From NCBI GenBank assembly GCA_951406725.2, contig OX597818.1:85312001-85376000 (forward strand): a DNA stretch of 64,000 nucleotides. The letters are read 5' to 3'. Source of the DNA: Octopus vulgaris. Its lineage: Eukaryota. The first letter of the stretch is position 1, and each line of letters starts with the position of its first letter. Positions 1 through 64,000 of the stretch are shown here, one piece after another. Both the position numbers and the translations under genes were made by a program. The notes under the pieces were generated by a model. The model was not told the DNA's origin, did not search any database, and saw only the letters and a program-made list of their open reading frames with translations.

Positions 1-17
1 TATGTGTGTATATATAT

Positions 18-128
18 AACGGGAAGCTTTATGAAAATAGACAAAAGACGAAGGCAGGTGGAAAACAAACAAACAATTGTATTAGTATGGCGCTCAGGAA
101 ATATAAATAAAACAAGTCTTTAACGTTT
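18..128 (-). mobile_element. Truncated copy of microsatellite-embedded Penelope-like family A
   Basis: Near-identical to 15070-15180 (aacgggaagctttatgaaaat...gtattagtatggcgctcagg...aagtcttt). It breaks off inside the hammerhead motif and lies between TA-rich microsatellites. Confidence 0.6.
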
Positions 129-132
129 ACTG

Positions 133-200
<68 letters not shown>

Positions 201-205
<5 letters not shown>

Positions 206-618
206 AGTAATGAGAGAGAGTCCACATGTGGTCACTCTAACGCTAGATATAGATCCATGAAGGGAATCCACCACTAAAGAATTGTTCTCAAGAATTAGTT
301 CAATGCACCAAGAATGTAAGTGAGCAGGACAAATGAAAAGTAACGAATAAAAAATAGATTAACTCTATACAATTGTTTCACCGTTAATAGATTGTGTAAT
401 TTTACTTACATAATCATTTTCAGATCTTCAGTAGAGTATATCAAAAATATAATATAATTTGCTGAGTCAAACGCCAACATTAGAGTGACCACATGTGGAC
501 TCTCTCTCATTACTTGTATTAATAATTTTTACTGTATCCCAGTTTTTATACACTAGGCCACTTGGTGTTTTAAATTGATGCTATTAATTAATATTCAATT
601 TTTTCACCCTTATTGTGA

Positions 619-622
<4 letters not shown>
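201..622 (-). mobile_element. (TA)n-embedded fold-back element, probable Penelope-like (pLTR) remnant
   Basis: Flanked by (TA)n on both sides. Perfect 40-bp inverted repeat 201-240 / 480-519 (atacaagtaatgagagagagtccacatgtggtcactctaa), with a hammerhead motif between the arms. Confidence 0.65.
362..437 (-). ncRNA. Type I hammerhead ribozyme motif (canonical core)
   Basis: Minus strand reads ACUCUA-CUGAAGA-[UCUG...CGGU, long stem II]-GAAA-CAAUUG-UA-UAGAGU. Stem I is a perfect 6 bp (ACUCUA/UAGAGU), stem III is the palindrome ACAAUUGU, and the cleavage triplet is GUA (370-368). The 10.1-11.1 pair is a U-U mismatch. Confidence 0.75.
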
Positions 623-674
<52 letters not shown>

Positions 675-949
675 TATACAGCAGGCTTCCACACAGTTTC
701 CATTGACCAAATTCACTTACAGGGCATTGGTTAGCCCAGAGTTGTAGTAGAAAACATTTGCAAGGTACTGCTCAGTGGAACTGATCCCCAAAACTCGTAG
801 TTGCAAAGCAAGCTTCTTTACCATACGGCCATATCTGCATCTGACATTCTATTGGTCTGTTTTTTTTCCTCATTTGCAGAGGCTTAGGACCAGTCCTCCT
901 CATTTCATTCTCTCTCCCTCTCTTTCTTTCTCTCTCTCTCTCTCTCTCA

Positions 950-994
<45 letters not shown>

Positions 995-1681
995 GCTCTT
1001 GTCCAATTTTATTTTCAGTCCTGTCTCTCTCACTGCATCTCAGTCCTTAATCAAATTAGCTTAATACTTGCTCTTGTTTCATTTTGGTGATTATGATGAC
1101 AATCATGATGATGTCTTATCTTTTCAATTATGTCATCAGTTATCCTCTTATCTCTGTTATTATTATTATCATTATCATTATTTTCATTAATCATTGTGAG
1201 ATATTAGATGAGAAAAGGAAAAAAACAAAAGTTTATTTCCTTATTCTAGTCTGTGGCGTTTTTGTTCAATATTGTTATTATTATCATTGTTGTTGTTATT
1301 TTTGTTGTCATTACAATTAGTGAGACAGTGACAAATTGTTCAAACAACTTATCCATTGTGATGAATGAGGATAGAGAATAAAATTACATTACATGGGTTG
1401 GGAGTAGGGGTGCATAACAACACTAGGTACTGCTGGTGATTGGTGTTTAAAGAAGGGATCTGGTCTCATATACTTTCATAGTATCTAAACCCACCTCCCT
1501 GCTTTTATAGGATTTGAAAAGATTAAAGTTGATCAAAATTGGACTAAGCCTTTTTTTGCATTAGTATTTAGTTTCATCCCTCTTGGTTACTCGACATAAT
1601 CCCTCTATAGTAATATATTACAGGATTGAGTTTAACTGATTATACTAATTCCTTCATAAATCTGTCTGTCTGTCCGTCCAT

Positions 1682-1773
<92 letters not shown>

Positions 1774-1880
1774 ATATATAAATAGATAAAAAATGGAAGA
1801 TGGACAAGCAAAGCAATTGGTGTTACTCAAGGATATTGACTTCATAATAAAGAGTTTAAATTAAGCATAGAACAGTTGTG

Positions 1881-2510
1881 GTAGATATGGCTGTGTGGTA
1901 AAAAGCTTGCTTCCCAACCACATGGTTCTAGGTTCAGTCCAATTGTGTGGCACTTTGAGCAAGTATCTTCTACTATAGCCACAGGCCAACCAAAGCCTTG
2001 TGAGTGGATTTGGTAGATGGAAACGGAAAGAAGCCTGCCATATATTTACATCTCTCTCTCTATATATATATATATATGACAATGATGCGGGTGGCACGTA
2101 AAAAGCACCCACTACACTCACGGAGTGGTTGGCGTTAGGAAGGGCATCCAGCCGTAGAAACACTGCCAGATTTGACTGGGCCTGATGAAGCCTTCTGGCT
2201 TCACAGACCCCAGTAGAACCGTCCAACCCATGCTAGCATGGAAAACGGACGCTAAACGACGATGATGATGATGATGATATATATATGTGTGTGTGTGTGT
2301 TTGTGTTTGTCCCTCAACTGCCACTTTACAACCGGTGATGGTTTATTTATATCCCTGTAACTTAGCAGCCTGGCAAAGAGCCCAATAGAATAAGTACCAG
2401 GTTTAAAAACAAGTACTGGGGTTGATGTGTTTGACAAAAAGATTCTTCAAGACAGTGCCCCAGCATGGTGGCAGTCTAATGACTGAAACATGTAAAAGAT
2501 AAAAGATGTG
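1881..2510 (+). mobile_element. tRNA-derived SINE family 1 (CORE-like, internal microsatellite, CR1/L2-type tail), interrupted
   Basis: Head tggctgtgtggtaa...ggttcagtcc...gagcaagt...gtgagtggatttggtaga and tail gtgccccagcatgg...agtctaatgactgaaac. A (GAT)n-tailed element is inserted at 2082-2279. Confidence 0.75.
2082..2279 (+). mobile_element. (GAT)n-tailed retroposon 3' end (family 2; further copies about 2870-3218, 23030-23190 -, 30090-30300 -, 33660-33800, 46590-46738, 58130-58300)
   Basis: gttggcgttaggaagggcatccagccgtagaaa...cgtccaacccatgctagcatggaaaacggacg + (gat)n. Conserved terminal hairpin CCATGC/GCATGG. Confidence 0.7.
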
Positions 2511-3237
2511 TGTGTGTGTGTGTGATTCTTTTGGGTAACAGTGGATCTTGAAGCAGTAAAGCTATAAATAATAGTATGTAAATATCTGGTTAAAAAGCTT
2601 TTTGGAGAGGAAAAAAATGCTGCTTGTGGGACATGAATCCGCATCTCTTGCAAACATGAGAGGCATTCTACCATTGAACCAAAACAAGCCTTTGAATGTC
2701 TAATTTCTCTATCATTCTTATCTGTAAGAATTGTATACTGTTGATGTCATGAGAATTTAAACTTCAAGATAAGGTAAAATAATTCTTTTTTTTTTTTTTT
2801 TTTTGTAACTGTGAATTTCGGAGTAGAAAAGCTGTAAATAATAGCATGTGAATATTTCATTTGGTACTCATGCCAGTGGCCCATAAAAGGCACCATTCAA
2901 GCACTGGGCCTCATGGGGGGCTATGTGACTGATGCCAGTGTCAGGTAACTGGCACCCATGCCAGTGGCACATAAAAAGCACCATTCAAGCGTTGAGCCTT
3001 ATGGAGGCAATGTGACCAATGCCAGTGTCACATAACTGGCACTCATGCTGGTAGCATGTAAAAGCACCCATTACACTGTTGGAGGGGCTGGCATTAGGAA
3101 GAGCATTCAGCTGTAGAAACCATGCCAAATCAGATTAGAGTCTGGTGCAGCCCCTCAGCTTACCAGCCCTGGTCAAACCATTCAACCCATGCCGTGGACA
3201 ACAAATGCTGATGATGATATATATATGTATGTGTGTA

Positions 3238-3520
3238 TAGGGGAGAATTCACACACAAAAAAAAACAAAAGATGAAGACAGGTGGTGTAAACAACAAACA
3301 GATGTATTAGTTTAACGCTCAGGAAGTGAAAACGTCTTTAACATTTCGAGCCTACGCTATTCCACAGAAAGGAACACAGAAAGAAACAAGGAGAGAAAAT
3401 AAAGAATGTGTAGTGGCTACTGATCTATCATGGCGAATGCTGGACAGAGGGGTCACACAGGAGAGCTAGGAAGAAGGGGAGATAATAATGTAATGGTGAT
3501 CCCAAAATGAAGGTGCGCGT
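3238..3520 (-). mobile_element. Diverged Penelope-like family A copy with decayed hammerhead-like motif (3336-3371)
   Basis: Shares acaaaagatgaagacaggtgg...gtattagt...cgctcagga...tttcgagcctacgc...cagaaagaaacaaggagagaaaa with the 15070 copy. Minus strand reads CUUU-CUGUGGA-A-UAGC(GUAG)GCUC-GAAAUGU-U-AAAG. Confidence 0.55.
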
Positions 3521-5520
3521 GTGTGTGTATAAGAGAGGATGTATGTGCTTGTGGAAGAGGGCTGGTGACCTTGACGTGTGTGTGTATATGTATGTACATA
3601 TAGCTATGTGGTTAAGAGGTTTGCTTCTCATTCATGTAGTTACTGGTTCAATTACACTGCCTGGTATCTTGGACAAATGTCTTCTAACATAGCTCTTGGT
3701 TGACTATGGCCTTGTAAGTGGAGTTGATAAATGGAAACTAAAATAGGCCTGTCATATTAATACTTTTATTATAGAATATGTATTTTAAATCATCCTCATT
3801 ACCACCACCATCATTGTCATTAGCATCCAGGCAGTGATTTTTCCAGAATCATTAGTCTGCCACACAAAAGTACTTAACGCTATTTCTTCCAGCTTCATGT
3901 TCTAAGTTCAAATGTCACTCAAGTCAATTTTGCTTTTCATCCTTTCAAGGTCAATAAAACAAGTACCATTTGAACTCTTGGGGGTCAATGTAATTAACTA
4001 TTCGTGCCTCTCAAAATTGCTGGTTTTGTGCCAAAAATGAAAAAGAATTTTTTTTATTGAAATTATTAAGCAGGTACAGTAAAATTTAGTACCAGTCATA
4101 TGCTGAGATATTTCTCATTGTTGCTTTAAAACCCTTGCCCTATTGTTTTGAATTTGAAACTTATTCAGATCAACCTAGCTTTTTAGTGATCCTGTTATCA
4201 ATAAACTATTAGAAAATGTTGTATGATTGTGTGTGTGTATACATACATACAGATAAATCCCCCCCCCATACACATACGTGCACATACACGCACACACAAT
4301 TATTCTTTCACAAGTATAGTGTTGACAGTGACTGAAGTTTCAGTGTGATTAGCCTTCATTAGACTGTCCGATAAATATATTCTCTATATTAAGTATTGAG
4401 TAATTCTTTAGTTTAATGTAATGTAAAATTATTTTGTGGCATTTCATCTGTCTTTACGGTCTGAGTTCAAATTTCACCAAGGTCATCTTTGCCTTTCATC
4501 CTTTCAAAGATCAATGAAATAAGTATCAGTTAAGCCATGGGGCTGTAATTGACTAGCCCATTCTCTCTCCCTGCCAAATTTCAGGCCTTTGTCTATTGTA
4601 CAGGAGATTATAAAATTAAACACACACACGTACATACAGACCCAGCATAGCTGAAATATCTTCTGGAAAGGTGATAGCCCAGTGCTAGTTTTATATCAAC
4701 AAAAACTGTTGTAGTTGATGTAACATACTTTTGGAATGCTGTGCTGGGAAATCACTTTATACACAAGCTGTGATTCTCATTTTGATCATGTGACATTTGA
4801 CTCTATTCACTTTCTTTATCATCTCCCCTTCTTGTTCTCTCTCTTGTTCTCTCTCTCCTCCTCTTATAAGATTAACTGTGGTGATGGTGATGATAATAGT
4901 AGTAGTGGTGGTGGTGGTTATTGTCGTGTGATAGGGGTACTTTTAAGATAGCCATCAGCATTTCTACTACTGTCATCCTGTAGTACTTTTAGCATCTCTT
5001 TGTCATCACCACAATGACTTTTATGTTACCATTGGCATCCTTCATCATCAACAGCAGCATAATGATCATCATCCACACCATTACCATTGTTGACCATAAT
5101 CTTAACTTGTGGTTACCATTATCAGAATAGTTGCATTCTGATCAGCATCAACACCACCATCATCATCACAATTGTTATCACCATTATTACAATTGTCATC
5201 ATCATTGTCATTGTCATAACAACCACCCTAGTCATTTTCATCACAATTGCCACCATCATTATCATGGTGGACTAGAGGCGCAGGCATGGCCGTGTGGTAA
5301 GAAACCGGCTTCCCAATCACATGATTCTGAGTTCAGTCCCACTGCATGGCACCTTGGCAAAATGTCTTATACTATAACCTTGGGTCAACCAGAACCTTGT
5401 AAGTGGATTTGGTTGACAGAAAGTGAAAGACATCTCTTTGCTTTCAATTATATATATGAGTGAGTAGACAAACGAAAGAAATGCACTCAACACATTTATT
5501 GGGAGTTATATGTATAAATC

Positions 5521-5640
5521 AAACAGTTTGATTCAAACTCCTTGAGTTTCGAGCATGTGGCTAGTCTTCAGACCCTAATGGCCAAAGACTAGTCACACAC
5601 TTGAAACTCAGAGTACTGAGGAGTCTGAATCAAACTGTTT
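5521..5640. repeat. Imperfect inverted repeat / fold-back insert with hammerhead-like core remnants
   Basis: Arms 5521-5568 and 5585-5640 are reverse complements with an 8-nt insertion. The minus strand of the left arm has CUGAAGA...GAAACUC-AAG-GAGU. Flanked by TA-rich microsatellite. Confidence 0.6.
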
Positions 5641-5661
5641 TGAGATATATATACATACATA

Positions 5662-6524
5662 CAGGGTGCAATGGCTAAATTGTCACTATTTTATATTTTT
5701 TATTTCGTGCATGCCCATTGTTTTTGTTGATTACACAGTATAGTAGGATCAGTTGGGCACCATCTGTGAGAAAAACAGCACCATGACGCAATTCACTCTG
5801 CCAGAAATTTGGAAACAACATGCTGTACTACTTGGCATTCATGCCAAAAGCTCCAATATGAACATTTTAGGGTTTCTGGGTGTCAATCTGAGGGCAGTGC
5901 AATCTGAGGACATGTACTGAGAGTGATAAAAATCAAACATCCAGTCAACATCATGGTGTTAGGAGTGATCAGTAGTGATGGCAGCGCTATGCTTCCATCT
6001 TCCCACATGGTCTCAGACTCGACACAGAGGCCTACATCAAGTGCCTGGAGGAGGTAGTGCTGCCCTGGGTCAAGGGGTGGCTGCTGGAAGACCCTGTGTC
6101 TGGCAACAGGACTCTGCACCATGCCACACAAGCTGAAAAACACAGTCATGGCTGTCAGACAATTTTTGTGACCACCCCTAACATTTGGCCACCTATCTTA
6201 TCAGACTGTAACCCGCTTGATTATTATGTGTAGGTCACAGTTGAGTGAGAGACCAACAAAACTCCTTGTAACACCAAAGATGAACTGAAGACAAGGATTA
6301 TGGCAGCATTCACCAACTTAAACAAGGAGGCCATCCAGAAGAGTTGCAGGAGATTCCAAAGTCGCCCGGAGGCCATGGTTGAAGCCATTGGTGAATTTAT
6401 TGAATAAATTTACTCTTTAGTCTTTCAAGATATTTTTATGTAATTTTGGTAAATATATCTGTTAAAATGAGATGTTATTTTCATTTTTGCATAATTTAGA
6501 CAACAGTTTATTCACCACACCCTG
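5662..6524 (+). mobile_element. Internally deleted, defective Tc1/mariner-superfamily transposon (DD37D/maT type)
   Basis: TA flanks (5660-61, 6525-26) and imperfect TIRs cagggtgcaatggctaaattgtc / gacaacagtttattcaccacaccctg. Transposase remnants KHPVNIMVLGVISSDG, AYIKCLEEVVLPW, VWQQDSAPCH (D at 6110) and WPP...DCNPLDYYV (D at 6219). The D-D spacing of 109 bp equals DD37D if a 5-bp deletion is restored. Stops and frameshifts are present. Confidence 0.88.
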
Positions 6525-7036
6525 TATATATATGTATGTACATGTGTCTTTGTGTTTGTCCCCCACCACTGTTCAACAACTAGTCTTGGTGTGTTTATGT
6601 TCCCATAATTTAGCAGTTCATCAAAAGAGACCAATTAAATAAGTATCAGCCTTAAAATATAAGTTCTGAGGTTGATTCGTTTGACTAAAACATTTTACAA
6701 GGTGGTGTCACAGCATGGCCATAGTCTAATGACTGAAACATGTAAAAGATAAAACAGCATTACTATAGTCTTATGTGTTACATCCAGAGATTTTCTTGTA
6801 TGCAATAACAACTAGACATACAATAACTCCACCACTATTACATGTACTTACCACATAAACCCTACACATGTTAAGAGAATGGTCAGCTGGTAAATTGGGG
6901 TACTTGAGGTTATATGTGAGTACCTCGCGACTCCCAGCAGTCTTACCAATCCACTCACACAACTAAACTGTCCTTTTTTTTATCTGGTGCTAAAGCTCGT
7001 ATGGTTGAATGACAGTGAGTGAACACATAACAATTA

Positions 7037-7445
7037 GGGGCTTTAATGAATGTGCAAGTTGTTTACTGGCCATGTAAGGTGTTTAATGGGCATTTGGGGC
7101 CATAATGTCATGTATGGGCTTTAATGGGCATGTAGAGGCTTTAATGGGTACATATAGGGTTTTAATGGGTTTGACAGAAATGCTGGGACTTTAAAGGGCA
7201 TGTAGAGCCCTTAATCAGCATGTAGGAACTTTATTGGACATGTGAGGGCTTTAATGGATATGGGGAGACTTTAATGGGTATGTGGAGCTTTCAATGGACA
7301 TGCAGAATTTTAATGGCTTTGTGAAGACATTGAAAAAATGCTGGAACTTTAAGGGGTATATGGAGACCTTAACTGGGATGTAGGGACTTCAGTGGACTTG
7401 TAGGAAATTTATTGAACATGCTGGGGATCTTAATAACCATGTGGG
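7037..7445. repeat. Degenerate minisatellite, about 20-bp unit
   Basis: Consensus about gggctttaatgggcatgtag, repeated about 20 times with heavy divergence. Confidence 0.75.
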
Positions 7446-8416
7446 TACACATGCACTTTTATGTGCATGTTTACCAAGAAGTCAACTTGTCCATCAAAGT
7501 AACTATCCAGGTCTGCATGGAGGCTAGGAATGGTACAAGGAATTAAAAAGAATTAAAGCTGTTGGCTTTCTGTTACACAAATGACCTTACTGTATACATG
7601 ATCCTCCTCTTCACCATTTTAGGTCAATTTTCCATGCTGTTAAGGGTTGGATAGTTTGAAAGGATCTGGTGAACCATAGATTGGCATCAGTGCTTATGTA
7701 TGAGTATGTGTGGTTGATATATTTATTATAAAATTTGTGTTGGCTCAGACTTTAGATTATACTTGGTAGCTTAAAATAAATGAATTGTCAACCAAATCTT
7801 AAAGTTGCAGACAGCAAGTGTTTCATAATAAATTTTACTCTGCTCCCAGTATGGAGCCCACCCACCAGTTATCTGTTGTTGTTGTTCTTAAACTTGCTTC
7901 AAAATAATAACACCACTTCTTCCATCTCTTTCTGTGTGTGTGTGTGTATTTATAATGTTTGTGTATGTACACATACAGATGTGTACACATGTGCACATAC
8001 ACTACCATTCCCAACACTTAACGCAAGTATTACTTTTTACTTCATAGTACATACTATACTCTCATTTTGTGAGTGCATATATATATGTGTGTGTGTGTGT
8101 GCACATATATATGCCAATGTCTATTTTTGTATGTGTATATGTATGCTTTTATATATATGTGCATGCATGTGTGTTTATACACATACAAGTATACATACAT
8201 GCACATAATACAGCCATGCCTTGAAGAACATTTCATGAACAGTAACACTTAGTGAAGCAATAGTGAAGTCTTAGATTTTGAACAAAGACGTGAATTTGAT
8301 TGTGTATATATCGATTTCTCTTTTCTTTTGTTTGTTCAGTCAGGTTCATGTATAAATACACTCACACGCATACATATTCATGTATAGATACCTACACATA
8401 ATCATGTACATATATA

Positions 8417-8463
<47 letters not shown>

Positions 8464-9364
8464 ATACATACACTCACACACACAGAGACACACATATTTG
8501 TTTATATACATGCACACACATTCATGTATAAATACAGGCACTTGTATTCATATGTAAATACCTGTACACATATGTATATGTGATTACATGTATATACATT
8601 CACACCACACATTCCCCCACCATCATCATCACCACCATTGAAATTTGGTGCAGCCTTTACAGTTAAATTACATGGAGTGGCAGTTATAAATCCAGTTTTT
8701 CAAATTGTTGTTTTATTTTACAAGACATCACTATATTATTGTACTGCTATTTTCGTGTTTATTGTTCTTCACAATATTTTCTTATATTAGCATGTTACTC
8801 TAGCAATACTTCCATACTTCTTAATTCTAATCCAGCTAGTATTGGCTTTGTCAAGATTTTTACATATTTTGTGTAAGAAATAAGAATGGTAATTTATGCA
8901 GGAATAAATTAATAGTAGACATTATTTGCCAGAAATCTGACACCAAATGAATTTCCAAATCCAGTCTTTGATGATAGAAGAATTTGAATATTAACAACAG
9001 TAATAATCTTTTTCAGTAGCATGTGGTTCTAAATTCATTAAGGGAAATCAATAGTTAATTAGCTCAACTCAATATACGTCTGGTATTTTTTCTCTTCTAT
9101 ATTGTTTAGATTAAGAAACTCATTATAGGCACAGGCATAGCTGTGTAGTTAAAAAGTTCATTATTGATACAAGCATGGCTTGTGGTTATGGAGTTTGCTC
9201 CCCAGCACATGGTTTTGTGTTCAGTCTCAATACATGACACCTTGGGCAGATGTCTTCTATTTTATTTCAGGGGCTAAGCAAACTCTTCTGACTCGACAGA
9301 AACTGAAAGCAGCCTGATGTATATTCATAAACATGTATACACACACACATGGAGATTATATATA

Positions 9365-9656
9365 TTGTTTGTTTGTTCCTTCTCGAGCCATGTCTGGCTC
9401 ATAAGGGCCAGTTTCCCAGTTTCCTTGGCGTATAGGACGAGACACCTGTCCGTTGCAGGTGAGCTGCAAGATGCAGGAGGAAAGAGCGAGAGAAAGTTGT
9501 GGTAAAAGAGTCAGCAGAAGTTTGCCATCACCTTCTGCCGGAGCTGCGTGGAGCTTAGGTGTTTAACTCATAAACACACACATCGCCCGGTCTGAGATTC
9601 GAATCCACGATCTCTCAACTGCGAGTCCACTGCTCTAACCACTTGGCCATGTGCCT

Positions 9657-9658
<2 letters not shown>
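9365..9658 (-). mobile_element. Well-preserved tRNA-derived SINE (family 4) with (AAAC)n tail
   Basis: Minus strand GGAGGCACA-TGGCCAAGTGG (A box)...GGATTCGAATC (B box), a unique body, and tail aacaaacaaacaa. Decayed relatives at about 25850-25970, 26598-26700, 28410-28830 and 58360-58570. Confidence 0.8.
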
Positions 9659-9695
<37 letters not shown>

Positions 9696-10064
9696 CAAGA
9701 TCCAATGCAAGGAAAATACGAACCTCTTATAGGAATGAAAACAGCCAATTTTTCACTGGCTCAACTGTTTGAGATATATATATATATATACTTACATACA
9801 CACCCATACATACACCTATACGTACATGTGTGTTTGTAGTCTCCTTGTTTTAACATCACATAATGGTTATAAATAAGCATCACTATCCCATGAGTGGTGT
9901 ACTTAATTTGCAATAGTCTTTTAAAAACTTGTTCAGATGTGGAGGAAACATTGCTTTTCTAAAAAAACAGGTTCAAGCTGAAGGTTGATGAGAAGGACAT
10001 CCATCTATAGAAAATCTATCTTCACATGTTCCATCTCACCCATATACACATGGAAGAGTGAACT

Positions 10065-10286
10065 TTAACATTTAAACTGGCCATATTTGGCCCACATATT
10101 CTACGTGTTTTATTATTTTCAAACCAGCCTGATTCAGCCTCTAACACCTACCCTACAATGTCATTTTATAAGTAAATAGTCACATCATCAAAATCTAACG
10201 CTATGAAATAATGTATGATTGATTTAAAACAATGTGAATAAATAAACATTACTTTTGACATAGTAATTTGAATGCTAATGGATTAA
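10065..10286. mobile_element. Second piggyBac-type MITE family (related copies about 33000-33218, 57990-58120, 60000-60260)
   Basis: Shared body catttaaactggccatat...ctctcacacctaccctacaatgtcatt...gaatgctaa, with a TTAA end in several copies. Confidence 0.55.
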
Positions 10287-10494
10287 AACAGTGATGGTTG
10301 TTTGTGGTGGTGGACCAAATTCCAAAGTTCAAGAAAGAAGGAACAAGCAGAATATGATATAGAATCAAAGAAGAAGAAGGACAACAACAATTACTAAAAG
10401 GCTAAGGAACTTAAAGAAATTTGCCTCGGAGACTTTTGAAGTGTGCCTAGACGTGCTTCTTTGCAGTTTAGCTAATAGCAAAGAAATAGGGTCT

Positions 10495-10860
10495 TGAGTT
10501 CCCAATCATATGGTCTTCAGTTCAGTCCCACTGTGTGCCACTCTTACTGGGCCTCTTACTACAATGCTGAGCTGACCACCAAAGTATTGTGAGTACATTT
10601 AGTAAATGGAAACTCTGTGTATGTGTGTGTGCGTGCTATTGTCTATCTGTCCCTGCTCATTCATGACAGTCTTCGATTGTTTACATCCCTGTCTGTAATG
10701 CAGCAGTTTGGCTTAGTGGAGTGACAGAATTAGAAGAATAAGTACCAGATTTAAAAAAAAAATAAGTATTGCGATTGATTTGTTCAACTAAACCTTTCAA
10801 GGTGGTGCCCCAGCATGGCCGCAGTCCAATGACTGAAACAAAGTAAAAGATAAATGATAA
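10495..10860 (+). mobile_element. SINE family 1 copy with well-preserved 3' tail
   Basis: Ends ggtggtgccccagcatggccgcagtccaatgactgaaacaaagtaaaagataaa. Confidence 0.75.
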
Positions 10861-12205
10861 AGCCGGCTCTTCAACATTGCCTTAGTCATATCGTTAAAAC
10901 AAAGAATAATCTGTGTGTGTGTGTGTGTTTGTATATATCTCTGTTTCTCTCTTTCCCTCTCTCTGCTTTTGTGTTTGTGTATGTTTTTGCATATATCTGC
11001 ATGTGTGACTGCACATGGCATGTCTATACATGTGGCTGTGTGTGTTAGTGTCCTAGACAGACGTACATGTTCCTTTAATGTTAGGCCCACCCATTCCTGC
11101 TGTCTCCTGCTCTTCCCACTACCCCTACCCGGTCCTCCTGTTCCCTGCTCCATACCGGCAAACACAAATAAGACCCTAATTCCAAAGAATGTTCTGCCTT
11201 TCCAGCTAAGTTATTACAGCTTAAAGCAGGCGCAGTATTGCATGTTCGATGAAACGGAACCAATTGCGTGAGGAGTGAAAGAGGAGGGAAGAGGTAAAGG
11301 GAGGTGAAAATATAGAGAACTGGGAGTGGGTGGAAGAGAGAGAGAGAGAGAGATGATGATGATGATTGTTTTTTTTCCCTTAATGGGGAAGGAGAAGCAA
11401 GGAGAGAGATTGAGAATTCTCTGTAAGGAAAAGAAGCTAGAACATCATAATAATAATGATGGTGGTGGTGGTGGAGGTTTGTTTTCTTTTTTCATTGGCA
11501 TGAGACTTTGGATTCATAAATAGGTTTGGGGTGGCGTTGGGATGGCATATTGGTCATCATCAGCATCATCATCATCATTGCCGGAAACAATAATAACAGC
11601 AGCAACTGAAGGATGAAGACTAAATCCTTATTTCTTTTCCATGATTTATAGACTTGAGCAAGTTCCTCTGATTTGAAGTATTTTGACAGCAGCTCTGCAC
11701 CAAATTTCATGCTTGGTTATAAATACGCACGCACACGCGTGTGTGTATGCTTGTATGAATGTATGCATGTGGGTTTATGCGTGTGTATATAAATAAATGG
11801 AATAACATTACTAATGATAATAATAATAGCAATAATCATGTTGATAATAGTGGTGTTGATAATGATAGTAATGAAAGAGATACTACTACTAATAATAATA
11901 ATACAATAAAAGAAATTTAAAACATATAAATAGCTGTGACTAACAACATATTAATTTGTTAGGATGGGTGTAGATGGTGGTGGTGGTGGTGGTGGTGGTG
12001 GTGGCGGTCGGTGATAAGTGCAATGAATAAGAAATAAATCCCCTTAAGTCTTTGTGGCTATCATCATCATCATCATCATTGTTGTCATTAGCTCCTGTTC
12101 TTGTATGCATGCATTAAAAATTTTTCGTTTTTTAGTTTTATGCAATGACTTATCTTTCTTAATTACTGCTCAGACAAACTGTTAGGAAGACCTCACTGTA
12201 TGTTG

Positions 12206-12264
<59 letters not shown>

Positions 12265-12266
<2 letters not shown>

Positions 12267-13180
12267 GATGGTGAGCTGGCTAAGTCATTAGCACACAGGC
12301 TAAATGCTTAGTTGCATTTCATCCTTCTTTATAGTCTGTGTTCAAATTCTGCCATGCTTTACTTTACCTCTCATCCTTTCAGGCAGCAAGCTGGCAGAAT
12401 AATTAGCACGCTGAATGAAATGCTTGGCGGTATTTTGCTCATGGCTATGTTCCAAGTTCAAATTCCGCTGAGGTCAACTTTGCTTTTCATTCTTTCTGGG
12501 TTGATAAATCAAGTACCAGTGAAACGCTGGGGGTCAATGTAATTGGCAGTCCCCTTCCCACAAAATTTCAGGCCTTGTGCCTTTAGTAGAAAGGATTGTT
12601 GTTATTATTATTATTATGAAGGCAGTTTGCTGGCAGAATCGTTATCATGCCACGTAAGATGCTTAGCAGTATTCCTCATCTATTTATGCCCAGAGTTCAA
12701 ATTCTGTTCAAGTCAACTTTGCCTTTCATCCTTTTGGAGTTGATAGAATAAGTACCAGTTAAGCACTGGGATCAATGTAATCAACTAGCCTCCCACTACC
12801 ATAAATTTTCAGACCTTGTGCCTATAACAGAAAGGATTATTATTATTAAGGTGGCGAGCTGGCAGAATCATTAGTGTACCGGATTAAAATACTTAGCAGT
12901 ATTTTTGTCCATTGCTACACTCTGAGTCAAAATTCCACCAAGGTCGACTTTGCCTTTCATCCTTTCAGGGTCAATAAATTAAGTACCAGTGAAACATTAG
13001 GGTTGATGTAAATGACTTATCCCCTCCCCCAAAAAATTGCTGCCCTTGTGGCAAAATTTGAAATTATTATTATTAGGCGGCAAGCTAGCAGAATTGTTAG
13101 CACAGCAGCCAAAATACTTTGCAGCTTTTCTTCCCACCCCATAAAATATCAGACCTTGTGCCTATAGGAGAAAAGATTAT
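12265..13180 (+). mobile_element. Head-to-tail array of five SINE family 3 copies ((ATT)n tails; Meta-domain-like centre)
   Basis: Units start at about 12265, 12381, 12618, 12848 and 13075 with aaggyggcgagctggcagaatc. B-box gagttcaaattc, central gtcgactttgcctttcatcctttc...aagtacca, separated by (att)n. Confidence 0.8.
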
Positions 13181-13481
13181 TCATCATCACCATCATCATC
13201 ATAGCAATAATAAGCAATACTCTATAATAATAAGAGTGTGTTTGTGTCCGCTGGCATGTACAAAAAAATATGTTATTGTGCAGCCAGAATGATGATTATT
13301 AATAAAAGAAAGACAGAGTGGGGAAAAAAATAGAAGGGGCTTGGTCTTGGAATTTCTTTAATAACCTTCCCTCTAAGAATGGGACATTGTGGCAGTGGTG
13401 ATGGTGGTGGTAGAGTGGTTTGAAAGAAATAAGCATAAAACTGGGTTGTAGCATGCATGTAAAAGGGAAAATAATAATAAT

Positions 13482-13516
<35 letters not shown>

Positions 13517-13659
13517 TAATAATATTCACAAATTGTTAATAAGATATTGGTGGTGAGATTGATTAAGCCAGTGTAAATTGTTTGTACATGTTTGAGGGTT
13601 ATTCCGTTACGGGGCTTGAAATAACTATCACTAATAATAATGTCTTTGTTGGCAGAGGC

Positions 13660-14131
13660 ATCGTTGTCATTGTCATCATCATCATTATTATTATTACCAT
13701 CATCGTCATAGTCATCTCTACTGCCAGCGATTATCGTCATTGTTATCATTATCATTGCTGCCATCCTCCTCCCCATTATTACAATTACTATCATCATCAT
13801 CATCATCACCATCACCACTACTACTATCATCATCTTCATCACCATTATCATCACCACCATCACCATCATCATCACCACCACCATCATCACCACCACCATC
13901 ACTACCACTACCACTGTCACCACCACCATCCCTATCATCATCACTACCACCACCACCATTATCAACGTCACCACTACTACCATTATTATCAACACCATCA
14001 TCCCCATCACCACCACCACCACCATTATCAATAACACCTTCCACCATTATCAATGTCACCATTATCATCAACACCTTCACTACCATTATCATCACCATCA
14101 CCACCACTACCTACTACTACTACTACTACTA
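13660..14131. repeat. Compound (CAT/CAC/TAC)n trinucleotide tract
   Basis: Read directly. It produces the poly-H, poly-S/P, poly-V/M and poly-D/G artefact ORFs. Confidence 0.9.
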
Positions 14132-14149
14132 CAAGCAAATTGCATTATC

Positions 14150-14767
14150 ATATTTATTTTGAGATGCTCTGTATTTCTTTCAATAACTTTAACTATAACA
14201 AAGAATTTAGTAAAATAACTTAGTTATCATTAAACTAGTGTTAGGAACATAAATTGTGACTAAGGTTTGGTGGAAGATTTTAATTCAAAACTTATGAAAA
14301 CAAGACATTTATACTACAGAGCCTGAGGCAGTTTCAGCCAGGTTGGTAAGGAAAGGGTTAACCCTTTTGTTACCACATTTCTGATCACTTTAACCCTTTT
14401 GTTACCATATTTTTGTTGAAATATATTGTCTTGGCTTTGATTAATTTTAAAAATATAAGGAATGTAACAAAATAACTTTGTCATTATTAAGCTAGTATTT
14501 GGAACATAAATTAACATGAAATTTTAATGGAAGGTTACCATATCTCTGATATACTCTGATATACACTGACTTTAGTTCAATTGATTTTGAAAATAAGAAG
14601 ATTTGATTTTGAAAATAATTTGAAGAAATTAGATAAATAAACTTGTCGATTTAAAACTGATGTTTGGAACATAAATAATATAAAATTTTGTTGAATTGCT
14701 TTAGAGTAGGAAGCTTTTATTATAAAACCAGAAATGGTTCCAAGCAGGTTGATATTAAAAGGGTTAA
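14150..14767. mobile_element. Cluster of piggyBac-type MITEs joined at TTAA sites
   Basis: aaagggTTAAcccttt junction at 14358-61, a second TTAAcccttt at 14390-93, and terminal aaagggTTAA at 14764-67. 14150-14361 is the reverse complement of 61453-61675. Confidence 0.7.
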
Positions 14768-15069
14768 GTTATGCTTAAAATATTAGTCTTGAACTGTATT
14801 AAAAGGATATTTGATGCTGGGATTGTTACATAATACCTTAGCTAATTAAGATTTCAAATACTCAGTATCATAAAGCAATGTGGGTGTTGATATATATATA
14901 TGTGTGTATGATATGTGTGTATGTATATATATATATATATCTTCATCATAGAAGCAAAAAGCATTTGAATGTTTTCCTGGGAGGTTTGTTGAGACAAATG
15001 TATTTATTAATACAGCTTCTCAATATTTGAAAATGTAGTATATATACATATATATATATATATACATAT

Positions 15070-15275
15070 AACGGGAAGCTTTATGAAAATAAACAAAAGA
15101 CGAAGGCAGGTGGAGTACAAACAAACAATTGTATTAGTATGGCGCTCAGGAATATAAATAAAACAAGTCTTTTACGTTTCGAGCCTATGCTCTTCAACAG
15201 AAAGATACACAGAAAAGAAACACAGAAAGAAACAAGGAGAGAAAAAAATGCGTGCAGAGGCTAGCGAATCAACAT
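15070..15275 (-). mobile_element. Penelope-like family A copy with hammerhead-like motif
   Basis: Homologous to 18-128 and 3238-3520. Abuts (TA)n at its left end. Confidence 0.6.
15168..15205 (-). ncRNA. Minimal type I hammerhead-like motif with variant core
   Basis: Minus strand reads UCUUU-CUGUUGA-A-GAGC(AUAG)GCUC-GAA-ACGU-A-AAAGA. Stem I is 5 bp, stem II is 4 bp, stem III is the loopless palindrome ACGU, and the triplet is GUA. The core has A6->U plus one extra A. Confidence 0.55.
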
Positions 15276-15518
15276 AATGCACATCTCATATTTGTTCCAA
15301 TATATTTGTATGTAAACTTCAATTTAGACATGCACATGTATTTATGAGAGAGAGAGAGAGCTTCTGGGAAATGGATGGATAATATAACTTTCTCTAAAGC
15401 TTGGTGTTTAATTTAAAAGACAATGTATTTTCATGGACTAGTGAGATATGCATTTGGTCTAACCCATCTCTGCAAAGGTATCATCAGTACCACTATCTCT
15501 TCAAGTGTGTGCATATCT

Positions 15519-15598
<80 letters not shown>

Positions 15599-16859
15599 AA
15601 GAGAGAAAAAGAGAGACCTAAAGTTTCTTTCATTTGAAGAACACTGGAGCTCTGCATTATCACAGTTTAGTAAACCACTGGAAATGTGTTTCAGTCACTT
15701 TGCTCATTTCACTGTCTCGTTCTTGTTACTTTGGAATGGTCTTAGCTCTTCCAATCCTTCTGCCTATCTCATCCTTCCTTTCCAGCCTTCCTTTCCTCCA
15801 TCCATCTATCCATCGTATTCTTTCATCCTTCTATCCATCCCTCTACCAGATCTACTATTTTCTCTTGACACCCTTTCTCCCCCAGCCCCATTACCATTCT
15901 CCTTTTTCTCTCTTTATTATGCTTTCCCTCTCTTAACCTAGTCTTTCATTCACTCAAACATCTTTAAAACAATAAAACCCAGCACCAATACCTACACCAC
16001 CACAGAAATACTCTCCTCCCATCACTCTTCTTCCTGGCCACTCTTTCTCTCTCTCTCTCTCTCACTTCACCACTGCACTCACATTCACACACACACACAT
16101 GTAGTGATTTGCTCATATACATTTCTCTGCCTTCAACTCTTTCTCCACTTTCCTGCTTTTTCCAACAAATTTTGCAACTCTTTATATGGATTAAAAGAGA
16201 TATTATCTTGAACCCGCGCCCACTCTTCCCAAACCAAAAAAGAATTTTAGTCTGATGATGATAACTTTCTGTCTGTCTATGTGTCTGCAACCCTGTCTGT
16301 CTGTCTGTCTATACGTCTGTGAGTCTGTCTGTCTGTGTGTTATGCATGTGATGTTGACAAGCCTGGATGTCAGCTGGAAGTTAGCTGTCTGCATGTTAGC
16401 CTTGATACATGGTATACATTGCTGTAGTCAGAATGTGTATGCACGTGAGTGTGTGTTGACAAGATTGTCATGGGTTTGGGTTTGTTGTTCAGGCTTGTTT
16501 GCTAAAGTTAAACTGTTTAGCATGACATCAGTGTGTACTAAGTGAAGGCTGCACCCCTACACTTTTATGCAAATGCACATGTAAATGTACTACGACACTT
16601 CAGCACACACAACTATACATACATAAAAACCACACAACACACATCTGAGAACACCACTGTGCATACATAAAAACAACTCGCACATGAACATTGTCACATA
16701 TATGTAAATACACAATTACACATATCACACATACAATACATTATCAAATAGTCATAAATGCACCACCATACATGCATAAGCGCAATACCATACACATTTA
16801 AGCATAGCACCTCATGCATAAACACAACACCACACATATATGTAAATATATCACTACAT

Positions 16860-17345
16860 ACATAAACATGACCCTACACATAAACACATTACTACAAATA
16901 CGTAAACGCATTACTTCACATATGTAAACACATGACTACACATATGTAAACACATGACTACACATATGTAAACACATTACTACACATATGTAAACACATT
17001 ACTACACATATGTAAACACATTACTACTCATATGTATACACATTACAACATATACGTAAACACAATCCCACACATGTAAACACTGTCCCACATATACATA
17101 AACATGATCCCACACATACATAAACACAATCCTACACATATACGAACACACAACCCTACACCTATACGAACACAACCCTACACCTATACAAACACAACCC
17201 TACACCTATACGAACACAAGCCTACACCTATACGAACACAACCCTACACCTATACGAACACAACCCTATACCTATACGAACACATCCCTACATATATACA
17301 AATACAACCTTACACATGCATAAACACTATCCTACACATGCATAA
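16860..17345. repeat. 22-bp minisatellite with two variant blocks
   Basis: cacatatgtaaacacat(g/t)acta units (about 16915-17045) grade into cacctatacgaacacaacccta units (about 17130-17290). Confidence 0.85.
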
Positions 17346-18250
17346 AGACTACTCCACATGTGTGTCAACACATCAACATGCACACTGCACTTTCCTGCAT
17401 ACAAATTGATGCAGTATATAGTGTATGTATGTAATGTAAACATTCAACCATCATCACTATCTTTTTAAATCCTGTTGCATTTCACATGGGATTTTTGGCC
17501 CTTCAAAGATGTCTTGGTGTATAATTCAACTACCTTTTTTTGGCTGTATAAACTTTGGTCTGAAAACTTCAACTTGTATGCTGGAAACTATGGTACATAA
17601 ACACATCACCCTATATACTTAAAACAACACAACACATATGAAACCTAAACATCTTCATGCATACTCAGAACAACACAACTCCACACAGACATGTGCATAA
17701 TGTCAAGAAATGTAAGCTTCTGTAAACCTTCTGATATCCATCAACGATGGCGTATGTCAAAGTAACAATGTGTTATTGGTGCGTTGCTCCTGATGGCACA
17801 GTAGGCAGTAGTGGTGGTGAGGAGATGGTTGTTTATGGATTATTTTGAAATATATTTTAAGTTCTTTGTAGAATTCTTGTTGGTTACTAACAAAGGTATG
17901 AAGTTATAGTTTTTTTCTTTAGTCAAGTCAGTTTCAGGGATCTCTGAATCTATTTGGTGTGTGTGGAAATTGTTGAGTGCAAATATACATACATACATAC
18001 ACATATAGACACACACACACACACATATATATATATGTGTTTATATATATATATACATACACACACACACATACATGTACAATCATAGGCATCAGTATGC
18101 ACATATATATATATAAATAAAGCAATAATAAATCTCTGAACGAGATATAAACAGTAACCGCTCAACAACGTAAGGTGTACTAGCCATCTGAATGTGGCTA
18201 GCCACTGGGGGTGGGGTGTTACTGATGCTTTTAGCCCCAGGCGATCAACG

Positions 18251-18291
<41 letters not shown>

Positions 18292-20004
18292 AACAAATGT
18301 GTATGTATATGCACACATACGAGGTCCTGGGAAAGTAAAAAGGCAGCTCTCAACCCAAGTTTTAGCCTACCTACTTATATTGAAATTCTTCAGGTGTAGA
18401 AATTTCTGGTTTCATGACAGTAAAAATGTAAATTTTGGTTCAGAATTTTTGTGGGAACTGGCATTCAAAGGAGAGTGGGTACAGAAACAATTGCAATTGA
18501 TCATTTTGGCAAAAAATCAGCAATTTTGAAGGAAAGCGTTAGTCAATTGCATCAACCCCAGTACTTGACTGATACTTTATTTTATCAACCTCCAAAAGGA
18601 GGAAAGGCAAAGTTGACCCTGGCAAGATTTGAACCCAAAATGTAACAAGCTGAAAGAAATGTTGCTGAGCATTTTGTCTGGAACACAGGCAGATGAAACT
18701 TCATAAATATCTGTTTACATGTTCACATGTAAACACGTTTATTATGCATGCATGGGCATGGGAAATGTATGAAATTAGATATGCATGATGACAATAATGC
18801 ATATCCAACTATAAAATTATACATCATATATTGATATACATTTATGTGTATATCACACACACATACACCTCAAAAATATACCATTTATGTTCATATATAT
18901 AAGCAAAGCCATTGTGGAAGCTTTATTAAGTATCTTGCTATCATTTTGTTCATTTGTGTGTATGTGTGTGGTATGTGTGTATCCTACACACAAAAATACA
19001 TTTACATTCTCAGACATATATATATATATATACATAGATATATATATGAATGGATGGTGTAATATATGTACACACATTTGTGCTGTTAATGTCTACTTAT
19101 ATAAAAGGTCAGTATCGTGACCTTTGTTTCACAGACCATAGCTGTCATAGCAACAAATTACTGTCATTTTTTAGGGGAACATAAACCTTGAGGTTGACAG
19201 TGGATCTGTATCTATTTAGACATTAATCTCTAGACCTCATCTGTGACAGTTTCACCCCAGGCTCTAAGCAATATCATAGGATTCCAATTAAATCAGTCCG
19301 ACCCCTAAATTTTTTTATTTCTCTTCTTGTCCTCAAATTGCTCACCTCATGCCACAGAGCATAGTAAAATTTCCTCCTGTATTATTTATTTCATAGTCGT
19401 TTCAACTTTGCCTGTCCATGGTTGGGAGGTAAATTATGTATCAGCAATGGTTGCATTGATAATGGTTCTAGATCCTGCCAACCACATCTTTCCTTTACAC
19501 ATTTGTATTCTTGTGACAATGCAAGCAGACATTCTTGTCCTTTTACTATTCTGAGTTCAAATTACACTAAGGTCAAATTCATTATTCATATTGTCATAGT
19601 TGACAAAATAAAATTTACCCAGTAACACTGCCACTCGTTATTAGACCATTATCATAACCACAGAAGATGTCTTCATGTATTACATGGTCCCCAAGCTATC
19701 CTGCTATCTAAACTGCAGTTAATGCTCCTAGTTCTCTGTCAGAAGAATTTTCATCATTTTACAGAATTTTGTTGCAATAATGGAAACATTCCAACTACGG
19801 TGCTTCTGTGAGCTGTGCCTTTACAAACAAAGCCTCCACTTTCTCTGCCCATTTTACATTCAACTCACTTGTTAAACCTTCTCTAGATTTACCCTCATTT
19901 TTTACACTAAAAGACAAAATAATAATATTGATGCAGTTCAACCAACTCTTTCTTGACTCATATGTAACTGTAAACTTTTATTAGAAATCAATAAAATGAT
20001 GATA

Positions 20005-21058
20005 ATAACGGTTTCAAATTTTTCCACAACGGCTGTCATTTCAAGGGAGGGGAATAGTCAGTTACATCCCAGTGTTTCACAGGTACTTAATTTGTCAACC
20101 CCAAATGGATGACAAGTAAAGTTGACTTCAGTGGAATTTGAACCCAGAATGTAATGACAGGTGAAATGCCGTTAAGCATTTTGCCTGGCATGCTAATGAT
20201 TCTGCCAGCTTGCTGCCTTAATAATGATGATGATGGCGGCGGTGGCAGTGACGACGACAATGATGATATCCCTGTGGCTGTAGGTGCATTAGGAACTATC
20301 CCTAAAGCTTTTGAATAGATTGATAAAGAAAATAAGCATAAAACATAGCGTAGTGCAGCTCCAGAAAACAAGGGACAGTTAGGATGTTTAAGAAGGTTTT
20401 TAGCATCTAAGATTACTTGTTGTACATATATGAAATAATAATAATAACAATAAAGTTTCAAATTTTGGCATAAGGTGAGCAGTTTAGGGAAGGTGTTAGT
20501 CAAGTACATCTACCCACCTTCCAGTGTTCATCTGGGACTTATTTTATTGACCCCAGCAAAGTCAACCTCTGTGGAATTTGAACTCAGAATGGAAAGATGG
20601 ATGAAATGCTTCTAAGCATATTGTTCACTGTGCAAACAATTCTGTCAGCTCCCTGCCTTAATCATAATAATCATAGTTATAATAATAATAATAATAATAA
20701 TCCTTTCTACTGTAGGCAAAGGCCTGAAATTTTAAGGTACAGGGTTAGTCGATTATATTAACCCCAGTGTGTAATTATTATTTCATCATCCCTGGAAGGA
20801 TGAAAAGCAACGTCAACCATAGTAGAATTTGAACTCAGAACATAAGGACATATGAAATGCCAGGAAGTGTTTTGCCTGGCATGCTAACATTTCTGCCAGC
20901 TTGCCACCTTTTAATAATAATAATAATCGTTTCTACTAAAGGCACAAGGCCTGAAATTTTGGGGGGAGGGGTTAAGTCGATTACATCGATCCCAATGTTT
21001 GACTGGTACTCAATTATCGACCCCAAAAGGATGAAAGGCAAAATCAACCTCAGTGGAA
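20005..21058 (-). mobile_element. Array of about four SINE family 3 copies on the minus strand in (AAT)n
   Basis: Reverse complements of the 12265 units, with heads near 20220, 20660 and 20910. Interleaved with a Dong-type fragment. Confidence 0.75.
20268..20452 (+). mobile_element. Second R4/Dong-type 3' fragment
   Basis: IPVAVGALGTIPKAF...SVVQLQKT...GTVRM/RRFL with frameshifts, ending in (TAA)n. Confidence 0.65.
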
Positions 21059-21675
21059 AATAATAATAATAATAATAATAATAAATATAAGTGCTAATAA
21101 AGTACTAAAGTTAATTTAATTAACTATACCATCTCCTCAAATTTTTGGCTGTGTACCTATGTTTTGAATAAACCCATGTAGGTGTTTCTACTCTTACCCT
21201 GATAATCTCTTGTTTTTCATTGACACTTATAAAATGGTATCCCATGCCAGTCTGACTTCCTTTCACAATGTTCTTTACCATTCTGCTCTACACAACAGTG
21301 TAGTAGGAGTGACATTTCACAAAAGACTCCATAATAATTCCTCTTGTTTGCAGTCAAAGTGATTTATTAGATTATTCTGTGAGGAAATCTTTAGCATTCC
21401 CACCTGTCAGACTGTCTGTTTATATGTATGTCTGTGTTTACAGCAATTCCATGGACATGCATATTATAAACAGAAGGGGAGACCGAGAGAGAGAGAGAGA
21501 GAGAATCTTTGATTCTTTCTCTTTCTTTCTCTTCATCCCTCTTTCTGTACCCATTTATCTTTCCATTTCCATCTATCTGTTTACCAATCTTTACCTGCGT
21601 TTATCCAGCTTCCTTCCCCACTTTCTCTCTATCTCCATTTTTCCAAATCTGTCTGTACTTTTCTTCTACTATTTG

Positions 21676-21751
<76 letters not shown>

Positions 21752-21777
21752 CATCTTTCCAAACCTGTCTCTCTGTC

Positions 21778-21888
21778 TCCTCCAACAGCCTGTTTTCTAT
21801 TCTCTCTCCCTCTGCTTTCTCTCTTTCTCTCTCTCAGATAAACAAATCTTGAATTTTCCTTGTTTTCACTCTTAAAAATAAGTGTATG

Positions 21889-21936
<48 letters not shown>

Positions 21937-21976
21937 CACTTATTTTATATATATCTGTTTTTCCTCCAACAGCCTG

Positions 21977-22022
<46 letters not shown>

Positions 22023-22065
22023 AACATATCTTGAATTTTCCTTGTTTTCACTCTTAAAAATAAGT
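21778..22065. repeat. Local tandem duplication (about 184-bp period)
   Basis: tcctccaacagcctg-(CT-rich)-gataaacawatcttgaattttccttgttttcactcttaaaaataagt occurs at 21778-21883 and 21962-22065. Confidence 0.8.
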
Positions 22066-22549
22066 AAATATATATATAAATAGATGAATATCTTTGTTGA
22101 ACTTAAGAAACTGGTATGTGGTGAGAAGGATATGGATTCAAGTGAAAGTTAAGAAACTTGGAAACTCTTCTACAGCAACTCTTTCCCCTCTCCTCCCAAC
22201 CCTAACTCTCTCTTGTGATCTCAATCTTTACCCTTCCCCACCTCTTTATCCATAAGCATCTGGGGACACATTGTAGTAATAATAAAAAACAAAAGATACA
22301 CCATCAGATTAATTTACAACTTTCAGCAATGTTGCACAAAACACAGGGGATTTTCATTCTCCAACACAGCACACATTCTAAAATATTTCAGTTTAACCCA
22401 CCCACCCCGTTCACCATTGGTGGTAGTGTTGGCGACGATGGTGATGACAGTGTTTAAAACGGGTAGTTGGTTAGTGCTGCTGTTGAAATTCTGATTTGAT
22501 ACAGTGAGGTTATATTCACGCCCACTTAAACATGGATGTTGTGTTTGTG

Positions 22550-22760
22550 CAGTGGTTCTCAAACAAGGTCCAACATGACCCCTGAGGGTGCATATAAGAT
22601 TTTGGGGGTGTCCACATAACAAAATAGTAAATTGGGAGCCCTTAAAATACAATAGTATTTTGAGGGTCCTTGAAGAAATTTTGCTTTGGATATATGTATT
22701 GGTATGTATTACAAGAAACATCTAGGTTTCTTTCTCTCACATTTGACATAGTTCAACCTT
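22550..22760. mobile_element. hAT-like MITE fragment
   Basis: Left end CAGTGGTTCTCAA is typical of hAT/Charlie elements. The right end was not identified. Confidence 0.4.
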
Positions 22761-22769
22761 GAAAAGAAG

Positions 22770-22977
22770 TGACAGAGCCAGTATAAATACCAAGAAGTAA
22801 TATTTATCCCCACTTAAATATGGATGTTTTATTAGAACACACTATACTGCAGTAAATACCATGAGAGAAACTCTCATATTGGCTTTAGGTGCACAATGCA
22901 CTCTTTATATTTCTTCCACAAGCATGTGTTTAAGTAGAGATAAATATTATCTCTTAGTATTAATATTGCCTCTGTCA
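22770..22977. repeat. Diverged fold-back element (about 50-bp inverted arms)
   Basis: tgacagagccagtataaataccaagaagtaatatttatccccacttaaa versus the reverse complement of 22925-22977. Abuts (TA)n. A partial third copy lies near 22505-22540. Confidence 0.55.
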
Positions 22978-22979
22978 TT

Positions 22980-23028
<49 letters not shown>

Positions 23029-23819
23029 TATCATCATCATCATCATCGTTTAACGTCTGCTTTCCATGCTGGCATGGGTTGGACGATTTGATTGAGGACT
23101 GGTGAACCAGATGGTTGCACCAGGCTCCAATCTGATCTGGCAGAGTTTCTACAGCTGGATGCCCTTCCTAACGCCAACTACTCCGACCACTGTATTAAAC
23201 CATATATATATATGGTTTAATACAATCTTTGGAAGCATGGCTTTGTGGTTAAGAAGTTTACTTCCCAACCATGTGGTTTCAAGTTCAGTCCCATTGTGTG
23301 GCACTATGCAAACGTTTTATTCTATAGCTTTGGGTCAACTAAAGCCTCTTGTGTGAATTATTTGGTAGATGGAAATTGAAAGAAGTTTGTTGTTTGTGTT
23401 TTCTTTTGTATCTTCTTATTTTTTGACATCATGCCATAGTTATGTTACTGTCATACAAACATTTATGTTCTTCCATGGAAACATGTCCAGCCATAGAGAA
23501 ATATTACCCCACTTCAAAACAGCTGAGTCCTGTGCGACAGACAGGAAGGACATTCGGCTGTAGAAAATGTGCCTCAAGAAATCCCTTGTGATCCATGCCA
23601 GCATGGAAAAGTGGATGAGTTAAAACTATGATGATAACAGTCACACCACTCCCATCACTATTTCTGTAGTTATTTAACTAGACATTTTCTTTTCTCCCCA
23701 CCACTCTTCATCCTCTTACTCGACTCCCCAATTTTCCTCTTCCTCTTCTTCCTTACCACCCTGTACATTTTGCTGCCATTTTTTTATATATCCTGTATTG
23801 CATAGTTGCAAGGTCTTCT

Positions 23820-23879
<60 letters not shown>

Positions 23880-25986
23880 CACTCTATCTTTCTATCTTCT
23901 TTCTCCCTCCTCTCTCTCACTCTCTTTCTCCCCCCCTCCAATCCATCTATATTTGCTTCTCATCATCCATCAATGAAGGGATGGGAGAGATGCAGCTGTT
24001 AAAAGCTCCCAAAATAGATCTCTCCAGGATGCAAAAACATTCAGTTTAGCAGAGGGATGGAGGATTCGAATGGAGCAGAGTATGAGAAAAGGGGGTCGAT
24101 GAAAGAGAGGGAGAGATAGATGGATAAAGGAGAGTTAGAATTTTTTATTTCCAGTTTCTTTTCTTTTTTTCTTGATTTTTATTGTTCACCATTTTATTTA
24201 TCTGGGTTTTTTTTTTTCAAGCTAATTCTTGTTTTCACCTTGAATCTCCCCCTCCTTTACCATTTCCCTATTTGTTAACATAATAATTACAAGTGGACTT
24301 GGTCTAACCTGCTAAACCATCCAGGAAATAATCCCATCATTATCCATCATCCTTCACCCTCATCAAGCTTTCATTCTGTTGTACTAGCTGTAGTCATACT
24401 AGTTGTGGTGGTTGTGGTGGTGGTAGTAGTAGTTGTAATAGTACATGTTGTGGTGGTGGTGTTAGTTGTAATATTAAACTAATTGCTAACCTTAATTAAA
24501 CAAAACCATATGACCTCCACTCAGATACGCAAGCACCACTTCATAATTGTCACTATTCATCATTATCATTGCCACCATCACCACCACCACCACCACTTTC
24601 ATCATCATCATCACCACCTCCTGCATCTTTGTCACTGCTACCACACCTGCAACATCATCATCATCAGATATTGCTGTAGTATGGCTCTCAGTTGGAATTT
24701 ATTTAAGAGCAAATGTGTGTGTGTGTGTATAGGCATAACTATACCAGTAGAGACTGGTTCTATCCCCTCCCACCCACTTCTAACTTTGCATCCTCAAAGA
24801 AATATTCTCAAAATGAATAAAATTACTATTATATTAACCATACCAAAAAAAAACAAAAAAACAATAAAAGGGACTTTGGATAATTCTTCCTCCCAATCTA
24901 CTGACTTTGTTTCCTCATAACTCTCCTTAAAGTGCATATTTCTCAGTGACATTTTGCAGAAATAGGTTTTCAAGATTGCAATTAATCGTGAGGAGTTTCA
25001 GATTACTCCTCCCAGTCCTCTCTCTGGTTTTATTACCTCTAAATTCCTTAACTTAGCATTTTCCCCTTTTTGTTTCTCTGTGCAGATTTCTATGTTTGCA
25101 GCCTCAACATTATATAACCTAAACTCTTGAAAATGAAGGACTTAGTCGAATAAATTGCTTCTAGTACTTATTCTCTTTTGCCAAACTGCTAAGTTACAAG
25201 ACCATAAACAAACCAACACCAGTTGTCAGGTGGTGGTAACACATGCACATATATCATCATCATTATCATCATTTAATTTTCACCCTCCATGTTGGCATAG
25301 GTTGTATGGTTTGATAGGAGCTGGCTACCCAGAAGACTGTGTCAAGCTCCACTGCTTGCTTCAGCATGGTCTCTATGGCTGGATGATGCCCTTCCTTACA
25401 CTTTACAGAGTGTACTGGATACTTTTTATGTGGCACTAGTAAGGTACATATATATATTTTTTCTTTCTTTACATTTTTACTTGTTACAGTTATTGAACTG
25501 CAGCCATGCTGTTGTACCACCTTTACCAAGGTGCCATGCAGTAGGAGTAAACTTGAAACCATGTGGTTAGGAAGCAAACTTCTTACCACACAGCTAAACA
25601 CAGACATGAGAAGGTAATCTTTATCTCTGGCGATAAAAATTACCTTCAGGTATTCCTACTGCTTCTATCGGACTCTCCTGTTGTCAGATGACGTATGAGG
25701 GTTCGATCATTTCTAACCCAAACAACCACACAGATGATTTCTTTTATCATGATCAAATGTTTGTGTAGACATAAGCTCATTCTCTCCATCAAATCAACAT
25801 TACCTGTACAGGTGCAACTGGGTGCCACATGTCAGATGTCGAAATGATCGCAAAGCAATGTGAAATGAAGTGCTTTGCTGTAGAACACAACGCAATGCCC
25901 GATCTAGAAAGTGAACCTATGATCTTGCAATCATGGGTGCAACACTCTAACCACTAAGCCATGCACCTACCACACACACACACACC

Positions 25987-26023
<37 letters not shown>

Positions 26024-29011
26024 GTATGTATGACAGGCTTCCTCACATTTTCCATTTTGCTAAATTCACTCATAAGGAATTAGTGAGCACTGTATTATGA
26101 TACAAGACACTTGCTGAAGGTGCTGCACAGTAGGACTGTACTCAAGACCACATGGTTACAAACAAAGTGAATGTGTAAAATACTAGTCTTTATGCTGGTG
26201 GGTTAAGTTTCTGGTGCTTTCTGGATGGATTCCTCTGAAGAATGCAGAAGTTTGTTCTTCATCTATATGACTAAGGACCAAGCAAACTTAATTCCTCAAA
26301 GAGGAACCTTTCCCAAAATTATCTGAAGTCCTTCCCAATGACATATAATCTTAAGCAGCTTACATTTATCTATGAATACATAAGGACAGTTAAGGTGGTG
26401 AGTTGGAAGAATTGTAAACATGTCAGATAAAATGCTTGGTGGCATTTCTTCTTGTTCTTTACATTCTGAGTTCAAATCCCAATTAGGTATACTTTTCCTT
26501 TTGTTGCCACAGGGCTGACAAAATGAAATACCAGTGAAGTACTAGAATAGACGTAATTGACTTGCCCTTCCTATTCTCAAAAATTGATGGTCTTGAAACC
26601 TGCAATGGGCTGGCTTCTTGTTCAGGAGGAATGGCATGGGCTTGGTCACTCATGTGTCATGGAAACTAGGTAATTGAACTTGAGAGTCCTACGACTCCAG
26701 AAAAATAAATTAAAAAGAAAAGAAGGCAAATAGCAGTCTCTTACTTTTGGCATTCCGGTTCTCTTGATAGTTAGTTAATATTTTGCAAAAAGAGAATTAT
26801 ATTCGTTAGTTTAAGCTCATTTAAAGGATAAAATTTTTTTAAATTAAAAAAGCATTACAAAATTCTTCTTGGTTAAAAATTTAATGCAGGAATTATGTTC
26901 ATGGAAAAACATAACAACCTTTGTCTTTCATGTGTGGTGTGGCAACAATATTTATTGTACTATCCCATGCTAAGCACTTATTATACTGGCAGTATTGTGT
27001 AATATTTCAGTAGGTTTTTACAGTAGCATATTATGTAATGATATAACAATGGTATTGTGTGTTATATTTGATGGTGAGAACACGTTATACTAAACTACTA
27101 TGTACTATACTGAACTACTATGTATTGTCTGTTGTTCGTTGTGATAAATTTGGGGGATAGTAGCATATTTTATAATGCTGTGTCTGAATAATTACCCAAC
27201 AAAGAAGACAATTGTTTAAGCTTCTTTAACCATTGTTAAAAATATAAGCCAGACTGACACATCTTCTAGTGTTGGGTGGATCTTGGAAATATCTTTATTA
27301 AAAAATAAAAAAGTGGATGGTAAAGGGGTGGGGGTAAGAACTGGAAAAAAAAACACAAAAAACATGCAAGAATACTAATTGGGTATGTTATAATGCATCA
27401 CTACCCTACCCTATTCAATCCAACCAGGACCTTCACTCTCATCAACTACTACAACCACTTCTGTTTGTGTTGTAATACTAGATTTCTCTCTTTCTTTTTT
27501 TTTTGTTTCATTCAGCTACATTTTCTTTGTTGAAGTAGCTGTGGAGAAAGAGGCAGGGAGGAGAGGCAGGCTGTATTAATTTCATAAAGCTCCCCACCCC
27601 CATACACTCATACAACCACTGCCTTCCCTTCTGATTTGTGTTTTCCCCTTCCTGTTCCTCTACCCCACCACCACAATTTTAATTTCCTTCAACAAATATT
27701 CCCCTCATCTACCCCCATAAACATGTAATCTTCCTATCTACTCTGTAGTGTTGTCATTGTGTGTACATGTATACAAACACAAATAACACATGTGTATGCA
27801 TGTACACACACACACACACACACACATACACAAGCATTATGTGCCTGTGTATGCACCACCATGTGTACATATACACACACACTTGCATGTATATATATGT
27901 ATGTGCATACACCAACGTTTATGCAGGTATACACACAAATACGTATACATACACAAATATCACTTGTAAATGCATACACCAGTGTGTGTGTATGTGTGCA
28001 AAAAGGCACATGCTATATGCATATGCACATAACATGTTATATGCACGTGTGTGCACACACACACACACACACTTAGCAGTACACCCAAGCATATTATCAG
28101 GTTATCCCTATTTCTACCCTATTTACCTGTCATTTCCTCAGTTATCATATCATGCTAAAATCCCTATACTCCTGGTCTTTTCACATCATCCTTTGTAACT
28201 CACCCCCACCAACTCATGCTGCTACACCTTATCTCTTACCTCCCTTGTCTTTCATATTACCTTTAACTAGCAATCATACTGCTCTCAGATCTCTTTCTCT
28301 TGCACTCTTTTCTTTTTCTAACTCTTCCTTCCTCTCCTTTCTTTTCTCTCTTTGAGTCAGAATCATGGAGTCAGACTCTGAACCAATTATTATTGAGTTA
28401 CTATAGGGGTTACTTTAGGGGTTAAGATGTTGAGTTCATGATCATATAATTGTGGTTTTGATTCCTGGATCAGGTTGTGTGCTGTGTTCTTGAGCAAAAC
28501 ACTTCATTTTAAATTATTCCAGTCCACCCAGCTGTTAATGAGTATCCTAGTGACAGACAAATTCGAGATCCCTGCAGCAAGTTCTGTGTTTTGTTAAGTA
28601 AAACACTTCATTTCACATTTCTCTGTTCCACTCAACTGGCAAAGGTGAGTAAACCTGCAACGGACAATCACAAAATCATGGTTTCCATTGCCAGACAGGT
28701 GAGGCATTTTGTTCTTGGACAAAACACTTCATTTTCACATTATTCCAGTTCACTCAGTTGTAAATGGGTAACTCTGCAATGGACTGACATTCCATTCAGG
28801 GGTAATGTAATTTTGGTCACTTATATGCCGTGGAGACTGAGCAACCAGCCCTATGAACCCTAAGACTCAAAATACAGTACTTACTTAAAAGAGTTACAGT
28901 CAGTAAAGTTGTTCCAATTCTGGCTTTGACAAAATGTGAAATTAATTATGAAACATTAAAATTTCCAATTCCACAGATTGTTTTTGGCACTAAAAATTAT
29001 TCAGTCAGATT

Positions 29012-29237
29012 TATCCCTTTTGACACCACCCCACTCAAGTTTCTTACTGGGTCTCTGACATAAAATATTTGACTTAAAGTGATCTGAATTAAAACCTGCC
29101 ATCTAAATTTCACGTTAATTTATATTCCAAACACCAACTTAATGACAAAGTTATTTTACTAAATTCTCCATTATTTTCAAAATTAATTGAATTGAAATCA
29201 GTGTATCTTGACAGCAATATGGTAACAAAAGGATTAA
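29012..29237. mobile_element. Decayed piggyBac-type MITE
   Basis: ttatcccttttgacacca ... ggtaacaaaaggattaa. Homologous in reverse to 14390-14767. Confidence 0.5.
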
Positions 29238-29628
29238 GGGCTTCTATAATGAAGAATTTTGTTGAAGTATTTCTGTTTCTAAGTAAGAGACGTTAATGAA
29301 TTTTTGGTTTTGAGAGGTTTTTTACTGGAAACCCCTCTGCCACTATTCAGTAGGTACAGTATTTTTTTAATAATGAGAACACAGTTTAATTTGTGAGAGA
29401 TTTTACTATTATTTCTAGCAGTTGAAGGGATTTTGTAGCCACTATCTTGCTTTTGACCAGCTTCAAATTGGTTCTGATCTTATAAACTTACAATCTTTGG
29501 TGGTTATTTTTAGCAGATAAAAATGATCTTGTGGAGGCTGCCTTGTTTTCAATTAACTTTGGGTTGATTCTGGTCTTGCAATTCTAAGATCTTGAACTTT
29601 TGTTAGCAAATCAAGTGATCTTCTAGAG

Positions 29629-29794
29629 CAGGCATGGGCAACCTTTATCAAGAAGGTGGTTACATGAGGCATGGCTTGTCATCAGGTAGGCCACACTACT
29701 GAAAAATACCTGAAAGTAATTCTTCGTAAGGCATACCATTTAAAAAGTCCCTTGGGTTGCATGAGGTCTATGGGCTGCAGAATGTTTCTGGCTG
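29629..29794. mobile_element. hAT (Charlie-like) MITE
   Basis: Starts CAGGCATGGGCAACC and ends ...ggCTG. The 8-bp flanks ttctagag / ttattgag match at 6 of 8 positions and resemble the NTCTAGAN Charlie target. Confidence 0.55.
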
Positions 29795-32700
29795 TTATTG
29801 AGACTGACTAATTATAAACCTCTATCTAATTGGTTCTGATCCAACAAATCTATAATGAAAGCTATTCATGGTACTAACTATGCTATAGTTTATTCAGACT
29901 TAGTGTGCTTAGGACTACATTATTCAAAGTCTTCTTCCAATTTTAAGACATTATCATGTGCTATGTAGATTTAGCTGCTATATTTGGCAAATTAAGTAAC
30001 CACACAGAAACTCCATTGTTATTGTTTCTGCTACTGCTGCTGCTGCAATTGGTGAAGGAGGTAGAACCAACCTAATGCCATATCCAGTAATGTCATCATC
30101 ATCATCATCATTTAACATTCACTTTGCCATTCTTGCATGGGTTAGATGGAATTTGTTGAGGTAGATTTTCTGTGGCTTGATGCCTTTCCTGTCACCAACT
30201 CTCACCTGTTTCCTAGCAAAGTAATATTTCTCCATAGCCAGACACTTTTTGCACAGAAGACTAAAAACAAACAACCTCACTTGTATGATGATGATGATGC
30301 TCATTTACAACCATCATATATCTAGACAAAGGTACACACAAAGGGCTTCTTTCAGTTTCCATCAACCAAATCCATTCACAAGGCTTTGTTTGGCCTGAAG
30401 CTACAATAGAAAACACTTGCCCAAGATACCATGCAGTGGAACTGAACCCAATACCACATTACTGGGAAGCAAGCTTCCTCATCACATAGCCTGCTAGCCA
30501 ATTAATTCCATATTGACATCATATTCATAATTTAATTAAATAAAAAAAAATAAGAAGAAACAAACAAACAAAATAATTTACAAAAAGGAAAAATTTAAAT
30601 CAAATACAAAAGACATTTATCTTCAAAACACACCATTAGCACTTTGGTTATACTGGATCTTTGGATAGGCCTGTGCTTTGTTCCTCAAAGAAAGTCTGTT
30701 ACAATCCTTCATTCATTTAGGCCTAATAGATTCTTTAAAATGTTTTGGGTTTTCTTAATGTCAGGATATAAAGACATTGCAAGCAAAAGGCAGCAACTGA
30801 TTCAAAGCATATAGAAAAATTAAAAGAAAAATAAATAATTAAATAGTAAATTTCTTAACGTATTGTTCGTTTGAGGGAGGAAATTAAAGAAATATTTATT
30901 TATTTATTTTTGCTTTTGTTTTTTATTAACCATAATTTATCCAGTTAAAGTATGATCTAGCTAATTTACTAAACAGAGAGAAACAGTTTTTTCACTGGGG
31001 TCTGTCCTCAAGAAGAAAAGCAGTCTGTGTTTTAATAATAGTGATTTTAATGGCAACAACAGCAGTAGAAGTAATAACAACAACAATAATAATAATACCT
31101 TCAATAACCACAGCAGTAATAACACCAGTGGTAGTAGTAATAACAACAGTAAATAACAATACCACCACCAACAGTAGCAATAGTAACACCAACTAATGCA
31201 GCAATAACCATAACTATAATAATCACCACCACCACCACCACCAACAGCAGTAATAACCAGTACTATCACCAACCACAGTAATAAAACCACCACCAACAAC
31301 CACAATGATGGTAATAACATCAATAATAGTAACAACAACTCTTAACAGCTGCAATTACAGCAACTATTTCGGTATCTTCAAAGAATGATGATCTAAAAAT
31401 AAATAAAGTAAATGGATAAAAACACAACTAAAAGTCATGATTGAAATGAAATTTTTTTTTCCTTTGTAATGATTAAATAAAAAAAGAAATGATGAGAATG
31501 AAGAAATTATGTAATAACGAGAGCATTTGTAATTTTAGTTTGCCTGCATCGTGATGTCTGTTGGCTTTTTTTAGGAAATTATTTTATTTGGTTTTGCTTT
31601 GGTGCTGGTGGTTCTGGTGGTGGCAATGGTATAGTGATGGTAAAGGTGAAGGCTCATAATATCTGCAGACTTTTGCAGTATGATGACATTCCACCGTTTC
31701 CTTAATAATAACGATAATAGTAATAAACTAAAACAATATAATATTAAATTTACTAGTAATATTAGTAATAGTAATAATAGGAAACTTGAATTCTTTTTCT
31801 TTCCTTGCTAGCAATAGCTTGGATATAAAGAATAGCAGACAAAATTAATTTTAAAATGTGATCAGGGATTTGAAGATTACCTAATTTGTAATTTGTTCCC
31901 AAAGGCACCAATGTCTCGTCTTGTCTTGTCTTGTCTCGTCTTCCAACATGAAAAAACAACAACAACTTAAGCAACTGAAATAATAATAATAATAATAATG
32001 ATAATGACATTGACAATAATGGTGGTGATGATGATGATGATGTATAAAAGGAAAAAAAAGGAGAAGGGAGAATAAATTGTCTTTTAACTTTCGGGAAATT
32101 TTTCATGCATGAATTTTTAGAACAAACTCTGGATGAAAAATAAAAATTCAGAGCTTTGATTTTCCTTGTTTCACTTTTGGTGATTTCTTTGTTGTTGTGT
32201 GTATTTTATTTTATTTCATTTTTTTATTCATTTATTTATTTTGTTGCAGTAGAGGTCTCTTGTGATTGCTAGTCTTGTTAGGGCTGCTTTCATTTATGGC
32301 GGTAGTAATGATAGGATCTTTGATGTGATTTTGAAATTACTTTTTGCATTTGTTCCTAGAATATTATCATTATGTTCTGGGCTCACCATCATCATCATCA
32401 TTGTTAGAAGACAATGATGATGAGCTAGCCTAAAAAAAAAAAAATTGGGCATTTAAAATATTCAATCATAAATTTTGTTCCTCAAAGTAACTTTTTTGAC
32501 TTAAGAAATTTAAATCTAATTGAAAATTTAATGATTATAGATTGTATTTATTTATTTATATATAAGTTATTTTCTAAACCCAAGCAAATTAATTCAATAC
32601 TGTCAGAATAAAAACAAATGGTTCGTTCACACTAGACAAAATGATCAGTTTATAAAATGAATAGAATGGCTTGTACAAATTTACTTGTCTTTCAAAAATA

Positions 32701-34669
32701 ATTTATCATCAATGTTTTCAACTTTCAACTAATGTCTACTTTTCTATACTTGTGCGATTCTCACAGAATTCACTGATACAGATTTTCTATGATCAGATAC
32801 TTTTCATGTTGTGATGGATGCACCTCAAGGTGCATCCATCCTAACATTTCTATTTCCACTATTTTCATCCCTTTCCATCTGTACTTCAATCTCTCCAACT
32901 TGCTCTTCTATATTACAAGTAGGTATGTAGTTCCTCTACAGCTAGAAATCTGGTTTGCTCTGGCGCCTTCTCTCAGATATTAATCTTCTCCCAGCATTAA
33001 GCATGTAGCATTCAAATTACTTTTTCAAATAGTAAAACTTATTTATTCACATCATTTTGAATTAATCACGCATTGTCTCATAACTTTGAGATTGTAGTTA
33101 TATACTTTTAGAAGGATATTGTAGGGTAGATGTGACAGGCTGGATCTAGCCAGTTCAAACATAAAACAAGGTAGAGTATTTGGACCAAATATGGCTGGTT
33201 TAAATGCTAAAGAGTTAAACCACCTCTTGCTTTACTATATAGCCCCACATCTTTTTAACAGGCAGTCTCACTAGTGCTGGTACCTCAGAAAAAAATCACC
33301 AGTACATGCTGTGAAGTGGTTGGCATTAGGGAAGGGCATCCATCTGCAGAAACCATGCCAAAGCATGTATGGAGGCATGATACAGTCCTTGATCCTGTCA
33401 GATCCTGTCAAACCATGTAAGTGATCTCAGATTCAGTTCTGCTGCTCGGCCCCTTAGGCAAGTATTTCCTACTAATATTGCCTCGAGTCAACCAAAATTT
33501 TCTGAATGGATTTTGTAACCAGAAACTGAACAGAAGCCTGTTGTGATGTATGTGTGTTTATGCATGTACCATTGCTTTGACATCATATATGATAGCTGAA
33601 AACGACAATCGCTGTCATACATGTAATGTCATTTGTTTCCAGTCTTCTGTGAAAAACATGTCTGGCTATGGGGAAATATTACCTTGTTTGGAAACAGGTG
33701 AAGGTTGGTGACAGGAAAGGCATCCAGTGGTAGAAAATCTGTCTCAGCAAATTCCATCTGACCCATACAAGTATGGAAAAGTGAATATTTAAATGATGAT
33801 GATTGTGTGTGTGAGTGTGCGTGTGTGTGAGAGAGAGAGATTTAAAGCAAAACTGGGGAAAGAAAGGAATAGGACAAGGGGAAGTACAGTGTATGTAAAG
33901 CTAGAACTAAAGAGTACCATTCAGTCATGCACATGCATTTGTGTGTGTAACCCAATATGGAAGGGGTTTATTTTGAAATTTTAGCATAAATTAATGCAGT
34001 GAACAAGACCAGAAAGTGAACTGGAACTGTAAATTCTCTCTTAGACTTATAAACTGCAGTAAAGCAGGCATAAAGTATTATTAACAAATACACTTTAGAC
34101 ATAATTATTCTCAAAATTAAGGAAGTATTACTTGTTAAGTTTTATAGAATAATACCCAAGTAGTAGTTAATTTGTTCAAGTCTTCCTCTAAATAATCTAG
34201 TTCTAAATTTATACATTTTCCTGCTACTTAACACTATAGATATTGCTAAACTAGTTACCAACATTTGTGATTCAGAAATAAACATGTTACTACAAGTATA
34301 TAAAGCTATAGGAAATTGCAACAATTCTTTATGGATTAAAAAAGCATTTAGGCACACTCTATGATCTAAGCATGGGAGCTTACAGTTCAGTCAAAATTAG
34401 TGAACTTCTTAGGTTATTGCTACTATCTAAAGAAACAAAAAAAATTACTTTGGGGATGGCTTTCATTAATATGAAGGTCATTTGTGCCTTATAGTAACCT
34501 CTCACTCATCTTATCTTACTGATAAACTTTAGGAAAAAATTTACGTCTCCTTCCAAAAGGTTTGATTAAAATAGAGAATATTGACTAACACTCTCCCCTC
34601 AAAATTGTTCACCATGAGCCTAAATCAGAAACAATAATAATGATAATAGTAATAATAATAATAATATAA

Positions 34670-34987
34670 TTGAAGTATGAAATATGCAGGTTGTGGGAAA
34701 TTAAGAGAGTGGATGTGATATAAGTAATGACTGGCACACTTGGAAGTATCAACACTGAACTACCAATGTGGCTCAACACTGAACTACCAATGTGGATTGG
34801 AACAAATGTAAAAGATAGAAGACCTACAAAAATCAGCATTGCTTGGAACTACAAGAGTTCTCTGCAGGGTTCTTGAAGCATGATCAGTAAACAAGTATCA
34901 TCTTAGTCAGCTTGCTGTGGGCAGTTGACAATTTCCATCATTCACAGCAAAATAAGCTGAGAGTTTCCATCAAATGATAATAATAAT
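34670..34987 (+). mobile_element. 3' fragment of an R4/Dong-type (RLE) non-LTR retrotransposon in (TAA)n
   Basis: Translates LKYEICRLWEIKRVDVI*VMTGTLGSI... and, after a frameshift, DLQKSALLGTTRVLCRVLEA* (stop 34881-83), the C-terminal RLE motif of the R4/Dong clade. (TAA)n on both sides, an internal 24-bp tandem duplication, and a 3' UTR hairpin GTCAGCT/AGTTGAC. Confidence 0.75.
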
Positions 34988-35400
34988 CCTTTCTGCTATA
35001 GGCTCAAGGCCTGGAATTTAGCGGGAGGGGTTTAGTTGATTACGTCAACCCCAGTGCTCAACTGGTGCTTATTTCATCTCCCTGAAAGGTTGAAAGGCAA
35101 AGTTGACCTTGGCAGAATTTGAACTCAGAATGTGAGGATGGATGAAATACTGCTAACCATTTGCCCAGCATGCTAACAATTCTACTAGCCTGGACAAAAT
35201 CGTTAGTATGCTTGACAAAATGCAGCATTTCATCTGTCTTTACATTTGCAGTTCAAATTCTGCTGTGGTTGACTTTGCCTTTCATCCTTTCGGGGTTGTT
35301 GAAAAAAAGATACCAGTTGAATACTATAATCACTGTAATTGACTAGCCTCCTTCTCCCAAAATTTCAAGCCTTGTGCCTATAGTATAAATAATTATTATT
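34985..35400. mobile_element. Head-to-head inverted pair of SINE family 3 copies
   Basis: A minus copy at 34985-35188 directly abuts a plus copy at 35190-35400. Confidence 0.75.
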
Positions 35401-36511
35401 AATAGTTGACTAGTTAACTAATTAACCAATTAGATTCCTTTCATTGCCATTTTGACCTCGTCAATAATATGCCCTCAAGCAGTCATGAATGCCAATAAAA
35501 GGATTCTGACAAACGAGCCAATTGATTGATTAACCACTACTATCACCACTGTCAATGCTGCTCCCACCTACTACAACAACTACTACTATTATAGGGAGGT
35601 CAAAAGTACCGGAACAGTCCTGCAGATTTTAAACTGTAAATATATAAATAAATAAACATGAGTTTATTTTTACCTTTGTGTGTATCTCATTTCTCTTTCT
35701 GGGCCAACCATATCTAAACACACATACACACACACACACAGAATTGTGTTGAAACTGATCACTGCCCTCCACCCCCACTCTTGCACCTATTTCCCTCATA
35801 TTCCCACATTAATTATTAAACTCAATGTTTGTTGCTTTGTTGGTTATTGTAGGTTGTTGTTTTTCTGCCACTGACACCATCACCACCACCACCACCACCA
35901 TCACAACCACAACTGTTACCACTACTGTGACTACTACTATCTCCACCACCACACCTACCACTTCCACCACTATCACTACCACCTTCACCATCACAGCTAC
36001 CATTGTCATCTTTCTCCACCACATTCTACCATCTCTACCACTTCCACATCCACCACCATCCCCACCACCATTATCATTACATATTCATTACTTAAGTACA
36101 CATTTATGTTGTTTCTGGTGGTGGGGACGATGTGTTTCTACTTTCAGTCAGTGACTTTCTTCAACAACAATTACCCACCAGTCAGTTTACCCCTAAATAT
36201 TTATCTATGCCCTTGCTTGAAAGGTCTTCTAACCACACCTATCTACTTACCTACCCATATTCTACCCCTATTTATATCTCCAGTATTTTCTGCCCTTACA
36301 AATGCTACCCTTGCTCTTTTAATTCTTCTCCATCTTGTCTCCTACTATTTCCTTCCTTTCTTTCTTTTGTTATTCTTGTTTTTATGCCCCCCCCCCCCAT
36401 ATTTTGTGTTTGGGGGTTGCGGGGGGGGTTGCTTTCTTTGTTAGTTTTCCTCTACCTCCCAGCATCACCTCCCTAACTATTCTTGCCCTTTAATAGTCTT
36501 CCTTTCTCTTC

Positions 36512-36550
<39 letters not shown>

Positions 36551-37285
36551 ATATGTATATATTTGTGTGTGGGGGGTGTATGGGCATATGTGTATATATA
36601 TATGTATTGCATTCCTCTTTATTTATCTATCTTCCTACCTCCCTCCAATACTTTTATATTTGTGTTTACGTGTGTACATATCTACGCCCTTGTTGCCTAC
36701 AATAAGAAAACAAACTGCAAAATACCAACAACAGACCTGCAACAAAAAAAGAAGAAAAGAAAAAAAATGACTAAAAATAAAAACTCCAGTCTTACCCACT
36801 AATCCCCATTCTACCCCACCTCCTTTCCTAAACTTTTCATTCCTAATTGTGTCTCTGAAAGAAGAAAAAGAAAACCAAGCAACAAGAGCAAGTGGCTCGT
36901 TCACCACCATACTCACCCTTGCCATTTACTTACTTTCTCTCTCCCCCCTCTCTCTCTCTCTCCACCTCTCTCTCTCCCTCTCTATCTCTCACTCAATCTC
37001 TCTTTCATTCTCAAGAGTAAAGTTTTTTGACATTTCTACATAAAACCTGGGGCAGGGATGGAGAGCAGGGACTTAATTCTAACCTCTTCAGTACTTACCA
37101 TTCAATTTCCTCTCTCAGATAATCTTGATTATTTTCTCCTATGTTCTAAGATTCTTTCATTTCGTTCTCTTCCTTCTTTTGTTCATTTTTTTCTACTTAT
37201 TCTTTAGTTTGGCTGTACTTTTTTATATTTGCTTTGAACTTTATATCATTTTTTTTTTATTAAATTTTTTACTTTCCATGTCTTG

Positions 37286-37319
<34 letters not shown>

Positions 37320-39074
37320 TGCATGCTTTGGTTACCAATGGCTATGCAGAAGACCAACCAGCTTCCTGCTTTGATGATAGAAGAAGCTATTTGACATTTT
37401 CTAGCTAGATTCTGGCTAGGAATATACTCATACCAAGTGTTCACATTCACATGAGTTATGAGATAGACTGATAAAAATGGCAGAGGTAGAGAGGTGAAGT
37501 GCATAGAATCATATTCAGAGAGAGAGAGAGAGAGAGAAAGACAGTGCAAAAATAGTGGGAGAGGAGAGAATGAAAGATAATGGTAGAGAATCTACGACCA
37601 TACTGGAACTCTACTTTGAAAGGTTTAGTTAAACTAATCAACTCCTGTACATATTTTTCTCTCTCTTTTTCAATTTTTTTTTACGTTAAATCTGACATAG
37701 CTTATTCTGTTGGTAAGTTTTGCTGAACTAGTAAGTTAAAGGAATGTAAACAAACCAACACTGGTTGTCATGCAGTGATGGTGGTAGTGGATAAAAAGGA
37801 CACTCACACACACTTATGCATACACGTGTATACATGCACACATACACACTTCAAGGTAGTGCCTCAACACAGCTGCAGTGAAATGACTAAAACAAATAAA
37901 AGAATAAAGAATATTCTCACACACACACACACACACACACACATGATGGGCTTCTACACAGTTTCTATTGACCCAGCATGATTGCTGTTGAATGACTAAA
38001 GCATGTAAAAGATGATAAATAAGACATCATTAAGGTTGGCTGTTTTTTTTTTTTCGTTGTCCATTTGATTATATCAGTACCTGGTAACTACTGGTGTTAA
38101 TGCAATTGATCATAGACTTTCCCTGCTTCTCCTTCTCCATATTTTTGGTCGTTCCAAAGAAAAATTTCATTAATCTTAACTCCTGCTGGATCATCAAAGA
38201 CATAGTCTTTTTTGGGAATTACTCGTACCATATTCTTGGCAATAATATCAGTAAATTCCCTTGCATACTTTCATTTTATGTACATTAGTTATTGCTTTAG
38301 AAATAGTAAAAGAGAAAATTCTGCTAGAATATGAAGACACTGCAAGAGATAGGTGTGAAACTTTTCAGCTGACCAAAGGTTTGCATTTTGTGTATTCTTA
38401 TCTAAGAAAAAGGAAGAAGGGAATTATGAAAAATAGACATTTCTAGAAAGAAATTCTTTCAGATCAGAGAGGTGTATTTTTTTTTCCATGTTCTAGACCA
38501 AAGATTTCACTCTTAATTTCCATCTCTTGCCATTAGTCTTTACTTCATCTCTGTCTGTCTCTATCTCTCTTTTATAAAAACATCTTAATAATTCAATCAT
38601 GTGGTGCCCTCTGGATGGCCATTAATACAAAGAGAGTTAACTATCTCTTCACAATGTGAGGCTGGGTTAGAAATTCGAATTTGAAAAAGAGGAATATGAA
38701 AGGATATACAGAGTGCACATATATAAATATTAATATAAATACAGGTACAGCATTGATTTTCCACAACTTTTGGTTCCAAAGCATTTCCCAGTTAACTGAT
38801 TTTTCCAAGCCAGTGATGGTTACCTTGGCCAACACACTGTCTTTTAAACAAATACTAAATTTACTTAATGATATGAAATACAGGTACCTGTACGTTTGTA
38901 TAAATAATACAGGTTCATTCATACTGTACTGTGCAAGGTACCAATAAATTAGTCTGGTGGCCACAGGAATTGGACATTACTGTTTGTGAATTAGTGCGGA
39001 TTGTAAGCGGTTCCAGACCATCACTGTCTAGAAAGTTGGAGTTGAACCTGTACATAATTAAAAAATTTTCTTTT

Positions 39075-40250
39075 ATCGGCATAGGCGGAAAATTTGGAGA
39101 GTGGCTGCACAACTTCCTAAAAGACAGAAGACAGGCAGTTGTGAGCAATGGAGCCACCTCCAAGGAAACACAAATAACAAGCGGTGTTCCACAGGGCACT
39201 GTCTTGGGGCCACTGCTGTTCATAGTGGCCCTTTCAGACATGCCTTCAGTTGCTACGATGGCCACCCTTGCTAGCTATGCAGATGACACAAAAGTCTCCC
39301 ACACAATACAAAACCCTGAAAATATTGCGCATCTGCAACAGGAGTTGGATAAAATATACAGGTGAGCGGAGGACAACAACATGCAGTTTAATGCAGGTAA
39401 GTTCCAGGCCCTGCGCTACCGGCACACAAAGGTAAATGACGTGCAGACTGGATACACTGGCCCAGGAAGAATTTCAATCCCTGAGTCAAAATCAGTGCGT
39501 GACCTAGGCATTGACATGAGCAATGATGCATCTTTCCAAGTGCATATTATTAATCTGGTTATCAAATGCAGATGGCTAGCTGGATGGATTCTCCGAACTT
39601 TCAGAACAAGAGAGAAGGAGACACTGACGGTCCTCTGGAAAACATTCGTCCTCAGCCGCTTGGACTACTGCTCCCAACTATGGTCACCACACAATATAAA
39701 ACTAACAGCAGAACTCGAAGCAATTCAGAGAAGCTACACAAAGAAGATCGTCTCAATGCAAAATATCAGCTACTGGGAAAGACTGAAAGTATTAAACCTC
39801 TTCTCCCTAGAGCGGAGGCGGGAGAGATATGCGGTGATATACATCTGGAAAATCCTGGAGGGTCTTGTCCCAAACTTTGGCATTCAAAGTTACCCCAACC
39901 ACTGCATGGTGCCAAAGATTCCAACATCACCATCAAAGTACAGGACCAGATACTGCAACAGCTTGGGTTTCAGAGGACCACAGCTCTTTAACATCCTCCC
40001 TAAATGCCTGAGAGACTTACATGGTGTGGATGTGGGTTTCTTTAAAACTAAACTGGATCTCTTCTTGTCAGGAGTCCCAGATGAACCTACCTCATGACAG
40101 GAGACACAGATGCGGGCAGCAGCATCGAACTCCCTTGTTGATCAAGTGCCACGTATCAGAGTGGATTCACATATTAGTGTAGCTCATTCAGCGGTGGTGC
40201 CCCAGCATGGCCGCGGCCTTCGGGCTAAAACATTTTAAAGGATTTAAGGA
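39075..40250 (+). mobile_element. 5'-truncated non-LTR retrotransposon (CR1/L2 group), RT C-terminal half plus 3' UTR
   Basis: SGVPQGTVLGPLLF, YADDTK, MQFNAGK, RDLG, RLDYCSQLWSP and LFSLERRRER motifs. In-frame TGA at 39363-65 (W->stop). ORF ends at 40097, followed by a 3' stem-loop and a short tttaagga tail. Confidence 0.92.
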
Positions 40251-41094
40251 ATCTTTGGCAAAGTTCTTATAATTTCTCAGTGGTAGCCATGTATAGTACT
40301 ATTTCATCCTTTTTAAGAATCTCCAGCATGACTTGATTTGTAAACTTGTTAATTAGATATATAAAGAAGACATTGCAGTAATAATTACATGCCCTAAATT
40401 TTCTAAACATGTACCCCCTCTCTCTCTCTCTCTCACTATTTTGAGCACATTCAGGGCTTTGCTATTTCCCTTTTACTTAATCTTTGTATACACTCCATCA
40501 TGTTCTTTATGCACACTCTTTTCCCCCACACTCTCTCCTCCACTCTTGCTCATACTCTCTCTTTCTCTGCCATACATGTACACACATACACTACACACAC
40601 AACACATATACATACACAACATATCTACACACATGCACACATACATACACATTCGCAATATCTTTATTGATGCTATTATTACTACAACTATTATTGTTCC
40701 TTCCTCAGTTGCCCTTGCGACTATAAGAGAAACCACCACCACTACCACCACCATCATCATCATCATCATCATCATTAATACTATCATTATCGTTGTTGTC
40801 AGTTAATTTTTATTTTGTTTTACGGTTTCCACTTGAAGAATTTTTACTTGGCTGCAATGTTTGGCGACATTTAAACTACTCACCAAAATTCGTTTGGCCA
40901 ATAATTAGTTTTACCAGCCGTTTTGTAAACATTCAGTAGGCTTAAGAACTGACAAATTAAAAACTGCTAAATGGTCTTCTCACTTGTCTTGACATAATAT
41001 AATATAGTTCTAAAAGACTGTTCACTGATGTGTTAATATTGTTGTTTTCTTATGGTCATCGATTTTCATCGATTAAATAATAGCTGCTTACCTA

Positions 41095-41815
41095 CCTCGC
41101 TTAATGGTCAATCTGGGTGTTGGCGTTGGTGATGGTTGAGAATAGTTAATCCATAGCCAAGCAATTCTACTAAGTCCACCATCTAATGATTGATCTAAGG
41201 GGCAGCAATGGTGGTGTTGGTCAAGAGTTGTTAATCTAAAACCAAGCCACTCTACCATGACCTCAGCTCAATCTGGTCCTCTGGTCAGTCTAGGTGCTGG
41301 CAGTGGTGATGGTCAAGAATTGTTAATCCAAAAGCCAAGTTACTCTAGTATGTCGATTGCTTGATGGTTAAACTAGGTGGTGGTGGTGGTGAAGGATTGT
41401 TTATCCCAAACCAAAAGACTTGTTAATTCAAAGACAAGCCACTCTACCATGTCCCCTGCTGAATCTAGATGTGGTCAAGAATTGTTAATCCCAAAGCCAC
41501 GTCATTCTAGTGTTTCTGTTATTTAATGGTTAATCTCGGTGCTGATAATGATGGTAGTTGTGGTTGAGAATCCCAAGCAAAACCACTTTACCGTGTCCAC
41601 TGTTTAATAGTGAATCAAGGTTGTGGTAGTCAAGAATTGTTAATCCAAAGCCAAGCTTAATGATCAGTGTAGGTGATAGTAACAGTTTACCCATAGCCAA
41701 GCTGCTCTGCTATGTCCACTGCTCAATGGTGAGTCTAAGTGGTGGCGGTGGTAGTTGTGACAGTGGTGGTGGTCAAGAATTTTTAATTCAAAGCCAAACT
41801 GCTCTATCATGTCCA
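41095..41815. repeat. Degenerate tandem repeat, about 60-80-bp unit, about 10 copies
   Basis: Recurrent ggtcaagaattgttaatccaaagccaagccactctaccatgtcc...aatctaggtg, with (GGT)n spacers of variable length. Confidence 0.75.
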
Positions 41816-41981
41816 CATCATCACACCACACCAAACTACATTGCCATGTCTATCTTGTGTGTGTGTGTGTTGCTATTTTATTAAAGTTAGTGATCCATTT
41901 CAACTTCCGTTTATAAGCTTATTTCTATTAGGTCGGAATATCAGTGTGGTGGAGGGCAGTTCACACATATGCATGTACACA

Positions 41982-42031
<50 letters not shown>

Positions 42032-42639
42032 CTGTGCAATCATGTACATAAGCACACATACATGCATAGGTACCAATACGATGTATTCACATATGCACAC
42101 CCCACAGATACTGATACAAAACTCTACTGGACACACACATATATACACACATGAAGATGGGTACATACATATATCTACACATAGTCCAGTCTCATTTAAT
42201 ATACACAGGTTGTAGTATCACTAATGCGAGTTGATGAAATATTTTAAGATAACTTAGCCATGTCTTTCACAATTTGTCTGTAAACACTGATAACAAAAAA
42301 TTCATAAGTTTTTACCTTTGTGTAGAAAATGCTTCTCCCCAACATTTCTTTATTTGCAATGAAGGGCCTTAAAACTTCTTTAGTAATAATCAATGAAAGT
42401 AACATCAACAACATCCAACTTGTTCTCTTCTTGCTTTTTACAACAGTAGAGTTGGTTTTGTAGTGGATGATGGTTGCAGTTGGAATTTAAGGTGTAGGAT
42501 CTTTCTGCTGCTTGTGTCAGAGTGATTTCATATTTTTGTATTTTCTTTTATTTTACTATCATATGTCTTGTATTTTTACATATTATTGTAATTGTTCTTG
42601 CTGTTGCTGCTGCTATTATTATTATTGTTGTTGTTATTG

Positions 42640-43170
42640 AAGACAGCAGAACTGTTAGCATTTTGGGCAATTAGCTTAATGGCATTTCTCCTGTCTTTAT
42701 GTTGTGAGTTCAAATTCTGCCGAGGTTGACTTTGCTTTTCATCTTTTTGGGGTTGATAAAATAAGTACCAGTTAAATACTAGAGTAAAATGCTTAGTGGT
42801 AAGTCTACATTCTGAGTTCAAATTCTGATGTGGCTGACTTTGCCTTTCATCCTTTCAGGGTCAATAAGTACCACATGAGCACTGCGGTCAATGTAATCAA
42901 CTAGCCCCCTCTCCCAAAATTTCAGGCCTTGTGCCTTTTGTAGAAAGGATTATTATTATTATTAGCAGCAGTAGTAGTAGTATTAAGGCAGCAAGGTAGC
43001 AGAAGCAGTGTTACATCGAGCAAAATGTTTGATGGCTTTTCGTCTGGCTTTACATTCTGTATTCAGATTCTTAAGTACCAGTGAAACACTTGGGTCCATG
43101 TAATCGACTAGTTCCCTTCCCCACAAATTTTGTGCCTTTTGCAGATAGGATTCTTCTTATTATTATTATT
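42640..43170 (+). mobile_element. Cluster of about three partial SINE family 3 copies
   Basis: Repeated gagttcaaattc...gactttgcctttcatcctttc...aagtacca units with (att)n tails. Confidence 0.7.
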
Positions 43171-43300
43171 TCCCCAACTTCATTCTGTCAAGTTATTCTA
43201 AGCTTTGTCGTCATATCTCCGATAGGTTACGTGTGTGTGTGTGTGCAGAGTGATTGTATTTGTCTATGGAATTTGTGTATATCTTCATACATACTTGTTC

Positions 43301-43331
<31 letters not shown>

Positions 43332-43936
43332 CATGTATGTCTAGGTGTATTTTCATATTTTGAATTTATGTACGCATTTACATGAGTGAGACATTCTCTT
43401 CATCTTTCTAAAAGTTGTTTAGGCATGTGTTCTTGGCTAATGCAGTATGCATCCTTGTATGCATGTGGCTATTATAATGACAATAACATTGGTGATGATA
43501 GCGACCGTAGTTGTGGTAGTGATTATGATGGTAGTGGTGTTGGTGTTGATGATAGTAATGATGATGATGAAGACGGGAGTGGTGATAGCAATGATGTTGA
43601 CGACAAAAACTAAACTTCAACCATTTATGGATTTTTATTAAAATACTTAGTATTCTAATATTTTTTTTCTTTCTACCTTTTGATTAAGGTATTTTAGTTT
43701 TGTTTTCCAATTTATTTTTTAAAATTTAATTAAAAAATACAACAAAAAAAAATCAGAAGATTCTTTGATGAACGAAATATGTTTTATCGTTTGGTCCTTT
43801 GAGAATTACGGTTTTTGTTCCTGCCAGAAAATAACAGAAACCTAAAAAAAAAAACCCTAAAAAACAAAAGGTAGAAATGCACAAGACTGCAAGTGACAAA
43901 CCATTGCTTTTTATGTTGTGTTGTTGTTATTGTTAT

Positions 43937-43988
<52 letters not shown>

Positions 43989-44394
43989 CCGCTTTTCTTC
44001 AATTTGAGACAAGCTATTTAAAAGGAAGACATGTGATGAAAGAAAATTTCTAATTCTTAAGTCATGTGTGTGTGTTTGTGCGTGTGTGTCTTTTCCTCGG
44101 TTCAATTTGAAATCAGAAGAATATTTAGAATTTGGTTTGTGGTTTGCAGCATGCAGCATCATTTTCATCGTCTGTGTGTGTAGAAAGTGTTCCTGGGAAT
44201 TTGTTAACTTGATTGGATCAATGGATGGAAATGTTTCTATGATTAGTTACTGTTGACAACAGTGATGATGATGACGATGATGATGATGTTTGCTGAAGTG
44301 ATTATTATAAGGATGATGCTGTCAAAGAAACTTTTAGAATGAAAGCAACAGAACTAAATTCTTTACTGAAATCTAATATCTTTCAGATATTTTT

Positions 44395-44733
44395 TTATCT
44401 TTCAGCTTTTACTTGTTTCAGTCATTAGGCTGTGGCCATTTTAGGGCCATGCCTTGAAGGGTTTAATCAAACAAATTGTCTCCAGTATTTTTAAGTTTGT
44501 TACTTATTCTATTGGTCTTTTTTGTTGGTGGGGGGACAAACACAGACACCCCCTCACATAAATATATATATATACAATGGGCTTCTTTCAGTTTCTAGGT
44601 ACCAAATCCACTCACAAGGCATTTGTTGGCCCAAGGCTATTGTAGAGGATACTTGCCCAAAGTGCCACGCAGAAGGACTGAATCCAGGGCCATGTGGTTG
44701 GAGAGCAAGCTTCTTATCACACAGCCATGGCTT
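44395..44733 (-). mobile_element. SINE family 1 copy (other partial copies about 680-841 -, 3600-3755, 23235-23395, 44925-45075, 45948-46100, 51235-51510, 51905-52040 -, 60655-60795)
   Basis: Reverse complement of the same head, core and tail. Confidence 0.7.
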
Positions 44734-47700
44734 ATAAAATTTGTTCTGATGCTTTATATCCCAAGTTCAAATCCTGTTTAGGTCAATGTTGCCTTTCATC
44801 CTGCTAGGGGTCAGTGAAATGAATCACCAATCAAATACTGGGGTCCAAGGTATCAGTTAACTTCTCTTCTCCTGAAAACTGTTGGTCTTGCAACAAAATC
44901 TGATATCATTTAACTATGTATCTAAGGTGCAGATGTGGCCATGTGTTTAAGAAGCTTGCTTCCCAACCATGAAGTCTTCGTTTCAGTCCTACTGTGTGGT
45001 ACCTTGGGTAAATCTACTTTTAGTCTTGGGCTAAGCAAAGCCTTGTGAGTGGAAGGAAACTAAAAGAAGCCTGTTGTATGTATGTATGTATGTATGTATG
45101 TAATTATGTAGTATGTATACGTACATATATGAATGTGTGTTTGTATGTACCCTTCTATAGGCATTATGTGATACTTGTAAATGAATATCATTGACATACA
45201 AGGTTATTTGGTTCCAAAGTGAGGTTATTTGGTTCCAGCCTCTCTTGAAAAAACATGCAAGGACATGGAGAAAATATTGGCTTGCTTGGAGAGTAGTGAA
45301 TGTTGCCAACAGGAAGGACATCTAGGTGTATAAAATCTGCCTCAACAAATTCTGTCTGATCCATGCAAGCTGGCGAAAATGGTCATTAAATGATGATGAT
45401 GATGATATCCACTAAAATGTGTCTCTATTTTTAGTTTGTTTGGTTTACTTCCATTTTTGAGCTTCCAGCTCTCATTTTCATTCATTTCTTTAGTTGTCCA
45501 GCCATCTTTGTATGACAGTTAATTTGTCACAGAGATGAGTCATGGCAATGTGTCAACATATACTCCCATTGCTCACCTCTATGTTTCTTTATCAGTCTTC
45601 TGCTTCTAACTATCTATATTCCTCCTCAACAACCTAATAATAATGCAGTCGATTGGAGAATAGTTACCAAATCATCTGGGAAGTTATCTGAAATAGACTA
45701 ACAGGCTAACCATCTATCTTGATCAGGAGGTAGTGGTGGTGGTGGTATGGATAGAGAATATACCATTTATTTCTTATCTACTAAATATCATAAGGCTGAA
45801 ATTAAGCAAGTTCCCTTGGTAATCAACTAATCCATTCATGGCCATTAAAAGAGCTACACAGCTTTATATTCATTTATTAGTTCATATTTATTGATATGTT
45901 TAGCTTCCAGCTAGTGATGAATTGATTTATGTATCCATCTAGGATAATAGGTGCAGGCATGGTTGTGTGGTTGAGAAGTTTGCTTCCCAACTACTTAGCT
46001 CTGGGTTCAGGCCCACTGCATGATACTTTGTATTATAGTTTTGGTTCAATGTCTTATGAGTGAATGTGGAAAATTGAATTGAAAGAAGCACATCGTATAT
46101 AATTATATATATATATATGTGTGTGTGTGTGTTTACACACATGCACATACACACACAATGAATATTAATATATAGGGATAAGTTACCCAGGCGGGTATGC
46201 AGCAGAAACATATAATTATGCTGTATAATTAACTGTTGAAAGAAAAATTTGAAGTTGCACTAGTTTCTGTATTCTTTGTAATTGATTGTTTTGGATTTAC
46301 ACTCTTGAATAAATGTGTGTGTGAGTAGAAGCGAGCAATGGAATATAAAGGAGAGCAACAGAATAAGTGCCAGCCTTTAAAAGATAAGTACTGGGTCTGA
46401 TTTGTTCAATGAAAACCCTTGAAGGTGATGCCCCACCATGGCTCCAGTCCAATGACTAAAGCAAGTAAAAGATAGATGTGTGTGCATGCGTATGTGCATG
46501 TATGCATCTCCTCTTGACATCATGTGATAGTTGCAAATGGGTGTTATTGACATAATAGGCTGTATCACTCATTTCTAATATTTTGCTGGAACATATCTAG
46601 CCAAGGGGAAATGTTACCTTGCTTGAAAACAGATGAGAATTGGTGATAGGAAAGGCATCCAGCCATAGAAAATCTGCCTCAATAAATTCTATCCAACCCA
46701 TGCAAGCATGGTAAAGTGGATATTTAAAATGATGAAGAGGACCTACATTCTACATGAGCAGATCTTCTTAGCTATCAAATTTGCTTCAAATTACAGTCTA
46801 ATGGCTTTAAAAAGAAAGTAAGAGCACATTAGGTAATGTAGTCTTATATATGCCTGCACAATCAGAGCTGACTTGGGGCTAAAAAGTACAACAACAACAG
46901 AATGACTACAGCAACAACAACTGTTACTATGACAACAGCAGCAGCAACAAGGACAACAGCAACATATATGTATATATGTGGTATGTTTTCAAATATCTGG
47001 TTGTGTGTCACCAGTGTTGAGATTTGATTGGCTCAAAACTTTGCATGCCAAAGATCTGACACTATCGCTTACTAAACAATACTAGGCTAATGAATGGTTC
47101 AAAAGAAACAACAAAAGTATAATTAATTAACAAGCTAGTTAAGTTTATAGGTCATCACCACTGTTACCATAGCCATTCATAGCAGCACCACCACTGCAGG
47201 ACACATCATGAATGCCGAGATCATGATCAAACTTTTAATTAGGTAGTATGAGGAAGGAGAAAGAGAGAGGTAATGGAAATGACAGGAGAGAGAAAGAGAG
47301 AAAAAGAAAGAAAAGTAAGAGAGATAGCAGAAGGCAGAAGAGACAATGAGAGAGTAGGAAAATAAAAGAGAGAGGTGTAAGTAAGAGGAAGAGAACAAGA
47401 GATAAATAATAGAGAGAAAGTAAAAGAATGAGAGAGAATGGAAAAAACAAATAGTTGGAGAATGAGAATGTGAGAGAAATAATTAAGACAAAGGAAAGAA
47501 GAGACTAATAATTGTGAGAGAGATGCCAACAACAACAACTGGAATAACAAGTCAAAAATTAATGTAAGCAACAGCAAGTTAAGTCTGAGACAAATGAATC
47601 ACAGGAAAACCATGAATAATCTCAGAACAGGACTGGAATAAAACAATAAATAAAACTGTGTGAAATAATAGCTTGGAAGTTTTTAGATCACTTTAACCTT

Positions 47701-47872
47701 TGTGTTGCCATATTTTTGTTGAAATATACTTATGTTGTTTCAATCAATTTTTGAGAATAATGAAGAATTTAGATATTCTAAATAAATTAACATGAAATTT
47801 TGAGGGAACAATGTTTTGATTTCAATCACTTAAACAATGGAACTGAATGTAGACTGGTGGAAAGATAATATA

Positions 47873-48087
47873 TGAAGGACTGCTGAAAAGTTCCTGGCTT
47901 GAAGGGTATTGCAAAAGGCTTGGTCTCAGGCCCAGGCTTCCAAGTTCTTTTACAGGGCTTAGAAAAACTGAAGGACTGCTGCAATAAGTGGGTGAATCGG
48001 AGAGGGGAATATGTTGAATAAAGCCATAATTAACTGATCCTCATGTATTATCTTTTACCCAAAGCCAGAGACTTTTGTCTTCCCTCA
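47873..48087 (+). mobile_element. Mariner-derived MITE
   Basis: TA followed by tgaaggactgctgaaaagttcctggctt ... aaagccagagacttttgtcttccctca (degenerate TIRs). The interior encodes a mariner C-terminus, LQGLEKLKDCCNKWVNRRGEYVE*. Confidence 0.75.
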
Positions 48088-49158
48088 TCTTGTCAGATGA
48101 TAGTCATCTCGCATTTGGTGTGGTTGTTCTGATTTACTTTCATCCTTACATGTGTGCAGATGTAACTTTTCACCCGACGTCGAAGCCCATTGGGGCTTTA
48201 TAAAGTATAAAACTGATACAGACATGAAATGATATGAGACACCTGTATGTGATTGGATTTAAGCAACAAAAGCTTGTACAATACTCTTGCCACTCCTTCA
48301 ATGACCCGTGCTATTTTTATTGCAAGTTTAATGTCTGAGTATCTTTCAGCTGGAAGAGCTGCTTTCCCCACAGCTTTGTCAAAAATAGCAAGAGCCCCCT
48401 ATACTCCTGGGCATTCTGTTTGGGACCCTGACAAATACTAATTTTCTGAATCAGAACAAATCTGGGAGATAATTAAGGGGTGACTCCACTCTCTCCTCAA
48501 ATCCTAAACTCCCAAATTGGCACCACTTCACTGAATACAGTTTAATGTCATGTTCAGGACATGTTTACTCCCCCCCCCCACACACACATTGAAGTAAGCA
48601 AACAGATTGTAGACAAACAGTTATGTAAGAATAAAAGTAAAGAGTGACAGAGGCAGGCATAAGAGGTGGGCACTAGAATTGTGGTGTTCAAAGACCAAAA
48701 GAGATACAATGTGCTAAATCCATTAGATGGATAAAGTAGAGGAGAGGGGATTGATTTGAGCAATAAAGGACAAAAAACAGAAAACAAGGCAAGGAGAAGG
48801 TGGAGGAGAGCGATGGTGTCAGTAGAAATAAAATGACACTCGATGGGGTGGGGAGGTGGTAAATATAGTGGTCAATTGAACGTTGAATTATTAATTAGGC
48901 TTCAAGACATCGTTGTCATATCTGGCTCGTTACTGACTCTCCTTCATTTCCCCCTGCTTTGCACCACACTTTCCATAATTTGTGTGTGCATGTGTGTGTG
49001 TATTGGCCCTGTCTGGATTGTTTGTATGGGCCATCATCTGTACACGTTTAACCCTCTTCAGAAAATCCATTCCCCTCATATGAACAGACACACCCTTACA
49101 TTCTCAAGAGACTGGCATTGACAGATGAGCAAATGCAGATATGTATTCACAAACACAT

Positions 49159-49212
<54 letters not shown>

Positions 49213-49437
49213 AGGAAGCTGGACAGACACCTACAAAACAATAAACTGACACTGTTGTGCAGATATACATGCATGCACGCACAGGCACTAAGTTAAATAG
49301 ATAAGTGCCCACACACAAACACACACACTGAAGTTTTTATTTGTATAGATACACAACATATATACATACACACTCATGTGCACACAGAGAAACCCTTGTT
49401 GAGATTCACACACACATACACAGAGGTTTTTAGTTGC

Positions 49438-49498
<61 letters not shown>

Positions 49499-51720
49499 GC
49501 TCTAAGTTGTATAGCTTCACACAGGCATACAGAGGCTCTTAGTTGTATAAACATACATACACAAAAACAGGCACTGTGTTGTATTGGTAGACGAACATAC
49601 ACATATGTATGTGTAGCTTCAGAGGGAAAGAGAGATGGGAGATGGATGGAAAGCATGCATATTATTCGAATATAATCTCATACATACAACATCGCATTTA
49701 TATTCAAACTGACAGACACACAGCCATTTAAATACATATACACAGACAAAAAACAAAAACATAAATGCCTGGCATAATATGGTCACCTTGCCCCTGTATC
49801 TATGTCACTATGTAATGTTTGTATCAAGATATTGTCACATTGATCAACGATGACTGTCACTAAAACTTACAGACAGATAGACAGTGTAGGTGGAGCTGGG
49901 TGGGATATGAGCAGTCCCGGCTGTCTAGGACATTCCTAATAGATCACTTTTTCCTCACCTCTCCCCTACCATGATTGTGTCCCCTTCTTTTTTCTTTATT
50001 GTCTCCCCTTCTTTCTTTTCTTTATTGTCTCCCCTTTCTTTTCTTCATTGTCTTTTTTCATTACTTATTCCTCTTCCATTTACCCAATAACAACACAGAC
50101 ATTATTCAGCCCAGGCTATATTTATTGTCCAGGGTCTGCAAGTCTTTGTATTGCTTCTGCTTAGTCCAGTTCTTTTGTGATGTCATGTCCTGCTGTCATT
50201 TTCTATTGTCCATTGGTTAGATAACTTTGTTGGAGGTGTGGGAGGGCAAGATTTCCCTGGACTCAACTCTGCTCTCATTTGGTCAGGACTGATCCAGTCT
50301 TTGCTCTGTTGTTCATCCTCTCCAAAACAGTTTTTGTTAGTTCTCACAACCACACATACTCTCTCTCTGCTTGTTTCCCTCTCTGTGTACTTCTCTCTCC
50401 CTGCTCTTTTCTTTTATCTCACTGTTTATCTGCTGTTTTCTTCTCTTTGTCTTCTTCCGTAATTCCTTTGTTATAATGTCCAATTATCAAATGGTTGCAA
50501 CCCAAACACACACATACAAACACAATCCATCCATCCATCATCTTATTTTTCTCTCTCTCATGGCATGCCCTCCACTGTTCTGTTTTCTGTCATTATCATA
50601 CTGCTTTCTATGAATAACTATACCATTGTTATCCCATTGGCTTCATTGGTCAGACAATTTGGCTTTGGTGCCATGGTGTATGTATGCAGTCAACTACTTT
50701 TATCTACAATCATCAGCGCCCTTTTTGCAGCTCCATCACCACTACCACTATGACCAGTAGTTAATGTAATGGGTTGCAATCACTCCCTTGATTATTATGC
50801 AATTATTATAGTTAATACTACTACTGTCATCATTATTAGTATTGTTGCTGCTGCAGCTTGTACTACCAATATCAATGCTGCTGCTGCTGCTGCTACTACT
50901 ACTACTACTACTACTACCATGAGTGCTCCAACTGTCACTACTACCACTGCTACAATCACCACCATCATCATAACCATTGTTGTTACTACTGTTACCGTAG
51001 TGACCATCAACACCCATGGTCACTGCATATTACTAATATTAATACTGAGCACCATTGTCAGTGCTTCCTTTATCACCATCACTCCAACTACAATTAAACC
51101 CATTTCACAATCATTACTGCCAATCCTACCATGACTGCCACCATTGCTATCATGATTATTATTGACCTTCGTACTATTACTGCCACCAGATTATCTTTTA
51201 ATAGCTATTTACTCCATGCTTATTTTGGTTTCCAGAAACTTTCTTGTGCAGACATGAGGTTTTGAGTTCAATTCCACTGCATGACAGCAAGTGTCTTCAA
51301 CTGTGGTCTTGGATTAACGAATGCCTTGTGAGTGAATTTAGTTGACAGGAACTGTGTAGAAGCCCATCATATAGTTATATGCATGTGTTTGTGTGTGCTA
51401 GTCCTTCGACTGCTTAACATTTGGTGTTGGCTTGTTTACTTTCCCATAACTTAGTAGTTTGATAAAAGACACTGATAGAATAAGTAACATTTTTCAAGAT
51501 GGTGCCAGTGTCAAGTACACTCTGTAAAATGTTTGTGTTAAAATGGCATCCCTCTGTAGAAACCATGCCAAAACAAACTTTGGTTTTCAATGCTGCCCCC
51601 AGGGTTTATGATCCTCATTAGACTGCAAGCTAGCATGAAGTACCAAATGTTAAAAGATGGTGATGATTATATATGCAAATATGTGTCTGTATTTCTATGT
51701 GTAGGTTTGCATTTCTTCTT

Positions 51721-51758
<38 letters not shown>

Positions 51759-53567
51759 GCAGCTCTGAGAGTTCCTACTGTTATTACCAACAATTAAGCT
51801 AGTCATACTGTTTAGCAGTATTTCTTCCAATTCTTTACATTCTGGGTACAAATCGTGCTGAGGTTGACTTTGTCTTTCAAAAATATATATAGATACACAC
51901 ACACAGGGCTTCTTTCACTTTCCATCTTCTAGATCCACTCACGATGCTTTAGTCAGCCTGGGGCTATAGTAGAAGACACTTATCCAAGGAGCCATGCAAT
52001 GTGCCTGAACCATGTGGTTGGGAATCAAACGCTTTACTATGCATGAATATGTAATTGAATGTATGTATGCATATGTGTGTGAATAAATGCATACATATAT
52101 GTGTGTGAGTGTATGTGTGTGTGTGAATAAGTGCATACACACACACACATATATATATGTAAGTGCATAAATATATATGGGCTTGGGTGTATGTATAAAT
52201 ATAGGCACACACATATATATAGATAAGTGCACATATATATGTGCTTGTATGTTTGTATAAATACACACACACATGCAAACGTCCTTATTTTTATTTATCC
52301 ACACACATGTACATGTGTATGAAAGGATAGGCTACATCCCAATTATATTGATATTCATGCTAATTACGTATATGGGTCATAACTGCCGCAGAATAGATGG
52401 GACAGATTTACTTTTATCCTTATTTCTTTGGCACCTCCCACTGTATCTAGTTTCAAATTCCAGTCTATCCTCTCCCCACTCAACCACTTGTCTGTCTTTG
52501 ACACCCTCCAATAATTTATTCTTTTCCCAATACATGCGTGTGCACACACACACACACAAACACACATACACACAGGTACACTCACTCACACATATATACA
52601 AATATATTCGTGTATATATATGTATATATGTACACAAATACACACATACAAATGCATGTATACACACACACACACACATATATATAAACACACACATACA
52701 TATGAGTGTATGTGGTATATATCTTTATGTGTGTGTATATCTATATATTTATTCACAAACACACACATATGCTCACATGCACACATATATACGAATACAA
52801 CCAATTCTTATGAAACTGATCTCTCTTTTATTGTCCTATTTATTTCCACTACCCTGTAGTTTTTGGTGACGTTTCTGTCGGAGCTTCTATCACTCTGGAC
52901 CAATAATTTGTAATCAACCTCAATGATAACGATACTCATGGTTTCTAATTTCTCCACAAGCTGACCTTTACCCATCAAGTTGGAGGACATTTGTCTTGGT
53001 GGTCGTGGTGGTCGTGGTGGTCGTGGTGGCTGCTTGCAGTATCGTACTTGTCTTCTGACTGGCTTGCTGTCTTCAAGCTAAGTTAGTTGCTCGTTAGTGT
53101 TATTTAAGCACTGAAAATAATTAGGAAATTGAAAGTGGTTGTTCATTATCTGTTTATGTATATGTGTTTGTATGTATGTATGTGTATACTTGTGTATATT
53201 ATATATGTGTAGGTATTTATGTGTATATGTATGTATTCTTTTATTATTTTCTTGTTTCAGTCATTTGACTGTGGCCATACTGGAGCACTGCTATATGTGT
53301 ATGAATATATTTATCGGTGTGTGTGTGTGTGTGTGTGTGTATGTTTATTTATAAGTGTATATATTACTCTAGGTGATATTTGGTTAATAACTGATGAGTA
53401 ATTGAGCATGTCTGCATCTGTTGTGTGTTTTCCTGTTATTCCACATATTCTTTTGTTGTTCTCTTGTGGCAGATTTTTATGGTGTGTGTATGTGTGTGTG
53501 TGTCATTACACCAACACTAGTGAAGTTCTTGTCCTCTGCAAGACTAAAGAAAACTGTCTATTTCACA

Positions 53568-53739
<172 letters not shown>

Positions 53740-54888
53740 TCCTACACACATGCATTCACACAATTGTATTTTTAAGTGCCTTTGTGTATGAAGGGTAAAG
53801 TTGGTTTGCACAAGATTTAAATGAGGAAATGTGGAGGTATATATCATTAGATACCACAAAACATTGTGATTAGTGTTCTGCCGATTCTGCTATCATTTGC
53901 CCTTAATAATGATAAAGATGACATAACAACAACAAAAATGACAACTACAACAACAACAACAAGGTATATTTTCAACTGGAACAGTCACAGAATCTATAAT
54001 AAAGATCTCACTTTATAAGGTTCTCCTTTCTTCCCATCCTATGGAATAATAAATTTTGGTGGTTGTTGTTGGTGGTGGTGGTGGTGGGGAACAGTGATGT
54101 TGACGGGATGAGGAAGAAAGTTAATGCTGTAAAAAAAGCGGCAAAAGCAAAAAAAAAAATCTTAGAGATAAGAACACCCCTATCCATCACCCCCACCCAC
54201 CCTGCCCGTTTAACTCTTCTACCACTTACTTATTCCATGCTAGAATTATTCCGCAGAGTGATACTGGGAATGCTTCGGAAGACTCCCACCCCATCCCACC
54301 TGCTGTGTTCCCCTCCCTAGCAGCCTTCTCTCATGTACTTCACTCATCTTTAGTTTGCATCCTTCCATTTATGCATTTATGTACCAGGATAGATATAACA
54401 TATTTATATATACCCACATATACACACACACACACACACACTCACACACCATGTTATCTATCCTGTTGTTCATTCATCCATTTATTTTTCAACCTGGCAC
54501 ACATATACTCTGGCTGTTGTTATGTTATATATGCAAACATGTATATACACTCACACATGCATGTGTACGTAAACACACACATGCACTCGCATAACCAGGT
54601 AGTTGTTAATACACAAATACATGTATATATACACATGCATGCACCCATTGCGTTATCTATCTGTCTGTTCATCCAGTCAAACATCCACTCTTCAATCCAA
54701 CTTAGATGTGTGTGCATGGGTATATACATGCAGTTTTACACAAATGCACACAATATGCAATTTTGCACAAATATATATATATATATATGTATACACACAC
54801 ACATACACACACAATGTGTGTCTGCGCTATGTATCTGTGTATATATATACATATATATGTACGCAGTGTATGTATGCATGTATGTATG

Positions 54889-54930
<42 letters not shown>

Positions 54931-54950
54931 TCGATTTTCACAAAAAACAT

Positions 54951-54986
<36 letters not shown>

Positions 54987-55305
54987 TCATACAACTGTAT
55001 ACAAATATCCACAATTCTAACACTCTATGGCACCAGATGTGTTTCTGAGTCTATTTTCTTTTGAATCATTTTCCTTTCCTCAGACAATTCTATGTTGTTT
55101 CTTAGTCTTCATGCTGCTGCTGTTGTTGTTTATAATTTCCTGTATTTTATTTATTTATTTATTTATTCCATATTATTGTGTATTTCTTTCATTTGATTTG
55201 CTATATTGTTTTTAGTTGCTTTTTTTTTTACCTTTCTGTCATATCTTTTATTTCTGGTTTGTGTTTTTGTGTATGCATGTGTTCATGTGTATGTATGTAC
55301 ATATT

Positions 55306-55346
<41 letters not shown>

Positions 55347-55490
55347 ATGTATATACATGTGTTCATGTATGTGTGTTTATATATGCATATGTGTGTCTGT
55401 ATATATGCATGTGTGTATGCTTAATTGCTTTTGTGTTTGTCTGTTCATATGTGTATGTGGTAATTTATGCATATACATGTGTGTGTGTTC

Positions 55491-55532
<42 letters not shown>

Positions 55533-58500
55533 TTGTGTATGTATGTTTGTACATATACATAGAGAGAATGAGATGAATACATGTATATCTTTATGTGTGA
55601 GTGTGTGGCTGTATATATATTTGGGTGAGTACATGTATTTGTATGTGTGTGTATATCGCTGTATGTATACGAATGGGTTTTCCTTGTACAACTTTATTTT
55701 CACATATTATATTATCGCATTCTTCCTTTTTGCATATTTAAAAACAATAATATGACTTCTTGATTCTAATCCAGTCTTTGATTCTGGTTGTTGTTTTGTT
55801 TGTGCAAATGCATATGTGCATATACATTTGCAAATGGGCATAAAACAATGAAGATAATAATGTGTATATGTATGTGCGTTCATATATATACACACACATT
55901 TAAAGTTAGATGAAAAAAGGATGTCATCATTGGTGGATGTTAATGTGGAATTGATAGCAATTGTTTGTGATTATAATGCTGGTAATGATTTTGATGATGG
56001 TGGTGATGATGTTGATGATGTGGATGATGTCTTGCTTTGTGGTGGTGTTGGTGGTATTAATGGTGATAGTGGTGGTGTTGGTAATGTGGGTGATACCGTG
56101 TGTGGTGGTGGTGGTGATGGTGCTGCTGCTTGCAGTGTTAATGATGCCATGCATGGCGATGGTGATGTTGACGATGCCATGCATGATGGTCATGATGGCA
56201 GCGGCACTGTTGGTAGTGATGTTGATTGAGGTGTGTGTGTGCAGGGTGGAGCGGGGTGCTCCTCTGTTGTGTCATTGATAATGTAATGTATAAACGGTAA
56301 TAGTGATGCTAGCAGTTTTTGGAAATGATAATGTAACTTCACAGTGTTGTTGTTGTTGTTGGCGGCGGTAGTGTTGATGGTGGTGGTGGTGGCAGTGGTT
56401 TATGATGGTGCGGTTCTATGGCCGTCGTCGTTGTCATCGTGATGACAGCGAAAATAGGGACATATGTGTTAGAGATAGAGATGAATACGATGGTGCCATG
56501 CCACTGAGTAGTAAATACGATGGTAATGATGCTGCTTGTCTTCGGTTTGGTTGGGGCGGCATGTGGTGGTATTGATGATAATGGTGAGAGTTGTGGTGCC
56601 GCCAACGGTGAAGCTGGATATGGATGGGATGTGGGTGTTAATAGGTGATGGTGGCAGTGTAAATTGAAAGAATAATGCACATTTTCAGTAATAGTTTTCC
56701 TTTGAAGTGTGTTGCATCTTCTGTGTGCATATGCACACTCATGCATGTGTGTGAACACATACACTATCAATTACCATGAAACATATGCACAATATCTCCT
56801 ATTATAGATATGTGATCACCCATACAGACTTATAAACACGTGTGACTGTACGTGCTCATGTGTGCGCTATTTGTGTCTGTGTATTATGTTTGTATATTTG
56901 TGTGTATGTATGTATGTATATATATATATATATATATATATAGTGTGTGTGTATATTTGTGTGTATATATCCATTTATATATTTATATATAGACATGTAT
57001 TTTGTATGTGTATTTATATATATGAATATATGTGTATGTGTCTATGTGTATATATATGTATATATAAGTATATAAATGTGTACGTGTCTGTGTATATATA
57101 TATGTATATAAATGTGTATGCGACTGTGTATATATATATATGCATATGTAAGTGTATGTGTGTGTGTGTCTAGTGTGTGTATATATGTATGTATATATCC
57201 GTGTTTGAGCATGTGTATGCGTATATCTTCTGTTACACATATATGATCGTGCATACAGTTTCATAAACATAAACGACTGTGTGCACATGTGTATATTTGT
57301 GTGTGTGTGTCTTGTATTATAGATATATAATCACTCATACAGACATGACTGTATGAGTGAGTAAGTGAACATATGGGTCTGTATGTATGTATGTATGTAT
57401 GTGTGTGTCTTTGTGCATGCATGTTTATTCTGGTTATGCTATTTGACTATAAGCACATCTTCATATGCACACATCAATGCATAGACTGTCTCTAGAACTA
57501 GAACGAAGATTGTGTGACTTACATGCAATTGTGGATGCACACACATGCACATGCATACATATGTCTATGCTCATTCCTTTCTCTGTCTTTCACACACACT
57601 TATACACGATAAACTCACTAACAGTGATACATATACATACATTGTCTCATAAATGCATATTGCCACCCCCACTCTCCCACACATTTATATTCACTTACAT
57701 GCACACACTCTTGCACTTAGCTTCAAGAGCAATGGACTGCTGTTACTGCTAAGTGTTTGCAAGAGTTATACACAAAAGCAGTTCCTTATATGGTCATTTT
57801 GAAATTTACCATAATGAGGGATCCCCACCCACCTACTAATCACTGCAGTGAATCCTTCACCCTCAGTGTAACATACATAGTGTTATGTTTTCTGTTGTGC
57901 TAGTGGTGGTGGGTCACTTGTAGAATGGTTCTCTCTGAGTAGTTTAGAATTAGTACTTAGTAAATTACAAATAAACACTCTATGTATTCTTTAACCTTTC
58001 AACATTTAAACTGGCTATATCAAGCCCAAATATTCTACCTGTTTTATGTTAAAACCAGGCAGATTGAGCTTCTCACACCTATGCTACAATGCCATTTTAA
58101 GACTAACCAATCACATCATAAAAAGCTTGCAGTACCCTCTGTAAAATGGTTGGAATTAGGAAGGGTATCCAGCCATAGAAATCATGCCAAAACAGACAAA
58201 TGAAGCCCAAGCAACTCTTCAGCTGGCCAGCCCCTATCAAATCATCCAACCCATGCCAGCATGGAAAATGGATCTGAAATTATGAGGAGGAGGATGGTGA
58301 TATAAATAAGCATGTATTTATCACTGTCTTGACTAAACTATCAAATGTTGTTATACACTGCTGGTTACAATGCACTTCCTTGCATTTTAGCTTTCAGATG
58401 ATTCCATCTGAATGGGATTCCAGATTATCACAGAGTTAAACATAAACAGCTGATCGGACTGAAGCAGCATGAAATGAAAGTGTTTTGCACAAGAACACGA

Positions 58501-58870
58501 TACACCACCTGGTCTGGGATTTGAAACCATGATCTTGTGATTGTAGCTCCCTAGCCACAATGCAACAAACCTTCACTGTATGTGTGTGTGTGTGTATGTG
58601 ACTCTTCATGCAACCAAATGTATATTTTTTTAAAGGTAGAAGTCCATGTCCTATACGTCACATATGTGTGTGTGTGAGTGTGTGCATGTATGTGTATGTA
58701 TGCTTGTGTCTATTTCTAGTTAGTACTTTGTTTATATATATTTTCTCTATCACTAATAAATCAAATAGGAATGGTGGTGTTAGTTGTGATGGTCAGCACA
58801 TTGTTACTTCATTTCTTTTTTAATTATCAAGGTTCTTTATCTTATGTATGTAAGTGTGTATGTATGCATA

Positions 58871-58990
58871 TGCTTGTGTCTCATGTATGTATATGCTTGT
58901 GTCTCATGTATGTATATGCTTGTGTCACATGTATGTATATGCTTGTGTCTCATGTATGTATATGCTTGTGTCTCATGTATGTGTATGCTA
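58871..58990. repeat. 23-bp tandem repeat, about 5 copies
   Basis: Unit tgcttgtgtctcatgtatgtata. Confidence 0.85.
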
Positions 58991-60408
58991 TGTGTAAGTA
59001 TATATGTATACTTGGGTATCTTGTTTGAGTTTGTATGTATGTCATGTGTACATGTATGTATACACTTGTATGCACATGTATGTTTACTTGTGCAGCTTAT
59101 GTGTGTGTATGTATGTCTTGTGTACATGCACATGAATACTTGTATGTATGTGTATGTATATATGTATATGCCATTGTGTGGTAAGCCCTTGTGAATCTGT
59201 CATCACAAGAACACCCTGCAACTCACCAATTAGTTGCAGTAAATATTTGATTAAAGCCTTTCTCTTACTGTATCATTAATATTTCACCACACTTCATTTT
59301 TTATTCTTTGACCTGAAAATGTAGTGGCAGTGGTAGTGACAGCAGTGTTGGTTGTGGTTGTTGTGGTGGCAGTGTAACTGTGGTGGTGGTTATAGTGATG
59401 CTGGTGGCTTGTTAGTTAGTAGCTAGGGCTATGATGGTAGTAGTGGTGGCAGCAGTTACGGTGATGATGGTCAAACAGCATTTGGTAATAGATGTTGCTA
59501 TTTAGCCCCAGCTCATCCCCTCATTAATTAAATCTATTATGAGATTCCACTCATGACCATCATGTCTTTCTTCCTTTCCTATGTGCAAGGTGCCCGGCAC
59601 TATATTCCCCTTGTGTCCTTATTTAAAGAGTGAAGTGTCATCTAAATACAAATTCGCTGCTATTTCTAGCAAATCACCTGACCGTGGTTTCTTCATTGGC
59701 TCATTGTGTAATATTGGTTTCAAATTTTGGTACAAAGCTAGCAGTTTTCCAACCAGGGCTAAGTCAGTTACATCAACACCAGTGCTCAACTGGTACTTAT
59801 TTTATCTTGTAACTTTGAGATTTTGATGATGTGATTGTTTATCATATTTTCTGGTATACAAGTTGAATCTTTCAGACCAAAATTTACTGCCAAAATAGGG
59901 CAAGTCAACTTATACACCAAAACGACTTCAGAAAACCAAAAATTCCGTGTGAAATGTAGCAGGATTTGGAAAGATAATGTTTGAATGTTTACAATATATG
60001 TTTATGCTATATTTTTAGAGCATCATTGCTGGGTAGGTGTGCAAGGCCAGATATGGCTAGTTTGATCGTTTAGCATTCAGATTACTCTCTCATATGTAAT
60101 GCTTATTTATTTGTATTGTTTTGAATTAATCATGCTTTATCTTATAGCTTCAAGATTTATATGATGTACTGTTTATTTTTAGAATGTCATTGTAGGGTAG
60201 GTGTGAGAGGCCAGATCTGACTGGTTCGAACATAAAACAATATGGGATGAATATGACTGGTACTATTTTTATCAGGCTGAGTGGTCCCATAGTGGCTCCC
60301 CAGTGTTTATGTTGGTGATAATGAGATAGTGGTGGCTTCCATATTATTTATTAAAAGTTGTTAATTGTTTGATTTGTTTTACTTTCATGTTGTCCCTTTA
60401 TTTTGCAG

Positions 60409-60537
60409 GTGTCCATTGAGTCAAGCCACTCTGCCATGCCTTACGAGACTATTCATGTGGCCCCTGACCAAAGGATCTTTCCTGATCTCTACTTTGATTT
60501 GGATAAGGAGCATTTGTACGCCATGACCCCTAATAAG
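60409..60537 (+). CDS. Internal exon of a plexin (plexin A-like), C-terminal end of the Sema domain
   Basis: Polypyrimidine tract and ttttgcAG acceptor (60407-08), AAG|GTaggt donor (60538). 129 bp = 43 codons, phase 0/0: VSIESSHSAMPYETIHVAPDQRIFPDLYFDLDKEHLYAMTPNK. Matches the remembered plexin last-blade pattern (V.IESS..A..YE...V.....I..D..FD.....LY.M...K) that precedes the first PSI domain. The A versus B subfamily is not certain. Confidence 0.85.
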
Positions 60538-61452
60538 GTAGGTCTATCTCATTTTACTCATTATTTAACAGTTACCTTTCTTGCCTTTTCTTTTACATTT
60601 TTCTTATAGTTGCTTTGCAAGTTTTTACACACACACACACACACACACATAAAAAGGTGCAGGCATAGCTGTGTTTTTAAGAAGTTTCCCAACCACATGG
60701 TTTCAGGTGCAGTCCCACTATGCAGTGCCTTTGGCAAGTATCTTCTACTTTAAGCCCCAGACCAATCAAACCTTTATGAGTGGATTTGGTTGTCCAATGA
60801 TATTTAACATCTTTGCATATACTTGAATATGATAAAGTATGCATTGCTTTGAGAGAAAAAAATTCTCCTTATAGACAATATGTGTGGAAAACATGCCATA
60901 GGGCTATGAATATCATCAATAGACTGGGGAAGCATGTATTACAGTGCTTGAGTGTTATCAGCAACTGATACAGAGCCATCATTTTGGGCCAGATATTTCT
61001 ACCATTATCAGTGCACATTTTTACTGCAACATTCATTGTCTTTTTTGAGCCAGATGTAATGCTTTTGTTTCTCATTAGTTTCTGCCAATTTTCTGACAAC
61101 TTTGTTTGTATTACTTTACAGTAAGACCAAGACTCATAAGCATTGAATAAAACCTGGTTCCAACGAATTCTCTAACACATGTCTTTACAGGAAGGCATAT
61201 TGCCTCCCATCCGTTGTTTTCATAGAGTTCAACTCACTGCAGTTCCTGAGGGAAGCATCTCCAGTGTTTGCTTCTCGGGGAACTGTCAGCTCTACCATCA
61301 TTACTGACTTCATTGGAGTTACTTTAGTTATAGCAAGTTAGAATATATAAATATTAACCATTTATATAATCTATTACAAGCATTTGCTGGATGTTGCAAG
61401 TATAGTACTGGGCCAATCATCCAGCAAGCATGAAACTAGAAGTGCTCCTGAT

Positions 61453-61675
61453 TTAACCCTTTCATTACTAACCCGGCCAAAACCGGCTCTGGCTCTGTAG
61501 TACAAATGTCTTGTTTTCATAAGTTTTGCATCAAAATATACCACCAAACCTCAGTTGCAATTCATATTCCTAACACTAGCTGAATGATAAATGAGTTATT
61601 TTACTAAATTCTTTGTTATATTTAAAATAATTGAAAGAAACACAGAGCATCTCAAAATAAATACAGTAACGAAAA
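61453..61675. mobile_element. piggyBac-type MITE
   Basis: Starts TTAAccctttcattacta. The body is the reverse complement of 14150-14361 and the right end is eroded (gtaacgaaa). Confidence 0.65.
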
Positions 61676-62237
61676 ATAAAATACTCATAAGTTATGAAAA
61701 GTAAAGAGCTAAATTGAATTTAACAGATTCAGATTAATACACTTCTAAAACAGGATCTGTTTGACGTTTATTAATCCATTTAAAATTCTTAAAATATATA
61801 TTACTGTATCATGTATATAGTGTAATGTTTACAAGATGAAAATTAAATGAAGAAAAGTAAAGAACATGATTTTATTTAACAGGTACAAACACAAATTAAT
61901 ACCATTCTAAAGCAGAGTATGTTTAATCTCTATCAATCCACTTTAAAAAGTAAAGAACAAATCTACTTTATTACATTACATGCAAATTAGCAAACTTCAA
62001 AAACAGGGTCTCTTTACTCAATATATGGTACAGTATATTGTATGATACTACTCAATATTTAGAGATTTCTGGAAGCTGGATAAGAGGTCCCATACTGTAA
62101 TATCATTTCAGGTGGTTATTATGAATTTCGGTGTAGGTATTCCACATTATGCATGTGACTAGCTGTGGTGTTGCTTACTTACTAGAAAAGATGGGGTGGC
62201 ATTGACAATTGGGTGGGCGTCAGTACTACCATCACTT

Positions 62238-62271
<34 letters not shown>

Positions 62272-63739
62272 CACTACTACTACCTTTATTGCCTACATGT
62301 CAGCTGCAGATTATGGTTTGATGGATGGAGTCCTAAATAGTGCTGGGGACATTTTTAACACTCTTGCTACTGCGGCTATCAAAGCTCCTGGCATGCAGCT
62401 GTCTCTGATTATGATGTGTGTGCATGCATGCGCATGTGTGTGTGTGGGGGGCGTGTCTGTCTTTATTAGAGTTGTTGTTGTTGTTTGTGTTGTACTTTCA
62501 TATGAAGACCATATAGTGGCCATTTTGTTTTGCCTGCAACAGACATAGCAATGGTTGTTTGTGATTAATCGTGGTGATAGATGGATAGAGATGATGAAAG
62601 AGGCAATGGTGGTGGCAGCTGATGCTAGTGATGGTGGTTGTACCGTGGTATTTGCTTGTAGGGGATAGTAATGGTAGTAGTGATGGTTCTAGTGGATGCA
62701 ATGGTGGTAGTAGTGGGTTGTAGTGGATGGTGATGCTAGAGGTAGTAGTAGCGATGGTAGTGGATGGTGATGGTAGTGGTCATTGTAGTGGACTGTTGTA
62801 GTGTCAGTAGTAGTAACGGTGGTGGTAGTAGTAGTAGTAGTAGTAAGTTTGCTAGTGGTGGTGGGAGTCACGGCAATAGCAGCAGCAGCTGCAAGAATGA
62901 CAATTGTAAAACCGAGAGGTGTGTTCCGCTCTTCATTTCTCTTTCACATCTACAGCCCTCATGACATTTTTATTTTAGCAGTCACTTCACCCCTACCCTA
63001 CATAATTTCTAAAGATGATAACAAGAACAACAACACTTATAATAAGCCTATGGCACCAGCACCAAGCACAGTTAATAGTTGACCAGCATTTTCATTTATA
63101 TATATATCTGTGTATTTGTATGTGTGTGTGTGTGTGTGTGTATTTCTAGTTTACCTTCAAATTCCCCTGAGGCATCTTATACAATTTGTGTCCACCTTTC
63201 CTTGTGGAAACCATGATCCATGGAGTGATGGGCATGTGTGGAGGGGAGTGACGAAGGTATTGAAGAAGTTGTTGGATGATTGTGGTTGGCAGTTGAGTCC
63301 CTGGGCGGAGGCTGCTTATATGTTTGTGTCTGAGAAATGGAGTGTGATGAAAGATAGTAAATAAGAAAGTTTTGAGAGATAGGGAGAGAGCACAAGTAGG
63401 AAAAACTGAAATGTGTTAGAGAAATAAGGGGCTTTTGCTGGCATTTGTGTGTGTGTGTATCTTTCTGAGTCTTTGTGTGTATGTATGTCTCTCTTTGTGT
63501 GCATCTGTGCATGTGTGTGTATATTTCTGCATGCATCTGTATGTGTGTGCATATGTATGTGTGAAACTGTTGACAGAACATGAAAGCTGCAGATATTAAT
63601 ATGTGAAGTGGGATGTGGGAATGGAGTGCTGTAGGTAGGTAGGTAGGTTGGTTGGTTGATAGTAGGGGTAATGTGTATGAAGCAGAAACAGAGAAGAAAT
63701 GACCACTGGCTCGTAAAAGTTCTGATAGGATGTGGGCAT

Positions 63740-63778
<39 letters not shown>

Positions 63779-64000
63779 GAGGGATGGTAAACTGTCCAGA
63801 ATAGTGGCAAGGATAGTAAGGGATAGGATAAGGGTCAGGTGAATGGTGGATCGTTCTAATGTTCAAGGGAAAAGATATATTAAGTTTGAAGAAGAAAAGA
63901 GGAAATAAAAAATGAGTGGGAGGAGGAAGAGGAGGGGTGGGGAAAGGAGGAAGAAGAGAAGACAAATCTTTTTGTATGTGTGTGTATTTCCAAGGATTGA

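Follow-up and report, generated by a model that had tools for sequence, protein, structure and literature searches.

Position 201-622 of a 64-kb stretch of Octopus vulgaris DNA (here referred to as the window, i.e. the whole stretch that was analysed) holds a non-coding insert with long inverted arms and a hammerhead ribozyme motif, inserted between two (TA)n runs. The questions are to which kind of mobile element this insert belongs, whether its ribozyme motif is conserved among other copies, and whether the inverted arms are a property of the element or of this one insertion. We consider it quite likely that the insert is a copy of a high-copy family with a conserved hammerhead motif, and that it represents the presumably 5′-truncated, partly inverted 3′ end of an endonuclease-bearing Penelope-like element (PLE), probably of the Hydra clade.

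Structure of the insert and of its hammerhead motif

The perfect inverted arms, the (TA)n on both sides and the type I hammerhead on the minus strand, which were reported in the initial annotation, are all present in the sequence. The features of the locus are the following:

133-203, no strand: left (TA)n run, putative insertion target (repeat listing; contigs of run X1)
201-477, minus (sense strand minus): main copy, the 5′-truncated 3′ end of the element (contig depth)
201-240, minus: left inverted arm, the 3′ end of the main copy (exact reverse complement)
357-442, minus: type I hammerhead motif (core motif at 362-437) with an extended stem I (descriptor and pairing; family variants)
367-368, minus: predicted cleavage site, 3′ of A368 in GUA (sequence and hammerhead consensus)
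369-376, minus: palindromic stem III of 8 nt, for which pairing between two ribozymes is predicted (self-duplex -6.4 kcal/mol)
380-424, minus: two-part stem II, with a U424-U380 closing mismatch, stem IIa, an internal loop and an inner helix
425-431, minus: CUGAAGA core box, in which only N7 (427) is listed as variable
478-480, no strand: head-to-head inversion junction, not seen in common across the family (depth minimum; 5 other junctions listed)
480-622, plus: inverted 3′ piece, i.e. the right arm (480-519) and the tail (depth unbroken across 519/520)
482-505, plus: imperfect 24-nt palindrome (hairpin), 2 nt from the inversion junction
520-622, plus: 103-nt one-sided extension, the tail (contig depth)
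624-660, no strand: right (TA)n run (repeat listing)

The arms at 201-240 and 480-519 are exact reverse complements with no extension either way (blastn within the window, E 2e-15), and the first 3 nt of the left arm are part of the TA run. The 40-bp repeat had been thought to frame the element. This view has to be abandoned, as the insert continues to 622, 103 nt beyond the right arm, and neither arm is a terminal repeat. No second copy of the element was found within the 64-kb window by blastn.

The hammerhead core, with CUGANGA, GAAA and NUH, is arranged around a three-way junction closed by stem I, which pairs at 6 of 6 positions (437-432/362-367) and has 3 further pairs at 442-440/357-359. 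The second core box, GAAA, is at 379-376 of the minus strand. Stem II and its loop span 43 nt, leaving the core halves 45 nt apart; stem IIa (423-421/381-383) is paired at 3 of 3 positions, and the inner helix (415-406/390-399) at 9 of 10, with a 6-nt loop. The standard pair at 10.1-11.1 is replaced by U-U, which is a published natural exception. The cut between 368 and 367, as initially proposed, remains a prediction, and the palindrome at 376-369 together with the GUA triplet gives the same site. A perfect splice-donor hexamer was also found on the minus strand at 404-409, within stem II (inner helix and loop), at a background of 0.23 per kb, which is near chance. Splicing from this donor would remove the 3′ half of the ribozyme, and no spliced joint was listed.

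A hammerhead descriptor, composed after the motif was seen, matched this site only in the real 64-kb window and had no match on the antisense (plus) strand. Among dinucleotide shuffles of the 64-kb window (both strands), a stem I of at least 6 bp was obtained in 2 of 150, and a palindromic stem III of at least 6 nt in 0 of 150. On the other hand, the Rfam search suggested in the initial annotation gave no match to the hammerhead models at E up to 1, at E up to 10 or at the gathering score, for which the long stem II is the likely cause. Motifs of this kind may therefore be undercounted in cephalopods, since Rfam misses the long stem II and a descriptor with a 7-17 nt spacer would miss it too.

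In folding predictions, the 106-nt region was no better than shuffles (z -0.21), and the minimum free energy of the monomer was -13.9, versus -10.8 for the active fold. A competing hairpin covers the GAAA at a probability of about 0.6 in the monomer, where stem III has a pairing probability of 0.01-0.02. The active dimer reached -32.8 kcal/mol versus -27.8 for two monomers, but the best co-fold (-36.8) beats the active dimer by 4 kcal/mol. These energies are compatible with a low, dimer-dependent activity and are no proof of any.

Copies of the family and conservation of the motif

Contigs of public sequencing runs were searched with 204-622 in place of a genome assembly. Part of this query is contained in 20 of the 24 listed runs, from four organisms, with none containing more than 0.41 of its words and none listed as RNA. 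The alignment took in 4 of the 24 runs (X1, X2, X3 and X10) and left out X8 (organism D) and 19 others. The DNA or probable-DNA runs, three in number and from three organisms, yielded 403, 349 and 500 aligned contigs, while run X10, only guessed to be RNA, gave 8 and served solely as a source of sequence variants. The insert belongs to a high-copy octopus repeat family, as was anticipated in the initial annotation; the family is interspersed, with 349-500 contigs in each DNA run, and its 5′ truncation is variable, with truncation at five other points. The summed depth over the 3′ half of the ribozyme was 5,500-44,000, versus 11-52 for contigs with private joints, which suggests hundreds to about a thousand copies, although a summed depth is not a copy number.

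The way in which the inverted arms arose was examined from the depth of the contigs. In X1, the depth was 13,475 and then 11,889 across 240/241, 3,503-4,730 across 519/520, and only about 350-500 (350-498) at 456-483, and other copies run past 477 into different sequence at loose contig ends. Since the depth is unbroken at 240/241 and 519/520 and collapses at 456-483, where loose ends appear, the family reads from 477 to 201 on the minus strand and then from 520 to 622 on the plus strand. The upstream fall in depth reflects subfamily divergence too, besides truncation. Five other joints were listed, namely 274 joined to 500, 303 to 558, 314 to 554, 316 to 480 and 453 plus 29 nt to 572, and this copy alone has the 40-bp repeat with its junction. 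The 40-bp repeat is the overlap of a 5′-truncated copy (477 to 201) with an inverted 3′ piece (480 to 622). Depth and joints thus describe an inverted 5′-truncated copy with a one-sided tail, and this shape is the textbook Penelope arrangement, which is already known.

The points at which the inverted pieces restart (480, about 492, 554, 558 and 572) are all at or in predicted hairpins (482-505, 550-568 and 572-601). This fits with self-priming, although much of the stretch is covered by hairpins anyway. Within the tail, a depth spike at 582-609, with a deletion at 599, was observed in X1 (37,000-45,000) and in X3 (174,000-198,000) and was absent from X2 (6,000-7,500). It may come from a far more abundant repeat that shares the last ~40 nt of the tail, or from a low-complexity match. 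A weak 21-nt likeness between the end of the tail (592-612) and the 3′ half of the ribozyme (366-386) was also detected (86%, E 0.93), and may be due to chance.

The contig variant table lists ten substitutions within 362-437, of which 8 are in stems, 1 at N7 and 1 in a loop, with none at the invariant core positions. All 8 stem substitutions keep or create a standard pair. The pair 423:381, which is C-G in this copy, is U-A in about 66-82% of the depth (69-82% / 66-70%), and in the pair 422:382 the majority is C-G, and the minority shares of U and A match each other (28-35% and 26-30%). A change at 394 (27-33%) repairs the sole mismatch of the inner helix. Column covariation in the DNA runs means matching frequencies, unphased; phased versions of stem IIa were read by hand in two X10 contigs, in which record 12 has C-G, U-A and A-U and record 13 has U-A and U-A. 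The table is filtered, as 1 of the 7 differences of record 13 is listed. Some copies have decayed, since record 12 has a U4-to-C change in the core and a broken, poorly paired stem I. The loose contig ends revealed a subfamily with a 6-nt palindrome and with A, C or U at N17. The comparison among copies that the initial annotation had called for therefore shows, at the level of sequence, a conserved hammerhead core and compensatory changes in stem II, with the reservation that the table is filtered and mostly unphased.

The U-U at 10.1/11.1 had been suspected to impair this copy. No variant at 424 or 380 was listed in any of the four runs (filtered table), and the loose ends of divergent contigs have U at both positions. 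A U after the first core box and a U before GAA are present in 14 of 25 published Hydra-clade families in the available part of File S2 of PMC8557442, with a duplicate entry for one family counted a single time and one motif common to two of the families. A natural U10.1-U11.1 was also reported by Perreault et al., as the best-tolerated mismatch in the accessible text of PMC3088659. Judged from these motifs, the U-U is a family trait and not damage, and the suspicion is not borne out.

Probable affinity to Penelope-like elements and competing explanations

Inverted 5′-truncated copies, one-sided tails of 30-40 bp and (TA)n targets are described for PLEs in the consulted portions of PMC8557442, and head-to-head inversions with palindromes at the junction in those of Arkhipova et al. 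2013 (PMC3846280). PLE hammerheads with a palindromic helix III were proposed to act as dimers (excerpts of PMC4209133 and likewise of the review PMC6765202). The PLE connection made in the initial annotation holds well against this background: the insert has the inverted truncated shape, the one-sided tail, the (TA)n target and the hammerhead signature of published Hydra families, and its hammerhead is in the terminal region of the element. (TA)n targeting, which had likewise been proposed, agrees with the runs on both sides and with 4 contigs of run X1 that exit the arm into (AT)n at a point matching the left end of this copy (place 519).

Within PLEs, the Hydra clade would be the best lead for the parent element, a view that we hold with slight preference. 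According to Craig et al. 2021 (PMC8557442), Hydra elements target (TA)n, one family is known from O. bimaculoides, and the clade is defined by RWK and DKT motifs and a CxCX5C linker, with no CCHH. Since the definition is on the protein, Hydra is a lead rather than an established membership. The same paper describes, for Hydra-clade PLEs, a type I hammerhead near the 3′ end with U/U at 10.1/11.1 in 14 of 25 families, palindromic arms in an AC...GU stem III, (TA)n targets and, in one family, an attached inverted 5′-truncated copy, all of which are shared here. The combination of a (TA)n target and a Hydra-type hammerhead is only suggestive, the U-U survey having covered the Hydra clade and neither Neptune nor Poseidon. 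The insert differs from the Hydra rows in stem II with its loop (43 nt versus about 10-24 nt) and from published tails in length (103 nt versus 30-40 bp), as far as the consulted part of PMC8557442 goes. Identity with Hydra-1_Obim was rejected, as the motif differs in a by-eye comparison. Naiad_Obim and Naiad_Ovul were also rejected as the parent, with the last ~600 letters of their published 3′ ends being unlike this sequence by eye. The octopus Naiads, of which Naiad_Ovul is marked HHR_half_core, share the (TA)n target and inverted insertions, and the core halves of some Naiads are 35-50 nt apart (45 nt here), but Naiads are described, in the part of the source consulted, as having no canonical hammerheads.

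Other known systems resemble the insert in part. Endonuclease-positive PLE insertions, as presented in the excerpts of PMC3846280, share the head-to-head inversion, the one-sided tail, the junction palindrome and the AT-rich simple-repeat target, whereas this copy has no ORF, a longer tail and a target duplication that is unreadable inside (TA)n. The PLE hammerheads of Cervera and De la Pena 2014 (available text of PMC4209133) are likewise of type I with a palindromic helix III, are mostly single motifs in truncated copies and have a predicted dimer activity, but in them A9 precedes an additional nucleotide and then a conserved G10.1-C11.1, in contrast to the U-U and the much longer two-part helix II observed here. 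Non-LTR retrozymes (accessible parts of PMC7229834 and bioRxiv 10.64898/2026.07.22.740005) are also short, non-coding, AT-rich and PLE-related with a type I hammerhead; they are, however, tandem repeats with a hammerhead per unit, while here a single motif is joined to an inverted piece. A tandem retrozyme at this locus was rejected for its single motif and lack of a tandem unit.

Seven short motifs were compared to the Craig supplement with no octopus match, where line breaks can hide matches, and one 10-mer matched 2 unrelated entries. In the open-licence literature we found no paper on this family and, for cephalopod hammerhead families, nothing beyond PMC8557442. The O. vulgaris assembly is reported to have PLEs at 6.83% and 190 annotated families (consulted part of PMC13282606), and the octopus hammerhead family may already be among these 190. 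Two metagenome pattern scans gave 0 and 0 matches, and in a viral scan 22 of 22 loci matched only 18-26 nt around the pattern, which was taken as chance.

Could the element instead be a DNA transposon resembling a MITE, with terminal inverted repeats of 40 bp, a TA target and an incidental hammerhead-like motif? The perfect 40-bp arms and the TA flanks would fit such an element. However, terminal inverted repeats common to all copies were not recovered, as the right arm is followed by another 103 nt of family sequence and so lies internally, and the junction is variable; the depth is unbroken at 519/520 and collapses at the inner junction, the junctions differ between copies, and the hammerhead covaries. 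We give this explanation hardly any credence. It is also very improbable that the repeat is real and its hammerhead a decayed or chance motif, inactive throughout the family. The missing Rfam match, the z of -0.21 and an active fold that is not the minimum would be expected in that case, and 8 of 9 predicted frog retrozyme dimers had no in vitro cleavage in the available part of bioRxiv 10.64898/2026.07.22.740005. Yet none of the 150 shuffles gave a palindromic stem III, the motif bears the published Hydra hammerhead signature, its changes spare the core and preserve pairing in three organisms, and the palindrome persists in two lengths.

The initial annotation had favoured a non-autonomous family, and here one of the joints has to be considered. 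The joint of 453 plus 29 nt to 572 has a depth of 544 in X1 and 2,646 in X3, versus 11-52 for the four other joints, amounting to 40-52% of the depth at 442-455, and is absent from the X2 list. The depths of a deletion at 411 (544; 2,688) match those of the joint. As the joint has tens of times the depth of the others, there was either amplification of a fixed inverted unit or its repeated formation. A family that is mainly non-autonomous, i.e. a short unit which bears the hammerhead and a fixed inverted end, is transcribed, processes itself and is mobilised in trans by a Penelope-like enzyme, would account for this joint and its accompanying deletion, and also for the low depth upstream of the ribozyme, which in X1 is only 3-8% of that at the 3′ end. 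Non-autonomous retrozymes derived from PLEs are known too, as tandem repeats (bioRxiv 10.64898/2026.07.22.740005, consulted part), but the locus is not a tandem repeat. The copy in the window is also without the 453/572 junction, five other junction positions exist, that of this copy among them, and there are other possible sources for the joint itself: a tandem array, the inverted end of a single active master element, or template switching that recurred at a hairpin having a 2-nt microhomology. What remains of the non-autonomous proposal is the hint from one sub-population with a fixed junction, while the repeat and junction of this copy are private, as in truncated insertions of an ordinary autonomous element. 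For the family as a whole we regard the proposal as unlikely. A narrower version is doubtful: the ~340-bp unit, composed of the hammerhead end with its long stem II and a fixed inverted 51-nt tail, would be a non-autonomous element of its own. A Hydra-type enzyme acting in trans would have produced dozens of copies of this unit in two octopus lineages, and the template RNA would be defined and gated by the ribozyme together with its additional helix. If so, the unit would be a dispersed, inversion-born Penelope parasite and not a tandem retrozyme.

The preferred explanation is therefore a truncated PLE insertion, and the locus is best read as the dead stump of a hammerhead-bearing, (TA)n-targeting PLE. 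By analogy with the PLE literature, the full-length parent would supply a reverse transcriptase and a GIY-YIG endonuclease; the (TA)n would be nicked and the RNA copied from its 3′ end in a target-primed manner. Copying would have ended some 40 nt upstream of the ribozyme, whereupon an inverted copy of the 3′ end, together with the tail, would have formed the second end, giving the perfect 40-bp overlap. In tandem transcripts of the parent, two hammerheads are predicted to pair via the palindrome and to cut after GUA, which would process the RNA of the element, and the lone copy at this locus is likely inert. The only Pfam reverse-transcriptase match in the window (4 frames scanned) is 38 kb away and is, by eye, an ordinary LINE fragment.

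Our verdict is that the hammerhead is real and well conserved, and that it sits in an ordinary, truncated insertion of the Penelope type. PLEs are known to carry hammerheads; what this family adds is one with a long two-part stem II, which is unusual, as is the fixed junction at 453/572. The hundreds of natural variants and the many independent inversion junctions are material for studying the role of the PLE hammerhead and the origin of the inverted ends. The overall significance is modest.

The plexin host and other features of the window

One coding exon of the host gene was identified in the window:

60409-60537, plus: plexin-A1 exon, aa 441-483 (100% over a 42-aa query to plexin-A1 X4, named Octopus sinensis)

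This match agrees with the cephalopod host that had been assumed. As no earlier plexin coding exon was found in 1-60408, we infer that the element is intronic, in an intron of >60 kb, and that the hammerhead is antisense to the plexin transcript. The antisense orientation, already stated in the initial annotation, follows from the minus-strand motif and the plus-strand exon. The plexin pre-mRNA carries only the antisense strand, and thus no cut is expected. The plexin transcript would form a perfect 40-bp duplex, and it is a matter of speculation that this duplex could serve as an editing substrate; no effect on plexin is indicated.

Three other features were observed in the window. The LINE-like fragment mentioned above, at 38904-40097 on the plus strand, is a broken reverse transcriptase (Pfam RVT_1, E 6e-9), LINE-like by eye and unrelated to the insert. 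An 84-aa frame at 5979-6233 (plus) has no Pfam match and resembles, by eye, a fragment of a Tc1/mariner transposase. At 2862-3068 there is a tandem repeat of 87-88 bp, with a related stretch near 2077-2126, which is probably part of another interspersed repeat.

Follow-up and report, generated by a model that had tools for sequence, protein, structure and literature searches.

A6 is counted among the conserved bases of the hammerhead core, and a repeat in the genome of Octopus vulgaris raises the question of whether a hammerhead that carries U at this position can still cleave, or whether it has been kept for something else. The repeat lies in a window of 64,000 nucleotides (contig OX597818.1, positions 85,312,001 to 85,376,000 of the forward strand), and all coordinates given here are those of the window. 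On the minus strand, positions 15205-15168 contain every part of a minimal type I hammerhead, with the core CUGUUGA. A preliminary description of this DNA had listed the stems, the core, an extra A, a loopless ACGU and the triplet GUA, and the sequence agrees with it in each of these elements. The hammerhead motif is a real feature, and its parts are as follows.

15168..15205, minus strand: minimal type I hammerhead with U at core position 6 (from the sequence, a descriptor scan and family variation)
15201..15205, minus strand: 5' arm of stem I, UCUUU, which pairs with AAAGA at 15168-15172 over 5 bp (sequence)
15194..15200, minus strand: core C3 U4 G5 U6 N7 G8 A9, with U6 at 15197 and N7 at 15196 (sequence)
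15193, minus strand: unpaired A between positions 9 and 10.1 (sequence)
15181..15192, minus strand: stem II, GAGC/GCUC, 4 bp, with the closing pair G10.1-C11.1 (15192/15181) and the 4-nt loop AUAG
15173..15180, minus strand: G12 A13 A14, the loopless palindromic stem III ACGU (15177-15174) and N17 (15173)

N17 is A in this copy and the cut triplet is GUA, a known natural hammerhead triplet; from hammerhead numbering, the predicted cut site lies between 15173 and 15172. The motif was the sole match of the first hammerhead scan, which covered the whole window on both strands. A strict descriptor with position 6 left free, fitted to the motif after the motif had been seen, gave one match in the window versus one in 150 blockwise dinucleotide shuffles. 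An alternative register, shifted by 3 and with the core UUGAAGA, was dropped because it leaves stems I and II unpaired and puts the variable base at U4. In an Rfam scan of the whole window, a hammerhead was absent among the best 150 of 165 matches, which were mostly microsatellite or miRNA noise, and a local scan at E<=10 returned no hammerhead match, only snoZ162 at E=8.1. The expectation that standard searches would miss this motif was thus borne out, since CUGANGA excludes U6 and Rfam is silent at E<=10, as it perhaps is for canonical minimal hammerheads too.

These results bear on the simplest alternative, in which the likeness to a hammerhead arose by chance in an unrelated repeat. The post hoc relaxation of the descriptor at position 6, the lack of a hammerhead in the local Rfam scan and among the best 150 of 165 window matches, and a predicted minimum fold other than the hammerhead all speak for chance. 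The single match in 150 shuffles argues against it, as do the presence of all other core bases, the presence of marks that were not required (base 9.1, G10.1-C11.1 and the palindrome) and a family variation that avoids the constrained positions. A chance origin is therefore considered highly improbable. As a separate observation, a looser scan returned a weak hammerhead-like string at 48334-48385 on the minus strand, with a U3-A8 type core, a 5-bp stem II and a 3-bp stem I, which is probably a chance match. When the motif pattern was searched in other contigs, viral contigs gave no matches, metagenome contigs two loci and genome contigs one; these matches (L001-L003) were attributed to chance, being without the hammerhead core or the family flank.

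The closest published counterparts are the minimal hammerheads of metazoan Penelope-like elements (PLEs). Their reported consensus consists of CUGANGAH, G..C, GAAAN, a palindrome and NUH, with U-rich 5' and AU-rich 3' flanks (PMC4209133). Three features are reported to have come up although the search did not ask for them, namely a base inserted after position 9 and before 10.1, closure of stem II by G10.1-C11.1, and a stem III that is palindromic (Cervera and de la Pena 2014, PMC4209133). Apart from A6, the octopus motif fits this consensus, flank composition included. C3-G8, U4, G5, A9, G12 A13 A14, A15.1-U16.1 and H17 are all present, as are the base between 9 and 10.1, G10.1-C11.1, the loopless palindromic stem III and a short stem I (4-5 bp), and the likeness extends to the U-rich 5' flank and to copies that are mostly solitary and dispersed. 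The assignment of the layout to the Penelope minimal type therefore stands. The extra A does not belong to the novelty claimed for it, because a base between 9 and 10.1 is already a conserved feature, found in 54 of the 56 rows of Fig. S3 in that study. The difference lies at position 6, with A there and U here. A6 occupies all 56 rows of Fig. S3, none of them from a cephalopod, a count that is partly circular because the descriptor used required A6, and the family-wide core variant reported within the metazoan set is U3-A8 (PMC4209133). Because the octopus motif lacks A6 and hence CUGANGA, it is filed as a variant built like a PLE minimal hammerhead and not as a canonical member.

The surroundings of the motif provide further evidence on the kind of element that carries it. 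Copies of the repeat in the window and their flanks are listed below.

15070..15275, minus strand: copy of the high-copy non-coding repeat, 5'-truncated, with its 3' end at about 15072 against (TA)n (contig depth, sequence)
15072..15167, minus strand: U-rich tail of about 100 nt from the motif to the common 3' end, without AUG (sequence)
15039..15069, no strand: (TA)n-type microsatellite at the 3' end of the insertion (sequence)
3240..3520, minus strand: second, longer copy from a sister subfamily, with its motif at 3335-3372 (sequence, alignment)
18..128, minus strand: third copy, which ends within the motif, at A13, and has microsatellite on both sides (sequence)

Alignment bears out the earlier proposal of three related copies at a TA/TG microsatellite. 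The 18-128 copy is 95% identical to the 15070-15275 copy over 111 nt, 3258-3419 is 74% identical to it over 181 nt, and all three copies abut a TA/TG repeat at their common 3' end, while their 5' ends differ. The proposal that a minimal hammerhead runs through this three-copy family holds in part, since the whole motif is present in one copy of three. The second motif, placed earlier at 3336-3371 and said to keep the same architecture, occupies 3335-3372 and does keep U6 (CUGUGGA) and the extra A. It differs from the 15205-15168 motif at 6 of 38 positions, among them C15.2->U and G10.1->U, the latter disrupting the conserved pair with C11.1; it also has a 4-bp stem I and looks decayed. The 18-128 copy contains neither the core nor stem II. 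The window alone thus offers two witnesses for U6, and the claim that it is family-wide therefore rests on the contigs of public runs described below.

A common 3' end with variable 5' ends fits an RNA that corresponds to the hammerhead strand, with a fixed start of reverse transcription and 5' truncation. In the three window copies, 101, 100 and 102 nt separate the predicted cut site from the 3' end. PLE insertions are 5'-truncated, and Neptune and Naiad types favour microsatellites (PMC8557442); the octopus copies show the common 3' end, the 5' truncation and the microsatellite targets of PLEs (EN+), a pattern that is not PLE-specific. A similar geometry is reported for Poseidon of the green anole, with a cut at +26 and a start of reverse transcription between +111 and +118 (Frangieh 2024, PMC11167929). 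Subtraction of these figures places the start 85-92 nt past the cut, similar to the 100-102 nt in octopus, so that in both cases the hammerhead lies about 90-100 nt upstream of the 3' end of the insertion, and both have AT-rich targets. The two differ in that the Poseidon ORF starts at stem II and its core is canonical, whereas the octopus motif is without a nearby AUG. As a minor observation, the 15070-15275 copy exceeds the 3240-3520 copy by about 12 nt at 15206-15229, a near-duplicated unit just 5' of stem I.

Variation across the family was sampled in contigs from 4 of 24 public runs (four studies, organism labels A, B, D and B), aligned to 15040-15310 at 80% likeness, which excludes relatives less than 80% alike and families with a different stem II. 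The runs contributed 21,842, 8,628, 5,534 and 2,784 aligned contigs, which cover about 15072-15275; the last of these runs (X12) is guessed to be an RNA run, and its contig count was not counted as expression. In all four runs, contig depth, which does not equal copy number, begins in the bin 15070-15079 and is near zero beyond 15279. The repeat family is very abundant.

Position 6 (15197) shows no listed variation in this sample: no other letter is listed at 2% or more in any of the four runs, in a variant table that misses some letters (A>C, C>T, G>C and G>T changes are absent from it altogether, and N7=G, although seen in the window and among loose ends, has no entry). Other letters reach at least 2% at 22 places, six of them inside the 38-nt motif. 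At N17 (15173), A is replaced by U in 20-34% of the family depth, and the position is listed as A or U only, both compatible with the NUH rule. The loop II base 15188 is G in 78-92% of the family depth, and N7 (15196) changes from U to C in 14-29%. The minor variants are at the two ends of stem I (3-7%) and at C11.1, where a change to U (1-3.5%) retains a G-U pair; the G10.1-C11.1 pair holds for the family as it does for this copy. Apart from the free N7, C11.1 is the only core base with a variant row. The three motif variants above 10% all fall on the 6 free positions (N7, N17, loop II), which has a chance of 0.0024 computed post hoc, and the listed indels (10 rows) all spare the motif. The sister copy, 74% identical, also has U6, and so has, in each of the four runs, the consensus of the loose ends at 15214. 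Because no other letter is listed at position 6 and the common variants fall on free positions, U6 is the family norm and not decay, in agreement with the earlier view that it is shared and not a one-off change. This norm is established for relatives with the same stem II; families with a different stem II, A6 relatives elsewhere in the genome possibly among them, would fall outside the alignment.

An excess of conservation in the motif over its flanks, the lack of which had been named, together with a lack of cleavage in dimers, as grounds for abandoning the hammerhead, is weak and not significant. At a threshold of 10% or more, 0 of 32 motif places are variable versus 12 of 143 flank places (p=0.08), and at 2% or more the figures are 3 of 32 and 16 of 143 (p=0.53). 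The summed depth peaks over 15170-15199; in run X7 it reaches 1.24 million there, compared with 0.30 and 0.31 million to the two sides. At 15165 or 15204, the edges of the motif, 196-331 contigs per run cease to fit in three of the runs. These loose ends overstate the divergence of the flanks because they adjoin indels of the 15070-15275 copy and resemble the sister flanks. Their flanks have a mixed consensus (agreement 0.54-0.66), and they point to at least one further subfamily with a U6 hammerhead.

If U6 is the norm, the next question is what it does to the RNA. The active hammerhead fold is not favoured by folding prediction. The isolated 38-mer is predicted to prefer a rod with a U6-A15.1 pair (p=0.98, -9.2 vs -6.8 kcal/mol), the predicted probability of stems I and II is about 0 when flanks are included, and a double-hammerhead dimer is predicted at -12.7 kcal/mol, whereas the best dimer fold reaches -22.0 kcal/mol. 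The z-scores of folding, -0.7 and -1.8, do not stand out. The 15206-15229 stretch contributes to a hairpin predicted to sequester the core.

Such predictions suit an explanation in which a Penelope-type hammerhead has been dead since A6 changed to U in an ancestral master element, so that the motif hitchhikes or serves as a protein-bound stem-loop and cleavage is dispensable. Besides the predicted rod with its U6-A15.1 pair, this explanation draws on the comprehensive mutagenesis of one type III hammerhead, in which the single and double mutants of the CUGA turn are reported to be all of low activity except for the C3G:G8C swap (PMC9901934). It also draws on Poseidon, for which hammerhead mutants are reported not to have impaired insertion in vitro and no RNA-seq reads to have ended at the cut site (PMC11167929), on Naiads, which spread without hammerheads (PMC8557442), and on the non-significant conservation of the motif over its flanks. 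The pattern of variation is harder to reconcile with a dead motif. The common variants are found exactly at N7, N17 and loop II, and no listed indel lies within the motif. A change of N7 to C or G breaks a pair of the rod fold yet is free in the hammerhead. Moreover, U6 is common to subfamilies that are 74% alike, and the other core positions are not drifting at the family level. Loss of activity in the ancestor is held to be a serious possibility, though its probability falls short of even.

A natural precedent suggests that a change at position 6 need not abolish cleavage. The A6C hammerhead of phage Bcep176 is reported to cleave weakly in Mg2+ and well in Mn2+ (PMC3088659, PMC7151607), with a kobs of <0.1/min (Perreault 2011, PMC3088659; Naghdi 2020, PMC7151607). 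It resembles the octopus motif in that a natural substitution at position 6 leaves the remaining core unchanged. It differs in being A6C, a single phage hammerhead and assayed, whereas the octopus A6U belongs to a high-copy animal repeat on a minimal scaffold and is known by sequence.

The identity of the carrier was sought in the coding content of the window. A Pfam search with a low-complexity filter found no PLE ORF among 128 window ORFs of at least 55 aa; the sole family above the cut-off was RVT_1 at 38904-39362, 23 kb from the motif. Metazoan PLE minimal hammerheads are reported as PLE-borne (PMC4209133), whereas the octopus repeat, because no PLE ORF was seen in the window, is assigned from its motif and insertion pattern, on which it is likely to represent the pseudo-LTR end of a Penelope-like retrotransposon. 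Such elements are reported to be abundant and recently active in Octopus vulgaris (PMC13282606). None of five short motifs was found in the source of the Octopus Naiad consensuses, Naiad_Ovul and Naiad_Obim (PMC8557442 supplement), by a string search from which matches across line breaks may be hidden. In the same source, the labels 'HHR_core' or 'HHR_half_core' are attached to many Naiads, Naiad_Ovul and Naiad_Esco among them (PMC8557442 File S1). The RVT_1 match itself (E=6e-9) belongs to a reverse-transcriptase fragment at 38904-40097 on the plus strand, split by one stop and read as LINE-type; the best named relative of its second piece, 39366-40094, is from Argonauta hians (62%).

A different carrier could be envisaged, namely a non-autonomous, non-coding element, retrozyme- or SINE-like, that uses Penelope proteins and whose hammerhead may still work. 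No ORF or AUG was found around the motif, short copies are very numerous, and beyond 15267-15275 the loose ends give a mixed consensus (agreement 0.54-0.64), which is the picture expected at the end of an element. Animal retrozymes have also been reported to derive from PLE pseudo-LTRs (bioRxiv 2026.07.22.740005), and such non-LTR retrozymes are likewise non-coding, with a type I hammerhead. However, retrozymes are described as head-to-tail tandem repeats with canonical type I hammerheads (PMC7229834), and in animals with circular RNAs, whereas the octopus copies are 5'-truncated and carry a minimal motif. Within the window the copies stand alone, at spacings of 3 and 12 kb and with no tandem pair, and have three lengths, one at least 100 nt longer at the 5' side, and no joint supporting head-to-tail units is listed in the contigs of the four runs. 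A carrier of this kind is judged unlikely.

The explanation preferred here, which is given about even weight, is that the U6 motif is the pseudo-LTR ribozyme of a Penelope-like retrotransposon and would cleave after N17 at a slow rate, in dimers only and probably aided by the protein of the element. The RNA would correspond to the minus strand. In a tandem transcript, two motifs could pair through the palindromic ACGU to form stem III, and U6 would slow cleavage without abolishing it, as the natural A6C does. A reverse transcriptase/GIY-YIG protein supplied by a parent copy may then nick TA repeats, and cDNA synthesis would start some 100 nt past the motif, which would leave short ends truncated at the 5' side, such as the three window copies. 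Dimer dependence and help from protein both have parallels, since canonical minimal motifs are reported to be inactive alone and weak as dimers (PMC4209133) and the Poseidon hammerhead is reported to need the protein of its element (PMC11167929). A lone copy such as 15070-15275 is probably inert because it is without a neighbour in cis to pair with. Cleavage is favoured over a dead motif because the family variation obeys hammerhead rules, the changes at N7 that would break the rod pair being free in the hammerhead. A bolder form of the argument, that an active hammerhead lineage with U6 extends over tens of thousands of copies and is rescued by dimer geometry, protein or metal, is tentative and rather doubtful.

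The minimal scaffold, the extra A, the TA-repeat targets and the truncated ends are ordinary Penelope biology, and U6 is the new part. A literature search of listings and abstracts, with Lunse et al., Repbase and Dfam outside its scope, found no report of a natural U6 hammerhead family or of the octopus motif. Lunse et al. (RNA Biol 14:1499) reportedly describe small PLE hammerhead variants with a diminished stem III and cleavage as dimers, in a collection said to hold about 150,000 hammerheads, U6 cores possibly among them. The natural exception to A6 found in print is the single phage A6C case, and the octopus U6 belongs to a high-copy animal family. This family, which keeps the other hammerhead constraints, provides a natural experiment on whether Penelope hammerheads must cut at all. 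If the U6 motif cuts, mutagenesis underrates the tolerance of the core, and motif searches give too low a count of these ribozymes. A motif that does not cut would be kept for another job, such as protein binding. Should an active U6 lineage exist, cephalopods, and perhaps PLE clades regarded as 'hammerhead-less', would hold many ribozymes that CUGANGA searches miss.

Several other features of the window are recorded here in their own right. A foldback element of about 145 bp at 5509-5653, with arms 71% alike, lies between TA repeats. Within it, 5571-5544 on the minus strand contains a canonical CUGAAGA core, a stem-II-like stretch and GAAAC, without G10.1 and without a clear stem I. BLAST found no match between this foldback and the U6 family, and the foldback is possibly a decayed inverted pair of hammerheads. 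A perfect 40-bp inverted repeat (201-240 / 480-519) encloses about 240 bp beside a TA tract and is MITE-like. The window as a whole has 36% GC and many microsatellites, its other repeats presumably resemble octopus SINEs, and a tandem array with a 22-nt period occupies 16884-17389.
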